DNA of 63,718 nt, filler included, from Craspedostauros australis (GCA_030167865.1; 13 parts of 13 records of this genome joined end to end with filler, not necessarily neighbours in it); one strand, 5' to 3'; shown: positions 1 to 63,718, counted from the first letter of the whole stretch. The notes: generated by a model from the letters alone, not told the origin. Numbers and translations are program-made.

Positions 1-1500
1 GGACCTACTTCGGGCCCAACATCTGGACCTACCAGCGGACCTACCAGCGGCCCAACCAGTGGCCCAACGTCTGGACCAACCAGTGGACCAACGTCTGGAC
101 CAACCAGTGGACCAACCAGTGGACCAACCAGTGGACCAACCAGTGGACCAACCAGTGGACCAACCAGTGGACCTACTTCGGGCCCAACATCTGGACCTAC
201 CAGCGGACCAACCAGCGGCCCAACCAGTGGCCCAACTTCCGGACCAACGTCTGGACCAACGTCTGGACCAACCTCTGGACCAACTAGCGGCCCAACCTCA
301 GGACCTACTTCTGGACCCACCAGCGGCCCAACTAGTGGACCAACCTCGGGACCAACATCTGGACCAACGTCTGGACCAACATCTGGACCAACCAGTGAAC
401 CTACTGCGGGACCAACATCCGGACCAACGTCAGGACCTACTTCAGGCCCAACTTCCGGACCAACCTCTGGACCAACTAGCGGGCCGACTTCCGGCCCAAC
501 ATCCGGACCAACCAGCGGACCAACCTCTGGACCAACATCTGGACCTACTTCAGGCCCAACCAGCGGACCAACATCTGGACCAACCTCTGGACCAACCTCT
601 GGACCAACCTCTGGACCAACTAGCGGACCTACTTCGGGCCCAACCTCTGGACCAACCAGCGGACCAACCAGTGGACCAACCAGTGGACCTACATCAGGAC
701 CAACTAGCGGACCAACCAGCGGCCCAACTTCGGGACCAACATCCGGCCCAACCTCTGGACCAACATCCGGCCCAACTTCTGGACCAACTAGCGGACCAAC
801 CAGTGGACCAACTTCCGGCCCAACTAGCGGACCAACTAGCGGACCAACATCTGGACCAACCTCCGGACCTACTTCAGGCCCAACCAGCGGACCAACATCC
901 GGACCAACATCTGGACCAACCTCTGGACCTACTTCGGGACCTACTTCCGGCCCAACTAGCGGACCAACATCTGGACCAACCTCCGGCCCAACTAGTGGAC
1001 CCACATCCGGACCTACTTCCGGACCTACTTCTGGACCAACATCTGGACCAACGAGCGGACCTACCAGTGGACCAACATCTGGACCTACTTCAGGCCCAAC
1101 CAGTGGACCAACCTCTGGACCTACCTCCGGACCAACATCTGGGCCAACTTCCGGCCCAACTAGCGGCCCAACTTCTGGACCAACCAGCGGACCAACATCC
1201 GGACCAACCAGCGGCCCAACATCTGGACCAACCTCCGGACCAACATCTGGGCCAACATCTGGACCCACATCTGGACCCACATCTGGACCCACATCTGGGC
1301 CTACCTTGGGACCAACTAGCGGACCAACCAGTGGACCAACATCCGGTCCAACCAGCGGCCCAACATCTGGACCAACTAGCGGACCAACATCTGGACCAAC
1401 CTCTGGACCTACTTCCGGACCAACCTCTGGACCAACCTCCGGACCTACTTCAGGCCCAACCAGCGGACCAACATCTGGACCAACTAGCGGCCCAACATCT
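1..1500 (+). CDS. Internal fragment of a mucin-like Pro/Thr/Ser-rich protein, 125 x GPTS (frame 1, open at both ends)
   Basis: Frame 1 from base 1 reads gga cct act tcg / ggc cca aca tct / gga cct acc agc... = (GPTS)n with no stop. Variation is almost all synonymous, and Ser uses both TCN and AGY codons. The only non-GPTS units I found are EPTA (397-408) and GPTL (1297-1308). Confidence 0.85.
1..1500 (+). repeat. 12-bp coding tandem repeat (consensus GGACCAACNWSY) with higher-order duplications
   Basis: A strict 12-nt period is kept over 1500 nt. Multi-unit blocks recur, e.g. ggaccaacctccggacctacttcaggcccaaccagcggaccaacatc at about 853-899 and 1429-1475. Confidence 0.97.
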
Positions 1501-1600
1501 NNNNNNNNNNNNNNNNNNNNNNNNNNNNNNNNNNNNNNNNNNNNTTAATTAATTAANNNNNNNNNNNNNNNNNNNNNNNNNNNNNNNNNNNNNNNNNNNN
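1501..1600. other. Artificial contig-joining linker (first of 12)
   Basis: N44 + TTAATTAATTAA (stops in all six frames) + N44. Identical 100-nt linkers occur at 2956-3055, 6512-6611, 8262-8361, 9669-9768, 24059-24158, 25621-25720, 37000-37099, 55480-55579, 57191-57290, 60305-60404 and 62395-62494. Confidence 0.97.
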
Positions 1601-2768
1601 ATTGACAGAAGAGGATGTATTCCACCAATTGATGATATGGAAGGCATGCCAGGAACTACCAATGCCGGTGCCAAAGGTCCACACGTTGGTTCCATTGTTT
1701 GTAGCTCGTTGGAATTCATTCAAGGGCGGCTCCGACTTAATCACCAGAATGGTGAGGCAGCACAAGGCGCAGCCGCCATTTGCAACCTTCCAATGCCAAG
1801 CTGTGGTACGGATTGTGGAAGTCATCCTCCTCTTTCTGCACAAACTAATGCACTACTGTTGCACAGACGATATCCACACAAACAAAGACCTGGAGAACGC
1901 AACGGTGCTGCAGACCTACCGTGACATGCTGAATCATCGCAGCAGTGTTGCTGATTTGTTGGAAACATTGCGAAGGGCATTCGGAGTCATCGTCGCCCAA
2001 GCCGCTGGAAGCAACAGAGAAGCAGGTGATGACGACGAACGCCCAAACTGGTTTATTCAGGGAGCCATCGACAAGACAGCAGACACAGATTCGGATACAG
2101 ACAATCAAATCTACGATGGTAGACCAACTGTTGAAGGCGAGGAGAGGGACGGAAAGAGCATCCGGAACCTGCTGTCTGGGAATCCAGCTGCCCCAACCCC
2201 CGCCATGGCTGCGCTCGAACAACGTCTCCGCACGGGCAGCCATGAGCCCATCTTTTGTGAAAAGGTGAAGAAACCCTGCGTTGTATGTGGGGTTGTAACG
2301 AAATGGATGTGCATGCAGTGTCACTTTTTCGCCTGTGTGCCTCCCACTGCAAATCACAAGAGATAGGGAAAGGCAAATGGAGTGCATACCAGCATCTCAA
2401 TGTCAAATCTACGAAAGAAGGTGAACGAACGAATCATTGCAAGCAACACATGTTTCCGAATGCTCCACGGAAGCAACAGATCATGGACAAGGAAGACCAA
2501 GGCGGATTACACTGAGTGGAGTGCGAAGCAACCGGACAGGAAAGGAGGGAAGCGCAAGACTCCATCAGCAGTGCAAACAAGCAAAGATATCCAATCGAGC
2601 CAAGGAAGGAAACGAGCGAAANCCTCATCCCAGACTCCTGCTGAGACTTCACCAGCACCACAGAGACGGCGGACGCGCTCGGAGACAACTCCACAACGAC
2701 CGCGAACGCGCGCAGCAGCTCAACAAGGAAAGTACAGCCATGGGAATGGGTCAAGATGTAACATATAG
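1601..2768 (+). mobile_element. piggyBac-like transposase, C-terminal part, with premature stop
   Basis: WNSFKGGSDLITRM resembles the piggyBac YNxxKGGVD motif. The Cys-rich domain CVVC..WMCMQC..FAC is completed by CFRMLH only after reading through TAG 2364-2366; ORFs 1602..2366 and 2382..2768 share a frame. Confidence 0.7.
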
Positions 2769-3055
2769 CAAAGTAATAACACACAAACGTCCATCAAATA
2801 CGGGGTGGTGTATCGTTCCTGTGAAGAGGCGCGGCCACAAATCGTTGTGATGCAAGAGGAAGAACGCCGCAGAACGATCATGTCCTGTGAAGAGCGTGGA
2901 GGACATGGATAAGCATGCAATGAACGTATGTATACGAAGAACTGTGATGAGATGCNNNNNNNNNNNNNNNNNNNNNNNNNNNNNNNNNNNNNNNNNNNNT
3001 TAATTAATTAANNNNNNNNNNNNNNNNNNNNNNNNNNNNNNNNNNNNNNNNNNNN

Positions 3056-6000
3056 GCTTTCAATCCTGGCCAGTAGAACAATTGTCTAATGGTTGCCTCC
3101 ATCCGGGTTCGCCCGGGGTGTACAAGGTAATGGTGGTACTAATCGGTTTTTTGGCGCGCACTTCTGTTGGCGCAAATATCTTGTCCTTGTAGTGTACAAG
3201 TTGGACTCCTTCGACCTCTTTTGGTCTGGTATTTTCATCCGGACTAATTTTAATTGTTCGTTGCAACGATTTGTCCTTTTTCTGGTATTTCTCAACCAGT
3301 GCTGGTTTCATCGGGAATTCCTCATTTTCGGTTTCCCGTGTTGACATNNNNNNNNNNNNNNNNNNNNNNNNNNNNNNNNNNNNNNNNNCATCGTCGTCAC
3401 GATGTTCCATTGTTGGGAGTCTTGATAGTGCATCGGCTACTACGTTGTTTTCTCCCTTTACGTGGACTACTTTTGGCCCATATTCTTCCAGCAGGATTCG
3501 CCACCTCTGGAGTCTGTTCGAGGATAGCGGTTTGTACAACAGATTGAGATGATCTGTGTGTATTGTTATTTGCTGACCTAGGAGAATGTTGTTGAATGCT
3601 TTCAGCGATTTGACTATGCTGAGCAATTCCTTCTCTCCTGTGGTGTACCGTGTTTGAGCGGTGTTAATTCTGTGATTATAGAATGCCAGTGGCCTTCCTT
3701 CCTGTGCTATCACGCCACCAACTTGGTAGTCGCTCGCATTGGCATGCACATGGAACTATTTAGTGAAGTCTGGGTATGCTAGGCACTGCCTTTCGCATCA
3801 CCATTTGCTTGGCCTCATCGAAAGCTTTCTTCTTCTGGGGTTTGCCCCAGTGCCATATCATTTCTTGGCAGCGAAGGCGGTAAGCGGGGTCAGTACATGA
3901 CTCCTGCGCTTCCATGTATCGTGGTCATAGTTGATCATGCCTAAGAAACGTCTCAGCTGTCACTTTGTGGACAGCTACAGCACTTGCTGTATCGCTTCCA
4001 CTTTCTTTGGCTGAGGCTCGAGGCTGCGTTGCATCAAGTTGTACCCCAAGTAGTTCAGCTCCTTCATTTTGAGGAATGACCTACACAGGTTCACTGCGAA
4101 CCTGGCATCTTGGATATGCCCAAGTTCTGGATGGGGGGTGTCGAATGGGATATGGTAGTACCCCATCAACAAGTTGAACGCTACAGCATACTTGAACTGT
4201 TCCAGCTTCTAAAGCATGTCCTGTATTTTTGGCAACGGATACGGTCGCCGTTTCAGGTGCTTATTGAGCTCCTGGAAGTCGGTTAGTACTTGGACATCTC
4301 CAGTCTTCTTTCGCTGGATGAAGCTGGGTGCAGCCCAGTCACTGTTGGAGAACTTCTCCCACACTCCGATCATCTCAAATCATTTACTCTCCTTCTTTAT
4401 TACCTGCTCATTGGCTTTGGGTACTGGAAAGGCTTTGCCATGGAATGGCTTTGCATTTGATTTGAGTTCCAGATGTACTGGACTGATCTTCAACGTACCC
4501 AGGCCTCCTTTGAAGGTCCTTGGTGTGCGTGGGAGTGTTGCAAACAGCTTCTGCTGTTGCTCTTTCACTGAGATGGCTCAGTTTGAACATGTATTTGTAC
4601 AGTGCTATTTTTGCTGTAGTTAGCATCCACTATCCATTCTGTCTTCTGCTTTATTGAGCAGGGTAGACTGCATTGCTATTCGGCATGCGATGCTGATCGC
4701 TTCCTTGTCCGTTAGTACTTCACGATGCCCTATTGGGATCATGACATTGTCCCATATTATTGAGTTGCTTGAGAATGACAAGTCTATTCCCAGCTCATGC
4801 ATCAAGTCTGTGCCCACGATCGTATTGTACTGGGCATTCTCAGCTTGCATTGTACTATCAACGTGCATGATCCAACGGATGGATTTATGTGAATGGAATT
4901 TGAGTAGCACTAGATTTATCGTGGCCAGATTGGACATGCAGACTCTGCCGTCCATCGTTTTCCACTTCATGATTCCCTTTTCATGTCGCAATTTGCGAGG
5001 AGTGCACTTCCTCAACACCAGGCAACTTGATGTGCCAGAGTCTAGTAGGACACGCATTTGAATCAATTTGCTTTTGCTATCAACCGCTTCACCAATGATT
5101 TTTGGTGAACATGTGGTCATGTTTCCTGCACTTGGCCTTTCGGCTAGCCAGGCTATAGCAATTCGCTGCACATTTGTGTGTAGGCATTGGATATTCGGTG
5201 TATTCGCTGCTACTAGCACGGTTACCGTTATTGTTGTGGTTCAACTGACTCAGTTGGTTGGCGTTTTCATCGTTTTCATCGGCGATGCTACGCTTCTTCT
5301 TTGGGTTCCTCTTGCTTCGGCAAGGATTGAACGAGTTGATTGAAGACCTCTTGGGTCAAGACCACACTGAGGTTCTCACCACTCTTATTGGAAGCCCTTT
5401 TGCCCTTTTCGGGACATGCCAACCGCTTGGGCAGAGGCTTGCAATCTCCGGATCATGCCAGCACTTGCTGGTTTCGTGTCCGTTTCGGCCGCATCTCCCA
5501 CTAACGGGAATGGGTTTTTTCCGTGACTGCATTTTGCATTTATTGTTATTATTAAGGCTTTTACCGCGTCTTTCGCGGCTGCGTTCGTCACTTGCGTTAC
5601 GCTTGCCTTTGTTAGCGCCATTGCCCTTTTTGAGGGGGCGATAGCTATTCACCACATCAAGGAGGCGACGATTGAGCTGCTCAAAAGAGTACTCATACAC
5701 CTGGTACCTGCTTTGGAGCAGGACACGGCTGTATTCTTCCGGACTTGCTTGGTCCAAAATCTCCACCAGCTCAAAGTCTGGGGATGCCGTTGGTGTAATG
5801 TTAGGACCCGGATTTATCATGAATGGAAGGTACTGATTTAGTTCCAATCATCGGGTGCGGAAGCTTGCCAGTTTGCCATGATTAAAGGATGCGTGCTGGC
5901 GCATCTACTTGCACTGGCGTCATCAAGGGCTTGTCAGGTGTCCACAGAATGGAGCACTCACAGCATTCAGCCCTTCTTGGAGCTTTCTGTTTGATGCCTG

Positions 6001-6350
6001 CACTGCTGGTCATACTTGAGCAGTTCTGTGCACGAGGTGCAACATCTTCTGCCCTGCAGATGCCATGCTCTTCGCTGCCATGAGAGCGTCGAATTCGCAG
6101 CGACAATTCAGTCATTCTTCTGCGCTGCAGTTGTCATGCGCTTCCATCCTTGAGCTTGAGGACTGATGTCTCCACTGTCTTGATATTGCCCTCATCTGAA
6201 TGATCTTCGCGGGCATCCATCTTGATGTGCATCTGCGTGGGTGCTTCTTCACTTCTGGACTCTCCCAATGGAGGACAGGCTCCTGCCCTGGCTTGACTTT
6301 GCTCATCTTGCTTGGACTTGAATGTTCAACCGCAAGGAGTGATATCACTG
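3056..6350 (-). mobile_element. Degenerate Ty3/Gypsy LTR retrotransposon (gag-PR-RT-RH-start of IN)
   Basis: Gag with a zinc-knuckle remnant (CGRNGHETSKC), then aspartic protease VLLDSGTSS (4620-5219), RT remnants (KPFHGKAFPVP; LMGYYHI; ELNYLGY) and RNase H (ASDYQVGGVIAQEGRPLAFY...EKELLSIV...TDHLNL...ENNVVADALSRL). This is the Gypsy domain order. There are many stops and frameshifts, and the RT core is deleted. Confidence 0.92.
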
Positions 6351-6611
6351 TGCCTTATGCCGGCGGACGATTGATGTTCATACGATTGCTAATGATAATG
6401 AATGTTGTTGTTGATGATGTAAGATCAAAAATTATGATTACTTGAGCTATCTCTCTCCCTTCTGCAGTCTGCACCTCTTGTCAATCGTATTCATGCATTT
6501 CGAGATCATGTNNNNNNNNNNNNNNNNNNNNNNNNNNNNNNNNNNNNNNNNNNNNTTAATTAATTAANNNNNNNNNNNNNNNNNNNNNNNNNNNNNNNNN
6601 NNNNNNNNNNN

Positions 6612-7820
6612 GATCTGTCATTGATGTCTTCTGTGGCCTTGGGATATTCCTCCTTCATCTGTGTTACCAGTTCTGGGTGTGATGGCGTTGCATTGGAGTT
6701 GTCAATTATCATTGGCCTGGAATCGATCTGTGTTCGCAGAGTGGACTTGTGCTTGAGATAGCCCCATACTTTGAGTGCACGTTCAAGATGTCCTTTCCGT
6801 AGTGATGCAGTGAAGTGTGAAAGTGAGGAAGTTGCAAATGCGACGTTGAAATATCCAAGCTGGACATCCCAGTTTAGCATGCCAATGAGCTGCTGGATTT
6901 TTTGTTGCTTGCCAGGTGTTAGTAGTTTGGAGTCATCCGTTTCCNGATGGTCCTTGTTCCTCATGGGAACATGTTGGCTGTGAAGTGATCCATGCTGGCA
7001 CTTGCCTTTGTCCAGTGCATTTGAGATGTATTTGCTGCATCCAGTGCTCCATTTGCCTTTTGCATTTCTGGATTAGTCATTCCTGAGATAGTATATGGGT
7101 GGGCCAATATCCTTGATTGTGTTGACCTGTTGGATTGACTTTGTGTATTGATTTGTGTCCTTTGGTACAATCTTGAAATCGTCAACATGTGTGCAGATGT
7201 AGTCGTCTCCGGATTTGTCTTGGAGTCTGATCCATACATCTTGGTTGTGGCGCAATGGCTTGAATCCCATGGAAGATAGTGTGTTGGCGAAGTGAGCATG
7301 GAATCATTGGCCACTGGATTGGAGCCCACACATTGATTTCTTGAGTACAATTGTCTGGCCCTCTCTGTGATTGAATTCCTTTCCTGCTCTCGCGCATATC
7401 TTCTTGTTGGTGTAGGTGTTGACGAATGTGTTGCCAATATCGCTGCAGAGTTGCTGGAATTTGTTCGCATCTGCGATTGCATGGAGGATACGCATGCTGG
7501 TGGAGTTGACTGTTGATGAGGACATGCGTATGTTGTCTACGAGCTCAATGAGGCATCCTCCAGCTATGAGCCTTGCCTTGCGCCACAGATCTTGTTTGAC
7601 CACGGAGATGAGCCTGAGCTTTGTGCTCTGGTATTCAGTTGATGGTCAATGTGTGGATGGACGAGACTCGAAGCAGGCAAGGTTGATGAGTGCATCAATC
7701 TCCTTCTTGGCTTCCACCTTCCACATGTCGTTGTTGTTGGCTTGGTTGAGTTGTAGTGTGTGCTTCATGTTGCGTAGCACTTCGCCCCTGTACTGGAATA
7801 CTGTGGTGAAGAAGTGTTAG
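6612..7820 (-). mobile_element. Degenerate Ty1/Copia reverse transcriptase fragment
   Basis: RKARLIAGG, SDIGNTFVN, LKKSMCGLQSSG, YICTHVDDFKI, QQLIGMLNW and GHLERALKVWGYLK are spread over several frames. Confidence 0.9.
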
Positions 7821-7876
7821 ACTTGAGGAATTGGTGGTAACGTAGGGTAGAACGCGTCCTTCTGCAATTGATCAGA

Positions 7877-8261
7877 TCGAGAAGGGGGCGTTCACTGGAA
7901 GTCTGTTGGGAACTCAAATGTTATTACAAACTTAAGAGTTGTGAGCTTACTCTCTGACCTCTGTTCATGTCCATGCCTCTGCTCTTGCATTCCTCTGTTC
8001 TGCATGCATCGGATAGGATCTTTACATCTCTTCAGGTTCAACTGGTTTGGGTCAGTAGCTATCTCACAGTATCGTTCTTGTTTCATGGTACCTTGTATCT
8101 GATACCCAATACCTTGGTACTTCTTTAGTTTCGTTTCTCGTTGAGCTATTCGCTCGTAATGTGACCATTTCATGGTCCGTGTTGGTTCAGGATACGATTC
8201 ATACGCACAACTAAGCTCGAACACGAGAGAGAGCTGTGCGGAATAAAGCATAATGCTAATA
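7877..8261 (+). mobile_element. Possible polypurine tract plus 3' LTR of another retroelement
   Basis: GAGAAGGGGG at about 7879-7888 is followed by non-coding sequence with AATAAA at 8242-8247. The expected TG start is not exact, and no second copy is visible. Confidence 0.25.
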
Positions 8262-8361
8262 NNNNNNNNNNNNNNNNNNNNNNNNNNNNNNNNNNNNNNN
8301 NNNNNTTAATTAATTAANNNNNNNNNNNNNNNNNNNNNNNNNNNNNNNNNNNNNNNNNNNN

Positions 8362-9668
8362 CCATGGAGAACAAGACCATCTATGGCGCTGACATTTACA
8401 ATGCATTTGCTGAGGCTTCTTGTGGTGCACAGAAGTACTACATGCCTGTTGATAGCCCCTTTGCTGAATGGTGACAGTCGTAGGGACGCGCACCCATTCC
8501 GTGTGGCTGCATTACTCTCATCAGCAAGAATCTTCAGGGTCATTCCTGAGCACTATGGCAGTGGGCGGTGCACATCGATGCACAGCTGCAGCACATGGGT
8601 TTCAGGCCCATCATGCATACTCTATGCCTATACCGCGGCGCTTACAAAGAACACAACATGCTCTTTCTATGTCAGGTTGATGACTTTGCCATTGCATGCA
8701 GCGATGTAGCGGCTTGCTCCACGATCTGCGATGAGCTTGGATTCGTTCCTGTTCATTCCCATGAAATNNNNNNNNNNNNNNNNNNNNNNNNNNNNNNNNN
8801 NNNNNNNNNNNNNNNNNNNNNNNNNNNNNNNNNNNNNNNNNNNNNNNNNNNNNNNNNNNNNNNNNNNNNNNNNNNNNNNNNNNNNNNNNNNNNNNCTCAC
8901 TCCAATGGATGATGGCAATGCGCACATACGCAAGCTGGACGATTCTGAAGCCTTGGATGCATGCGGCCTCAAGCAGGCACAGACAGACATTGAATGCTAT
9001 TGTGAGGCTATTGGTGAACTCATCTGTCCTATGATCACCTGTAGGCCAGCCATCGCTTTTCCCATCGTGAAACTCTTGCAATTCTTGGCGAGGCTGGCCA
9101 TAGATCATTTNNNNNNNGCCAAGCAGGTTTCTCGATATCTCTTCCACACTCCCGCTCAAGGCATCGCGCTGCATTGCACCGACGCTGTCCCTGCACTACT
9201 GCCCATGCCTGTTCCAGCCAAGCAAACGCCAGTGCATGATGATGCATTTGGCCATCCAGCAGAACAACCCAATGTCCTCTAAAGGTATGCTGACAGTGAT
9301 TGGGCCATGGATATTCAGCAACAACAGTCGGTGTCGTCCATCGTTTTCCATCTCGCTGCTGCTGCTGTCGCATGGAAACCAAGAGTGCAGATCACGGTCG
9401 CCATGTCCAGCACAGAGGCTGAACCTCTCTGTGCTTCCGATGCTGGCCACATGGAATTCTGCATTTGTTGCATCCTTGACAAGCTTGGTGTACTTCAGCG
9501 GGGTGGTACGGTGCTGTACGAGAACAACTGAATTGCGCTAATGATGGCCAATGCACGGCAGCCCTCGCGTCGCACACGCCACGGCGCCATTCGACATTTT
9601 GCTGTTCAACAGTGGGTGGAAAACAGCCACATTGCGTTCGCAGAAACTTGTCTGCTTTGATCGCTGCC
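8362..9668 (+). mobile_element. Degenerate Ty1/Copia RT-RNase H fragment (CoDi-like)
   Basis: IYGADIYNAFAEA, LFLCQVDDFAIA, EAIGELICPMITCRPAIAF, GYADSDWA, AVAWKPRVQITVAMSSTEAE and LYENN. Homologous by eye to the RT in 60405-62394. Confidence 0.9.
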
Positions 9669-9768
9669 NNNNNNNNNNNNNNNNNNNNNNNNNNNNNNNN
9701 NNNNNNNNNNNNTTAATTAATTAANNNNNNNNNNNNNNNNNNNNNNNNNNNNNNNNNNNNNNNNNNNN

Positions 9769-10499
9769 CTCATGGAGCGGGCGAAGTCCACCAATGTTGC
9801 CCGATCCATGTATGAATCCACATGTACTGTACCCTCATCCTCATCTACAACCATGTACAGCTTCACCATAGACATACGGCTGCACTCATCATCAATATCA
9901 TCACTCTTGGCTCTCCCACTGCAAAACATCTGGATCTCCGTCATCAGGTGGGGTTGTAGAATCAGTTTGCTTAAATCTAGATAAGTGAACATATCTTTCT
10001 CACTTTCAGCTGCCATCCTCATTGCTGCATCCTTCAACACCAAGCAGTTGTGTTGATTGACGAATATCAACGCGTCTATCATGGTGGCCTCTGTGAGATG
10101 CTTGCGGGCCAACTCTGCTTCAAGAACAAGCTTGAGTCGCCAGAAGCCGAATTCGTTGGCCACAAGGATCAGCTGTTGCAGATCATCTTGTCCATTGAGA
10201 GTGGGAGTTGGCTGATGAGAGGCATCTACATCGTGTTTAGCGCTGGTGTGAGCGCCGACGCGAGCAGCAGTGTTTTCACGAACGCTGTCATGAAAGGATA
10301 TCTTGGCTGTGTAGATGCATTGGAGGACGTATCGGACGTGTTTTGGTTGAAGGTTGGGAAGAGGGATGGTCGTTTGGATGGGTTCAGTTCTATCTTGAGC
10401 ACCATCGTGAGTGCATTGATGTTGGATTCCTTTGTCGATCAGTGTCTCAATGGAGGGGACATTGATCATGAGGACTTCGGAGTTTGCTTTGATTCGTTG
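9769..10499 (-). CDS. BTB/POZ-BACK-like domain (SPOP-type), 3' end truncated by contig end; probably exon 2 of the ankyrin gene
   Basis: RIKANSEVL..., IPLPNLQPKHVRYVLQCIYT, LQQLILVANEFGFWRLKLVLEAEL and MIDALIFVNQHNCLVLKDAAM match the BTB/BACK helical pattern. Confidence 0.8.
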
Positions 10500-10573
10500 C
10501 TGTTAGTCGCCCTGTCCACACAAGAAGATATTGTCTGCCTTGTTCTCAGTTTGGAAGGATCTGAGCTGTCCTC

Positions 10574-11815
10574 TCAAATGCTGACCTTGGTCCTCTTGTG
10601 GCTGCTGTGTTTGTGTTCATTCTCTTGCTTCTTTCGCTTCAACTGGTGTCTCGACTGTTGTTGTAGTAGTTGTTGTTGTTGTTCATTCTCTTGTTCCTTC
10701 GGCTTCAACTGCTGTCCCAACTGTTCTTGTGGTTGTTCATTCTCTTGCTCGTTTTGTTGCAAGCGTTGTTGCAGTTGTGGGTGGACTGAAGGCGAGAGTT
10801 CTCTAATGAGAGACTCGATACACTCCAGCTTGCCGTTGCGGCATGCCCAATGAAGGGGAGTCCAACCATTGTTGTCTTTGCAGTTGATGTTCGCTCCACC
10901 TGATTTGGTGAGGCACTCGATGTACTCCAGGTGGCCGTTGTGGCATGCCAAATGAAGGGGAGTGGAACCATCGTTGTTTTGGCAGTTGATGTTTGCTCCA
11001 CCTGATTCGGTGAGGTACTCCACGCACTCCAGGTGGCCGTCGTGGCATGCCTGATGAAGGGGAGTGGAACCATCGATGTTTTGGCAGTTGATGTTCGCTC
11101 CACCTGATTTGGTGAGGTACTTCACACACTCCAGGTGGCCGTTGTGGCATGCCAAATGAAGGGGAGTGGAACCATCGTTGTTTTGGCAGTTGATGTTCGC
11201 TCCACCTGATTCGGTGAGGTACTCCACGCACTCCAGGTGGCCGTCGTGGCATGCCCGATGAAGGGGAGTGATACCATCGTTGTCTTCGCAGTTGATGTTC
11301 GCCTCACATGATTCAATGAGGTACTTCACACACTCCAGGTGGCCTTTGTGGCATGCCTCATGAAGGGGAGTGATACCATCGCTGTCTTGGCAGTTGATGT
11401 TCGCCTCACATGATTCGATGAGGTACTTCACACACTCCAGGTGGCCGTTGTGGCATGCCACATGAAGGGGAGTGAGACCATTGTTGGCTTTGCAGTTGAT
11501 GTTCGCCTCACATGATTCGATGAGGTACTTCACACACTCCTGGTGGCCGTTGCGGCATGCCTCATGAAGGGGAGTCCAATCATAGTAGTCTTGGCAGTTG
11601 ACGTTCGCCTCACATGATTCGATGAGGTACTTGACACACTCCAGGTGGCTGCCGAGGCATGCATAATGAAGGGGAGTGAAACCATCTCCGTCTGTAGCCA
11701 TGTTGACATCAACTCCTTCATTCTGCGTCTTGTTCTGCTTCTTCCATTCCTTCAACACCGACAAGTCACCTGTTTTGGTAGCATCAAGGAGTTCTTTGTC
11801 CGTAACATACTGCAT
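10574..11815 (-). CDS. Ankyrin-repeat protein (9 x 34-aa repeats plus Q/E-rich linker)
   Basis: Nine units of [DN]GxTPLHxACxxGHLECVxYLxxSxxANINC. Likely start is MQYVTDKELL (ATG 11815). A possible GT..AG intron at 10500-10585 joins it in frame to the BTB domain. Confidence 0.92.
   Translation of the reverse strand: MQYVTDKELLDATKTGDLSVLKEWKKQNKTQNEGVDVNMATDGDGFTPLHYACLGSHLECVKYLIESCEANVNCQDYYDWTPLHEACRNGHQECVKYLIESCEANINCKANNGLTPLHVACHNGHLECVKYLIESCEANINCQDSDGITPLHEACHKGHLECVKYLIESCEANINCEDNDGITPLHRACHDGHLECVEYLTESGGANINCQNNDGSTPLHLACHNGHLECVKYLTKSGGANINCQNIDGSTPLHQACHDGHLECVEYLTESGGANINCQNNDGSTPLHLACHNGHLEYIECLTKSGGANINCKDNNGWTPLHWACRNGKLECIESLIRELSPSVHPQLQQRLQQNEQENEQPQEQLGQQLKPKEQENEQQQQLLQQQSRHQLKRKKQENEHKHSSHKRTKVSI
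10800..11686 (-). repeat. 102-bp tandem repeat encoding the ankyrin array
   Basis: Near-identical 102-nt units. Units 5/7 and 6/8 are most alike, which points to a recent 204-bp dimer duplication. Confidence 0.92.
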
Positions 11816-13340
11816 TTTGAGAGGATGGTCGATGGTTGGTGGACGATTGACGTTGGACGTTGAACGATTGGCGTTGGATTGACTGTCGAGGAAGTGTGCT
11901 GTTCGAGCAACCCATGACATGTCTGTTGTTGATGTGCTCGATTGTGGGGTTGAGCGGTGTGTGCGGTTACCTCGTTTCAATGTTCTCCTCGTTTCTCTGT
12001 TTGTCTACTTCTTGATCGCACCCTGGTTTGGGAGAGGGCACCAGCGCTGTCCGGAGAGTGCGGATCCTTCCTTTTGCTGACTGCGAACTGGCGCACACAA
12101 CAACGAGAAGAAGGAACAGAACACGACACACCCCCACAACATCGCTGTTGCGAACGCGAGAACACCACAAATGGGAATCGTCGATTCTCGCTTCACCACT
12201 TTTGCACGTGCAGAGATGTGTTCCCAATTCCACGAATTCTGTGTGTCAATGAAGTACTTATTAGCTTCTTTCATGAGAAGAACATGTCAGAAAGGCGTTC
12301 AAATGAGATCTCTGATCGTCAACTCGAAACAACCACGAAAGTGATGATGACGCCAACAGCTATGATGCGATGGGGAGAACACCCAGATGATCACAATCTC
12401 AATTGCAACCATCGCACGTCACGATGTACGCATATCCCCCAAGGAGTCCAATCGGCAACATGATTGCCTGAGAACCGCACATGGGAAATGCGCGATGCGT
12501 TGTACTACTACGAGTACGCATGAAGGCGGTGGATTGAACAATCATGTTCCCAACAGGTTTGACCAGCAAGTCATCGGCGCTCCTGATGATGGAGGGATAG
12601 GATGATCCCCATTTCCATATGCCAATACTCCAGCATTCGATCACTCATACTGCCACGGTGGTTGTCCCATGAGCCATCGATAGACGAGAGCACCAACATC
12701 CACGGATACTTCCAACCACAACATGAATGGTCCCTCCACAACAGAAGACGCTTTTGTAGTTGAGAACCTGCAACGTCCCTGAAGATGCCGAACAAGATCA
12801 ATTTCTTGTGGCGAACGCCTGCGCAACATCCAAACGATCGCGCCAGGGTGTTCACATGTATATGGATGCTACTCTCAGCATTGGCAACGAATCCCATCCA
12901 TCTTGTGGCATCCTCATCATGTGAGATCCTCAAGTCTCTTCGTTGCCGCCAGTCCTCATCTCACAAATCAGCATCTGCATCAGCATCACCAACAACTCAG
13001 ATGCAAGCAACTCAGCAAATCAATGAATATCATGCACAGCACCCACAGCACAAACAAGCGCAACACCAACAGCAGCAGCATGATCGGCCAAGAACGATGC
13101 AAGAGAGAGAGAGAGACTAGCGTCAGCTCGGTGGACTATGGTGATTCACGGAATGATCACCCTTGTCGGTCCCGATGGCACCACAGCGTCCAAAGGCACC
13201 CCCCTCTCTTCCTTGGTCGACTCCGTCTTCACTATCCTCATGGGAGCCATGGGGGGTCAACTTTGGACATCTCCAAACGGTGCACGCCATTGTTTACAAC
13301 TACAATAGCTCACCGCAACAATGCCGCCAACATGAATGAA

Positions 13341-13357
13341 TTAGCTTGCAATGGTGA
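13341..13357 (+). repeat. Left target-site duplication of the LINE (TTAGCTTGCAATGGTGA)
   Basis: Identical 17-mer at 22020-22036. Confidence 0.95.
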
Positions 13358-13523
13358 CAGTCCTGTGACTCTTCCACCGTTGAAGACGTACGTAGGACCA
13401 GTACAAAATTTCTCATGTAGAACCTGTAGAAACAGTACTAGAACAAAATCCTGAACAATGGTGCGCACCGACACCCAAAACCGTTCTGGCACAAGCAACC
13501 AGACCACTCGTTTGACATCGACA

Positions 13524-15867
13524 ATGGCACAAGGACGATCAGGAAGAGGAGGCCGTCAAGCCTGTGGCACTAGCTCTCGAGGAGGAGGCCGCGGCGGGAA
13601 GCGACAGTCCAGAGACTCCCCGGGCAAAAAGACGGCGAAAACGCGCCCCTCTGAAAACGAGAACCGTTGGATTTGGAGCCACCAGCACGAGCGAAGTTGG
13701 GGAGACATTCTGCGCGAACGCAACCTGATGACACGAGGCTACGAGCCGTTCCTGGCAGTGACCGGGGAAGAAGGAGCATTGGACGAGTCGATCGCATTTT
13801 GTCAAGGAGATGAGGGACGACCTGACGAACGGAGCATCCTTTCCACAGTGGAAGGAGCTATTCAGTGATGCCTACGAGAACAAGCTCCCCGCGGAGTCCA
13901 ACCTGGTGATGATCCAAATCATGGTGAGACTGTTGGCGACTTCAAACATCTTCTCGTCAGCGCTGTGGAAACTGGGGCAGATCCGATCCACCCATGAGAC
14001 CGCAGCATGGATCGCCGCAAGAACTGTCTTCATGGAAGTCAAGGGCATCCACCTTGATAACGACGACGAAGAAGTCCCACAAGCCAGCTCCCCGAATCCA
14101 ACGTCCAAGAAGAAATCGTGTACGCCAAGACACAAAGTGAAGGCATACCCGCGCAAGAACCCACAAGCGCGGGAATTGGTCAGCGTCAACGATGTGCTCA
14201 GCGAGTATCATAAGACGTTCTTTGACGTGAGGCTGCCGATGTCAAGGGAAGGTAGCGACACTCCTCTCACACAGGTCATTGCAGGACTCAACACCCTGCG
14301 AGCGTTCATCTTCCGCGCAGATTCCAAGGCCCAGATACTGGCGTGGCGCAAAAGCAAGGAGCTACGCCCATGGACTGCGGCAGACGTCGCATGGACCAAC
14401 CGGGAGACCCTGAAGCAATTCGTGGATAGCCTCTACGCGCGTACGGGCTTCATGACTTACACCCGAATCTGGGTTGCTCACAAAAGGGACCTCGAGGTCT
14501 TCGACGACGACGGTACTCTCGCAGCGGCTGCGATCTCCTTCAAGAAGTCAGATATCCAGGAGCATAACATCGTGGCGGCGGGTTGGCTCTTCGGGAGCCA
14601 CAGCACCATGAACACGGATGATTTGGCCAAGGTGATCAACAATCACGAACTCGTGAAGAATCACTGTGTGGTCCAGCTCCGCATCCGCGAGATCCAGCTG
14701 GTGAAGAGACGAGGACGGCGCTCTGAGTCGGATGACTTCCGCAACTGGCCAAGGGCAACCCACACCATGTGTGGTGAATTGAAGTCCACGGTATGCCGAG
14801 TCGCCATGAAAGACATGTTCAACAATCAAGCTGACACGGTGAGACTTCTTGGGAAGCAAATGCGGTTCATGCCGGATGCCCTTGACCAGCGATTCCACCA
14901 TCCCCCCTCCGAGCTGGCAAATCTCAGCTCCATGGCAGCACACCAGATCGCGTTTGAAAAGAAAATGGTCACCCAAGGGGTCTACTCCATCATGCAGCTG
15001 GACGTAGAAGTCCCAATTTGGAGATTGACACTGCGAGAAGTCATCATGAACCTTCGGTCGTTCGACAATCCGGACTACACATTGTTCGTGTCCGTCGATA
15101 CGGACAAGTTTGATCGCAATCGCACCTTCTTTGTCTTTCACCCCAAACGACAGGTCGAAGCAAGGGAACTAATCTCCAAGCTTCCCTTCTTCTGCAGCAA
15201 GAAGCTCGATCACAAGTGCCAAGGCTGGTTCACCCCAGAGGCCTGGTCCCAAAACGAATTCTACGAGGTGGACTGGGAGACTGGTCTGGTTCGGAGCAAA
15301 GAAGAGCTCGAAATGGGGCAGCTTGCGCAAGCAGGCGCTCACTTTCTGGACCTCGACGAAGACAAGATGGTTGGTCTGTCAGCCGAGGATGTGGGATGGG
15401 AAGGTTACGTGGACGAACACGGGAACATGAAGCCGGTTCCGCTTCTGAAATTCGAAGTAGAAATGATGGCCAATCCCAGCACCCAGAACGGTGACAACGG
15501 AACAGTTGCGACGTTCGCCACAGCCACTGTAGCACAGCAAACCGCCCACATCAGCGCGGCTATCGGTAACACGGCAAAGCACAAATCGGCAAGACCCCAA
15601 CTGTTTGCAACGGACCCAACCGCCAAGACCGACTTCGACCCGGACGATCCTGGCAACAGCATCCCTGAAGAGGACGAACAAGAAACCGACGAGAGCGACC
15701 AAATGAAGGGCCAACGATCGGGTGAAGGAGACGAAGACGGAGACAGTTCCGGCGACACCGACGAGGACGAGAGCAAGGAGGGCAGCTCGGGAGACGCCGC
15801 GATGGCAGATCCAATGGACACCGATACAATTGCAACCATGGGCCAAGGAGCCAACAACCAGGAGTAA
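13524..15867 (+). pseudogene. LINE ORF1 (RGG-rich N-terminus, acidic C-terminus) with a 1-nt frameshift
   Basis: MAQGRSGRGG... (ATG 13524) joins the 13810..15867 ORF if one T is removed from TTTT 13797-13800, giving DESIAF-VKEMRDDLTNG. Confidence 0.8.
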
Positions 15868-16153
15868 AAAAAAAACACATATATACACACAGAAGAGACC
15901 GGATGAGACAGAAGCGAAAACGCGAAACAACAGCCACAACACGAAACAGCAACAAACACGACAAGCATCAGCGCACAATCACACACTCAACAGGGGTGAA
16001 CAGATAAGCTGTATACACATCCTCACTACAAGCGACGAACAGACGAACGAATCAAGAGGACTACACCACTAAAATAGTGGACCAACAACAACCACGAATT
16101 CTGGCAAGGACCAGAGCTGCCAATCTATACCACAGTGTACTAGAAACGGCAAG

Positions 16154-19100
16154 ATGACAGACGACACTGTCGACACAGAAGCGAGTAGGCTAAACGATGC
16201 TTGCAGGGATGCGATGACTACGAAGTCGGGAGATACGATACGAATTGTATTTCAGAACGCATCTCAGATCCCCATCCATTCATACCAACAGAAGAATGAA
16301 GAGATCTTTGACTTCATCAAGACGAGCAATCTGGACGTGCTATGCATGGCAGAGACCAACGTGAGATGGGACTACGTTCAGCCGGCAGACCAGTGGGCCG
16401 AACGAGGGCGACGGATGATACCCAGGTCAAAGCACGTGTTCTCATACAACACCCACGAAACAAAACGCGATCCTAGAATCTACGGTGGAGCAGGAGTAGT
16501 GACGACTGCCCAACTGGCAGCTCGCACCTTTCAACACGGTGTCGATGAGAGTGGTATGGGCCGATGGTGCTGGACACTGTCGGAAGGCAAAGGTGGCAAG
16601 TCCCTCAGAGTCATCGCGGCCTACAGGCCGTGTCGATCCACCAAAGGAGACAACACGGTATGGGCGCAACAAGTGAGGGCGCTGGCCGAGGAAGGCCGAG
16701 TCGAAGACCCTCACGAAGCTTGGGCCAAGGACTTGCAGAACGAACTACGACGATGGAAGGCACAAGGAGAGGCCATTGCCCTGGGAGTGGACCTGAACGA
16801 CGATTCCCTGGATAACGTAATATCCAGACAGCTCACCGCAGTTGGTCTGAAACACGCAGTCGAGGGCCGTATTGGGCCAGAATCACGCAGGGCTACCCAA
16901 CAACGGAACCAAGGGGAAGTGCCAATTGACGCCATCTACGTCTCGGACGGAGTACAAGTGTCCAAAGCAGGCTATCTGGCGTTCGGGTCTGCCATCCCAT
17001 TGGACCATCGCGCAGTCTGGCTGGACATCAGCTTCTCCCAGGTCTTGGGATCAGGCATCAAGCCGGTGAAATCCGGCTCTCCAAGACGGCTCGTGCTAAG
17101 TGATGCGAGGGCGGTGCAACGCTACAATGATGCGCTCCTCGAGGAGTACGGGAAACACAGCATACAACGGCGAGTGGAGAAGATGCTGAAGACGGCGAAA
17201 GCCCAAGGATGGACGCTGATGCGTGATCAACGATCACAGTTCGACAAGCTCCTGGAACAGATCAATCAGATACGAAGGTTTGCAGAGAAGGGATGCAGAA
17301 AGCTCAAAATGGGCGGAGTCGCATGGTCCCCGGAAATGCAGCGTTCTCGTAACGTGATCAAGCACTGGTCTTTAGAGGTGAAGCATCTCTCTGGAATGAA
17401 AGTCAGTTCTTCCCTGCGACAACGTACCAAGAAGCTAGTCGGTCTGGTCGAAGGCGAGTCCCTGCAACACGCACAGCACATGCGCACTGAAGCCTACAAA
17501 ACCTACTACGCCCAGAAGAAGGATCACCAAAAAGCACGACAAGACCACCTGGTGCAAATGCCTTGGCAGCGACATGACGCGAACGAGCAGGAGTATGAGG
17601 CTGCCCTCAAGACGCTGATGAATAGGGAACGACAGCGCGAACAAGCTGGCCGTCTACGAGCGGCGTTTGGGCGCGGCAAGTCCATGACCACGAAAGTACT
17701 GTTCACCGACGACGCCGGACAGGTACACGAGTGCGACGAACAACACGAGATCGTCTCCGCCTGCATCAGAGAGAACAAGAAGCGGTTCTCACAGGCCAAC
17801 CGCACCCAATGTATGGTCGGACCAGGCAAAACCCTCATGGACCGCATCTGGGTCCCGGAACTAGCGAAACAGTTGATCGCAGCAGAAGGACCGTGGCCGT
17901 CTTCGATCGATCCGATGGTCCGAACTCTTCTGGAGTGCCTCGAGCCTGTCGACTCAGACGATACCCAGCTGGAGGTGAAAGATCATGCGAAGGCCTGGCG
18001 CAAGCAGACAGAACTCACAAATTCCGAACCGAGTTGCCCGCACTTTGGGCATTACAAGGCGGCCGCACAGAATCCCGCACTTGCCCGCGTGGATACCATC
18101 CTAAGAGAGATCCCGTATCAAACTGGCCATTCTCTGAAGCCGTGGCAATGTATCACCGACGTCGAGATACTCAAGAAAGCGCAAGTGTTCAATATTGAGA
18201 AGATGCGCACGATTCAACTGATGGATGCGCAGTTCAATTTGAATAACAAGCGACTCGGCAGACAAATGATGCGAACAGCGGAAGCGGCAGGATGGCTGTC
18301 AGGATTCCAGTTTGGAAGCAGGAAGCGCAGGTCGGCGATGAGTGCAGCGCTGAACAAGCGACTCACCATCGATCTGGGATATCAGCGAAAAGTCGCGCTG
18401 TCCTTTTGCTCCAACGATGCGAAATCGTGTTACGACAGAATCGTTCCAAACTTCGCCGCGGCAGCGATGATGGCTGCAGGGGCCAATGCTTCGGCCACAC
18501 GGTGCATGTTCAAGACCCTTCAAGACGCACGACACTTCATCAGCACAGCCTACGGTGTCTCCAGCCGGTACTACGAGAAAGACGCGGAATGCGATATGCA
18601 TGGAATCGGCCAGGGTAATGGAGCAGGCCCAGCGATCTGGGCTGTCATCAGCTCGGTGATGTTCAAAGCCATGACCCGGCTGGGACACACGTCGTCGCTG
18701 ATTACTCCGTCAGGAGAATATATACCCATACTGGGGTCGGCCTTTGTTGACGACACGGATTTGATCAGAATCGAGCTACCGCAACGAAACGACGCAGATG
18801 TCTCCAGCTTTCGAAGGACGGTTCCAGACTGGAGCTGCCTTCTTCAGGTCACAGGAGGAGCTCTGGTTCCAGAGAAATCAGCCTGGTGGGCCACGCAGCC
18901 AGCGTTTGTCAAGGACAAATGGGTGTGGAGCGACAGCGAGACTTCGGTGACCATCAGCATTGACGATGGCCGAGGAGGAAGTGCAGTAATCCCGAGCAGG
19001 ACGATGTCACAGCCAGTGTTTACACTGGGGGTGTTCATCTCGTTCGATGGGGACAACGAGGAGCAAATCCAGACCTTGCGGACGAAAGCAGAAGACTTCG

Positions 19101-21915
19101 GCGGAAGGATGCGCATGGCGCAGATCTCCCCGGACGACGCAAGGTCGGCTCTTACCCTGCGGTTCATGAAATCCATCGAGTACGTCATGCCGGTTGTCCA
19201 GCTCACTCCTCTGCAGTGGCGATACATCATGGCCCCAGCCTTGCTGGCAGCCTTGCCAAAAATGGGATGCTCGCGGACTTTGCCCCGGGACTTAGTGTAC
19301 GGCACGAAGTCGCTCGGCGGTTTGGGTATCGTCAATCCGGTGAATTCTCAGCTGATTGCACAGATCCAGCTGGCGTTCGACGAAGTGTTCCAAGAAACTC
19401 AGACGGGCAAGATGATTGTCTGCTCTATACAAGCACTCAAAGAAGAGCTGGGGGTGGGAGGATCTCTATTCCAGCGCTCGTTCTCCAGCATGGGGCACTG
19501 CGCAACCAGATGCTGGGTATCCGGCCTATGGAAGCAGCTTCAGGGAACAAGTATTGAGGTGTGCGAGTTCTCGTCATCTTGGAAGCTCCAATGGAAAGGA
19601 GATGCCTTCCTCATGGATCTATGGACTCAGCAACACGTGAAAGGCGCACAGCTCTACCACCTGAACATGGTTCGCCACAAGATGGGGGTGATGCGCATGT
19701 CGGACATTGTGTCAGCAGATGGCACCAGAATACTGCCTGAAGCGCACGATGGCACTCTGACGTCCGGAATGCCACAGCGATGGGCACGACAACCCGAACG
19801 GCTTCCCAGTGGCTGGTGGAAGGAGTGGCAACAATGGTGCAAGTCGATGTGCTTTTGAGGCCTGCTTCTGGACAAGCCCCTCGGCAGATGGCAGAGAGAG
19901 GACGGGACTTGGCGCTGGTGGAAGGCACCGTACCAGGACGATATTTTCGACTTGGACGTTGAACCAGTTCTTCGCTATCGACCTCTCCCACGACGGCGCA
20001 CCCGACGCCGGCAGTACTCTTTGGCCACGCCTGCTACTGTGGTCCCAGCCGGCCTCAAACGAGTCTCGGTCGTTTACACTGACCAGGGCATCGAATGGGA
20101 CGGTCATATCGGATTGACGTGTCCTCTAGAGGAACCGGCTCCTGCATACGAGCCAATCGAAAACATGCGAGGGACCATCCCCATGCAGGAAGTGGCTCGG
20201 GCCGCGAACAGGGGCAATTTGGTGCTTGTGAGCGACGGTTCGTTCAAGGATCAGCGGGGCACTTCGGCATCAATCGCTTATGATGTACAGTCGAAGGAGT
20301 ATGTCTACTGCCAGACGTTCGTCCCAGGGCCTCCAGAGGTCCAGAGCGCCTAAAGAAGCGAACTCGCCGGAATCTGGGCGTCCCTGGCAATGGTGGCAGA
20401 GCTCCCCGGATTACAGGACGACTGTACCATCACCATAGCTCTTGACGGTAAGCAGGCGCTCCTACAAGCTCAAGAGAACTACCTGAGACCGCACCAACGA
20501 CACTGGGATATCCTCACCGAGATCCGACAGCTCCGACGCTGCATCAAGGCCACGCTGAAATGGGTGTGGGTGAAAGGCCATCAGGATGACACAGGCAGGA
20601 AACTAACGCTATTGGAACGGCTCAACGTGGAGATGGACGCGAAAGCAAAACAATTCTGGTCCGACACGGGCTCCAGGCCACACGTGAAAACCTGGGTGAC
20701 TGCCACAGGTCGATGGAGGCTCCGCCTGCGTGACGCCGACCATTCTCATGTGGATCCTGAGGCCATGAACGAACTCCTTCAAACGGCATCGGCGATGCAA
20801 TACTGGTCTACAAAATTCCAGTGGAATCAGAACCAGGTTCGCCAGATCGATTGGCGCGTGTACAAGACGGCGCGGCAGTCCAAGCTGAACCGTGGGACGG
20901 TGCGTTTCATCTCCAAGTGGGCTTCCGGCTTTGTGGGGGTCAACCACAAACTCCATCACGAATGATTCTGGCCTGCTTGCGTGCTCAGGATGCGAAGTGG
21001 AGCACTCTCAGGCACACAGATGACAGTCTTCTATTGCTTATCTGTTGTTGGTGTATTGCTGATACACTCCTTGTTGTGAACCAGATTGTGACCGCATGCC
21101 ATGAATCCAACAAAGACACATGCTCTGTTCGTTTTTCCCTTTGTGTTGTTTCAGCCACAAACACTCCGCCTCGGTTACTTATGACTGTACGGTCACAGAA
21201 TCTTTGACCAATACGAGCTACGCAACTCGTTTGACCCTAAAACTTGCTCTATCAGACTGGCCAACTACAGACGCCGAAGTGCAAGTTCTGCAATCACGAC
21301 GAGACCACTCAACATGTTCTCCGGTGCCCGGAGCATCACGAAGCGTGGACTGAGGCTACTTCAGGCCTCATTGATCGCATGGTGACGATTGGAACAGCCC
21401 CAAGGCTGGTCCAACGCATGTGGGTTGGTCTCGTGAAATGGAGAAGGAACACTCGGGCCAGCGATGTGCAAAGTGAAATTGGGTGGTACCCTCTCATGCT
21501 AGGGTTTCTCCATGAGGATTGGGCTCTACATCAGGCCCGCTGGATGACGACGCATGAGTGCCGGTACCCAGACGCCAACTCTTGGGCTTGGGAGGTCGTG
21601 CGGTGGATCTGGAAAATCCCCTGGGAAATATGGTTGGCACAGAATGCGAAAGTGCACGGCGAAGAACAGCATCCTACGGTACAGGACTTGCGGCGCAAGG
21701 TTCGCCGAATGATACAGGGTGCAAGCCAGGATATGAACGAAGCGGAGATGCGGCTGTTCCGGGAAGGACGCCATGTCGAACATGGCACCGAGGTTCAAAT
21801 GCAGCAGTGGGTGAACGCTATGATAGCCGTTCATGCGGCGGTGAGAGCGCGGCGTCGATCGCGGTCAATGCATGCTGAGAGGCGGGCGTTGGCGGCTTGG
21901 TTGGGGCTATCATAG
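16154..21915 (+). pseudogene. LINE ORF2: apurinic endonuclease, reverse transcriptase, RNase H, Cys/His finger
   Basis: APE motifs (IVFQN, LCMAET, GVDLN, PIDAIY, LDHRAV), RT motifs (FCSNDAKSCYDRI, GIGQGNGAGP, AFVDDTDL), RNase H (LVSDGSFK, RSELAG, IALDG, WVKGHQD, NVEMDAKAK) and CKFC..ETTQHVLRC. Interrupted by TGA 19856-19858, TAA 20351-20353 and a 296-nt insertion. Confidence 0.93.
20959..21246. mobile_element. About 288-bp insertion into LINE ORF2 with an imperfect 8-bp duplication
   Basis: Flanked by CTCCATCA (20951-20958) and CTCTATCA (21247-21254). Removing 296 nt restores VNHKL(H/Y)QTGQ, colinear with VNKKLLQTGQ in the second copy. Confidence 0.8.
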
Positions 21916-22019
21916 TCGAAGACACACGACAGCTCGCTCAAAGCACGGCCCTACGGGGCCTGCGGCGGCAAGGGTAAAGCCTTATGGCACATTTCTAATG
22001 TAATCACTGAGTTATTGAT

Positions 22020-22036
22020 TTAGCTTGCAATGGTGA
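22020..22036 (+). repeat. Right target-site duplication of the LINE
   Basis: TTAGCTTGCAATGGTGA, identical to 13341-13357. Confidence 0.95.
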
Positions 22037-23746
22037 GTATTCGTTCAATCAGTCATTGCTGGACATGCTTGAAGCGATCTCCTTGAGGGATGAGCGAGAT
22101 AGCTACGACTACGTATGATACTACCAAGTAAGCTGTGAATGCAAAACGTGTCGGATAACCAGAAATCTCCAACCTCCTTGAACATCAGCATCTTCCGCAG
22201 CATGAGCAGCTCGTCGACAAGCGGCCAGCGAGCCCACATCGATCTACCAAACGAGTGGAATGAAAGCGATCGGCTTTCGCCGTCACAATCGTCACAGAAC
22301 TCGGCTCATCCAGCCGCGTCTGTCGCTGCAAGATCACTACCGCTAGATGTCAATCGCATCGTTCCAAATTTACCTCGCGTTCGACATCTGGTAGATCGCG
22401 TTCGGCCTCCAGGAACGATTTCGCGCCCTTGGACGCACCAAAATCACCTCCACCGTTGCATCAGCGCACGATGTCGAACCGAAACTTCGGACACACGCCG
22501 AGTACCTCCAGCAGCAGTGGGACGCGCAACGGTAACAGCTCTTCTTGCTCTCAGTTTGTGTGCTCCAGGCAAGAAGCCGAGCGTTGCATGGTGGAACGAC
22601 GGCACGGAAGATGAGCCTTCGGCGAACAGATCCATGGGTACGCCCCGCGCTGCAAGCTATCGTCATCGGCACTGTCAAACCAACGCTCCTCTTCACGCCA
22701 GACTCGCCATCACAAACAAGCAACAACAGCAGTAGAACACACATGATCAACGAAGAGTGAGATGATGGTGGTCATGAAGTCGGACATGGTGACAAAGTAA
22801 AGCAGAGTGGAGTGAAGTGCTCCATGCAAGACAACATAACCTATATAACTAAGCTGATGATGATAGCGATATCGATTGATGCTGAGCACCTTTGAAGGAG
22901 AGCAGAGTATGGTGGCTACATGTAGCCTCCCTAGCTTTGGATGTTGGAATACTGGATTGTTGATCTTGTTCGAGTTGTGCACTTTCTTCCCACCTTGTTG
23001 TGTGTTGTCCAAAACACTCATTCGGCGAAGTTGGATTGAGCAGAAACGAGAATGCAAATGGCTCTCAGTTCACTGTTCGGGTCATTTCGCCGATCGAGAA
23101 ATCTGATGCGAAGTGGCATCCACGATACAAAAACACGGTCTTGTGCCAAAAATCACAAAGATCGTGTGATTGGGGTGGATGGAGGTCGGCACGATCCCTT
23201 CGTCCACGCTCACCAACATGGAGACTCTGAGAGAACTCCACCGAAGACGGCACCATGCTCCACGATGCTGAGCAGTCCACCACACTGAGCACTCCACGGT
23301 GTGCGGATCCATGCCACGAACCCACACACAACAATGAACAACAACGCAGAGGTGATGAAGCGAAGAGAGATTGAAGTCAATTGGGAACATGTTCTCCACC
23401 CTGCTTTCCTGTCAAAATTCTCCATTCGGTCCTTTGGCACAGCGTCGGCTGACCATTCCTCACTTGCAGCACACCATACTCTATTCAGGTTGAATCGGGC
23501 AAAGCAAGATGGGCTTCTTTGGTCCATTGAATGGCTCCAGCAATGCTGACATCAACATGGACATCAGCGGCAACAACTTCAATGATGGGGACATGCAGGG
23601 TGGTGGGGGCGACGATGGCAGCAACTTTGGGGGCGTTTCCTTGGATGATGATCAGTCACAATGGTTCCTCTCAAGATGCTGCTCATCCATCACACACCTG
23701 TCCAGAACAAAGCAGGACACACTGTGAATCCATCAGTTGGCCCCTG

Positions 23747-23888
23747 TCAGGAATCGGGTGTTGTGAAACACCGAATTGCCGCACCTCCCAAGAGTGTGGA
23801 GTTGAGCATTGTGGAATGCTACATTACCGCACCTCCCAAGAAGTCAGGAGTCGAATGTCATGAAATGATACATTACCGCAACTCCCAC
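23747..23888 (+). repeat. Degenerate tandem repeat, 3 units of 48-49 bp
   Basis: The core ATTRCCGCAMCTCCC starts at 23775, 23823 and 23872, and the intervening segments resemble each other. Confidence 0.7.
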
Positions 23889-26183
23889 GTTTGATCATTG
23901 TGACACAGAAAAATGTGAGCTGCACGTAACTTGTGGTGGAGAACGCCACGTGCCGAATGCGAACCGGACTATGGTGTCCGTGACCTCAATGCAGGAATGC
24001 CAATCACACGTGTATGTCGCAGGGGGCGGGGATGTTGGAATCGTGACCAACATCACGANNNNNNNNNNNNNNNNNNNNNNNNNNNNNNNNNNNNNNNNNN
24101 NNTTAATTAATTAANNNNNNNNNNNNNNNNNNNNNNNNNNNNNNNNNNNNNNNNNNNNACAACTCTTTCTATGTTCAATGGATTGTATGCAACAGCCAAT
24201 GCAATGCAGGAAAGGAAGTGAAACGCCGCAGGGGGGGATGATCGGCAGGAAGAAGCGATGCCACCAGTTTTCAGTGACCCGACCCGACGATATTGGATGT
24301 GGCAGAACTCAACGAGGAGAAGAGATGTGAACACCAAACTTCGGGGAGGGATGCANCAGATGCAGGACAGATAGCTGGTAAANTTTNGTGTTGGTAGGAT
24401 TGAGTGAANGTTAATCCGGAGCAAAAGAGTGCGGATGTTGNTGGTTTTTTGCAAGTTGGTGCTGTTTCCCTCGTAGCGGCTCCGTAGAGTTGTACCAGGA
24501 TTCGACTACTTCGACCCTGTAGCCCCCTGTAGCCCCTTGTGGCCCCAAATGGGGGCGACACAAAAAGCGGATAGGCAGTAGGGGGGTATTTGTTGTTTCT
24601 GTACTCTATTTTGGTTCAGTCCCGTACAATCGGGAATTAATGATGTCACACATTTCGACAGTTCCCAAGGTGAGGTGTGAGTCAGGTCGGTCATGTTTGA
24701 GTCATGATGGATTCGTGAATGGGGGAGAGAAAGGAGGAGAAAATATTTGGTGGTCAATCAAGTCGGAGGATTTCGCGCCAAAACAAGAATTTCTCCCATC
24801 GGGTTGATACCGTGTCCGGTAGTAGTCTGTCCCTTATTGAATCTCAACTCCGGGTGTCCTTGTACCTCGTCACTGGAACCTCTGTGCTCACTTTTTGCAT
24901 TGATTTCTTTGCTGGCCTTTTCGAGATCGTCGCCACAAATAAGAGGAGGGTGCCAGTTCTCCACTCTTGCAACAGCCCCCTCTCGGTGTTCCTTGTGTCG
25001 CACAACACTCTGCGGGCAACCATTAATGGAGTCTTATGGCGCACTCCGATTTCCGTTGGCTCCCTTTCGCCATCTTCTGACTCGTGGGGCGCGAAGGAAC
25101 TTCTTCGCGGGTTGTCGCATCGATGAGCGCGAGCCTTCGTTGCTTCGGTCCCCTGCTGTCCTGCTGACCATGCATTGACACCACTGGTACTGATAGTACT
25201 TGCGTTAGTGCAGGGCCAGCCTCGCCACTGGAACTGTTGCATCAACGATTGGGGCAAAAGAGGCGCAGGATCACATCCTCGACGAAAACACACACCACAA
25301 CATCCCTGCCTGCTTGCGATACGCGATGCCCTCGCCTGAAACAAAAATCGCTCGGGCAGGTTCGCCAACATCCAATCGGGTGCAGTCGCCACACGTGCAG
25401 CGTGCATTTCATCCTCTCCGCTCGCGTAAGCCCAACTTTCCAACACCATGATCTACACACACCGCGGGTTTTGTCGTGACAAGGACAAACAACAACAGAG
25501 CACCCTGCCGATAAGGATACTCTTCTCGCGCTTCTTCGTGGATGAAGTTTACTCATCGCAACTCACTCCTCATCCTCACAAAAAGCATTCGCTGACAACC
25601 AAAGCAACGAGCAACACACANNNNNNNNNNNNNNNNNNNNNNNNNNNNNNNNNNNNNNNNNNNNTTAATTAATTAANNNNNNNNNNNNNNNNNNNNNNNN
25701 NNNNNNNNNNNNNNNNNNNNTGGATGGGATGAGCGCCCTGTGGTGTCTATTCATGAAGACATGCAGCAGGTACATACCGTACGAATGAATATGAACGAGA
25801 GCACTGAAGAGATTGAGACGATCTGACGAGCAGCAGAGCCACCGCATATCGAGGGGACCAAGCAGATACGGACGTTATTACCGGTTATTTGAGCGTTAGA
25901 CTGGGCACTTGCAGCTGAATCGTACGCAGCAGAGTAGAGACCACATGAGAGGTAAATGGCTCGTGCCTTGAGCTCATAATCCGTTGTTTACTTCCAATTC
26001 CATGCCTTTTCCAGTAGGAGAGTTTGGCTGCAACCGAAGATACCATCTCTCTGTCTCCGCGAGTAGCCCACGTGAGCAGAGAATCTGCCAGGGCAGAAAC
26101 CAATCCAACAACCACAACAACGTTACGATATACAAGGTTGCTCTCCATGCTCGTGGAGCACTGGGTTGCGTGTCGTAAGGAAG

Positions 26184-27731
26184 ATGAAGGCAAGAACAAG
26201 TTCAAAGGATCAACAGGAGAAAGGGAGGAGTCCGCCGTGGTTGCTGCCATGCCTGGCGTTGGTTCTGATCTCGGTTCTGTCATCCGCCATCTTCGTCTCT
26301 TCATCCCACACATTGGACGCATTGGATGATTCGCGACAGCGTGCAGATGAAGGCAGGCAGCAACACCAGAGACGACGGCGACTCTCTCAGGATAAAGATG
26401 GTCAAAACGGCAATGGCAGCAGCAACGGCAATGGCCATGCCAAGTCACTGCTACCACCACCACTAGCAGGAGCGGCAGCACTGTCTCCGTCCTCGTTGAC
26501 GCTCTCGGATGCCGTCCAACAGGCCAAGAACGAGTTTGCGCAGAACACCTTGAAGCTCCATCTCCCAAAGTTCGAGGTCTCGTCCGAGTGGTCCGTCATC
26601 GGCCCATCCTCGTTCCCGCCTCCCAACCGCAAAGCGGCATTGCAGTACGGCGATGATGCCACAGGAAAAGACATCACCACAAACTTGAAGCCGACGTATG
26701 GCACGCACAGGCGCGATCAGGATTCCGTCTTCCTCTTCGCGCTCGAGTACGGCCTGCGCACCTACGTGCTCTTCATCGAATCGCTGCGCGACACGGGCTA
26801 CACGGGGGACATCGTCGTTGCCGTCTCCCAAATGGACTACGACGACGATCGCGTGCGGGAGTACCTGCAGCACGATCCCGGTATCGTCATTTACGTCATG
26901 CAGTACACCTGCTTCAACGCCGAGAAGGAGGCCGTGCACAGTGCGAAGGGCGGCATCCGTGTGTGCCAATGCCACGAGCTGTACGCAAAGACCATGCCCG
27001 ATGGAACGTCGCGGCCGTTGCAAGATACGCGCGCGCCAAGGACGATGCCCACCACACGGTACGAAATCTACTGGATATGGGCCACACACTACGCATCGCA
27101 CAGCTGGATCTTGCTCATCGATGCGAGAGATACCGTCTTTCAAACGAATCCGTTCGCCAACGTGCCGAGGCAAGCCAACAGCAACAGCGGCATGTTGCAC
27201 CTGTTCGGCGAAAATCAAGATGCCGCGAGGATCGGCCAAAGCAAACAGAATCGCAAATGGCTGACGCGCGCGTACGGCGAGACCGTGGCGCAGGCCCTCG
27301 AGATTAAGCCCATCATCTGCAGCGGCAGCACGATGGGCCAACGCATCGCCCTCGACACCTACCTCAGAGCCATGGTCTCGGAATCGGACGAGACGGGCAC
27401 CGGCTTGATGGGCGCCGACCAAGGCTTTCACAATTATCTATACTACAGCAACAAGCTCGCCAACGCCAAAGCCATCGCGTCCATCGAGGTCCACGATCAG
27501 GGATTCGGAGTCGTCAACAACCTCGGTGCCATGCGCAGCAAGCCTCTCGCGGAATGGGGCAGTGGGCAGCTCGTCGTAGAAGCCGACGGAGCATTTGAAG
27601 TTCTCAATTGGGACGGTACACTCAGTCCCGTCGTGCATCAGTTCGATCGGCATCCACCGCTCAACGACTATTTTGCCAAGAAGTTGGCAACGCAGTACGT
27701 TCGCAGGTGGGAGGCTCGCATGAAGAAGTGA
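26184..27731 (+). CDS. Type II membrane glycosyltransferase-like protein (GT-A fold)
   Basis: Short N-tail, a TM helix (WLLPCLALVLISVLSSAIFV) and a stem, followed by LLIDARDTVFQTNPF, ICSGSTMG, GADQGFHNYL and VVHQFDR. Intact ORF. Confidence 0.75.
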   Translation: MKARTSSKDQQEKGRSPPWLLPCLALVLISVLSSAIFVSSSHTLDALDDSRQRADEGRQQHQRRRRLSQDKDGQNGNGSSNGNGHAKSLLPPPLAGAAALSPSSLTLSDAVQQAKNEFAQNTLKLHLPKFEVSSEWSVIGPSSFPPPNRKAALQYGDDATGKDITTNLKPTYGTHRRDQDSVFLFALEYGLRTYVLFIESLRDTGYTGDIVVAVSQMDYDDDRVREYLQHDPGIVIYVMQYTCFNAEKEAVHSAKGGIRVCQCHELYAKTMPDGTSRPLQDTRAPRTMPTTRYEIYWIWATHYASHSWILLIDARDTVFQTNPFANVPRQANSNSGMLHLFGENQDAARIGQSKQNRKWLTRAYGETVAQALEIKPIICSGSTMGQRIALDTYLRAMVSESDETGTGLMGADQGFHNYLYYSNKLANAKAIASIEVHDQGFGVVNNLGAMRSKPLAEWGSGQLVVEADGAFEVLNWDGTLSPVVHQFDRHPPLNDYFAKKLATQYVRRWEARMKK

Positions 27732-28432
27732 CTTTGCTAGAGAAGAGCTGCAGTCGAGACAGCAAGACTACGCGTCGTACTCGAGGGGAAAACCACACAG
27801 ATTCAAAGATTCTATTGCAATGATGCACTTGCAGGGAAAGGCCAAAGACAAGAGAAGGTATCGGGGACTTGCGAAATCTAAAACTAGTTCTCTACCATGT
27901 ATTACAATTGGCGACATACGTGTACGCTTTCATGCGAGTAAGTACGACCTCGTCCGCCAACCAAGCGAGTCTGGCACTGGTTTTGCATTGCCCATCTGCC
28001 TGTTTGTCCGCTTCTGTACTGCTCTCCTCGTTCCATAAAAATTGAGCAATTAGTGCGCAGACTCTGTGCGAGTAGTGCCCCATCATCCATCCAATTACAT
28101 ACAAGTAATACTACAGTCTGTTGAATGGGGACGAAGATCGAGTGGCTGATGCAAGGGCATCTGCTGCCGATGCAAGCGTACTCGTGCCGCGCAACTGAAA
28201 CTGGACGGGAGCGTGCGGCATGTTGCACCTGAAAATGGCATGTGCAACGTCCGACCTGGTCGGTCTTATCGGGCAATTTATCGGCGCTTGTGTTTGTGCA
28301 TCAGTGTGGCCATGTCCGCCAGGTACTCAAGGCCATACCATACCATGCCATACCATCCACCATGCCATCCATCATCATCCGTCCATGGATGGTCACCGTT
28401 GTGATTTCGTTTGCCTTTGCATGTTTTTGTGC

Positions 28433-31337
28433 CTAAGCCATGTACTTGTACAGTCGGTGGTTGTTCTCAGCACGTTCGATGTACTCGCGTTCGATCAAGC
28501 TTTCGATTCGTTTCTTGACGAATGGAGGTGAAGGTGTGAATCGGACGCTGAGCTGTCGCGTGACTTCTGCGATCAAATCATTGTGGGTCAGCGACTTGCG
28601 GGCCTTCATGATGCGCACGATGGCCGCCTCCACCAAATGACGACGATCTTCCTCCACGACCCTTGGCACGGCCCCGTTGGCAGCTGCGGCTGCGGCTGAT
28701 CCTGCGCCACCTGCAGAACCGTTGGCGCCATCGGAGGATCGAGATGCTGTGGTGTCTTTTACCAACGGAATTCTCACACGCTTGAGCTTGCTGGTGTAGT
28801 CTTGATTGAAGGTGAAGGTGTCATTGTCGGAAGTGATGCCACGGCCTTTGCTGCCCTTGCGCAGAATGCGGTGCTTTGGTGTGCAGAGAGAGATGAGGTG
28901 CCGCCGGAGTTCCGCATCGGGGATCTGAGTGCTGTTCCGGATTTGCGAAAGCGTCAGGGTCTTGTTGTCGTTGAATAGTAGCAGGATGCACATTTGATAC
29001 GTCGACACGCAGAGCTCGTTGCGTCGGAAGTTTGGTGCGGCACCGAAGACGGCCTTGAGCTCGGCAGCACCTGCAGATGTCTGCCACGACAGCTTCCTGC
29101 CAGTGTGATTGTTGAGGTAGTATTCCGAAAACTTGGCGATGGCGTCCTGGATGGATTGTGGCAACGTGCAAGAGGGAACATTCTGCGATGGCCAGTATCC
29201 GTTGGTGAGCACGTCGACCTCGATGTCAACCACCTTGCGGGAGCCCTTGGTTGACGAACCCGCAGCACCTCGCAATTGGTCGGGGCGCTTGTGTGCTTTG
29301 TACTTCTCCCGCATATCCCGTGAGATTCTCATGTCGTTGAACATGCCCTCGAGCTTGCTCGTGAATTGATACCCGCACTCCGCCTTCAGCTGGCTGACCA
29401 TGGCACGTTCCGCGTCGTCGCTGACGGACTTGCCGCTGAGCAATCGCTTCGCGAGGTGCTGCTTGTAGAAGCTCTCGAAGACGTCCTTGTCGGAGAGGTA
29501 GCGGAACACGACGATTGCCTTTTGCACTGCCTGCAGCATCTGCTCCTCCGTCGCTCCTCTCAGCCCAATGCGTAGCAACTCGTCGACGTAGACCGCGAGG
29601 CAGGATGCGGCTCTGGCATCCCGGTTGAGGAAGTCCTCGAAGGATTCTCGCATCCGCTTGAGCGACTTGGTCTCACCGCGGAAGGACACATCGACGACGC
29701 GTTCGTATCGTTCGCGCATGGAGAGGACGCCCCGGACAAACGAGGGCGGATCTGCGATTCCCTTCTCCTGGTCTGAAATGAGCTTGCTGCCATCAAGCTT
29801 GATGCGCTCCGCCAGGGCCTCCCGCAGGTGGTCCACGGACGATGGCACGCGAACGAAGAGATTGTACATCGCCTGCATCTCGTCGAGCTTGGCGTCGTCC
29901 TTGAGCATCGCCGCGAAGCCGGAGTTTTCCATGTTGACCAGCGTGGTGGCGTGGCGTTCGATGAGCTCCGTCTCGATGATGCGCTGCAGCGGTGCCTCGG
30001 TCGTTGCTGGTGCTGCCATTGCCATGATTCGGTCCTTTTCCTCCTCCAGCCTTTTGGTCGCCTTGACCACGTAATCGGTCGCGGCATTCTTGCTGAGGAA
30101 GTCCATGCTCTCCAAACGGTAAAATTCCTGCGTTGTCCCCAAAAAGATGGCCTCGAAGTGGTTTTCGTAGATGTTTGACGAATCCGCCCTCCCGAGCTCA
30201 ATGAGCATGGCGAGGTTGGACTTGAGCAGCGTTCTGTCGTCCACTCTCAGACCAGCACGCTCGGACGCGATGGCCGACATGAGAAGCTCCGTCACGCGGG
30301 CCTGTACGCGAGGATGCTCCCAAACGTTGATGCGGAAGAGGTGGTGTCCCAATTCTTGGATCGTCGGTCGTTTCTGCTTGTCCACGTACGTCCGATCCAG
30401 GTACATGAGGATGTCACGGACCATGGTCAACGTTAACTGCAATGGCGGAAGATCAAGGGAGTAAATGACATGGACGTGGGTGTGGACGTGGGCATTGCAA
30501 GGGAGGGCGAAGGACGGTTGCAACATTGAGAGATGAACATGGGAGATATGAGACAGAGTGTGCGATTTCTTTGCGTGTGTTGTGGCGCTGCAAGGTTGAT
30601 TGCAGTGCAGTGCAGCACGATGGGCCATGTGTCTTCGCTCCATTGGATGCACAGCTTTGGCTGAAGAGAGAAACCGCGTCACCAAGTATCAAAAGGCAAG
30701 GCATGGGATGTCGACTCGTCCACAGCAACATGCCCAAGGTGCGCACTTGTGCAGCATCCGTATGGTACTCACCTTGTGTTCGGACCACGTCCTGGTCATC
30801 TCCTCCAGCAAGGAAGTGTCGTGCACATCCGCCAGCCTGTCGACTGTCCTGATCATGTGCGCCGTGAGCTTGTCGGAGACGCCTTCGTACAGCAGGGTCC
30901 CATGCTTGTGCAGCACGAGGTTGTACGAGCTGCGGTACAGCTCCTCGAAGGACAGCTGCGATGTGTTGTGATTGTACACCTCGTCAATCGCTCTGGCGAT
31001 CTTGCCCCAGGTTTCGATGGCGACCGTTTTGTCCATGGGTCTGTGCTTCGGGCCGACCGCCTGTTGGTGATGTCAGAGAGAGCGTCGTCGTGTTGCATAA
31101 CATTGCATAACATTGCGTTGTGTGTGTGCGTTGCGTTGGAGAGAGGACAGTGTGAGGATGGGATGGGATGGGAAGCGTTGGCGATCAAAGAGAAAGCAGT
31201 AAGAGAAGGCGGCATGTTTCTGCCAGAGTCTGTTTCGAGAAGGCTGACCGCGATCAGAGCGCAATGCGTCCCCGCTCCCAAGTCATGAGCCACCGTATCC
31301 GTACCTTCATTCGAAACTGCTTCTTGGAATCCGACAT
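28433..31337 (-). CDS. CUL3: Cullin-3; exons 31337-31305, 31060-30773, 30436-28433
   Basis: LSFEELYRSSYNLVLHKHG, RDILMYLDRTYV, DKDVFESFYKQHLAKRLL, LKAECGYQFTSKLEGMFND, GRKLSWQ and the neddylation region EAAIVRIMKARK...KKRIESLIEREY. Both introns are phase-0 GT..AG. Confidence 0.95.
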
Positions 31338-31795
31338 GGTTGACGCTGATGTTGATCCCCTTTGACTCTTTGTTACTCTCTTCCCTGGACTTTCAGAGAT
31401 GCACGAGCTATGGTATTGTATGATACCATGCGACGGATTGTGATGGATGTTGTCAAACGGTATGATGTTTGTCTTGTACGCAAACAGCAACAGTGTTGAC
31501 AGCGGCGAATCGACCCACGACACAACACAGCAAAACACAAGTTTTCGGAAGGAACAAGATCGCTGCGCCGTGTTCGTGTCCGAAAATACAATAGGACATC
31601 ACTGTTCGTCATTGATATCAACCAACACTGTCCGTCTTCATACATCTAGCTAACAACTTTCTAGAGACACACAGAGAGAGACTGCGGAGACTCGTGCATA
31701 TTGTAATAGTCGTACAAGTTCTCCATACATATTAATATTAGCAGAGCATTGTTTGGTACTCACTCTATTGTAGAATAAAACATAAATACATCCTC

Positions 31796-33568
31796 TCAAT
31801 TCATTGGAATGGACATGGCGAGGGAGAGGACGATGAGGCCTGCGGTATACAACGGAATACCCATTCCGTAGACAGTGGGTTGCTCGTTCACAGTCTGGCT
31901 TGTCACCCACGCATCGCCCTTCTTGCGTTCCTCCATGCCAAGCTTGCGTCCCAGCGCGATCATGGCGACTGCCATGATGGAAAGAACTATCGCTGTTCCG
32001 CCGTCCAGGCCAATGACGACGGCCAGGATGGCGAGTCCGAGATACCATCCATTCAGCAAGGTTTCGTAGGTGGTTGCCTCGGCGTTGTAGAAACTCAGTT
32101 GCACGAAGCGGGCATCGAGGATGGAGACAGCGACACATCCCAACAACGATGCCAGCTGCTGCAGCCGGTACCCATTATCGAACGGCAACATTGCAGACAG
32201 ACCAAAGAGCGTCCAACCGAGAATGTAGAAGAGTGGTCCTTCGATGGCCGCTCCCAAAGCTTCGCCAGGAACACCGCGGTTGATCAGAGCGCTGAATGTG
32301 CTTCCATCCAATCCAAATCCTTCGACCTTGGAACCCTGATCGAATGCGTAGTCTCGAGCCAACGTGGCTGGGATGATGAAACACACAACGGCGACAACAG
32401 CGATCAGGGAGCGTTCGTTCACGTAGATGGGGAGAATGGCCTCGCTGTAGTTTGATGCTGCCACCGTATTCGACCCCAACCACAGAAAGTAGAGACCGAT
32501 GACGAGCCCTGGAGCCCCGTATGATTGCACCACGTAATCTGGATTCGCCTTTCCCTCCCTATCCCACGTTCTGCCCATCTTGCGGTTCCTCCATAACAGA
32601 TAACATGAGATTATGATGAAGAATGCTGTCATTTTGCAATTTGTAGTGTTGTGTGAAGATGAAGACCGGTGGTATCAAGTGTGTTGCATGCGAATGCACA
32701 CAGAAGAGAGGGGAATATTGAGTAATTGCTTTGGAAGTAGTGCAGCGCGTTGAGCATACGAGTACTCGCACACACGGGTGTTATGAAATGACGTCGAGTA
32801 GATCAACTATTATACAATACACGGTACTCTGAAGAGCCATGTGCAGAGGAACAAGCGAAACTGGCATACTCGTAGGGGTAGCTGTGTCCATCCTTGCCAT
32901 CACTTCCATTGCAATCGTGGCACAAGCAAATACCCTGCAACATCATCGCCGTTGTCAATAACAGCTTGTGTATCATACATACCTCCAAGTATCGGAATGA
33001 TCGGCGATGTGTCTGTGAGTGGATTGAATATCTGCAAAATCGCAAACAGCACCACGGATGCCATGAGGTAAGACTCAATCTTCTCCTTGGCCTGCAGGTT
33101 GCGTGTGACCGTGACGAACTGATACTGCTTCGTCAAGATAAAGGTCGCCGTCAGCATGGCGGCGACCGAGAAGGTCTCCACAAACGATGGCGAGTTCTGT
33201 CGGGCGGTGCCGTCGGGCGATAGGAAAGAGGAGATGGCCCACAGCATGAACCCTCCGACTATCATTGGCGGCACAGCTTGATCGTCCATCGTAAAGGTGG
33301 TCGTCGCCGCAGGTGCAGGCGTCGGTGCTGCTTGCTGCGGCACAGCTTGATCACCATCGCTGGGCTTGGTAGAGGCGTCATTCGCAGCCGCGTAGTTCAT
33401 CTCCACATCGCCAGTAGCGCTGGCAGTCGCTTCGACGTTCTGCGCATGATCATCCCACTTCTTCTCCATCCTCCAGAAACCCGCGAAGATGGCGATAATG
33501 CCGATGAGGGACATCACCGAACGCGGGCCCCAGATGATGGCGAATTCCGGAGCGACGAGGAGCGTCAT
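31796..33568 (-). CDS. Multi-pass membrane protein of unknown function; exons 33568-32983, 32625-31796
   Basis: Many hydrophobic helices. A phase-1 GT..AG intron at 32626-32982 joins ...PIIPILG to AFFIIISC... An internal repeat is visible (RKMGRTW..SYGAPGL vs RKKGDAW..VYGMGIPL). Confidence 0.8.
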
Positions 33569-34260
33569 TGTGCGCGTCGATCTGGTCTCGCTTTTGTCTT
33601 GGTTTGCTTTGCTTTGCCTTGCTTTGTGATGGGAATGTGCGTGATGCTGTTTCTGAGATCTGTCTCTCTCTCTGTTTTCAGGTTTTGCTTGGATGTATTT
33701 TATGTACTATTAATATCTGTGGTATGGAGGTCCATGTGTCCAGCATGAGGATGTGGAGAGTTGCGGAGAGTCGTCGAGGGTTGTGTCAACCCAACAACAT
33801 CCTCCGTATCCAACGGAAGACAAGGACACTTCATGTTTCGGCGCGAAAACATGTGACGCGTTGTTCCTTCGTTGTTCAGTCGTTCGGTGCGCAAGTCCAG
33901 CGATCGAAAACCAATGGACGTTACTTTGGCGTTAATAAGTAAAAGTGCAATTTGCGTGATGCAAGTGAGGTCTTGGCTAAAACTTGGCGAAGGAAGAGCG
34001 GCATAATTCGTGTTGATTATCTGGAACAGAGCTATTGTCAAGGGCGATGATCTTTGGCTTTCTTGCGGATCCTCCCTGTGACCTTGTTGGCTGCTCTCCG
34101 CATCTTCCATCGTGCTGGCAGACTGTTGGCGTTGAGACACTGATCGCGGTGAGGGATGGATGCATCTCTATTCGTTGTGCTTGCATCTCACGAACATTGC
34201 AACAGCAATCATCGCTAACGTCTTGGCTCCAAAAGGAAGACTGCAGGACAAGACAAGACG

Positions 34261-36999
34261 ATGTTCCCCATTAACGCACGGCACAACCTGCGGAGGAGCA
34301 GCGGTCAGATCAACACGGCCGGCATCGCTCCCCATGATCGTGATGAAAGCAACAATGGCGATGTCGATGCCATCAACGTTGCCGGCACTCACAGAGGCGC
34401 ACATGGAGGCGGAAGTGGACGAGTGCCCGTTCCGACAGCAGTGCAGATCTTCAACGTCGTTGTCGAACTGGCTGGACAAGCAGAACCGATGGACCTGGCA
34501 GGATCCATTGAAACGACGGAGAAGATGCCATCGATACCACCGCCCAAAAGCAACAGCAGGAACATAAGCAGCACGAAGCAATGGAGGCAGTACCGTCCTG
34601 CGCACAGCACCGATCTGTTGCGTCCTTTGCGCTTGGACATCGTCACAGTCTCCCAGGGTCATGATGGTCATGATGGTCATGATGCCAACGACGAGAACGA
34701 CGATGCAATTCGTCATTCCGCGGCAGCGACATCGACTCATTCTCGCGACACAACATGCAGATACAGCTCCTGCTGTGCCAGCCCGTCGATCAATCCGGCA
34801 TGGGAACACATCAACGAGAGGATGGATCTGCCCGACGACTGGTGGGCTGGCGAGGCAGGCGAAGATCTGTACAAGTCCATGAGGCTCAGGGTGAAGGTCA
34901 TGGCGAATCTGAAGAGTCGGCTGGATCAGGAAGATCAAATCTCATGTGCAAAGAGAAACTCAGACGCAAGTGCAGATGTAGACACAGATGCACGAGAGAA
35001 GGGGCAACTACCAATATTTGATCTTCTGGATATACCCATCCACCCATCCTTCTTGAAGACACTGGATGAGATGCCCGAATCGTTCCCACCAAATGCCTGC
35101 ATCATCCATTTCACAGATAGGTCGATGAGATGCGTTCCCAGCCTGTACCATCTATTGGTGGATGAAAGTGTGACAGGTGGTGATAATTCATCATCGGGAG
35201 ATGGTGCGGCGACAGATGACGTGTTGAGATTCGAGGATGATGCATTCCGCACGCTGGATGATGTTGTTAAGGATGAAAAGGCACCGGGTGAAGATGTGGA
35301 TGTGGATGCAGGTTTACATGCAGAAGCTCAGTCGGGAGCAACTGATCCAAACAGGGAGGAAGACACGACTGCTCTCTCAACTGCAGGCGATGGAACCAAC
35401 ACCGCTGGCAATGGAGGAGGTGACAACCGCAAGCACGAGCACGAGCATGGCAAGGATCAAGAGGAGATTGATCATCATCGTCAGCAACGTCATCATCGTC
35501 AGCAACAACAGAATGCCACAACATCTCGTTCGCAACCGCAGACACATGATGGATCGTTCACACCACAACCTTCATCCAACCCAACTTCCACTCTCGATCA
35601 ACGGGCTCGCATTCATTCGGCAGACGCGATGTTGGATGCTGCGATTGCAGATGCGAATGAAGACGAAGCCGCTCTCATGGCTGCCATCGCCGAGGAGGAA
35701 GCAGCCATTGCCAAGCACCTCATCAGCATCCAAAGCAAGAAGCAGTCGGTGCAGACTCTGGTGGCCAACATCAGTCGAACAGGCAAGGAATCGACAGTGG
35801 TGAAGAGAGAGGCGGAACAGCACGCAAGGATGTTGGGCAGGGATCGAGTGAGGTGCAGGAGTCTGCGGATGAAGCTTCTATCGGATCTGCAGTCCATCTA
35901 TCCCATTCGATGTGCGGTGGGTGTGTGCAGTCAGTTGAGTATGAACGCAAAGCAAAGGCAGGCTGATGCAGTCGGAACGGAGTCGGGCACATTGATACCA
36001 GGCGGACCGAATCATGCAAGCAGGAGCAGGTCAGCCAGTGGTGATGTTGCCGTTAATGTTGGCGTTGATGTTGATGGTCATCAACACACCAGTTCGGCTG
36101 CAAACGCAGAATCGGTAGATGTGCATCGCATGAACATGAACATGAACACGAGCATGAATACAGATGGGAATGCAAGTGCGGGTGCTGCGTACACCTCGGT
36201 TCCAAAGGCAGCAAACACAGTCTCAGATGCCTCCATGACTCAGAGTGGAAGTGAAAGGATGCCAGTCAGCCCGGTAGCAGCGTCGCGATCTGGAGCATCT
36301 ACCTCCATGTCCACGAAAAGGAACCTTCACAATGATTTCATCGATGGCGGCAATGACACAAGTGCAAACGCAAGTATTGGGAAGACCGTGAATCATGAGG
36401 CGCATGCCCGAGATGGGCAGCTTGCAAGCCATCACCATCACTACAATGATCATGTTCATATCCATACGAGTACCAATGAGAGTGGAGCATACATCATCCC
36501 AACCATTCGCGGACTGAGAACGCCACCGAGATCCAATCATGCCGCCGTCGCCAACTCTGGCCGGGCCGCGTATTCGCATTCGACGGGGGTCATGGACAAT
36601 GCCCAAACGTTGGGCCAAATGCCACCTCCACCATCATCATCAGCAGCAGCAGCAGCTGCAGCTGCAGCAACAAAGAAAGCAGCAATCACAACAAAAACAG
36701 GCACCAAGTCAACAGCAACATCTACCGCAAGCACAGCTGCTGCCAGTACACCGATCTCGGATGAGGAGGCATCCGCTGCCCTTGGTTTCACATGTCACGC
36801 CATCCTCCTCGTCAGCAAGTACCTGTCGGTTCCGCTGCGGCATCGCATCATCCACAACTCGTCGCGCTCCGGCATCATGGTGGACAAAGGCACCATGCTG
36901 CCACTGTTCGTGGCGCGGTCCGTGAACCGTGACGAGCTGGACGAAGCCTTGTCGCTGCTGCACAGCAACGTGGACACGATCGCAAGCAGCCGAGGGATC
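34261..36999 (+). CDS. UVRAG/Vps38/Atg14-family PI3K complex subunit (3' end truncated; 5' exon uncertain)
   Basis: A coiled coil ending LLSDLQSIYPI, then TIRGL, and a C-terminal EEASAALGFTCHAILLVSKYLSVPLRH..NSSRS..LPLF..ALSLLHSNV typical of the family. Long low-complexity inserts. Confidence 0.75.
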
Positions 37000-37978
37000 N
37001 NNNNNNNNNNNNNNNNNNNNNNNNNNNNNNNNNNNNNNNNNNNTTAATTAATTAANNNNNNNNNNNNNNNNNNNNNNNNNNNNNNNNNNNNNNNNNNNNC
37101 TTTGTGACGAGCAGAATGTGGAATCCTGTGGCACATGCTAACGTGTAATTAACGCGTACCAAACCACCGACACCTTCGGGAGCCAGTCCGTGACTGGACA
37201 CCTGACGATAAATACATGAGAACATGATAGAACCTTCTGCCAACAACAACGGGTTTTGTGTGGTTGGATCCACATGACTAGAATGAACACATTGATCGGT
37301 GCATAAAACGTAAAATAAGCTTTACTAAGCACTGAAAAGGTGACATATACATAAAAAGACTACAAGGATTGCGAATATGTGCTTAGTTTAAAAATCCCAG
37401 AAATCCGATTAGACTCTTCATTTCAAACGATTGGTCGACTCACTGATCGGGCTCGTATCCGGTGTCTGCAATTATTGATTCCAGTCCCGCACGTGACCCG
37501 ACTGACCGACGTACGCAAAGTGCGCACCTCGCGCCCACTTTCCTCCTAGCACAGACCAAGACACTAGCAGGAGCCAAGACCGCAACTCCTCAGCTCAGCA
37601 GTGTAATATCTCATAATATTAGCGAACAACATTGATTCACACACTACTCGTCTTATTGACAGCAATGTCCAACTGATTCCTTTCATTTCTTCGATGTTGG
37701 TCGAACGTGCGACCCCTCAGCTCCTCCTCGTGTTGTCACGTAGTTGCCTCAGTTACTATTCTATGAATTTAACCAGCGCCTTATTCATGTCTTCAGTGGC
37801 TGCCCCTGTGCCTTGATCGCTGCCAACAACTAAGTTGTGCTCCTTTATGTAATCGGTATGTTCAATGTTATTCGAATGTATGATAGCATAATATTCTATT
37901 ATGATGGAGGACTTGTATCAGTGTGCTCTATGAATTTAATTTGTGAATTATGAATAACACTATCTGCAACGTGCCATC

Positions 37979-40900
37979 TCACTGTTCTGCCGTTGCCGAT
38001 TCGAGAGAGCTGCCGGAGCATACCGTTTCCGCCACGGTGGCTTGATCTTGTTTGGATGCGGTTGTTGGATCATCTTGCCGACCGCCTGATTTGGATGACG
38101 AACGGCGACTCTTGTCCTTATCCAACCATTCCAACGAGGAACGTTTGGACTTCTTGGAATCATGCTTACTCGTTTTGCCGGAACGGCTCTTCACATTCAT
38201 CGTTCCGAACGTGGCATTGTGACCAGACGATCGTTGTGTTTGAGACGACGCGGAGTATCCCGACCGACGCGATGACAGCGATTCTAAATCGCCACCAGAG
38301 GTGGACGCTCTGTGCAAGCGGGAGTTGGGATTGCTGCGTCGCGACGAGTGCTCGGTTCGACGTCGTGTGCTGCCTTCGGTGGCAATGCCGTTACTGCTGC
38401 CGCTGCGTTGCATTGGGGTAGGAGATAATTCCGCGGCTCTGAGATGTGTTGATGTGCCTTGGAAGGCATGGTTGCTGCGGCTGCGGCGGTTGTTATGGTA
38501 TTGTTGAAGAGCGCGAGGGCCACGTCGCGACTGTGACAGCTCTCCGGAAGATCCATTCCTGCTCACGTTCGAGGATTTGCTGCTCAGAGACTGGTCATCC
38601 TTGCTCGCATCGACCCGATCCATTGGATCGCCGCGGCTCTTGGAGCGTCGTGATCGCATGGATCGGTTGCTGCGGGCGGATGGACTCGTCTCGTCCGTAT
38701 GATCATCGTCGATGGGTTTGTTGCTGTGGCTGCGGCTTCGGTTCCTGACACCAGGCTTGGAGCTTGAGTCGTCTTCAAATTGTTGGTTGGAGTGGGGACT
38801 GATCTCACGTGACAATCGATTCTTCGACAGGCTGCGATGGCGCCTTTGAGACGCGCTGTCGGGCTTGTCGCTCTTGCTGCCCATGCTTCTGCTGCTGGTC
38901 TTTGCGCGGTGCTCATGATGGCGACTGCTGCTGGTAAGGTAGGAGCGGCTGTCATCATCGATGTCGTCGTTGCCGTGGCTGCTGGCTTTTGCCACGGACG
39001 AAGTGCTCGACGAGGGCTTGGTACTGCGTCGCAGACTCCTGCGGCTTCGGCTTGGACTTCTGGTGCGGCTCTTGCTGTCACCGTGCCGGCGTGCTGGACC
39101 CGAGGATCCGATGCGCTCGCCCGTCATCGCGACGCGACAGTACTTGTCGGAGCCGTCCGTCTTGGTGGACTGTTCATCGACATCGCGATCACGGCCTCTC
39201 GTCGGTTCCATGCGGAGACGTGACCTTGATCTTGCGCGCGTGCGAGTTCGCGTGGATTTGTCCATGCTATCCTGCGCATCGATGCTGCGGCTCTGCCTGG
39301 TGGATTTGCTGTTGCCATTGCCGTTGTTAGGCCTCGTCTGTCGTCGAGAAAGACGTTGCCTCGAACTGGATCTATGTTGACTGGAACGAGCCGTGACAGG
39401 GGCATTTTCCGCATCGTGTTCGCTTCCGCCGCGCAGGGCGGTGGTTCCAGTTGATTGCTGATGCAGTCTAGCTCGATCGCCCTTCGCCAACCTGCGTGGT
39501 TTGGACGCCGCGTCTCCATCTCGTAGACAGGCACTGTTGCCATCGTGGTTCTGATCGTAGATGTCATCGTAGTCATCGCTGGCGAAGGTGCCCTCGTTGG
39601 TCGCGTCCAAACCATCCAGGGAGGCATCCATGATATCGCTATGTTGCCCAATACTGTCATGCATTGAGTGGATGGACGCATCCATGTTCAATGAAGGTCG
39701 TCGTTTGCTCCCAGAAGGGCCGGGAGACCGAAGCACGACGTCAATATCAATCTCAATGTCATCATCGTCGTAATCGTTGTCATCATTGGTATGTTCATTG
39801 CGCCGCTGTTGCTGTTGCTGCGCACTGCTGCGATGGTGACTCCTCAGGCCACGTCCGCTCTTGGATCTGGATCGCTGATGTCCTGACTTGGAGCTCCTGT
39901 CAAGCGCACGTCGCGTGTGGCGTTTCGATTCATCGCCATCGTTCTTTCCCAACCGCTGACGCCGCAGGGAACTGCGACACGACTTGTCATCTGCATCGTC
40001 CAACGAAATGGAAGCTTGGCGACGCGATCTGGCCGACGAGGGGCCACCACGATGGGTGTTCGATTCGGAACCCAGTGATTCGAAGGATCTATCATCATCG
40101 TGGGAGCTGGAGTGAGACGCTACGGACGAGGTCGACGTTGCCAAAGCAGCACGGCCTGAAAGGCTGGACCGACGAGCAAACGGTCGCCGCTGGTGGGTGG
40201 ATGCGCGCAATCCACCACCGTTGCTTCGCCTTTGCTCCGAACTGGCCTCGGAGTGTCGGCTGTCCGGCGACGAGAAGGTGCTGTGATGGTGGTGCGTGGT
40301 ACTGTGGAGACTGGTCCTGCTGTTGCGCTGAGCTCCCGAACGACGCGAATGCACTCCGGAACTGTGCGATGAATCCGAACGCATGTGCCTTGATCTGCCC
40401 AGGTGCCTGCCGCTTCCGCTATCCGCGTGCAGTGATGTGGTTGTGTTCAAGGCGAGATTGGCGTCCAACGACATCCTCCTCTGCGGTCTCCTGCGAGATG
40501 CCGCTCCTGCTACTGACGATGACGACGATGGAGCGATGTGTGTATCGGGTTGGGCATCTTCGTAACCGTACTTGTCCACCGCCGGGATACTGGAGAAGCT
40601 GTTGCCAAGCGACGCCCTTCGCTTGAACCGCTCCTTGCGTTGCTTCCACTTTGGTTCTTCGGGCGGCGATGCTATGTCATCCAAGATGAGGCCTCGCGAA
40701 TCTTTGACGGAGTCGAAGCCAGCATTGATCTTCGCGTGCTGCGGCTTGGCCTCGCTTGTACCATTGGATGTCAATGATGACGAGGCTTCAAACTGACTAA
40801 ATTTTGGATCCGCAAACAGGTCGACCTGCTCACCGCTGAACAAGTGATCGTACTCGGTGGAAGGTGCTGGTGCGATCGAGATGGTGGGAAGGGAAGATCG

Positions 40901-41693
40901 TCGCTTCGCCTTCTGACGGAACCTCTGCTGCTGTTGTTGATGCTGCTGCTGGTCCTGCTTCCTCTGTTCATCCTGCTGTTTCTGCTCTTCCCTTTTGCGC
41001 TCCACGGTGCCGTCCTGCAACTCCCAAAGCGCGTCGTCCATGTGCTCACGGTAGATGTGCTTCTTGAAGAAGGCGCGTTGCGAGTATTTCGCTTTGACGA
41101 AGGCATCACGCTCGTCGAGGTTGGAGCGGGCGTGCGGTTTCAGCGTCGCCGCGGTCTTTGCATGCTCGTATACTGCCTCGAACGATAGATTGACGCGCTT
41201 GTTCCCGCCGATTTCCATCGCGAGGACTTCCTTCTCTTTCCCTGCATGATAGAAGAGGGAGGGGGGATGAAAGGAGAGTGGCAATGTGAGATCAGAATGT
41301 GTGGTCTTTGCAGATTGGGTACTGCACATACTCTCGAGGTCGGAGCCTGCGCATAGTACTCCATTCCAAACAATCTCCGCAGCAGAGCATTGCACTGTAC
41401 CACTTACAGTCATCCAATGTGACGCTCCTCACGAAGCAAATGTGAACGCCGAGACGTCTGTGCGCGCCGGAGCAATGGAAGCAACAGAAGACCCCCAGAG
41501 CACGGCTGCCGGTTGGCGAATCCGGAGGCGGCACGATGAGGGATGCCCATGTCGGTTTCTTGTCACCGCAGTCGCAGCACACTTGATTGTCGGGCAGGTT
41601 GCCGACGGCCTTGAGACGTCGCTTCAGCTCCTTCTGAGATGGTTCCTTGCCGTCGGCGGCGCAGCCTGGCTCTGGGTTGGTGGTGGCCGTCAT
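37979..41693 (-). CDS. ArfGAP-domain protein with long Ser/Arg-rich disordered tail; exons 41693-41408, 41241-37979
   Basis: NQVCCDCG..PTWAS..GVFCCFHCSGAHRRLGVHICFVRSVTLDD joins WKEKEVLAMEIGGN..FVKAKY across a phase-1 GT..AG intron at 41242-41407. Confidence 0.92.
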
Positions 41694-43916
41694 GGTGTTC
41701 GTGGACAGTCTGAAAGAATAGAGTAGCGTACTCTACTGTAATAGTAGTTGGATAGATAGATGGTTCGATGGCTCAATGTTTGGATGGATCTGTTCCAACT
41801 CAACGCTCTTTCCTTCAACTCAGCAGCGAAATGAGACCAACATGCAGGTCACCTGATGTCTCGATGATCCGCCTTTCTCGGTCGGCTGTATTGCTCTGCT
41901 CTCCTCTTTTCTGCTTTGCTTTGCTCGCAACAAGTGCGCAAAGAGAATGTTGGTGGGCGTATGCCAACGACAGCTGGGCTCTGGAGAGGGCAAAGAGGCG
42001 AAGTGAGCACCTCCTTGAACAGGGAGGTTTGTGACGAAATGATTTGTGCACGGATGGCTCTGCCTCTCCGACTCCGTCGCTGGTCTCTCTCACTCTCCCT
42101 TTCTCTGTTTGGGAATGAACCTGAAGCAATCTCTCCCTCTCTGTGCAGTTCTGCTCTCTGCCTTGTTTTCCTTCTTTCCTTCTCCCGTGGCTTTGTTCCT
42201 GTGTGCCTTTGGCTGCCGAAGGTCGTCAACTGCTCTTTGTGCTGTTTGTGGTCGAATCACGAAGATCCGCTCCTGGTTGGCACGAGCGCGCATCGCGACC
42301 TGTTACCGAGACGTTTTCGGGTTTGATTCCGCGTACTGTTTTGGATTGCTCCGTGGCGCGAGTTTCCGCATTTTCGATCACACGTTGTCCACGAAGCACA
42401 CAGAAAAGTGAGAGGCGGCACAGCGCGTTTCTATCAAGACAGCATGTGCGATACTTTCGCCGTTAACTGTGTGAGGAATTGAGCCACAGCCACCCACTTT
42501 CCACGATAGCGGTTCACTGATTCCGTGTCGCAGTAACCACCATGTGGGCTTAAGTTCAGGTTCTTTCGGGCGGAGTGGCAAGCACTTCGTGACGTCATCG
42601 ATGAGATTGTCATGCTCTTCCTACGAATATGAAAATGTCAATTGCTTTGTCAACAGTGTGGTCGCGACTTTGGTGTTGCATTACATAACCGTTACACCGG
42701 CGCTGGGATTCTTCAGTCCGGGACTAATATGCCGCATACAAGAGGATTAGCCGAACAGCGTGACAGCCCGAAATCGAAAGGCTATTGTCTCGACTCGGGA
42801 CACAAAATGTCCGCCGCCCGAACCACACCTTTCCCCGAAAACGTCGACAGAAATTGAAAGCGCGATGCTTCACAAAACGCAAATGCAACACGACGTCACC
42901 ACCTGATTTTCGCCGAGGGTCCAAAGCGACGCCTTGCAACCAAGTTGTTCGATGCGATCCCACGACCTTTTGTACACAAAAAGTGGATGGGAGATCGGGT
43001 GGACTTGAATGTAGTTGGAGGAGGAGGAGCGCCACTATCACACTCTATTCTGTTGCAATAGTGTTCCTCTTCCATCTCTCTTCCATCTGTCGAGCTGTCT
43101 ATCCGTGCGAAGCGACCGACGGAGCTTTTGGGATTGCACAGACACAAGCTAACGCTGCTGAAGCGTTTTGGTGGAACGGCTTTTGCGCTGCTTCCGACAA
43201 TGGTTGGAGCACCACGCCAACCAAATTGGCATGGTTCCGATCTTATCGCAACCTTCCGACGATGTCCGTCTCTGTCGTTAAACCTGGATTCCGATTCGGA
43301 TGGTACGCACAAGTATAGTATCATAGAGCAGAGATAAAGAAGCAAGCGTCGATCTCAGTCTTGCGGTGTGCATGTTCGCAGCTAGTATTTGTATCGTAGA
43401 CAGCATGCAGATTGGGAGTAACCATTTCATTCCTTCAATGTGATGACATCTTGATGCTCTCTCCCTGGATTCGTCGGGTGACTTCATTGTGGGAGCTCAA
43501 CGACAGTGATACACGCAATAGGTTCCAGTGTGCCAGGCAGATGCCGGAATGGCGAAGTTGGCGGCAACGTGCATCGATCTCTCGCTGGGCCGACGAGTAC
43601 CAGCAGACCTGGACCATCCACGTGCCTGTCTTCTTGTTGCGTCTGTCTCTCCATCCTCGCAAAATCCAAATTGCTGCGAGAATTGTCCATGGCCATCGCA
43701 TGCATGCGATGGGTACCCTGTGGAATCAGTATCGCATCCGACCAAGTGCGCGACGTTGGTGACAATCTCGTTGGACGCCGAATAGATTTGTGGCGCCCGA
43801 CACACCAGCCAGTCATCCAAGGGCAAGTGCATAGTTCGTAGGCAGCTCGCCAACCGAATGGATGACCAATCGGCGTCGACAGCGGGTATCCACCATCGCC
43901 ATCCAACGCCCGAGGC

Positions 43917-44882
43917 CTACTGATACTCCTGCTCCGCCAGCAACTCCCGAATGCGCTGCCGAGAGTACCGATGCCCGCGTTCAGCGGCGCGGAAGAACAA
44001 TGGAACCGCCTTGCCCACATCACGCTGCGTGCCCTCACCCTCGACCAAGCAATCCGCCATCATGTACAGGGCACCCGTGTGATCTTTCTCCGCCGCCTTG
44101 CGGAACAGCTCAAATGCCGCCACGGGTTCCTCCTCCAACACGCCATGCACCCCCGTATAGTATACCGTCGCGAGTTCGTAGCAGGCCTGCGCAGAGTTCA
44201 ACGCCACGGCCTTGCGGAACCATTCGATGCCGGCCTCCTCCTGCGGTGGGACGCCCAAACCTTCCACCAAGATAACGCCGCAAGCCACCATAGACTCGAC
44301 GTGCCCCTGCTTGGCCAAAGCCTGAAAATGCTTCAATCCGCCCTCTGGATCGATATTGTAAAACACGAGCGTCGTGGCTTGCTGGAACAGCAGCTCCTGG
44401 CAGCTCGGAGTGCCATCACTATCCGAAGCACCAGCATCGCGTCGCCACGACCACCGCGATGATGATTTGGCGGTGGCAATGGAACATTCGGTGCTCGCGA
44501 TCGTCGCCGCGATGCCCTTCATCTGCTCCGGCGTTGGCTGGTAGGCGGGCCATGCGCGGGCCGGCAGCTCCCTCCAACCCTCTTCATCCTTGTCCCAACG
44601 CTGCATGGTCTCATCCTGCTTGGATCGGATCTTGGAAAGCTCCTGCCTCGTGTTGAATCGCTTGGGCGCCTTGCCGAGGCTCTGGAAGGGAGACGTCGCC
44701 TCCTTGAGCGTGTTGCGTTTGCGCAGCCACGTTGCGTCCTTCGTGGATTGCGATTGCTGCTGCTGTTCGCATTGCGACGTCGTCGCAGAAGCAATGAGAG
44801 AAGATACCAACAGCGAGGGAGCTGCAACCAATGCGGCGTTGCGAGCGGACGATCTCGCGAAGGACTGGAACATGGTGGACAC
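43917..44882 (-). CDS. Sel1-like repeat protein, probable mitochondrial targeting
   Basis: Sel1 repeats (EEAGIEWFRKAV, ACYELATVYYTG, AAFELFRKAAEKDH, GKAVPLFFRAAERGH) and an Arg/Ser/Ala-rich N-terminus. Confidence 0.88.
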   Translation of the reverse strand: MSTMFQSFARSSARNAALVAAPSLLVSSLIASATTSQCEQQQQSQSTKDATWLRKRNTLKEATSPFQSLGKAPKRFNTRQELSKIRSKQDETMQRWDKDEEGWRELPARAWPAYQPTPEQMKGIAATIASTECSIATAKSSSRWSWRRDAGASDSDGTPSCQELLFQQATTLVFYNIDPEGGLKHFQALAKQGHVESMVACGVILVEGLGVPPQEEAGIEWFRKAVALNSAQACYELATVYYTGVHGVLEEEPVAAFELFRKAAEKDHTGALYMMADCLVEGEGTQRDVGKAVPLFFRAAERGHRYSRQRIRELLAEQEYQ

Positions 44883-45429
44883 GCTTGGAACGTGACTGAT
44901 TCTCAGGCTGCTTTCGATGTTCTACTCGTGCTATGTACAGTGTTGTGGAATGTTACGCTTGCGATGGAAGAAAAGAGGAAGTCTCTGGGCTGTGTCTAAA
45001 ATGTGTTGTGTTGTGTTCTGTTCTGTTGAGTTGGATTGTGTTGAGTTGGGATTGTGCCATCCTCCATCCTCCTGGGTCTGGCATCGCATGAATGCGTCAT
45101 TGGTGTTCGAAGGTTTGTGCCCAACCAACGCATCTTTTGTTTTTGGTCTTGTTTTGGTGGATGGAAACATGAGAGACTGTTTCTGCTCTGTAGTGTGGGA
45201 ATTAGTATAGAGTATGCCGTATGGCTTGGCGGGTCATGAAGTGCAGGACCTCTCTGGAGCGAGTACTCCATGCAGTCTGTAACGATGCAATTACGAAAGC
45301 TATGCATCATCGAGTGGAGCAATTCATGAGCTACACACTGTTACAACCGAGCCCATGAAGGAAGTGAAGAAGAGAAAGAAGGTGATGGTTAAGTTGATTT
45401 ACGAGTACTTGTGCAGAGCACGCCTTGAT

Positions 45430-46411
45430 CTACTCATCGTCATCATCGTCGTCGTCGTCATCGTCGTCATCATCATCATCGTCGTCGTCGTCGTCGTCAT
45501 CACCTGGGTTCGTGGCCCTCTCGCTGAAGGTCTCCCATTTCTCCGTCACCTGCTCCGCACCCAAGTCCGTTCCATGTGCGGCAACGTGGCCGTGATCGTC
45601 GTGATCCCACGGGTGCTTGAGACCGAGGAGGACGGCACCGTCCATTCGGAATCGGTGGAAGACCCATATCCATGTCAGGGTGCCGAAGGCCTCGCCCAAT
45701 CGCGTGCCGAATTGGTTGGTCTCCATGAAGCTGGCGGGGCGTGGAAATACACGGAGGAGCCAACAGGAATTGATTGATTGTATGGAGCATTCATTTTGTG
45801 TTTGTTTGGATTTGTGCCAGTACACGTTGACGTTGGTGCCAGCCCACATTATCGGTGGATATCGTTGCATCAAGATGGGGATGTTGCATTGTGGTGGGTC
45901 GTTGCATTCAGTACAGTCATCCGTTGCGATAGAATTCCAAAGGCAATACCGGAGCAGGGTGACAGGCAATGAAGATGACACGATGAAGGATGATTCGGTG
46001 AGCATGGTACATATATTGGGAATGCGGATTCAACAGACCATCATGCCGCTGAATATACCATCATGCTCTCTTTTGTTGCGTTGAACTGCAATGTGTTGCA
46101 GTGATTTGAAAGATTCTCAGCGCGCATCATTGCACAGTTGCTGCTTTGATGGGTCTTCGGAGGACTGCCATCATGTTGGATGTATCCTTGATGCCGACAA
46201 GACCTCCCTCACTACATCGTTCACCACTCCATTCACTCTACCACTCCATTCATCTCCATTCATCGCACAGCCGCACTTCAGCTGCGCACAAGAAGACTCA
46301 CGCTCCGCCTCCACCCATCGTTCGTCTCTGAACGGCGTTGGCTCCATTTCTGCTGACTGCCCGTCTCACGGCGGAGGATCGCAGCGTTTGGGATGCGACG
46401 CGGTGAAACAT
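45430..46411 (-). CDS. NDUFB2: Mitochondrial complex I subunit NDUFB2 (AGGG)-like; exons 46411-46302, 45730-45430
   Basis: Presequence MFHRVASQTLRSSAVRR...QRRT-MGGGGA, donor GTGAGT at 46301 and a phase-matched CAG acceptor. The core GEAFGTLTWIWVFHRFRMDGAVLLGLKHPW matches the family W-x-W..DG..LG..HPW pattern. A small middle exon cannot be excluded. Confidence 0.8.
45436..45501 (-). repeat. (GAY)22 trinucleotide repeat encoding poly-Asp
   Basis: 66 nt of mixed GAC/GAT codons immediately before Glu-stop. Confidence 0.95.
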
Positions 46412-47412
46412 CTTTGCGTCGTTCTTGCTTGCTTGCTTGTTGTTGGATGAACGGATTGGAAGTCCTCACGTGATGCAACCAGAGAGATGTGCGAGGTTTA
46501 GTTGTTCGTTTTGGGTGGCGCAACGCCGTTGATGGTGACCGCCATGGTGGGGATTGCTGGTGTTGGTCTTGGTGTTGTTGCGCCATCCTGGCGCTTGTTC
46601 GTGTTGTCGTTGTTGTTGCTGTCGGCTGACCAATACGATCCATCCGACCACACCATGTGGTTTTGATCGCATGGGTCCACAACTGCCAACAGCCGAATGC
46701 TCGTGACTGCATTGTTGATTCGCGACTCCATCATCACGAGCAAATGTGTCACGTCACGTGCATGCCGCGAGAAGTGTCGAAGGCGTTCGCGGCGGTGTGT
46801 GGCCAAATTGAACACAAACGACGGATCGCGATTAGTCGCACGATCCATGGCAACAACGTCAACCACAACAGCAACAACGACAGCAACGACAGCATGTGAC
46901 AATGCGCTTCCCATTCAAGAGGGAGAGAGAGTGATTGTCCACATGCGTGCGAGAGCGTGCGGCCATCCAACGTGATCCTCATTCATGTTCTCATCCACAG
47001 CTGTACTCATCCAATCATTCAACCAAGGAGCTGGGCAGAGACAGAGACAGACAACCATCAAGTTCAACCCTCATTCCTCCATTCATCACAAGTTGCACCT
47101 CCTTCCTTGCTTCAGTCATACTCAAAGTCGTACTCAGAGACGTGCTGCGCAGTCAAGAGGAGCATACTCATACTTGCTCGGACCTACTCGTAGGTCGCAA
47201 GGTAGACCAGTGAAGCGACGCATCGGGAGTGTATTCCGTCGGAATGCCCTGGGAGCACAACTCCCCCATCAACTCGAACAGCAGCAAGGTCGTGATACAG
47301 TCAGAAAGCAGGACGCAGAACTCAACCGCAATTCCGACAAAGTCTTCAGAAGCAGAAGCAAAAGCAAAAGCAGAAGAACAACACTATCTCTTGAGAGTTC
47401 CGTTGCAGAGAG

Positions 47413-48354
47413 ATGAGCAGGATGACACCAACATGCTGGGATATCCTCTCACTGTCGGAGGCCAGACGCAATCATGTCATGGGCGTCTCCGTCATGACAG
47501 AGAGAGACATCAAGAAGGCCTACCGAACGATAGCGCGCATGACGCATCCAGACAAGTACCACAAGCCCCAGGACAAGGACAAGGCGACGGAGATCTTCCG
47601 CAAGGTCTACCAGGCCTACGAACAGGCTCTGGAGTTGCTGCATTCCCCCAATCCGCAAAGGGAACGTCGCGGTGATCGCACGCAACGCGAGGATTCGTCT
47701 GCATCGGATCATTACATGCAGGCGGCCTTCGAGGCGGTGTGTCGGGAGTTGGATGAGGAATTCATGGACCAGTGGCAGCAGAGCATACAGCAGACGGCGC
47801 ACCTCATCAAGGAGGCCTGGCCGGATCAGAATAGGGCCTTCGAGATCCTGCGCACGTCACGCCCCTTCCTCTCCGACCTCAGGCCATGGCTGGACCCGGA
47901 CATCTACGTCTGCCTCGATCAGCGCCGCCGCGCGCGTCTGCGAACCTCCTGCGCCACCAACCTCGCCAGACAGCATCACCTCCTGCGGTTCATCAACGAA
48001 AATCGCAATCGGGACGCCGCATGGCTCTACACCGAACTCTCGCAACGCTGGCTCCTCCTCGACGTCACGGACGCCATCAAAACGTGCGACGATCCCTGCA
48101 TCAAGGGCATCCTGCAATGGTACCACACGGAACGATCCAAACGCAGCGAGGATCTCCTCACGCAGCAGCTGCAGGAGACGGCGCGCGGTATCCAGGATGT
48201 GCATCCCGACATTCCCGCCATGAAGCAGCTCCTGCGACCCATCACGTATCGTGCGCATCGCAAGCGCGTTCTCGAGTACCTTCCCAGGGAGATGCGCTAT
48301 CTCGCCGGCGTGCTTCTCGTGGAAGGTACGCACAAGCGTGTCAAGTTGCGGTGA
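47413..48354 (+). CDS. J-domain (DnaJ class C) protein
   Basis: CWDILSL...TERDIKKAYRTIARMTHPDK...ATEIFRKVYQAYE, with an intact HPD motif. The C-terminal region is not recognised. Confidence 0.85.
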   Translation: MSRMTPTCWDILSLSEARRNHVMGVSVMTERDIKKAYRTIARMTHPDKYHKPQDKDKATEIFRKVYQAYEQALELLHSPNPQRERRGDRTQREDSSASDHYMQAAFEAVCRELDEEFMDQWQQSIQQTAHLIKEAWPDQNRAFEILRTSRPFLSDLRPWLDPDIYVCLDQRRRARLRTSCATNLARQHHLLRFINENRNRDAAWLYTELSQRWLLLDVTDAIKTCDDPCIKGILQWYHTERSKRSEDLLTQQLQETARGIQDVHPDIPAMKQLLRPITYRAHRKRVLEYLPREMRYLAGVLLVEGTHKRVKLR

Positions 48355-49173
48355 AGCGAAGTCGTTGGGCAGGGTTGGGCAGGACAGCGTTTACTCTACT
48401 CTATGAGTATTGTGCTTGCAGGTTACAAGTGCATGCTCAACAATCTGGGGGAACTGTCGGGGGAACTTACACATACTACACATATGACATAATTGTATAA
48501 ACATTACCGCTACAGGTACCACACACATGGATACGGCGTTTTCATGTTCAGGTATGGGGATGAATACTGCACAGTATTGGCGAGCTCGAAGACGGACGCA
48601 AGTGGCTACGGCTACGCACCACCATTCACATAATTGCTGGACGAAAGGGCAAATCGATCATCAATGCTGGCAAGGAATGCGCTTTTCCATGCTCCACCGT
48701 CGATAGCGTTACGGCCATTCCTTCATCACGACCAGACGAATGTTGATCATGGACGAAGTCACGAGCATGTGTTCATTGCAGACACTCACATCGTATGGAT
48801 GCGTCCAGTTGGGCACGTCGAATCGCTGGCAGAAATCTATCTACGAAGCTAGAATAAACGATGTCCGTCCATCGACAGAAATCGCCATTTCCAGAACCAC
48901 CAAAAAGTGAGGAAAGAGTCATGAGTTTCGGTGTTTGCGATCTGCTCCACAGAACACACCCACCAGCCAACCAATCAATCGATTTGTTCCAAAGCCATCA
49001 AACCGACATTCACGCCGAAGCAGACAGACTCGAGATATTCTGTGCCAAGCGTATGGTTCGACTATGATACCAGACGACTACAAGCACAACTGTTGAATCA
49101 AGAAGCACTCGCCGTTTCACAGGGTTGCATTCTCAACAAAGCCATCTTCATTCAACACTCTGCCAATAGAGAC

Positions 49174-50874
49174 ATGGCACACCATCGCAACGCAAAGTTC
49201 GCTGCAGCCAGATTGCTCTCGCTCATCATGTTTGCGTTGTTCAGTAGGAGCGCTGCGTTCCTCTGTCTTCGGCAATCCCGATCATTGGCGGCTTCCAGCG
49301 TGGCAACGACGCACATCAGCGCTGCATTCGGCACGAGATCAGGACCATTGCGTTCATCCGTGAGAGATGGTACCGCTGTCAAGAAGCCTGCGCCGAGATC
49401 CAAAGGCAAGAGCAGCGCAAGCAAGGGTGGCGGCGGAAGTGGTACCATCAAGCAACAAAGGCCATCCACGTCGGTCATTCCCAAGGTGCTCCTCAGACGC
49501 AATCGCCAATCCAGAACATTCCGCGATGGAAACCAGCTGGTGTTCACAGGATCGATCGATTCCGCCATCCCGCCGCGCGATTCCACGTTGCGACACCAGA
49601 TGGGTTCCTTCGTTCAAGTGGAGGTGCCGGCGTCGTCCGACAACAGCAAGGGCCAGCCACCGCAAACTCAGTTGATCGGATGGGGCATGTACAATCCCGA
49701 ATCCATGTACCGCGTCCGCATCTTGGCGCATACGAACACGCAGCCGGATCTGGCCAACCGCATCAAGACCATGCTCAAGGCGTCGCAGAACTCGGATGAC
49801 AACGGCGATGACGCGGCGGTGGTGCAATCGGCATTGCGTGAGATTGTGCACACCCGCTTGCAACAGGCCATCACGATTCGCGAGGCGATGGGATTGGGCA
49901 CGACGATGCAGGATGAGACCGACACGTACCGTCTCATCAATGGAGAAGGTGATGGACTGTCTGGTTTGGCGGTGGATGTTGTGGGCGGGAAGGTCGCCGT
50001 CGTCATGTCATCGGCAGCATGGTGTGAGATTCACAGACCCATGATCGAAGGGTGCCTGCACGAGCTGTTGGATCTGGAGATTATCTGGAGGACCACACCG
50101 TCGCGATTGAAGCAGGATGGGTACATGCCTGCCTTGGAGAAAGAAGCCGCGGAGGATGACGATGAAGAGGAAGACGTGCGCGATTCCGTCGCAACCATCG
50201 CAACGGAAAATGGAATCAAATACCTGACATACGTCCACGGCGCCCAAGGACAAAAGACTGGTGTGTATTGTGATCAACGCGAGAATCGTGCGTACTTCGC
50301 CCAATCCGCCAAAGGCAAGCGGGTGCTGGATCTGTGCTGCTACCATGGTGGATTCGCTTTGAATGCCGCCAAGCAAGGTGCCTCGTATGTGGTCGGCGTG
50401 GACTCTTCCTCAGACGCCGTCGATACCTGCGACGAAAACAGCAAACTGAACTCATTCGATCTGGATGACAGCGTCGAACTCAGCTTCGTGCGCGACGACA
50501 TTTCAAACTACTTGCAGAAAAACGACGGGGAATACTTCGATCAGATCGTCCTGGACCCACCCAAATTGGCACCCAGCATCAGCGGCCTCGCCAAGGCCAG
50601 CCGCAAGTACCATTCCTTGAATCGCGATGCCATCAAGTGCATCAATCCCGAAACCGGAGGATTGTTCATGACGTGCACGTGTTCCGCCGCCATGACACAG
50701 AAGGATGGTGGCAACTACTTCTTGCAAGTCGTGCAGCAAGCCAGTCTGTCGGCCAAACGTCAGATCACGTTGCTGCGAGTGAACAACGCTGCTCCGTGTC
50801 ACACCCAAGATCCAGCCAGTTTCCCGGCTGGCAAATACCTTACAGCCGCGACCTTCTTCGTGCATCCCGTTTAG
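49174..50874 (+). CDS. rlmI: RlmI-family (23S rRNA m5C1962-type) SAM-dependent methyltransferase, probably plastid-targeted
   Basis: PUA-like N-domain, YRLINGEGDGLSGLAVD, GQKTGVYCDQRENR, RVLDLCCYHGGF, IVLDPPKL, TCTCS. A signal peptide ending SAA-F followed by a Ser/Arg-rich transit region (ASAFAP-like). Confidence 0.88.
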   Translation: MAHHRNAKFAAARLLSLIMFALFSRSAAFLCLRQSRSLAASSVATTHISAAFGTRSGPLRSSVRDGTAVKKPAPRSKGKSSASKGGGGSGTIKQQRPSTSVIPKVLLRRNRQSRTFRDGNQLVFTGSIDSAIPPRDSTLRHQMGSFVQVEVPASSDNSKGQPPQTQLIGWGMYNPESMYRVRILAHTNTQPDLANRIKTMLKASQNSDDNGDDAAVVQSALREIVHTRLQQAITIREAMGLGTTMQDETDTYRLINGEGDGLSGLAVDVVGGKVAVVMSSAAWCEIHRPMIEGCLHELLDLEIIWRTTPSRLKQDGYMPALEKEAAEDDDEEEDVRDSVATIATENGIKYLTYVHGAQGQKTGVYCDQRENRAYFAQSAKGKRVLDLCCYHGGFALNAAKQGASYVVGVDSSSDAVDTCDENSKLNSFDLDDSVELSFVRDDISNYLQKNDGEYFDQIVLDPPKLAPSISGLAKASRKYHSLNRDAIKCINPETGGLFMTCTCSAAMTQKDGGNYFLQVVQQASLSAKRQITLLRVNNAAPCHTQDPASFPAGKYLTAATFFVHPV

Positions 50875-51956
50875 GATGAAGCACGCGATCGTGGCCACGG
50901 TCGTGGTTGTGTTCTCGGCACCTGCTGAGGAGCACTCTTCCACGAACATGACGGGGATTGCGAAGCAAAACAGCATAGAAACAACAACACCAACAACAAT
51001 AAATGACGCATGTACGAGAAAGTCGAGTACGAAGCATTCATGGAATTGGAAGATACATGTCTCTCGGACGAACGAAGAATGGAACTCTGGTATGGTTGTT
51101 CACGCCGATGCCATCGCAATCCGAAGAGTAGTACTCTAGCCTGCCACAGTGCGTCATCACGCGATGAACAATGACCTGGCCCATTCGTTACAGCACAAGT
51201 GGCATGCAATAACTTCAAGTATTGTTCAAAACATGCATTCAAGCAAAACAACACGATCTACCCTCTGGAGTAAACTAAACACAAGGTACCTTCCTGGCAA
51301 TTGCTTGCCTTCTGGCTCCATTCAGGGTTCTCGTGTAGTCAAATGCAGATTATTAAGATCAGCACTAAAAACCATCCTAGAATATTACAGTGTAGATAGC
51401 ACATGGGTGAAGTTATAGACTCCTGGGCCTTGTAGCCAATATGTGTTGGCAAGTTCGTTTGCTATTTCATTACTTGGCTACTCCGATCCTATCGGTGTAC
51501 GCCCGTTCTCTTGCCCGATGCTCTTGGTGCTTCAATCTGTTTCGTAGATTTGGTCTCCGACTATGAGTCGGTGTGCGAGATACTCTCTCGCTGCTCTTCA
51601 TATTCTCTCTCTCTCTCTCTCTTTGTCTCAGCATCATGTACTTCGTGCTACACGATACTCCGTGTTCAATGCGTACTCCACATTTGACACTCTGTTCATT
51701 CACTACTGGTTCCTACTCCATGAGTACTCACCATTTGAAGTTCACCTTCTGTATCCATGATGCTGATGCCCTTCGGTCATCGGATCTTCGCCTCCTGCTC
51801 TGACTTGGAGACAGATGTCAACATGGTGACACGATGACATCCTGTCAACGTCAGTAGGTGTCCTTCTGCTCTCCAGATGTCACGTTCCATTGGTGATGCA
51901 GAAGTCTGTCAGATGATATCGTCATCTGAGGTTTAGTTGGGAAGTACCTCGAGATT

Positions 51957-51968
51957 CTCTTGGTACCA
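51957..51968 (-). promoter_or_regulatory. Putative primer-binding site TGGTACCAAGAG
   Basis: Begins with TGG one base after the LTR's terminal CA and resembles the iMet-type PBS TGGTATCAGAG. Confidence 0.6.
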
Positions 51969-51969
51969 T

Positions 51970-52200
51970 TGATGGATGAACGGACGATCTTCTGATTCTC
52001 CCAGAAATCGTTATTTGCAAATTTCCTCCAGAAATTCTGCTCATTTTCGTGTGTTCCATTTCCGCTGTAATTCTGACGAATCACAGAATACTATTGACAC
52101 GAATGTAGTTGTACCGCCCAAGTACGTATGAGAGAATAACGGGTGAACGATGCACATATACACGTACATCTTGACATATACTCACATGTACATCTCGACA
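51970..52200 (-). mobile_element. 231-bp 5' LTR (TG...CA) of a truncated LTR retrotransposon
   Basis: The reverse complement matches 63492-63718 along its length. The similarity starts at TGTCGAGATG in both copies, and a PBS-like motif follows. Confidence 0.75.
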
Positions 52201-54370
52201 ATTGAGGTGTGCGAAACAATGACGTCCAGCGAAACGCAGCGTGAAGGTGACTCCTTTCTGATGGATACATGGATATGGCAGCAGGTGAAGGGTGCGCAGC
52301 TCTACCACCTGGACATGGTGCATCAAAACCTAGAGGTGTTGCAATTGTCAGACATCATGTCAGTCAACGGTACCAGGATCTTGTCAGAGGCGCACGACAG
52401 AATACTGGTGTCCATCATACCAAGACGATGGGCGAAGCAACCGCAGAGATTTCCAAGTGGTTGGTGGAAGGAGTGGCAACAGTGGTGCAGATTGTTGTGC
52501 TATTGAGGTCTAACACTACACCAACCATTGGGCAAGTGGCACTGCAACAACGGGACGTGGCGATGGTGGAAGAAGCCGTATCAAGATGACATCTTTGACA
52601 CGGCTGCCTCTCTGATTCTATGCTATCGACCATATCAACGAAGCCAGACCTGAAGGAAGCAGTACACCCAAATCGCGACAATGGGTGAAGCTCCAGCGAA
52701 CGCCAAGAGAGTCTCTGTGGTTTCCACAGAACGTGGGATTGAATGGGACGGGCATTTGGGGCTCACGAAGCCTCCTGACAAGCCTGCAGCCACACATGAT
52801 CTGATTGAAAACCTGGTGGGGAACATGGTGCTCCACGAGGCGACGAGGGCAGCAAACCGCAACAGCCTTTTGATGGTGAGCGACGGGTCGTTCAAAGACA
52901 GGCGCGGTGCATCAGCATCGATTGCGTTTGACGTCGAATCCCAGCGGTACATGCACTGCCAAACATTCATTCTGGACCCCCAGAAGTTCACAGCACCTAC
53001 CGAAGTGAGCTCGCCAGGATATGGGCGACCCTTGCAATCGTCTCGGAAATTCCAGGTTTGCGCAAGGACTGTGTGATCACTATGGCCCTGGACGGCAAGC
53101 AGGCGCTCCTGCAAGCCCAAGAGGACGACTTGCTACCAAGTCAAAAGGACTGGGATGTTCTGACGGAAATCAGGAGACTCTGATGGCAGATCCTGGCTTC
53201 ACTGAAGTGGGAATGGGTGAAGGGGCACCAAGACGCCACCGGCAAACAGTTGATGGTGCTGGAGCAGCTCATTGTGGATGTCAATGAGAAATCCAAGCAA
53301 TTCTGAGAAGAAACCTGTCAGAGGCCCTATGTGCGAACCTGGCCCACCAACACCAGCAGGTGGCAACTCTGGCTGCACAAAGACGACCACTCACACGTCG
53401 ACCCAGGTGCGACGAATGAGCTCCTTCAGTCTGCCTTGGCGATGAAGTATTGGTTGTTGAAGTTCCAGTGGGACAGCAACCAGCTGGACCAGGTTGATTG
53501 ACGAATGGACAAGGTGGCGCGCCAGTCCAAGCAAAACCGCAGCTCAACCATGTTCATGTTGAAGTGGGCCTCTGGATTCATTGGGGTCAACAAGAAGTTG
53601 CTCCAGACTGGACAGGTGTCATCGGCCAAGTGCAAGTTCTGCAGGCATGACAAAACCACCCAGCATGTGTTGCAATGCCCAGAACATCACGAGGTATGGA
53701 CGATCGCCACCTCAAACCTAGTGGATTGCATGGTGGAGATTGGAACATCCCCACGATTGGTAAGGTACATGAGAGTAGGTTTGGTTTGGCGAAATGGAGG
53801 AGGAACGTAGGCTCGAATGACGCACAAAGTGCCATTGGATGGTCCCCACTACTGGTAGGGCTTCTGCACGATGACTGAGAAAGCCAGTACGAGCACTGGA
53901 TGATGACGCACGAGTGCCAATATCCAGACGCAAAAGCATGGGCTCGGGAAGTGGTGTGGTAGATATGGAAAGTGCCCTGGGAGGTGTGGCTGGTCAGGAA
54001 CACCAACGTGCACGACGAAGAACAACACCCGGCCGCGAGGGACTTGCGTAGGCAGGCACGGAGACTGATACAAGGTGCAAGCCAGGACATCAACAAATCA
54101 GAGCCACATTTACTCCAAGAAGGCTGCAGTATCAAGTACGGTACGGAGGAACAAATAAAACGATGGGTGAACTCTATGATAGCCATCCAAGTGGCGGTGA
54201 AAGCGCGGCGACGATCGTGAACGGTACAAGCCGATAGGCGAGCATGGCGTCATGGCTGGGGATGGCTTGAGAAGGGACACTTGACAGCTCGCTCAACACA
54301 TTGCTCCACAGGGCCGTGGAGGCGAGGGTAAAGCCTTATGGCACACCTACGATGTAATCACTGAGTTATT
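52201..54370 (+). mobile_element. Second, 5'-truncated and decayed copy of the RNase H LINE
   Basis: Colinear with 19554-22016 (IEVCE, GAQLYHL, PSGWWKEWQQWC, VSDGSFKD, WVKGHQD, KWASGF, CKFC) and has the same 3' terminal blocks. Multiple stops and frameshifts. Confidence 0.93.
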
Positions 54371-54772
54371 TATGTATACATTTACTTTGCATACCAAAGA
54401 AAATTTAGTGTGCTCCATGACATTATATAATATTATTAATTCTGTGTTGTATGGTATTCACAAGTGTTGCTGTTGCAGCTGACGCGAAGGGGTGCCACCA
54501 ACGCTGTACTGCTTTGCGCTACACGCGCGAAGGTGGAAACACACAACCGAGCCAAATCATCGACAACGTGAGGAATCAACGCGCAACATCACCACAAATT
54601 GGTGACATCAATGTCGACACATCACCTCCCTCCGGTTTTCTGTTGCTGCATGGCTGTTGTCCTCCCTGCTATACTTAGAGCCACGTTTGTTGTGAGTAGC
54701 ATTTTTCGACGTTCACCACACCATTGCATGCACACTCGTTCTCGCCCACTAGCCATTCTCAGAATCACCCCC

Positions 54773-55479
54773 ATGGTGCTACGAACTTGGAACACTCTCC
54801 CTGAGAGGCAGGCTTTGGAGGAAGCCAATCGCAGATTTGTGGAGGCTGTAACCGAGCTTTCGCAGATTGATTGGCAGGGTCTGGATCCCGCTGGCGCTGC
54901 CATACTCCTGCAGCACTATGGCAACGTCATCGCATTAGGCTGCCATGTGCTGGAGATGCAGCAGCTTTATCTCGGTCCATTGGGTCCTCCTCCTCTACAC
55001 ACTAATCACAACATCGCCATCGCAGAATTGGAGGACACCGGAGCTGTTCCTCACTTCCGCTTCCGAGTGTGCTACCTCCAACGCTTGGCCGACCGTCTCT
55101 GGCCAAAGTATCAGGCAGTGTCCGGTGAGAATGACCCTGCTTGCATTCAAGTGAAGAACAGATACACCGTATCATACGAAATGGGATTGCTGCTCATGCT
55201 GTACCGTCTTGCACATCGTGGACGACTGTGGGACATGGAAGCTAGATTCAGCATGGACAGCACCCGCATATCCAGCATCGTCTCTACTTTCTACTCCTAC
55301 TTCTATGCCATCGCCAAGCCATACCTGAGCAACATCGGTTTATTTCATCCTCGTTTTCCTGATTATGCACAGAACAACCATCGTCTCACCCACGGTTTGG
55401 TAGATGATGTGTTCGGTTATGTCGATGGTACCTTCTGGGAAACATGTCGTCCCAAGGAGAATCAAAAAGACCTATACTC
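54773..55479 (+). mobile_element. PIF/Harbinger-like DDE transposase, N-terminal part (cut by contig end)
   Basis: HFRF, EMGLLLMLYRLAH (HTH), STRISSIV, and VFGYVDGTFWETCRP...QKDLY, the first catalytic Asp motif of DDE_Tnp_4/HARBI1-type enzymes. Confidence 0.85.
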
Positions 55480-55579
55480 NNNNNNNNNNNNNNNNNNNNN
55501 NNNNNNNNNNNNNNNNNNNNNNNTTAATTAATTAANNNNNNNNNNNNNNNNNNNNNNNNNNNNNNNNNNNNNNNNNNNN

Positions 55580-57190
55580 TCCTGCCTTGCTCCGCCGCCT
55601 TTCCGCTTGCGATGCCGTGGGGTGTGGGCGAGTGCACGTCGCCGCAATCCTGCTTGCCTGGCCGCCCGTACATGCCGCACCCACAACATCTGGTTCTCCG
55701 CCGGTTGCGCTCGTACCGCTGCCTCCGTTGTGTGAGTCAGCAGGCGAACGTCATCGCCGCCGATCCCTTGCACTCCTTGTCGCCACTCTTCTCGGACTGC
55801 TATCGCGGCCTCCTGCCATATCATAGCCGCCATGGTTGCCTTCTCGCTGTCATGGAGCACCTTGTTGCGTGCCATCCACGCCTTCCATCGCACTTCCCAC
55901 AAACCCACCATTGCCCTTGCGATCCAATTCGCCGGGCGTCCTGGCTGGCCACTGATCTCCATTGTGCTTTCCTGGATTCGTTGCCACCTCGCAGACCACC
56001 GGCCTCGTACCATCATTCCCCACCCTATTTCTCGCTGTTCTGCCATCGCCTGTTGCAGCTGGTAACCCGCTTCCATTTGGACTTCCCGTCCTTCACTCCA
56101 CGCCCAGACTTGCTTCACCATTGCTCTAACCATCAGGCTGTCTCCTCGCACTGCCATCATCTCAGTTTCCCACTCCTTCATCGCCGTTCGTCGTACTGAC
56201 ACCGCCAACGGATGCTGGCACTGCATGACATGCTCCGTGGTCTCCTCCTGGTCTTTGCATATTGGGCACCTGTCGCCGCTCCAGAACTTCCACTTCCGCA
56301 TGTTGCGCCCGACNGGCCCAAAACTGCACGCATGCTTCGCCACCCATTTCCGGCGTGCTGGCTTCANGNAGGCCATCGCGATNGCAGCCGCTGTGACATC
56401 NACCTTCTTCGCTTCGCCNTTCTGGATCCGGCCCACCTTGCGCTGCCACTGCACTGTCCTTTGTCCTTGGACATACTTGCGAATCATCACCGTGGCATTC
56501 GTGCAGACCTTCCTTTCGTCGAGCCATATCGCCCACTCGGCCTCGTATCCCTCTTCGTCGGCATACTCCATATCAACCGAGTGTGCTGCCCCTGCCGCCT
56601 TGTCAACGTCGTCATTCCATTCCGCAAACTCGTCCCTCGCCACTCCTCGGTCTCGCTCCAGCTGATGGCCGTACACATGCCGATACTCCAGAGTCACCGT
56701 CAGCCGCCTTTGGATTCGTCGTATCTCGCGAATAACGTCAAAGTGCTGCACTGCCGTGCTGACGTCCCGCGTGTACTGCACCGCGTGAATTCCAGCCATC
56801 TTATTGTCGCAAGCGATCACGATGACCTTCCCCGTCACTGCGTATTTCATGTCGTGGCGTTGAATGACGTCTTCCACTTTGCGGAGAGCCTGTAGAATGC
56901 CACCAAGTTCTGCGCGATATGCGCTCTGCACTTCGGCCCGGCCCGGCACTGGTCCTGCTGCTGACACTCTGCCTTTTCGCCGCCCTCGCACGTTGAGCGA
57001 GTACGCCGCAGTACTCTTGCCGTTCTTGAACGACCTGTCGGTGCTCACCACTGCCTTCCCTTGTACCACTGCCTCCAGCCACAACTTCTCCGCATGACTT
57101 GAATTCGTGCGGCTTTTTGTCCTGTGCTTCCTCACTCTTCCCCCGATGCCTACCACTCGTAAGCAACCTCCTCGCTCTCGCACGTGGACC
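55580..57190 (-). mobile_element. 3' part of ORF2 (RNase H + Cys/His finger) of a second, more distant LINE family
   Basis: VSTDRSFK, QSAYRAELGGI, IACDN, HVYGHQ, NDDVDKAA, KWVAKHACSF and CPIC..ETTEHVMQC, in the same architecture as 20200-21915. Confidence 0.88.
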
Positions 57191-57522
57191 NNNNNNNNNN
57201 NNNNNNNNNNNNNNNNNNNNNNNNNNNNNNNNNNTTAATTAATTAANNNNNNNNNNNNNNNNNNNNNNNNNNNNNNNNNNNNNNNNNNNNTTGCACTATA
57301 TTACTATTTACTACGTTTTCCGTTGCCCTCATGGCTGTGCTGTTTGTGTCCTGATCTGCACTAGTTGGAGGGGGGCGGGAGGGGGCGGCTGCTGCTTGTG
57401 GGCCAGCAGCAGATGTCGTTGTCGTCGTCGTCGTTGGCGCTGCTGCCGTCGTTGGCGCTGCTGCCGTCGTTGGCGCTGCTTCCTGATCTGCACTAGGTGG
57501 CAGAGCGGCGACGGCTGTCGCT

Positions 57523-58446
57523 TCAGGGACAGCAGCAACGGCTGCCGCTTCTGTTGTTGTGGTTGGAGTCATCACTGCCGCTGCTGTTGCCGCCGGTGCC
57601 GTTGCCGCCGGTGCCGTTGCCGCCGGTGCCGTTGCCGCCTGTGCCGTTGCCGCCGGTGCCGTTGTTGCCGCCGGTGCCGTTGCCGCCTGTGCCGTTGCCG
57701 CCGGTGCCGTTGTTGCCGCCGGTGCCGTTGTTGCCGCCGGTGCCGGTGCCGCTGCTGTTGCCGCCGGTGCCGTTGTTGCCGCCGGTGCCGTCGTCGCCGT
57801 CGGTGCCGATGCTGCCGCTGCCGTTGTCTCGGGCATCTGACCGGGGCCTGCTCATGTAATCACCTGCCGCGTCGGCCGCACGCCCGAAAAGACAATCGGC
57901 GAGTTGGCCAAGAGTTGCTTCGGCGTTGAGCTGGAGACTGCGCGGCATCTCGCCCAAATACTGCCCGATCGCAGCGTGGGACGTAGCCAATGAATCCCAC
58001 TGGGTGTCGGAGCATTGGACTGCGGCATCGAAGGCACGGCGGGCTCCACGAGCCTCACTGCCTGTTTCCTTTCGGAAGACAATGGCCAGTCGCATCATGA
58101 TCTCCCATTTATTCTCACCAATGGTTGCGCTATTGATGGATGTCGAAGATTGCGTTTGGTCATCGTCGTCCTCCGCGAGGTTTCCCGTCAGGCGGTCGAG
58201 TTGGTCCGAAAAGTCCATGATTGCACTCTCCGTAGCCTCTCCTATGTTCTTCATAGCATCCTTCAGAGCGTCCTTCGCTTTCTCCAGGGTCTCGTTGTCT
58301 TTGAATGTGCTGGACATCACATTGAAGAACTTACCGAAGGCGCTGGCCTCGTCATTCGTGTGTGTCTGCACGTCCTTGAAAGATGGAATGGCTGAGAGAA
58401 GTGCCTTCATCGCTTGGTTGCGGTAGGCGTCTGTGAAAGTCACCAT
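57523..58446 (-). CDS. Hypothetical helical protein with GGNGT repeat; 3' part apparently decayed
   Basis: Open 307-aa frame from ATG 58446. ACC/ACA variation in the repeat is synonymous in this frame. It ends at a TGA inside an Arg/Ser-rich tract that looks CpG-mutated. Confidence 0.5.
   Translation of the reverse strand: MVTFTDAYRNQAMKALLSAIPSFKDVQTHTNDEASAFGKFFNVMSSTFKDNETLEKAKDALKDAMKNIGEATESAIMDFSDQLDRLTGNLAEDDDDQTQSSTSINSATIGENKWEIMMRLAIVFRKETGSEARGARRAFDAAVQCSDTQWDSLATSHAAIGQYLGEMPRSLQLNAEATLGQLADCLFGRAADAAGDYMSRPRSDARDNGSGSIGTDGDDGTGGNNGTGGNSSGTGTGGNNGTGGNNGTGGNGTGGNGTGGNNGTGGNGTGGNGTGGNGTGGNGTGGNSSGSDDSNHNNRSGSRCCCP
57585..57830 (-). repeat. 15/18-bp tandem repeat (GGNGT / GGNNGT)
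   Basis: Units gccggtgccgttgcc and gccggtgccgttgttgcc on the + strand. Confidence 0.9.
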
Positions 58447-59183
58447 GGTTGATGTTGTCGTTCGGATGTGTGTGTGTGTGCTGATGGGGAGTGCTCCTTC
58501 AGATCAATCGTCGGTTGATGTGGAAGGGGTGTGCGTCGAAAATTTGTGTTGCGAAGTTGCTCCTTTTATGAAGAGGCAAATGGAAGACGAGGAGAACAAC
58601 GAAAGAACTTGCACTTGCCGCGTTGTACCGCGTTGTCTTTTGAAATCATTGATCTGTTGTTCATGGGCATGTTGACCACCGTGTTGATGCCTTGTTGCGG
58701 TTTGTGAAAAAAACGGTCATGGGCGGTGCGGTTTGTGAGAAAAAAAAACAACAGGGTCATGTGCGGTGCGGTTTGTGGCGATCGAGATGCTGGACGGCGT
58801 GGTCGTTGTGACGTTTTGTTGTCGTATGCGACATTCAGAATTCAAATTGTCGTGTGACAACTTGGAGCAGATGGAAAAGGCAACTTGACATCACTTTGGC
58901 CACAGATAGATGTGTTCGACTGAGTCATGCCACCATCAATTGAACACAAGTTCAGCTTTTCAAAGGGCTTTCCGTGACTCGTATTTCGTGACCCACTTCA
59001 CTCGGAGGGATCTTTCGCGGAGAGTGGTTGTGAGCAGTATCGTTGTGGGACAAGTGTCACGTCGAGTGTCGTGCACCGCTTCACCGACGCACAGCCCAGC
59101 GATGACCAGGCACAAGCGATCTTCTCCCTTCCCACTCTCTCCCATCATCGCCTCTCCATCATCACTACATTGGTGCTCCTTGA

Positions 59184-60304
59184 TCACTTGGATGATTTGG
59201 CGGACTTGCTCGTTTTGCTTTCTTTCGATGGTTTTGATCCCTTCGCTCCCTTTGTGCTCCAGGCCAGGGTTGGTTGAGAAGATGATGCGGAGGATGGTGT
59301 GGGCGAGGGCATGAACGATGGTCTGGATGACGGCGAAGGCGACGGCGAAGGCGACGGCGCGGGTGATGGCAGAAGCGATGGCGGGGCGGGTGCCATGTCC
59401 GATGGTGTATTCGTAGTCACCACTGTGAGGGAGTCGTTGTTGCAGAACTCCAACGATCCCATGAAGAAGTCGCAGAAACCTTCGCAAGCGGTACCAGGAT
59501 ACTCTTCAACCTCTTCGCTTGACAACCCTGGGAACATGATGAACGGCCATCCCTCACATTCGAACCAGTCTGGTGTTGTAGGCTCGAAGCCCCCCGCGGC
59601 ATCATTCCATGATTCTGTCTGCGTATCCACACGGATGGCGACCATGCCATCGCTTGCTGAAAAGGACAGCGGTGGATTGAACGAGATCATATCGGTGAAC
59701 CCGTCTGCACCTCTCGCCTCGATGGTTCCGGATGCAATCTCTCCAGGCACCAGGCGCATCCCATGAGCTGGGATGGTAGAAGATGCAATATGGTTGATTA
59801 CCCACGGTGGATAGAGCAGGTCTCATGCCAGTGATATCGACGGTGTCCAGCACCTCAATATCGAATCGCTGCGATTCCACTTGGTCGATAAAAGAGCAGC
59901 CGAGGAAGGCCCACTGCTTCCACGCTTCGACAAGTAGCTGTCGGCGCCAGGGTCGGAGCGACAGATGTCAAGGCTGTCGGCGATGCTGTGATGGAGGGGA
60001 GAGTGATTCGGTTGGTGTCGCAGTGGCAAGGCCGCGACAGAATTCCAACACTCCCGGAAAAGCGAATAGAACATCTGGAACGATGCTGGATGGATCGACA
60101 TCAACTTCCACGCTGCCAAGTCCCACAGATACGCCGAACGGGCAATTCGGGCAGCCTTCAAAGGGTGGGTCGAGGCAAGTCGGAAAGTCCGCGCGGAAGT
60201 TCCTCAGCCGGTTTGCCATATCGATGCGAAAGGAAATCAGGCCAGTATCCACTGAAAAGGACAGAGGCGAATCAAATGGAAGAGAGGCCGTGAAACCATC
60301 AGAG
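59184..60304 (-). pseudogene. Frameshifted extracellular-type protein: two tandem homologous domains, P/S/T linkers, KxxK tail (5' end missing)
   Basis: DGFTASLPFDSPLSFSVDTGLISFRID..FPGVLEFC aligns with DGFTDMISFNPPLSFSASDGMVAIRVD..FMGSLEFC. Linkers are PSITASPTALTSVAPTLAPT and PSPAPSPSPSPSPSSRPS; the tail is KGAKGSKPSKESKTSKSAKSSK. Frame changes are needed near 60000, 59900 and 59760. Confidence 0.65.
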
Positions 60305-60404
60305 NNNNNNNNNNNNNNNNNNNNNNNNNNNNNNNNNNNNNNNNNNNNTTAATTAATTAANNNNNNNNNNNNNNNNNNNNNNNNNNNNNNNNNNNNNNNN
60401 NNNN

Positions 60405-62394
60405 GGGGAACGATATGTCCGGACGGCACGAAACCATGGCCCAAATCAGTTCACCAATGGCCTGCCGATAACTGAAGAACGATGCCTGTAGTTGTCGCCG
60501 CTCTCCTTCAGTAGCTGGGACGTCTGCACTGTCCAGTTGTCGAATGTACCCGTTGTCCGCGCGCATGGGGAGTCGTTGCGACGACCGAAGATCTTGCCAT
60601 CCATGCTTTTGGAGCACCTTGTTCAGGTATGTGGTGCAGTGTACTGTCACATGTGATCGGCCCTGAGTGAGGTCAAGCCCATTGTAGTGGGAGAAGAGTC
60701 CATGCCTAGTGATAGGTTGATTGAGTTGCTCGTCAAGCAAATCACAGAACGCGATGTAGGTGTGCCGTCGTGATGTGGCGACTGCGAAGTCATCGACTTG
60801 CCGGAGTATGAAGACACGCTCACCGCGGATGAGTCCAGTGTAAAGGCACGGGGCGTGCGTGGTGGATGTCAGGCCCATGCGCTTCATGATCCCATTGACA
60901 TGGATGCTCCATTGCCGAGGCGCCTCAGGATGACCCTGTAGGTTCTTGAGAACGGGCACAACATGGCCACGAGGAATGGTAGCACCATGCTTCTGCTCCC
61001 ACCACGAACGGAATTGATCGTCCACCTTCATGTAGTATCGTTGCGCGCTGGCCGGAGCTTCGGCAAAAGCATTGGCGACGTCAGCCCCAAAGATGAGCAG
61101 GCGTTGGACGGCAGCAATAGCAACAAGGATGCGAAACTCAGTGAGATCTGGCGTGGCAGCGTAGGTATGACCAAAGACACGGACGTTGCCCCCTCGAGTG
61201 GAACCATCGCAGACTGCGCGGGCCTTCTTGTGGTTGTTCTCATGGGTCTTCACAACATACACCCACACCCAATTGAACACCGCTGCACCGGAAGGAGCAT
61301 CCACTGGATCACCGAACATCCCTTGATGGTGGTATTGCTCCATCTGCTTGAACTCCGCAGCTTGCCACTCATCCCAGTCATCCCGCAGCAACAACTTGCG
61401 GCGTGTGAGCTTGGGAGCATCAGTGACAGCGCGAGCCTGCGGCGAAATCTGTCGAAGGACGTCCTGGACATGTCGAAGCTGGTCGAAGTAGAGCTGCGGG
61501 ACACCCTGTTGTGACAGCGCGTTGCGTGCCTCATCAAAAGCGAAGATCGCGACGATTGGACCTGCCTTGCATTGTCGTGCACTCGAGATGATACGAACGA
61601 CTTCATCACCACTGGAAATGTCTGTGCCATCCAGTGTGAGCAAATGTGCAGACCGGAGACGTGACCGCCATCGGGGAATGCGAGCAGCCGGAGTGCCAGG
61701 TGTACATGTCTGCAGCTGCAGCCGCCCTCGCGCATCGTCGTGCACAAGCACCAGTCCAGCACACGGGTCCGAGCCAGACACCTCAATGTCTTGTGCGAAT
61801 GGAAAACCGAAAGGTTCGCTTGCCATCTCCAGTGATCGCGCAAAGCGACGAATGGTGGAAGAGCACGCTGCAGCGGCGGCGTGTAACTCGGAATCACCGC
61901 ATGTCACGCAGGACTCGACCAGGACGCGGTGTCCACCGGAACCGTCGACTGGGACACTATCACCCTTCACCGGGATCGACGTGTCAACGCCATGAGGTGC
62001 GTGAAATCCCAGCTCGAACAAAAGCTGCGGTCCCGGAGGTCGACTGCTGGACGTGAAGTGAGCCTCGTCGAACACGATGTTGCCAGCAGTTTTGATGCGG
62101 CCAGAGTCCAGGTCGTAGTATCGATGAAGGGTTGGCGTTGCAGTGTGCCCCACGAAGACGCCATTGTAGGTATGTACGTCGAGCTTCGCAGGCGGATGCC
62201 CAGGTTTGCGAACAGTGACGCGGGATCCAAAGACACGCAGGTGTTGAAGATCAGGCTTGACCCCATGCTGGAGTTCGTACGGCGTCTTGGAGATGGACGC
62301 ATGCCACAGTCGGTTCTTCAAGTAGACCGAATGCACAAGTGCAAGGGCCCAAAACTGTGGCTTGAGACCAGCCGAGTATAGCAGAGCCCTCGTC
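60405..62394 (-). mobile_element. Ty1/Copia (CoDi-like) pol fragment: end of integrase, SH3-like, PDZ-like insert, RT; uninterrupted frame
   Basis: YLKNRL..KTPYE..PDLQHLRVFGS..KLD..GVFVG..IVFDE, then WVWVYVVK..KKARAVCDG, GADVANAF, LKNLQGHPEAPRQW, LRQVDDFAVA and YRQAIGELIW. IN precedes RT. Confidence 0.95.
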
Positions 62395-62494
62395 NNNNNN
62401 NNNNNNNNNNNNNNNNNNNNNNNNNNNNNNNNNNNNNNTTAATTAATTAANNNNNNNNNNNNNNNNNNNNNNNNNNNNNNNNNNNNNNNNNNNN

Positions 62495-63491
62495 ATGGCA
62501 TGATTCTTGACACCTCCAAGGTCACAGTCCAGGCCTTTGGACAGGGCTCCAATGCTGGGACAAAAGTGCATGTCAAAGTCTGCGTCCCGACTCCTCCAGC
62601 TTTCCCCGCACCCCTTCCCGCACCGACTATCCAACCAGCAAAGAAAGGCAAGCGCATCCAATGCCGCAAGGCTGGTGACAACGAAGCCTTCCGCCCCAAG
62701 GGACGCAACAAAATCAAGAGCAGGAAATCAAATGCGGGAAGATTCCAAAACAAGCACAACANNNNNNNNNNNNNNNNNNNNNNNNNNAGATGCGTTTGAA
62801 ACCATCCACAAGGTTTGCAAGAGCTTGGAGTGAAGAACCTTGCGACTGTGCTGACCAAATTTCCTCGTTGCGGATTTGTGTTGGGGCGCAAATCCAACAA
62901 GCAAGTGTGGAGCAAAGCGAAGAAGATCTTCGCGGTGGCCTCCAATGCGCTGTGGAAAGCGCTGATTCTGGCAATGAACTTGCCAATTCCTCAGATGGAA
63001 CAGGTGGTGGTGTTCGTGCGCGTGGGGGTAGACTTGCCGCCTATCAAGCTGGCTCCCAACCTCTACGCGATTTGCCTCGTTGGCAAGAAAAACATTGCAC
63101 GCAAAGCAAGGTGCATTCTTGCCATGTCTACCTCGCCATGCCAGTGCACTAACCTTCTCACCCAACACAAGAGCGAACTTCCTGACGTTCAGCGTCTCGG
63201 CCTCTTGCCACAGCAATACACCATCACGCGGGGCCAGCTCCTCACTCTGCGCAACTACTACGAGCTCTTGCGCGAGGGCAACGTGCTTGGTGCTGCTGTT
63301 CACGACTATCACGTCAGCGCATACAGCTTGGCCAGCATGGTGTCCTTCATCAGCAACACAACCACATACAAGGTGGGCCTTTGTCACAATATCTAATTGG
63401 GAGGGGTGATATTTGAAAACGTGCCAGTATTCGAATGTGGCAGAACGAGCATAGATGAGCTGTTCCACATGTACAAGACTACGACGAACAA
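62495..63491 (+). pseudogene. Unidentified, probably decayed coding sequence cut by an LTR
   Basis: ORF pieces 62500..62799 and 62815..63396 are in one frame. The frame continues past TAA 63394-63396 (LGGVIFENVPVFECG...) up to the LTR. No family recognised. Confidence 0.3.
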
Positions 63492-63718
63492 TGTCGAGAT
63501 GTACATGTGAGTATATATCAAGATGTACGTGTATATGTGCATCGTTCACCCGCTATTCTCTCATACACACTTGGACGGTATAACTACATTCGTGTCGATA
63601 GTATACTGTGATTCGTCAGAATTACAGGGGAAATGGAACACACGAAAAGGGGCAAGATTTGTGGAGGAAATTTGCAAATGACGATTTCTGAGAGAATTGG
63701 AAGATCGTCCGTCCATCC
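63492..63718 (+). mobile_element. LTR, same family as 51970-52200 (runs to window end)
   Basis: TGTCGAGATGTACATGTGAGTATAT...GAAGATCGTCCGTCCATCC aligns to the reverse complement of 51974-52200. Confidence 0.8.

Follow-up and report, generated by a model that had tools for sequence, protein, structure and literature searches.

Ty1, Ty5, and the chromoviruses all carry targeting determinants just downstream of the integrase C-terminal domain. In the chromoviruses (Ty3/Gypsy), a chromodomain at the integrase C-terminus has methylated histone tails as its ligand; the C-terminal tail of Ty1 integrase has AC40, a subunit of RNA polymerase III, as its partner, and the targeting domain of Ty5 integrase binds Sir4. 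Accessory domains of another kind occur as well, dUTPase being one carried by retroviruses and some Gypsy elements. PDZ domains, for their part, read C-termini in HtrA, Tsp, or Lon-like proteases, and those of bacterial proteases are circularly permuted with respect to the canonical order.

LTR retroelements have also captured other enzymes, as described for a DNA methyltransferase in dinoflagellate and charophyte LTR elements (PMC5890265) and for an ALKB demethylase in orchid Gypsy elements (PMC9289625). Copia-like elements are described as the dominant, stress-activated transposons of diatom genomes (PMC2806351). Here, we report a Copia lineage in which a PDZ fold is almost certainly a real and fixed component of Pol. 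As in the dUTPase, methyltransferase, and ALKB captures, an extra conserved domain is fixed inside Pol; those captures, however, are enzymes and occasional, whereas the present domain is a putative docking domain and universal in its lineage. LTR retroelements with fixed accessory domains are known, and what appears to be new is an LTR retrotransposon lineage with a fixed PDZ. A search of the searchable full-text literature (which holds few subscription journals and is separate from Repbase and InterPro annotations) found no description of a PDZ in any LTR retrotransposon.

The window, that is, the whole 63,718-nucleotide stretch of Craspedostauros australis DNA that was analyzed, consists of short contigs strung together with spacers of N44, 12 nt, and N44, in which the 12 nt read L-I-N-stop. 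The contig carrying the PDZ segment spans 60405-62394 (1,990 bases) and has spacers on both sides. A plus-strand reading of 61536-61796 was dropped, as its translation has stops throughout, and the coding strand is therefore minus. On that strand, 60405-62393 forms a 663-codon frame without a stop from end to end of the contig; it represents part of a Ty1/Copia Pol polyprotein, truncated by the contig at either end, and is 51% identical to the full-length polyprotein P0003 over 686 columns. The preliminary description had placed an intact PDZ-like segment of about 87 amino acids between the integrase and reverse transcriptase (RT) of a Copia polyprotein. The placement proved correct, with SH3_retrovirus upstream and RVT_2 downstream in Pfam, and the segment is intact in a frame that is open throughout. 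The length was slightly overstated: the peptide quoted there has 85 residues, being the exact translation of 61539-61793 (minus strand) and residues 201-285 of the frame, and 61536-61796 adds one extra residue at each side.

Read along the minus strand, the frame opens with the tail of the integrase catalytic core (residues 1-42; 62268-62393), followed by the integrase C-terminal SH3-like domain (residues 43-113; 62055-62267), which matches Pfam PF25597 SH3_retrovirus (E 4.5e-14) and is modeled with a pLDDT of 78-95. A first linker (residues 133-191; 61821-61997), predicted to be disordered (pLDDT <50) and variable in length among relatives, leads to the PDZ-fold core (residues 199-286; 61536-61799). 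The RT then occupies residues 331-663 (60405-61403) up to the contig end that cuts it, with a pLDDT mostly of 88-97 from residue 331 onward and a match to Pfam PF07727 RVT_2, a Copia-type RT family, at 60588-61304 (E 1.3e-13). Its YxDD aspartates, D534 and D535, are invariant in the 63 RT-selected sequences. SH3_retrovirus lies upstream of RVT_2 here, and full-length relatives read gag_pre-integrs, rve, SH3_retrovirus, and then RVT_2, so that domain order and RT family class the element as Copia-type; for the truncated window copy, this assignment comes from the integrase/RT part, no LTRs, gag, or protease being seen in its 2-kb contig. Elsewhere in the window, Copia sequence is limited to an RT fragment at 8379-9063, and further contigs carry long frames without introns for ordinary eukaryotic proteins (cullin, ankyrin repeats, DnaJ, and a methyltransferase).

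The identity of the segment as a PDZ domain was proposed in the preliminary description with the expectation of a match by profile or by structure, and the two kinds of evidence came out differently. With Pfam, the window segment has no family at E<=10. Among 61 family members, the PDZ matches are all sub-threshold, with PDZ_6 in 9 of 61, PDZ_2 in 4 of 61, and PDZ_1, PDZ_3, and PDZ_Tricorn in 1 of 61 each. The best E-values per family run from 0.0046 (PDZ_1) to 0.12 (PDZ_Tricorn), none of them significant, and the gathering thresholds of the Pfam PDZ sequence families (PF00595, PF13180, PF17820, and others) are not reached. A single-sequence phmmer search of the PDB gave no meaningful match. 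The family profile touched six PDB sequences, all of them PDZ-bearing proteases (DegQ/Protease Do and YlbL); these matches cover the b4-a2-b6 region and, at E 0.13-2.9, are not significant. In a protein-language-model atlas, PDZ families are the nearest (scores of 0.84-0.90), which we take as a lead only.

The structural side gave a clear answer. AlphaFold2 run on the 171-residue query with a 61-sequence alignment (run 1; alignment A1) returned a pLDDT of 95-98 at query residues 41-130, with the order strand, strand, strand, helix, strand, strand, helix, and strand. A Foldseek search of this model against the PDB yielded 37 matches at E<=1e-3, and every one of the 41 rows listed is a PDZ domain, with TM-scores of up to 0.70 (target-normalized). 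A second run on the whole 663-residue frame, with an alignment (A3) of 62 full-length relatives picked by RT similarity, recovered the same PDZ elements at a pLDDT of 90-96. The predicted structure shows the b1-b2-b3-a1-b4-b5-a2-b6 arrangement in a partly open barrel that defines the PDZ fold. Among viral structures (BFVD), there was no match at E<=1e-3, the best being weak giant-virus PDZ proteins, none of which is a retroelement. Because no sequence profile reaches significance, the PDZ identity rests on the predicted structure. As modeled, the segment is a real, highly diverged PDZ fold of about 90 residues with canonical strand order, and it shares the fold while belonging to no existing Pfam sequence family.

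Comparison with described PDZ domains bears out this divergence. Canonical metazoan-type domains (LNX2 PDZ2, 7qct; GIPC2 PDZ, 3gge; NHERF1 PDZ1, 1g9o) align structurally with 9-24% identity and sit in scaffold proteins, whereas the present domain lies inside a retrotransposon polyprotein. At a1/b4, canonical domains have G-L-x-x-G-D; here, the corresponding stretch is R-I-P-R-W-R-S-R-L-R with an invariant Trp. The motif order given in the preliminary description was recovered for the G-hydrophobic strand, the next strand, PG[ST]PA, DG, the helix, and the final strand, but the "GD" of its L..GD.I element is missing, and the family has R-W-R-S-R-L-R instead. In the PDB, the family profile reaches no sequences other than the HtrA/DegQ and YlbL (Lon-like) domains, and there, as in the Copia element, the PDZ belongs to a protein system that includes a protease. 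Unlike the circularly permuted domains of bacterial proteases, however, the Copia domain has the canonical order in both models.

To see how widely the segment occurs, we used a 171-aa stretch around it as a phmmer query against 1.84 billion cluster representatives. This search found 417 proteins at E<=1e-3, a resemblance far beyond chance, and 88 at E<=1e-10; the conserved part was always at about query residues 29-159. We then scanned with Pfam 55 matches of at least 300 residues, among the matches listed. In 43 of these, Copia integrase, RT, or dUTPase families (SH3_retrovirus, gag_pre-integrs, rve, RVT_2, and dUTPase) adjoin the segment. Eleven of the 55 have no Copia family beside the match: ten have no family at all, and P0009 has only sub-threshold PDZ/DUF matches. 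One scanned match, P0075, was set aside as a spurious repeat protein. A cellular domain architecture was found by Pfam in none of the 55.

Relatives were also retrieved independently of the segment, with the RT part only (residues 332-663) in a search restricted to proteins of 1,162-3,315 residues. At E<=1e-10, 334 proteins were found, the best 120 of which have an RT identity of 40-59%. A profile of the PDZ segment finds the domain in every one of these best 120 RT relatives, with a worst i-Evalue of 2e-15. The conservation among related elements that the preliminary description called for was thus found in all 120 RT-selected full-length relatives, and acquisition of the domain is old and universal in the lineage rather than sporadic or a one-off capture. 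The organisms named among the best 120 of the 334 are all diatoms: Thalassiosira oceanica (two proteins), Skeletonema menzelii, Cyclotella meneghiniana, and Chaetoceros tenuissimus. The closest RT relative among the matches listed (59% identity) comes from a marine transcriptome collection. In a direct word-index protein search, the PDZ region alone gave only 2 and 1 matches, and the RT region was far richer.

These named relatives make it plausible that the element belongs to the CoDi elements, Copia-like elements from diatoms, as the label in the preliminary description has it. Like those elements (PMC2806351), it is Copia-type and belongs to a group abundant in diatoms, all named RT relatives being diatom proteins. 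The main text of the paper that defined them, Maumus et al. 2009 (PMC2806351), contains no occurrence of "PDZ" or "dUTPase".

The domain changes faster than its neighbors. Mean pairwise identity among 13 full-length proteins is 0.33 in the PDZ core, as against 0.45 in the SH3-like domain and 0.47 in the RT, and 0.24 in linker 1. For a test of selection, we compared 15 pairs among 24 metagenome loci that match the window peptide. Most of the 15 pairs show saturation at synonymous sites, with dN of 0.22-0.60, and in one pair the amino-acid identity (74%) exceeds the nucleotide identity (68%). The dN/dS check proposed in the preliminary description agreed with a maintained domain, amino acids being kept at saturated synonymous sites, and gave a ratio of 0.13-0.19 in the three pairs with an estimable dS, most other pairs being too diverged for dS. 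As a qualitative statement from these sequences, the domain is under purifying selection. Stops or frameshifts mark several of the 24 loci as decayed copies, which is usual for transposons.

Conservation at single positions was counted in the RT-selected alignment of 63 sequences, with a second set of 106 domains. The putative carboxylate-binding loop lies just before b2 and reads C-A-G-L in the window (residues 211-214; 61752-61763, minus strand), the family consensus being H-P-T-[A/L]-G-L; both have the hydrophobic-G-hydrophobic pattern of such loops. The loop glycine, G213, is invariant in the 63 sequences and present in 95% of the 106 domains. The b2 and a2 hydrophobic positions, which line the groove in PDZ domains, are conserved across the family. 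The residues before the window loop are V-S-G-S-D-P, with no R or K where PDZ domains usually have a basic residue; at this upstream position, about half of the 106 domains have K or R, and 80% have a His at the fourth residue ahead of the Gly. The basic stretch R-I-P-R-W-R-S-R-L-R of the a1 region (residues 238-247; 61653-61682, minus strand), standing where PDZ domains usually have G-L-x-x-G-D, includes W242, which is invariant (63 of 63) in the helix-1 region, and R or K is found in 60 of the 63 sequences at position 238 and in 62 of them at each of positions 243 and 247. Against a peptide-docking role, the upstream basic residue is absent in this copy; the a1 region is replaced by the basic stretch, so that a non-peptide ligand is possible.

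The core itself is nearly constant in length (87-94 residues in the 63 sequences), and its surroundings are not. The distance from the SH3-like domain to the PDZ is 85-264 residues in the same 63 sequences, the window copy being the shortest. In the run 2 model, the pLDDT is <50 at residues 133-191, 289-307, and 316-325, so that both PDZ flanks are predicted to be disordered, and the domain is modeled as a bead on a string between two disordered linkers.

Downstream of the core stands a further linear motif, G-x-P-x4-D-Q-L, which reads G-V-P-Q-L-Y-F-D-Q-L in the window (residues 297-306; 61476-61505, minus strand). In the 63 sequences, G297 is kept in 62, P299 in 59, D304 in 62, Q305 in 63, and L306 in 56; the 24 metagenome loci, having been fetched with patterns that include P-Q-L-Y-F-D-Q-L, are biased to the motif and were left out of these counts. 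From the PDZ end to the motif there are 18 residues as both minimum and median and 28 as maximum (63 sequences), and from the motif to the RT start, 16-121 residues. The two models treat the motif differently: it starts a helix in the short model of run 1 (pLDDT 73-86) and falls in a low-confidence stretch (pLDDT <50) in the full-length model of run 2. It occurs once per polyprotein, with no second copy of the D-Q-L motif within any of them.

Several related elements also carry a dUTPase, and its position bears on where the PDZ would travel after processing. In 23 of the 55 relatives scanned with Pfam, a dUTPase lies between the integrase SH3-like domain and the PDZ segment, within the position of linker 1. 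Two related loci, L010 and L016, each have a gag-like ORF1 (without a Pfam match) followed by Pol, with the Pol order gag_pre-integrs, SH3_retrovirus, dUTPase, PDZ-like domain, and RVT_2; of the two, only L016 has an rve match. L016 also has an LTR-like direct repeat of 80 nt with its copies 7.7 kb apart, and a frame break sets its RT part apart. In L010, the dUTPase ends 18 residues before the PDZ. In L001, L010, and L016, neither ORF1 nor Pol ends in a conserved or hydrophobic C-terminus.

What the domain does can be approached from these features. To judge from sequence conservation, it is probably a peptide-docking adaptor, for which the invariant G213 and the conserved groove hydrophobics speak. 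The PDZ would still hold a short peptide, probably a C-terminus, in its b2/a2 groove. If it stayed on integrase after polyprotein processing, the integrase-bound PDZ could dock the integration complex onto a partner protein in the nucleus or chromatin of the host, and it would then serve this Copia lineage as the chromodomain serves chromoviruses and the integrase C-terminal tails serve Ty1 and Ty5. This tethering role, drawn by analogy and from the position just after the integrase C-terminal domain, is tentative; it is the reading that we prefer, at rather less than even odds. The whole chain from fold through adaptor to host tether falls somewhat short of an even chance. The more specific proposal, that a diatom-centered Copia lineage may select its integration sites by binding, through the PDZ, the C-terminal tail of a conserved nuclear or chromatin protein of the host, is rather unlikely as it stands. 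Against a tether are the disordered, variable linkers on both sides and the dUTPase between integrase and PDZ in about 40% of relatives, a position that fits a PDZ on the RT side at least as well as on the integrase side.

The likeness to known targeting devices is likewise partial. Like the chromodomain, the PDZ is an accessory protein-interaction domain just after the integrase C-terminal domain and is lineage-wide. It differs in fold and superfamily; in Copia elements, the RT comes after the integrase, so the PDZ is internal to Pol, and its docking is a prediction only. Ty1 and Ty5 are closer in being Copia-superfamily elements with a determinant between the integrase fold and the RT. Theirs, however, are short linear motifs in disordered tails, whereas here a folded 90-residue domain would bind a motif of its partner, so that the polarity would be reversed.

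Instead of a host protein, the groove may recognize the element itself within the particle, the PDZ binding either a C-terminus made by the element's own protease or the G-x-P-x4-D-Q-L motif. Such self-binding would keep integrase and RT together after cleavage, order processing, or recruit Pol products to the particle, and it would be akin to the C-terminus reading by the PDZ domains of HtrA, Tsp, or Lon-like proteases. No other feature of the region is as well conserved as the motif (Q305 in all 63 sequences, D304 and G297 in all but one); its spacing holds at 18 residues while the flanking linkers vary widely, and in the full-length model it lies in a predicted disordered stretch, a location typical of short linear motifs and protease sites. 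The domain's presence in all of the best 120 of 334 RT relatives would fit a core replication role, and the sole profile matches, albeit non-significant, are to protease PDZ domains. Yet the short model makes the motif part of a helix, which may be a plain structural extension of the domain (compare the "extended" PDZ 6rqr among the Foldseek rows), and fixed spacing with motif conservation, which speak for coupling, are explained as well by such a helical extension. The ORF1 and Pol C-termini of the three elements named above offer no conserved or hydrophobic end to bind, and a motif found once per polyprotein gives no family of similar cleavage sites. A complex prediction with two copies of the PDZ plus helix scored 0.11 versus a mark of 0.32, which weighs on neither side. 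We consider self-recognition, the main rival to the tether, unlikely on balance.

Two further explanations dispense with peptide docking, or with the domain itself. A PDZ fold with an idle groove may be an N-terminal accessory domain, either of mature RT or of a product made up of dUTPase, PDZ, and RT, whose basic face binds nucleic acid or acidic lipids or which serves as a rigid spacer. The R/K residues around Trp242 fit this, standing at four positions, three of them kept in 60-62 of the 63 sequences, and replacing the usual a1 motif; so does the dUTPase upstream of the PDZ in relatives, as close as the 18 residues seen in L010, which suggests that the integrase boundary lies upstream and that the PDZ travels with the RT. 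In the window copy, moreover, the loop is not preceded by the basic residue that PDZ domains usually have. An invariant loop glycine and conserved groove hydrophobics are hard to explain if the groove is idle, however, and the predicted disorder and variable length of the linker between motif and RT allow no rigid join to the RT, all of which makes the accessory explanation improbable. That there is no real domain at all, but a chance likeness in a decaying linker or an assembly chimera of a host PDZ exon and a transposon, could be suspected from a contig of only 2 kb amid a short-contig patchwork and from the lack of a PDZ in Pfam. It is negligible in the face of the same architecture in hundreds of independent proteins and contigs, an open frame with saturated synonymous sites and amino acids kept, and two AlphaFold2 runs with a pLDDT above 90.

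A peptide-docking PDZ in Copia Pol would matter in several ways. A universally kept docking domain is a concrete, mutable handle on site choice and assembly in diatom Copia elements, and it brings a fold of the scaffold type, not an enzyme, into the small set of domains that LTR retroelements have fixed. If the host-tail reading were true, retroelements would have a targeting device of a new class, with the reader domain on the element and the short motif on the host, and insertions in diatoms might be steered or traced by means of it. The recognition by structure prediction of a domain invisible to Pfam also means that the annotation of such polyproteins is incomplete. In the source records, several PDZ-bearing retrotransposon polyproteins are named "dUTP diphosphatase" or "dUTP pyrophosphatase", and dUTPase domain counts in algal metagenomes therefore partly count transposons.

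Many polyproteins related to the Copia Pol fragment of the window carry an additional enzymatic domain. Among the listed matches to the stretch around the PDZ-like segment, a full dUTPase (PF00692), with E-values as low as 1e-37, lies between the integrase SH3-like and PDZ-like domains in 23 of the 55 relatives scanned (~40%), namely the cluster-representative proteins P0020, P0046, P0026, P0034, P0037, P0094, P0090, and 16 more. It is also borne by two related elements at metagenome loci, L010 (2758-7404) and L016 (2931-5483). Between the same two domains of the window copy, no dUTPase was found, and the linker of this copy is the shortest among the 63 aligned sequences. Several dUTPase-bearing polyproteins among the best 120 of 334 relatives by RT similarity are named "dUTP diphosphatase" or "dUTP pyrophosphatase" in the databases, and a literature search found no description of a dUTPase inside a diatom retrotransposon.

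In a preprint on algal metagenome proteins, PF00692 is classed as a non-transposon "genome maintenance" domain, the signal of which disappears once copy number is normalized (bioRxiv 10.64898/2026.09.23.753693). The dUTPase-bearing Copia polyproteins offer a simple explanation, which the authors may have overlooked.

L010 and L016, which are related to each other yet diverged, are also informative about the junction between the gag-like ORF1 and Pol. In both, the two share one reading frame and are split by a single UGA (L010:2629-2631 and L016:2922-2924), which directly follows a similar acidic tail and has the identical context GAA TGA GAT. This arrangement suggests programmed stop-codon readthrough. 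In other relatives among the listed RT matches, ORF1 and Pol are fused as one protein of ~2,600-2,700 residues. In P0009, a shorter match (347 aa), the linker and PDZ-like domain occur twice in tandem as near-identical copies, reflecting either a duplication within the element or an assembly artifact; among the listed matches, this is the only protein in which the Pfam family PDZ_2 scores, though weakly (E 0.0014).

The window itself is a series of short contigs joined by artificial spacers of N44, 12 nt, and N44 (for example, 60305-60404 and 62395-62494), the 12 nt translating as L-I-N-stop; therefore, adjacent "genes" across a spacer are no evidence of linkage. Elsewhere in the window, a second, distinct Copia-type RT fragment (8379-9063, plus strand) is 43% identical to the RT of the PDZ-bearing copy; it is interrupted by N runs, and its sequence lacks the integrase-RT region where a PDZ-like domain would sit. 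A 1,234-residue ORF (16154-19858, plus strand), with an N-terminal endonuclease/exonuclease/phosphatase domain as its sole Pfam match (E 1.2e-6), could be ORF2 of a non-LTR retrotransposon.
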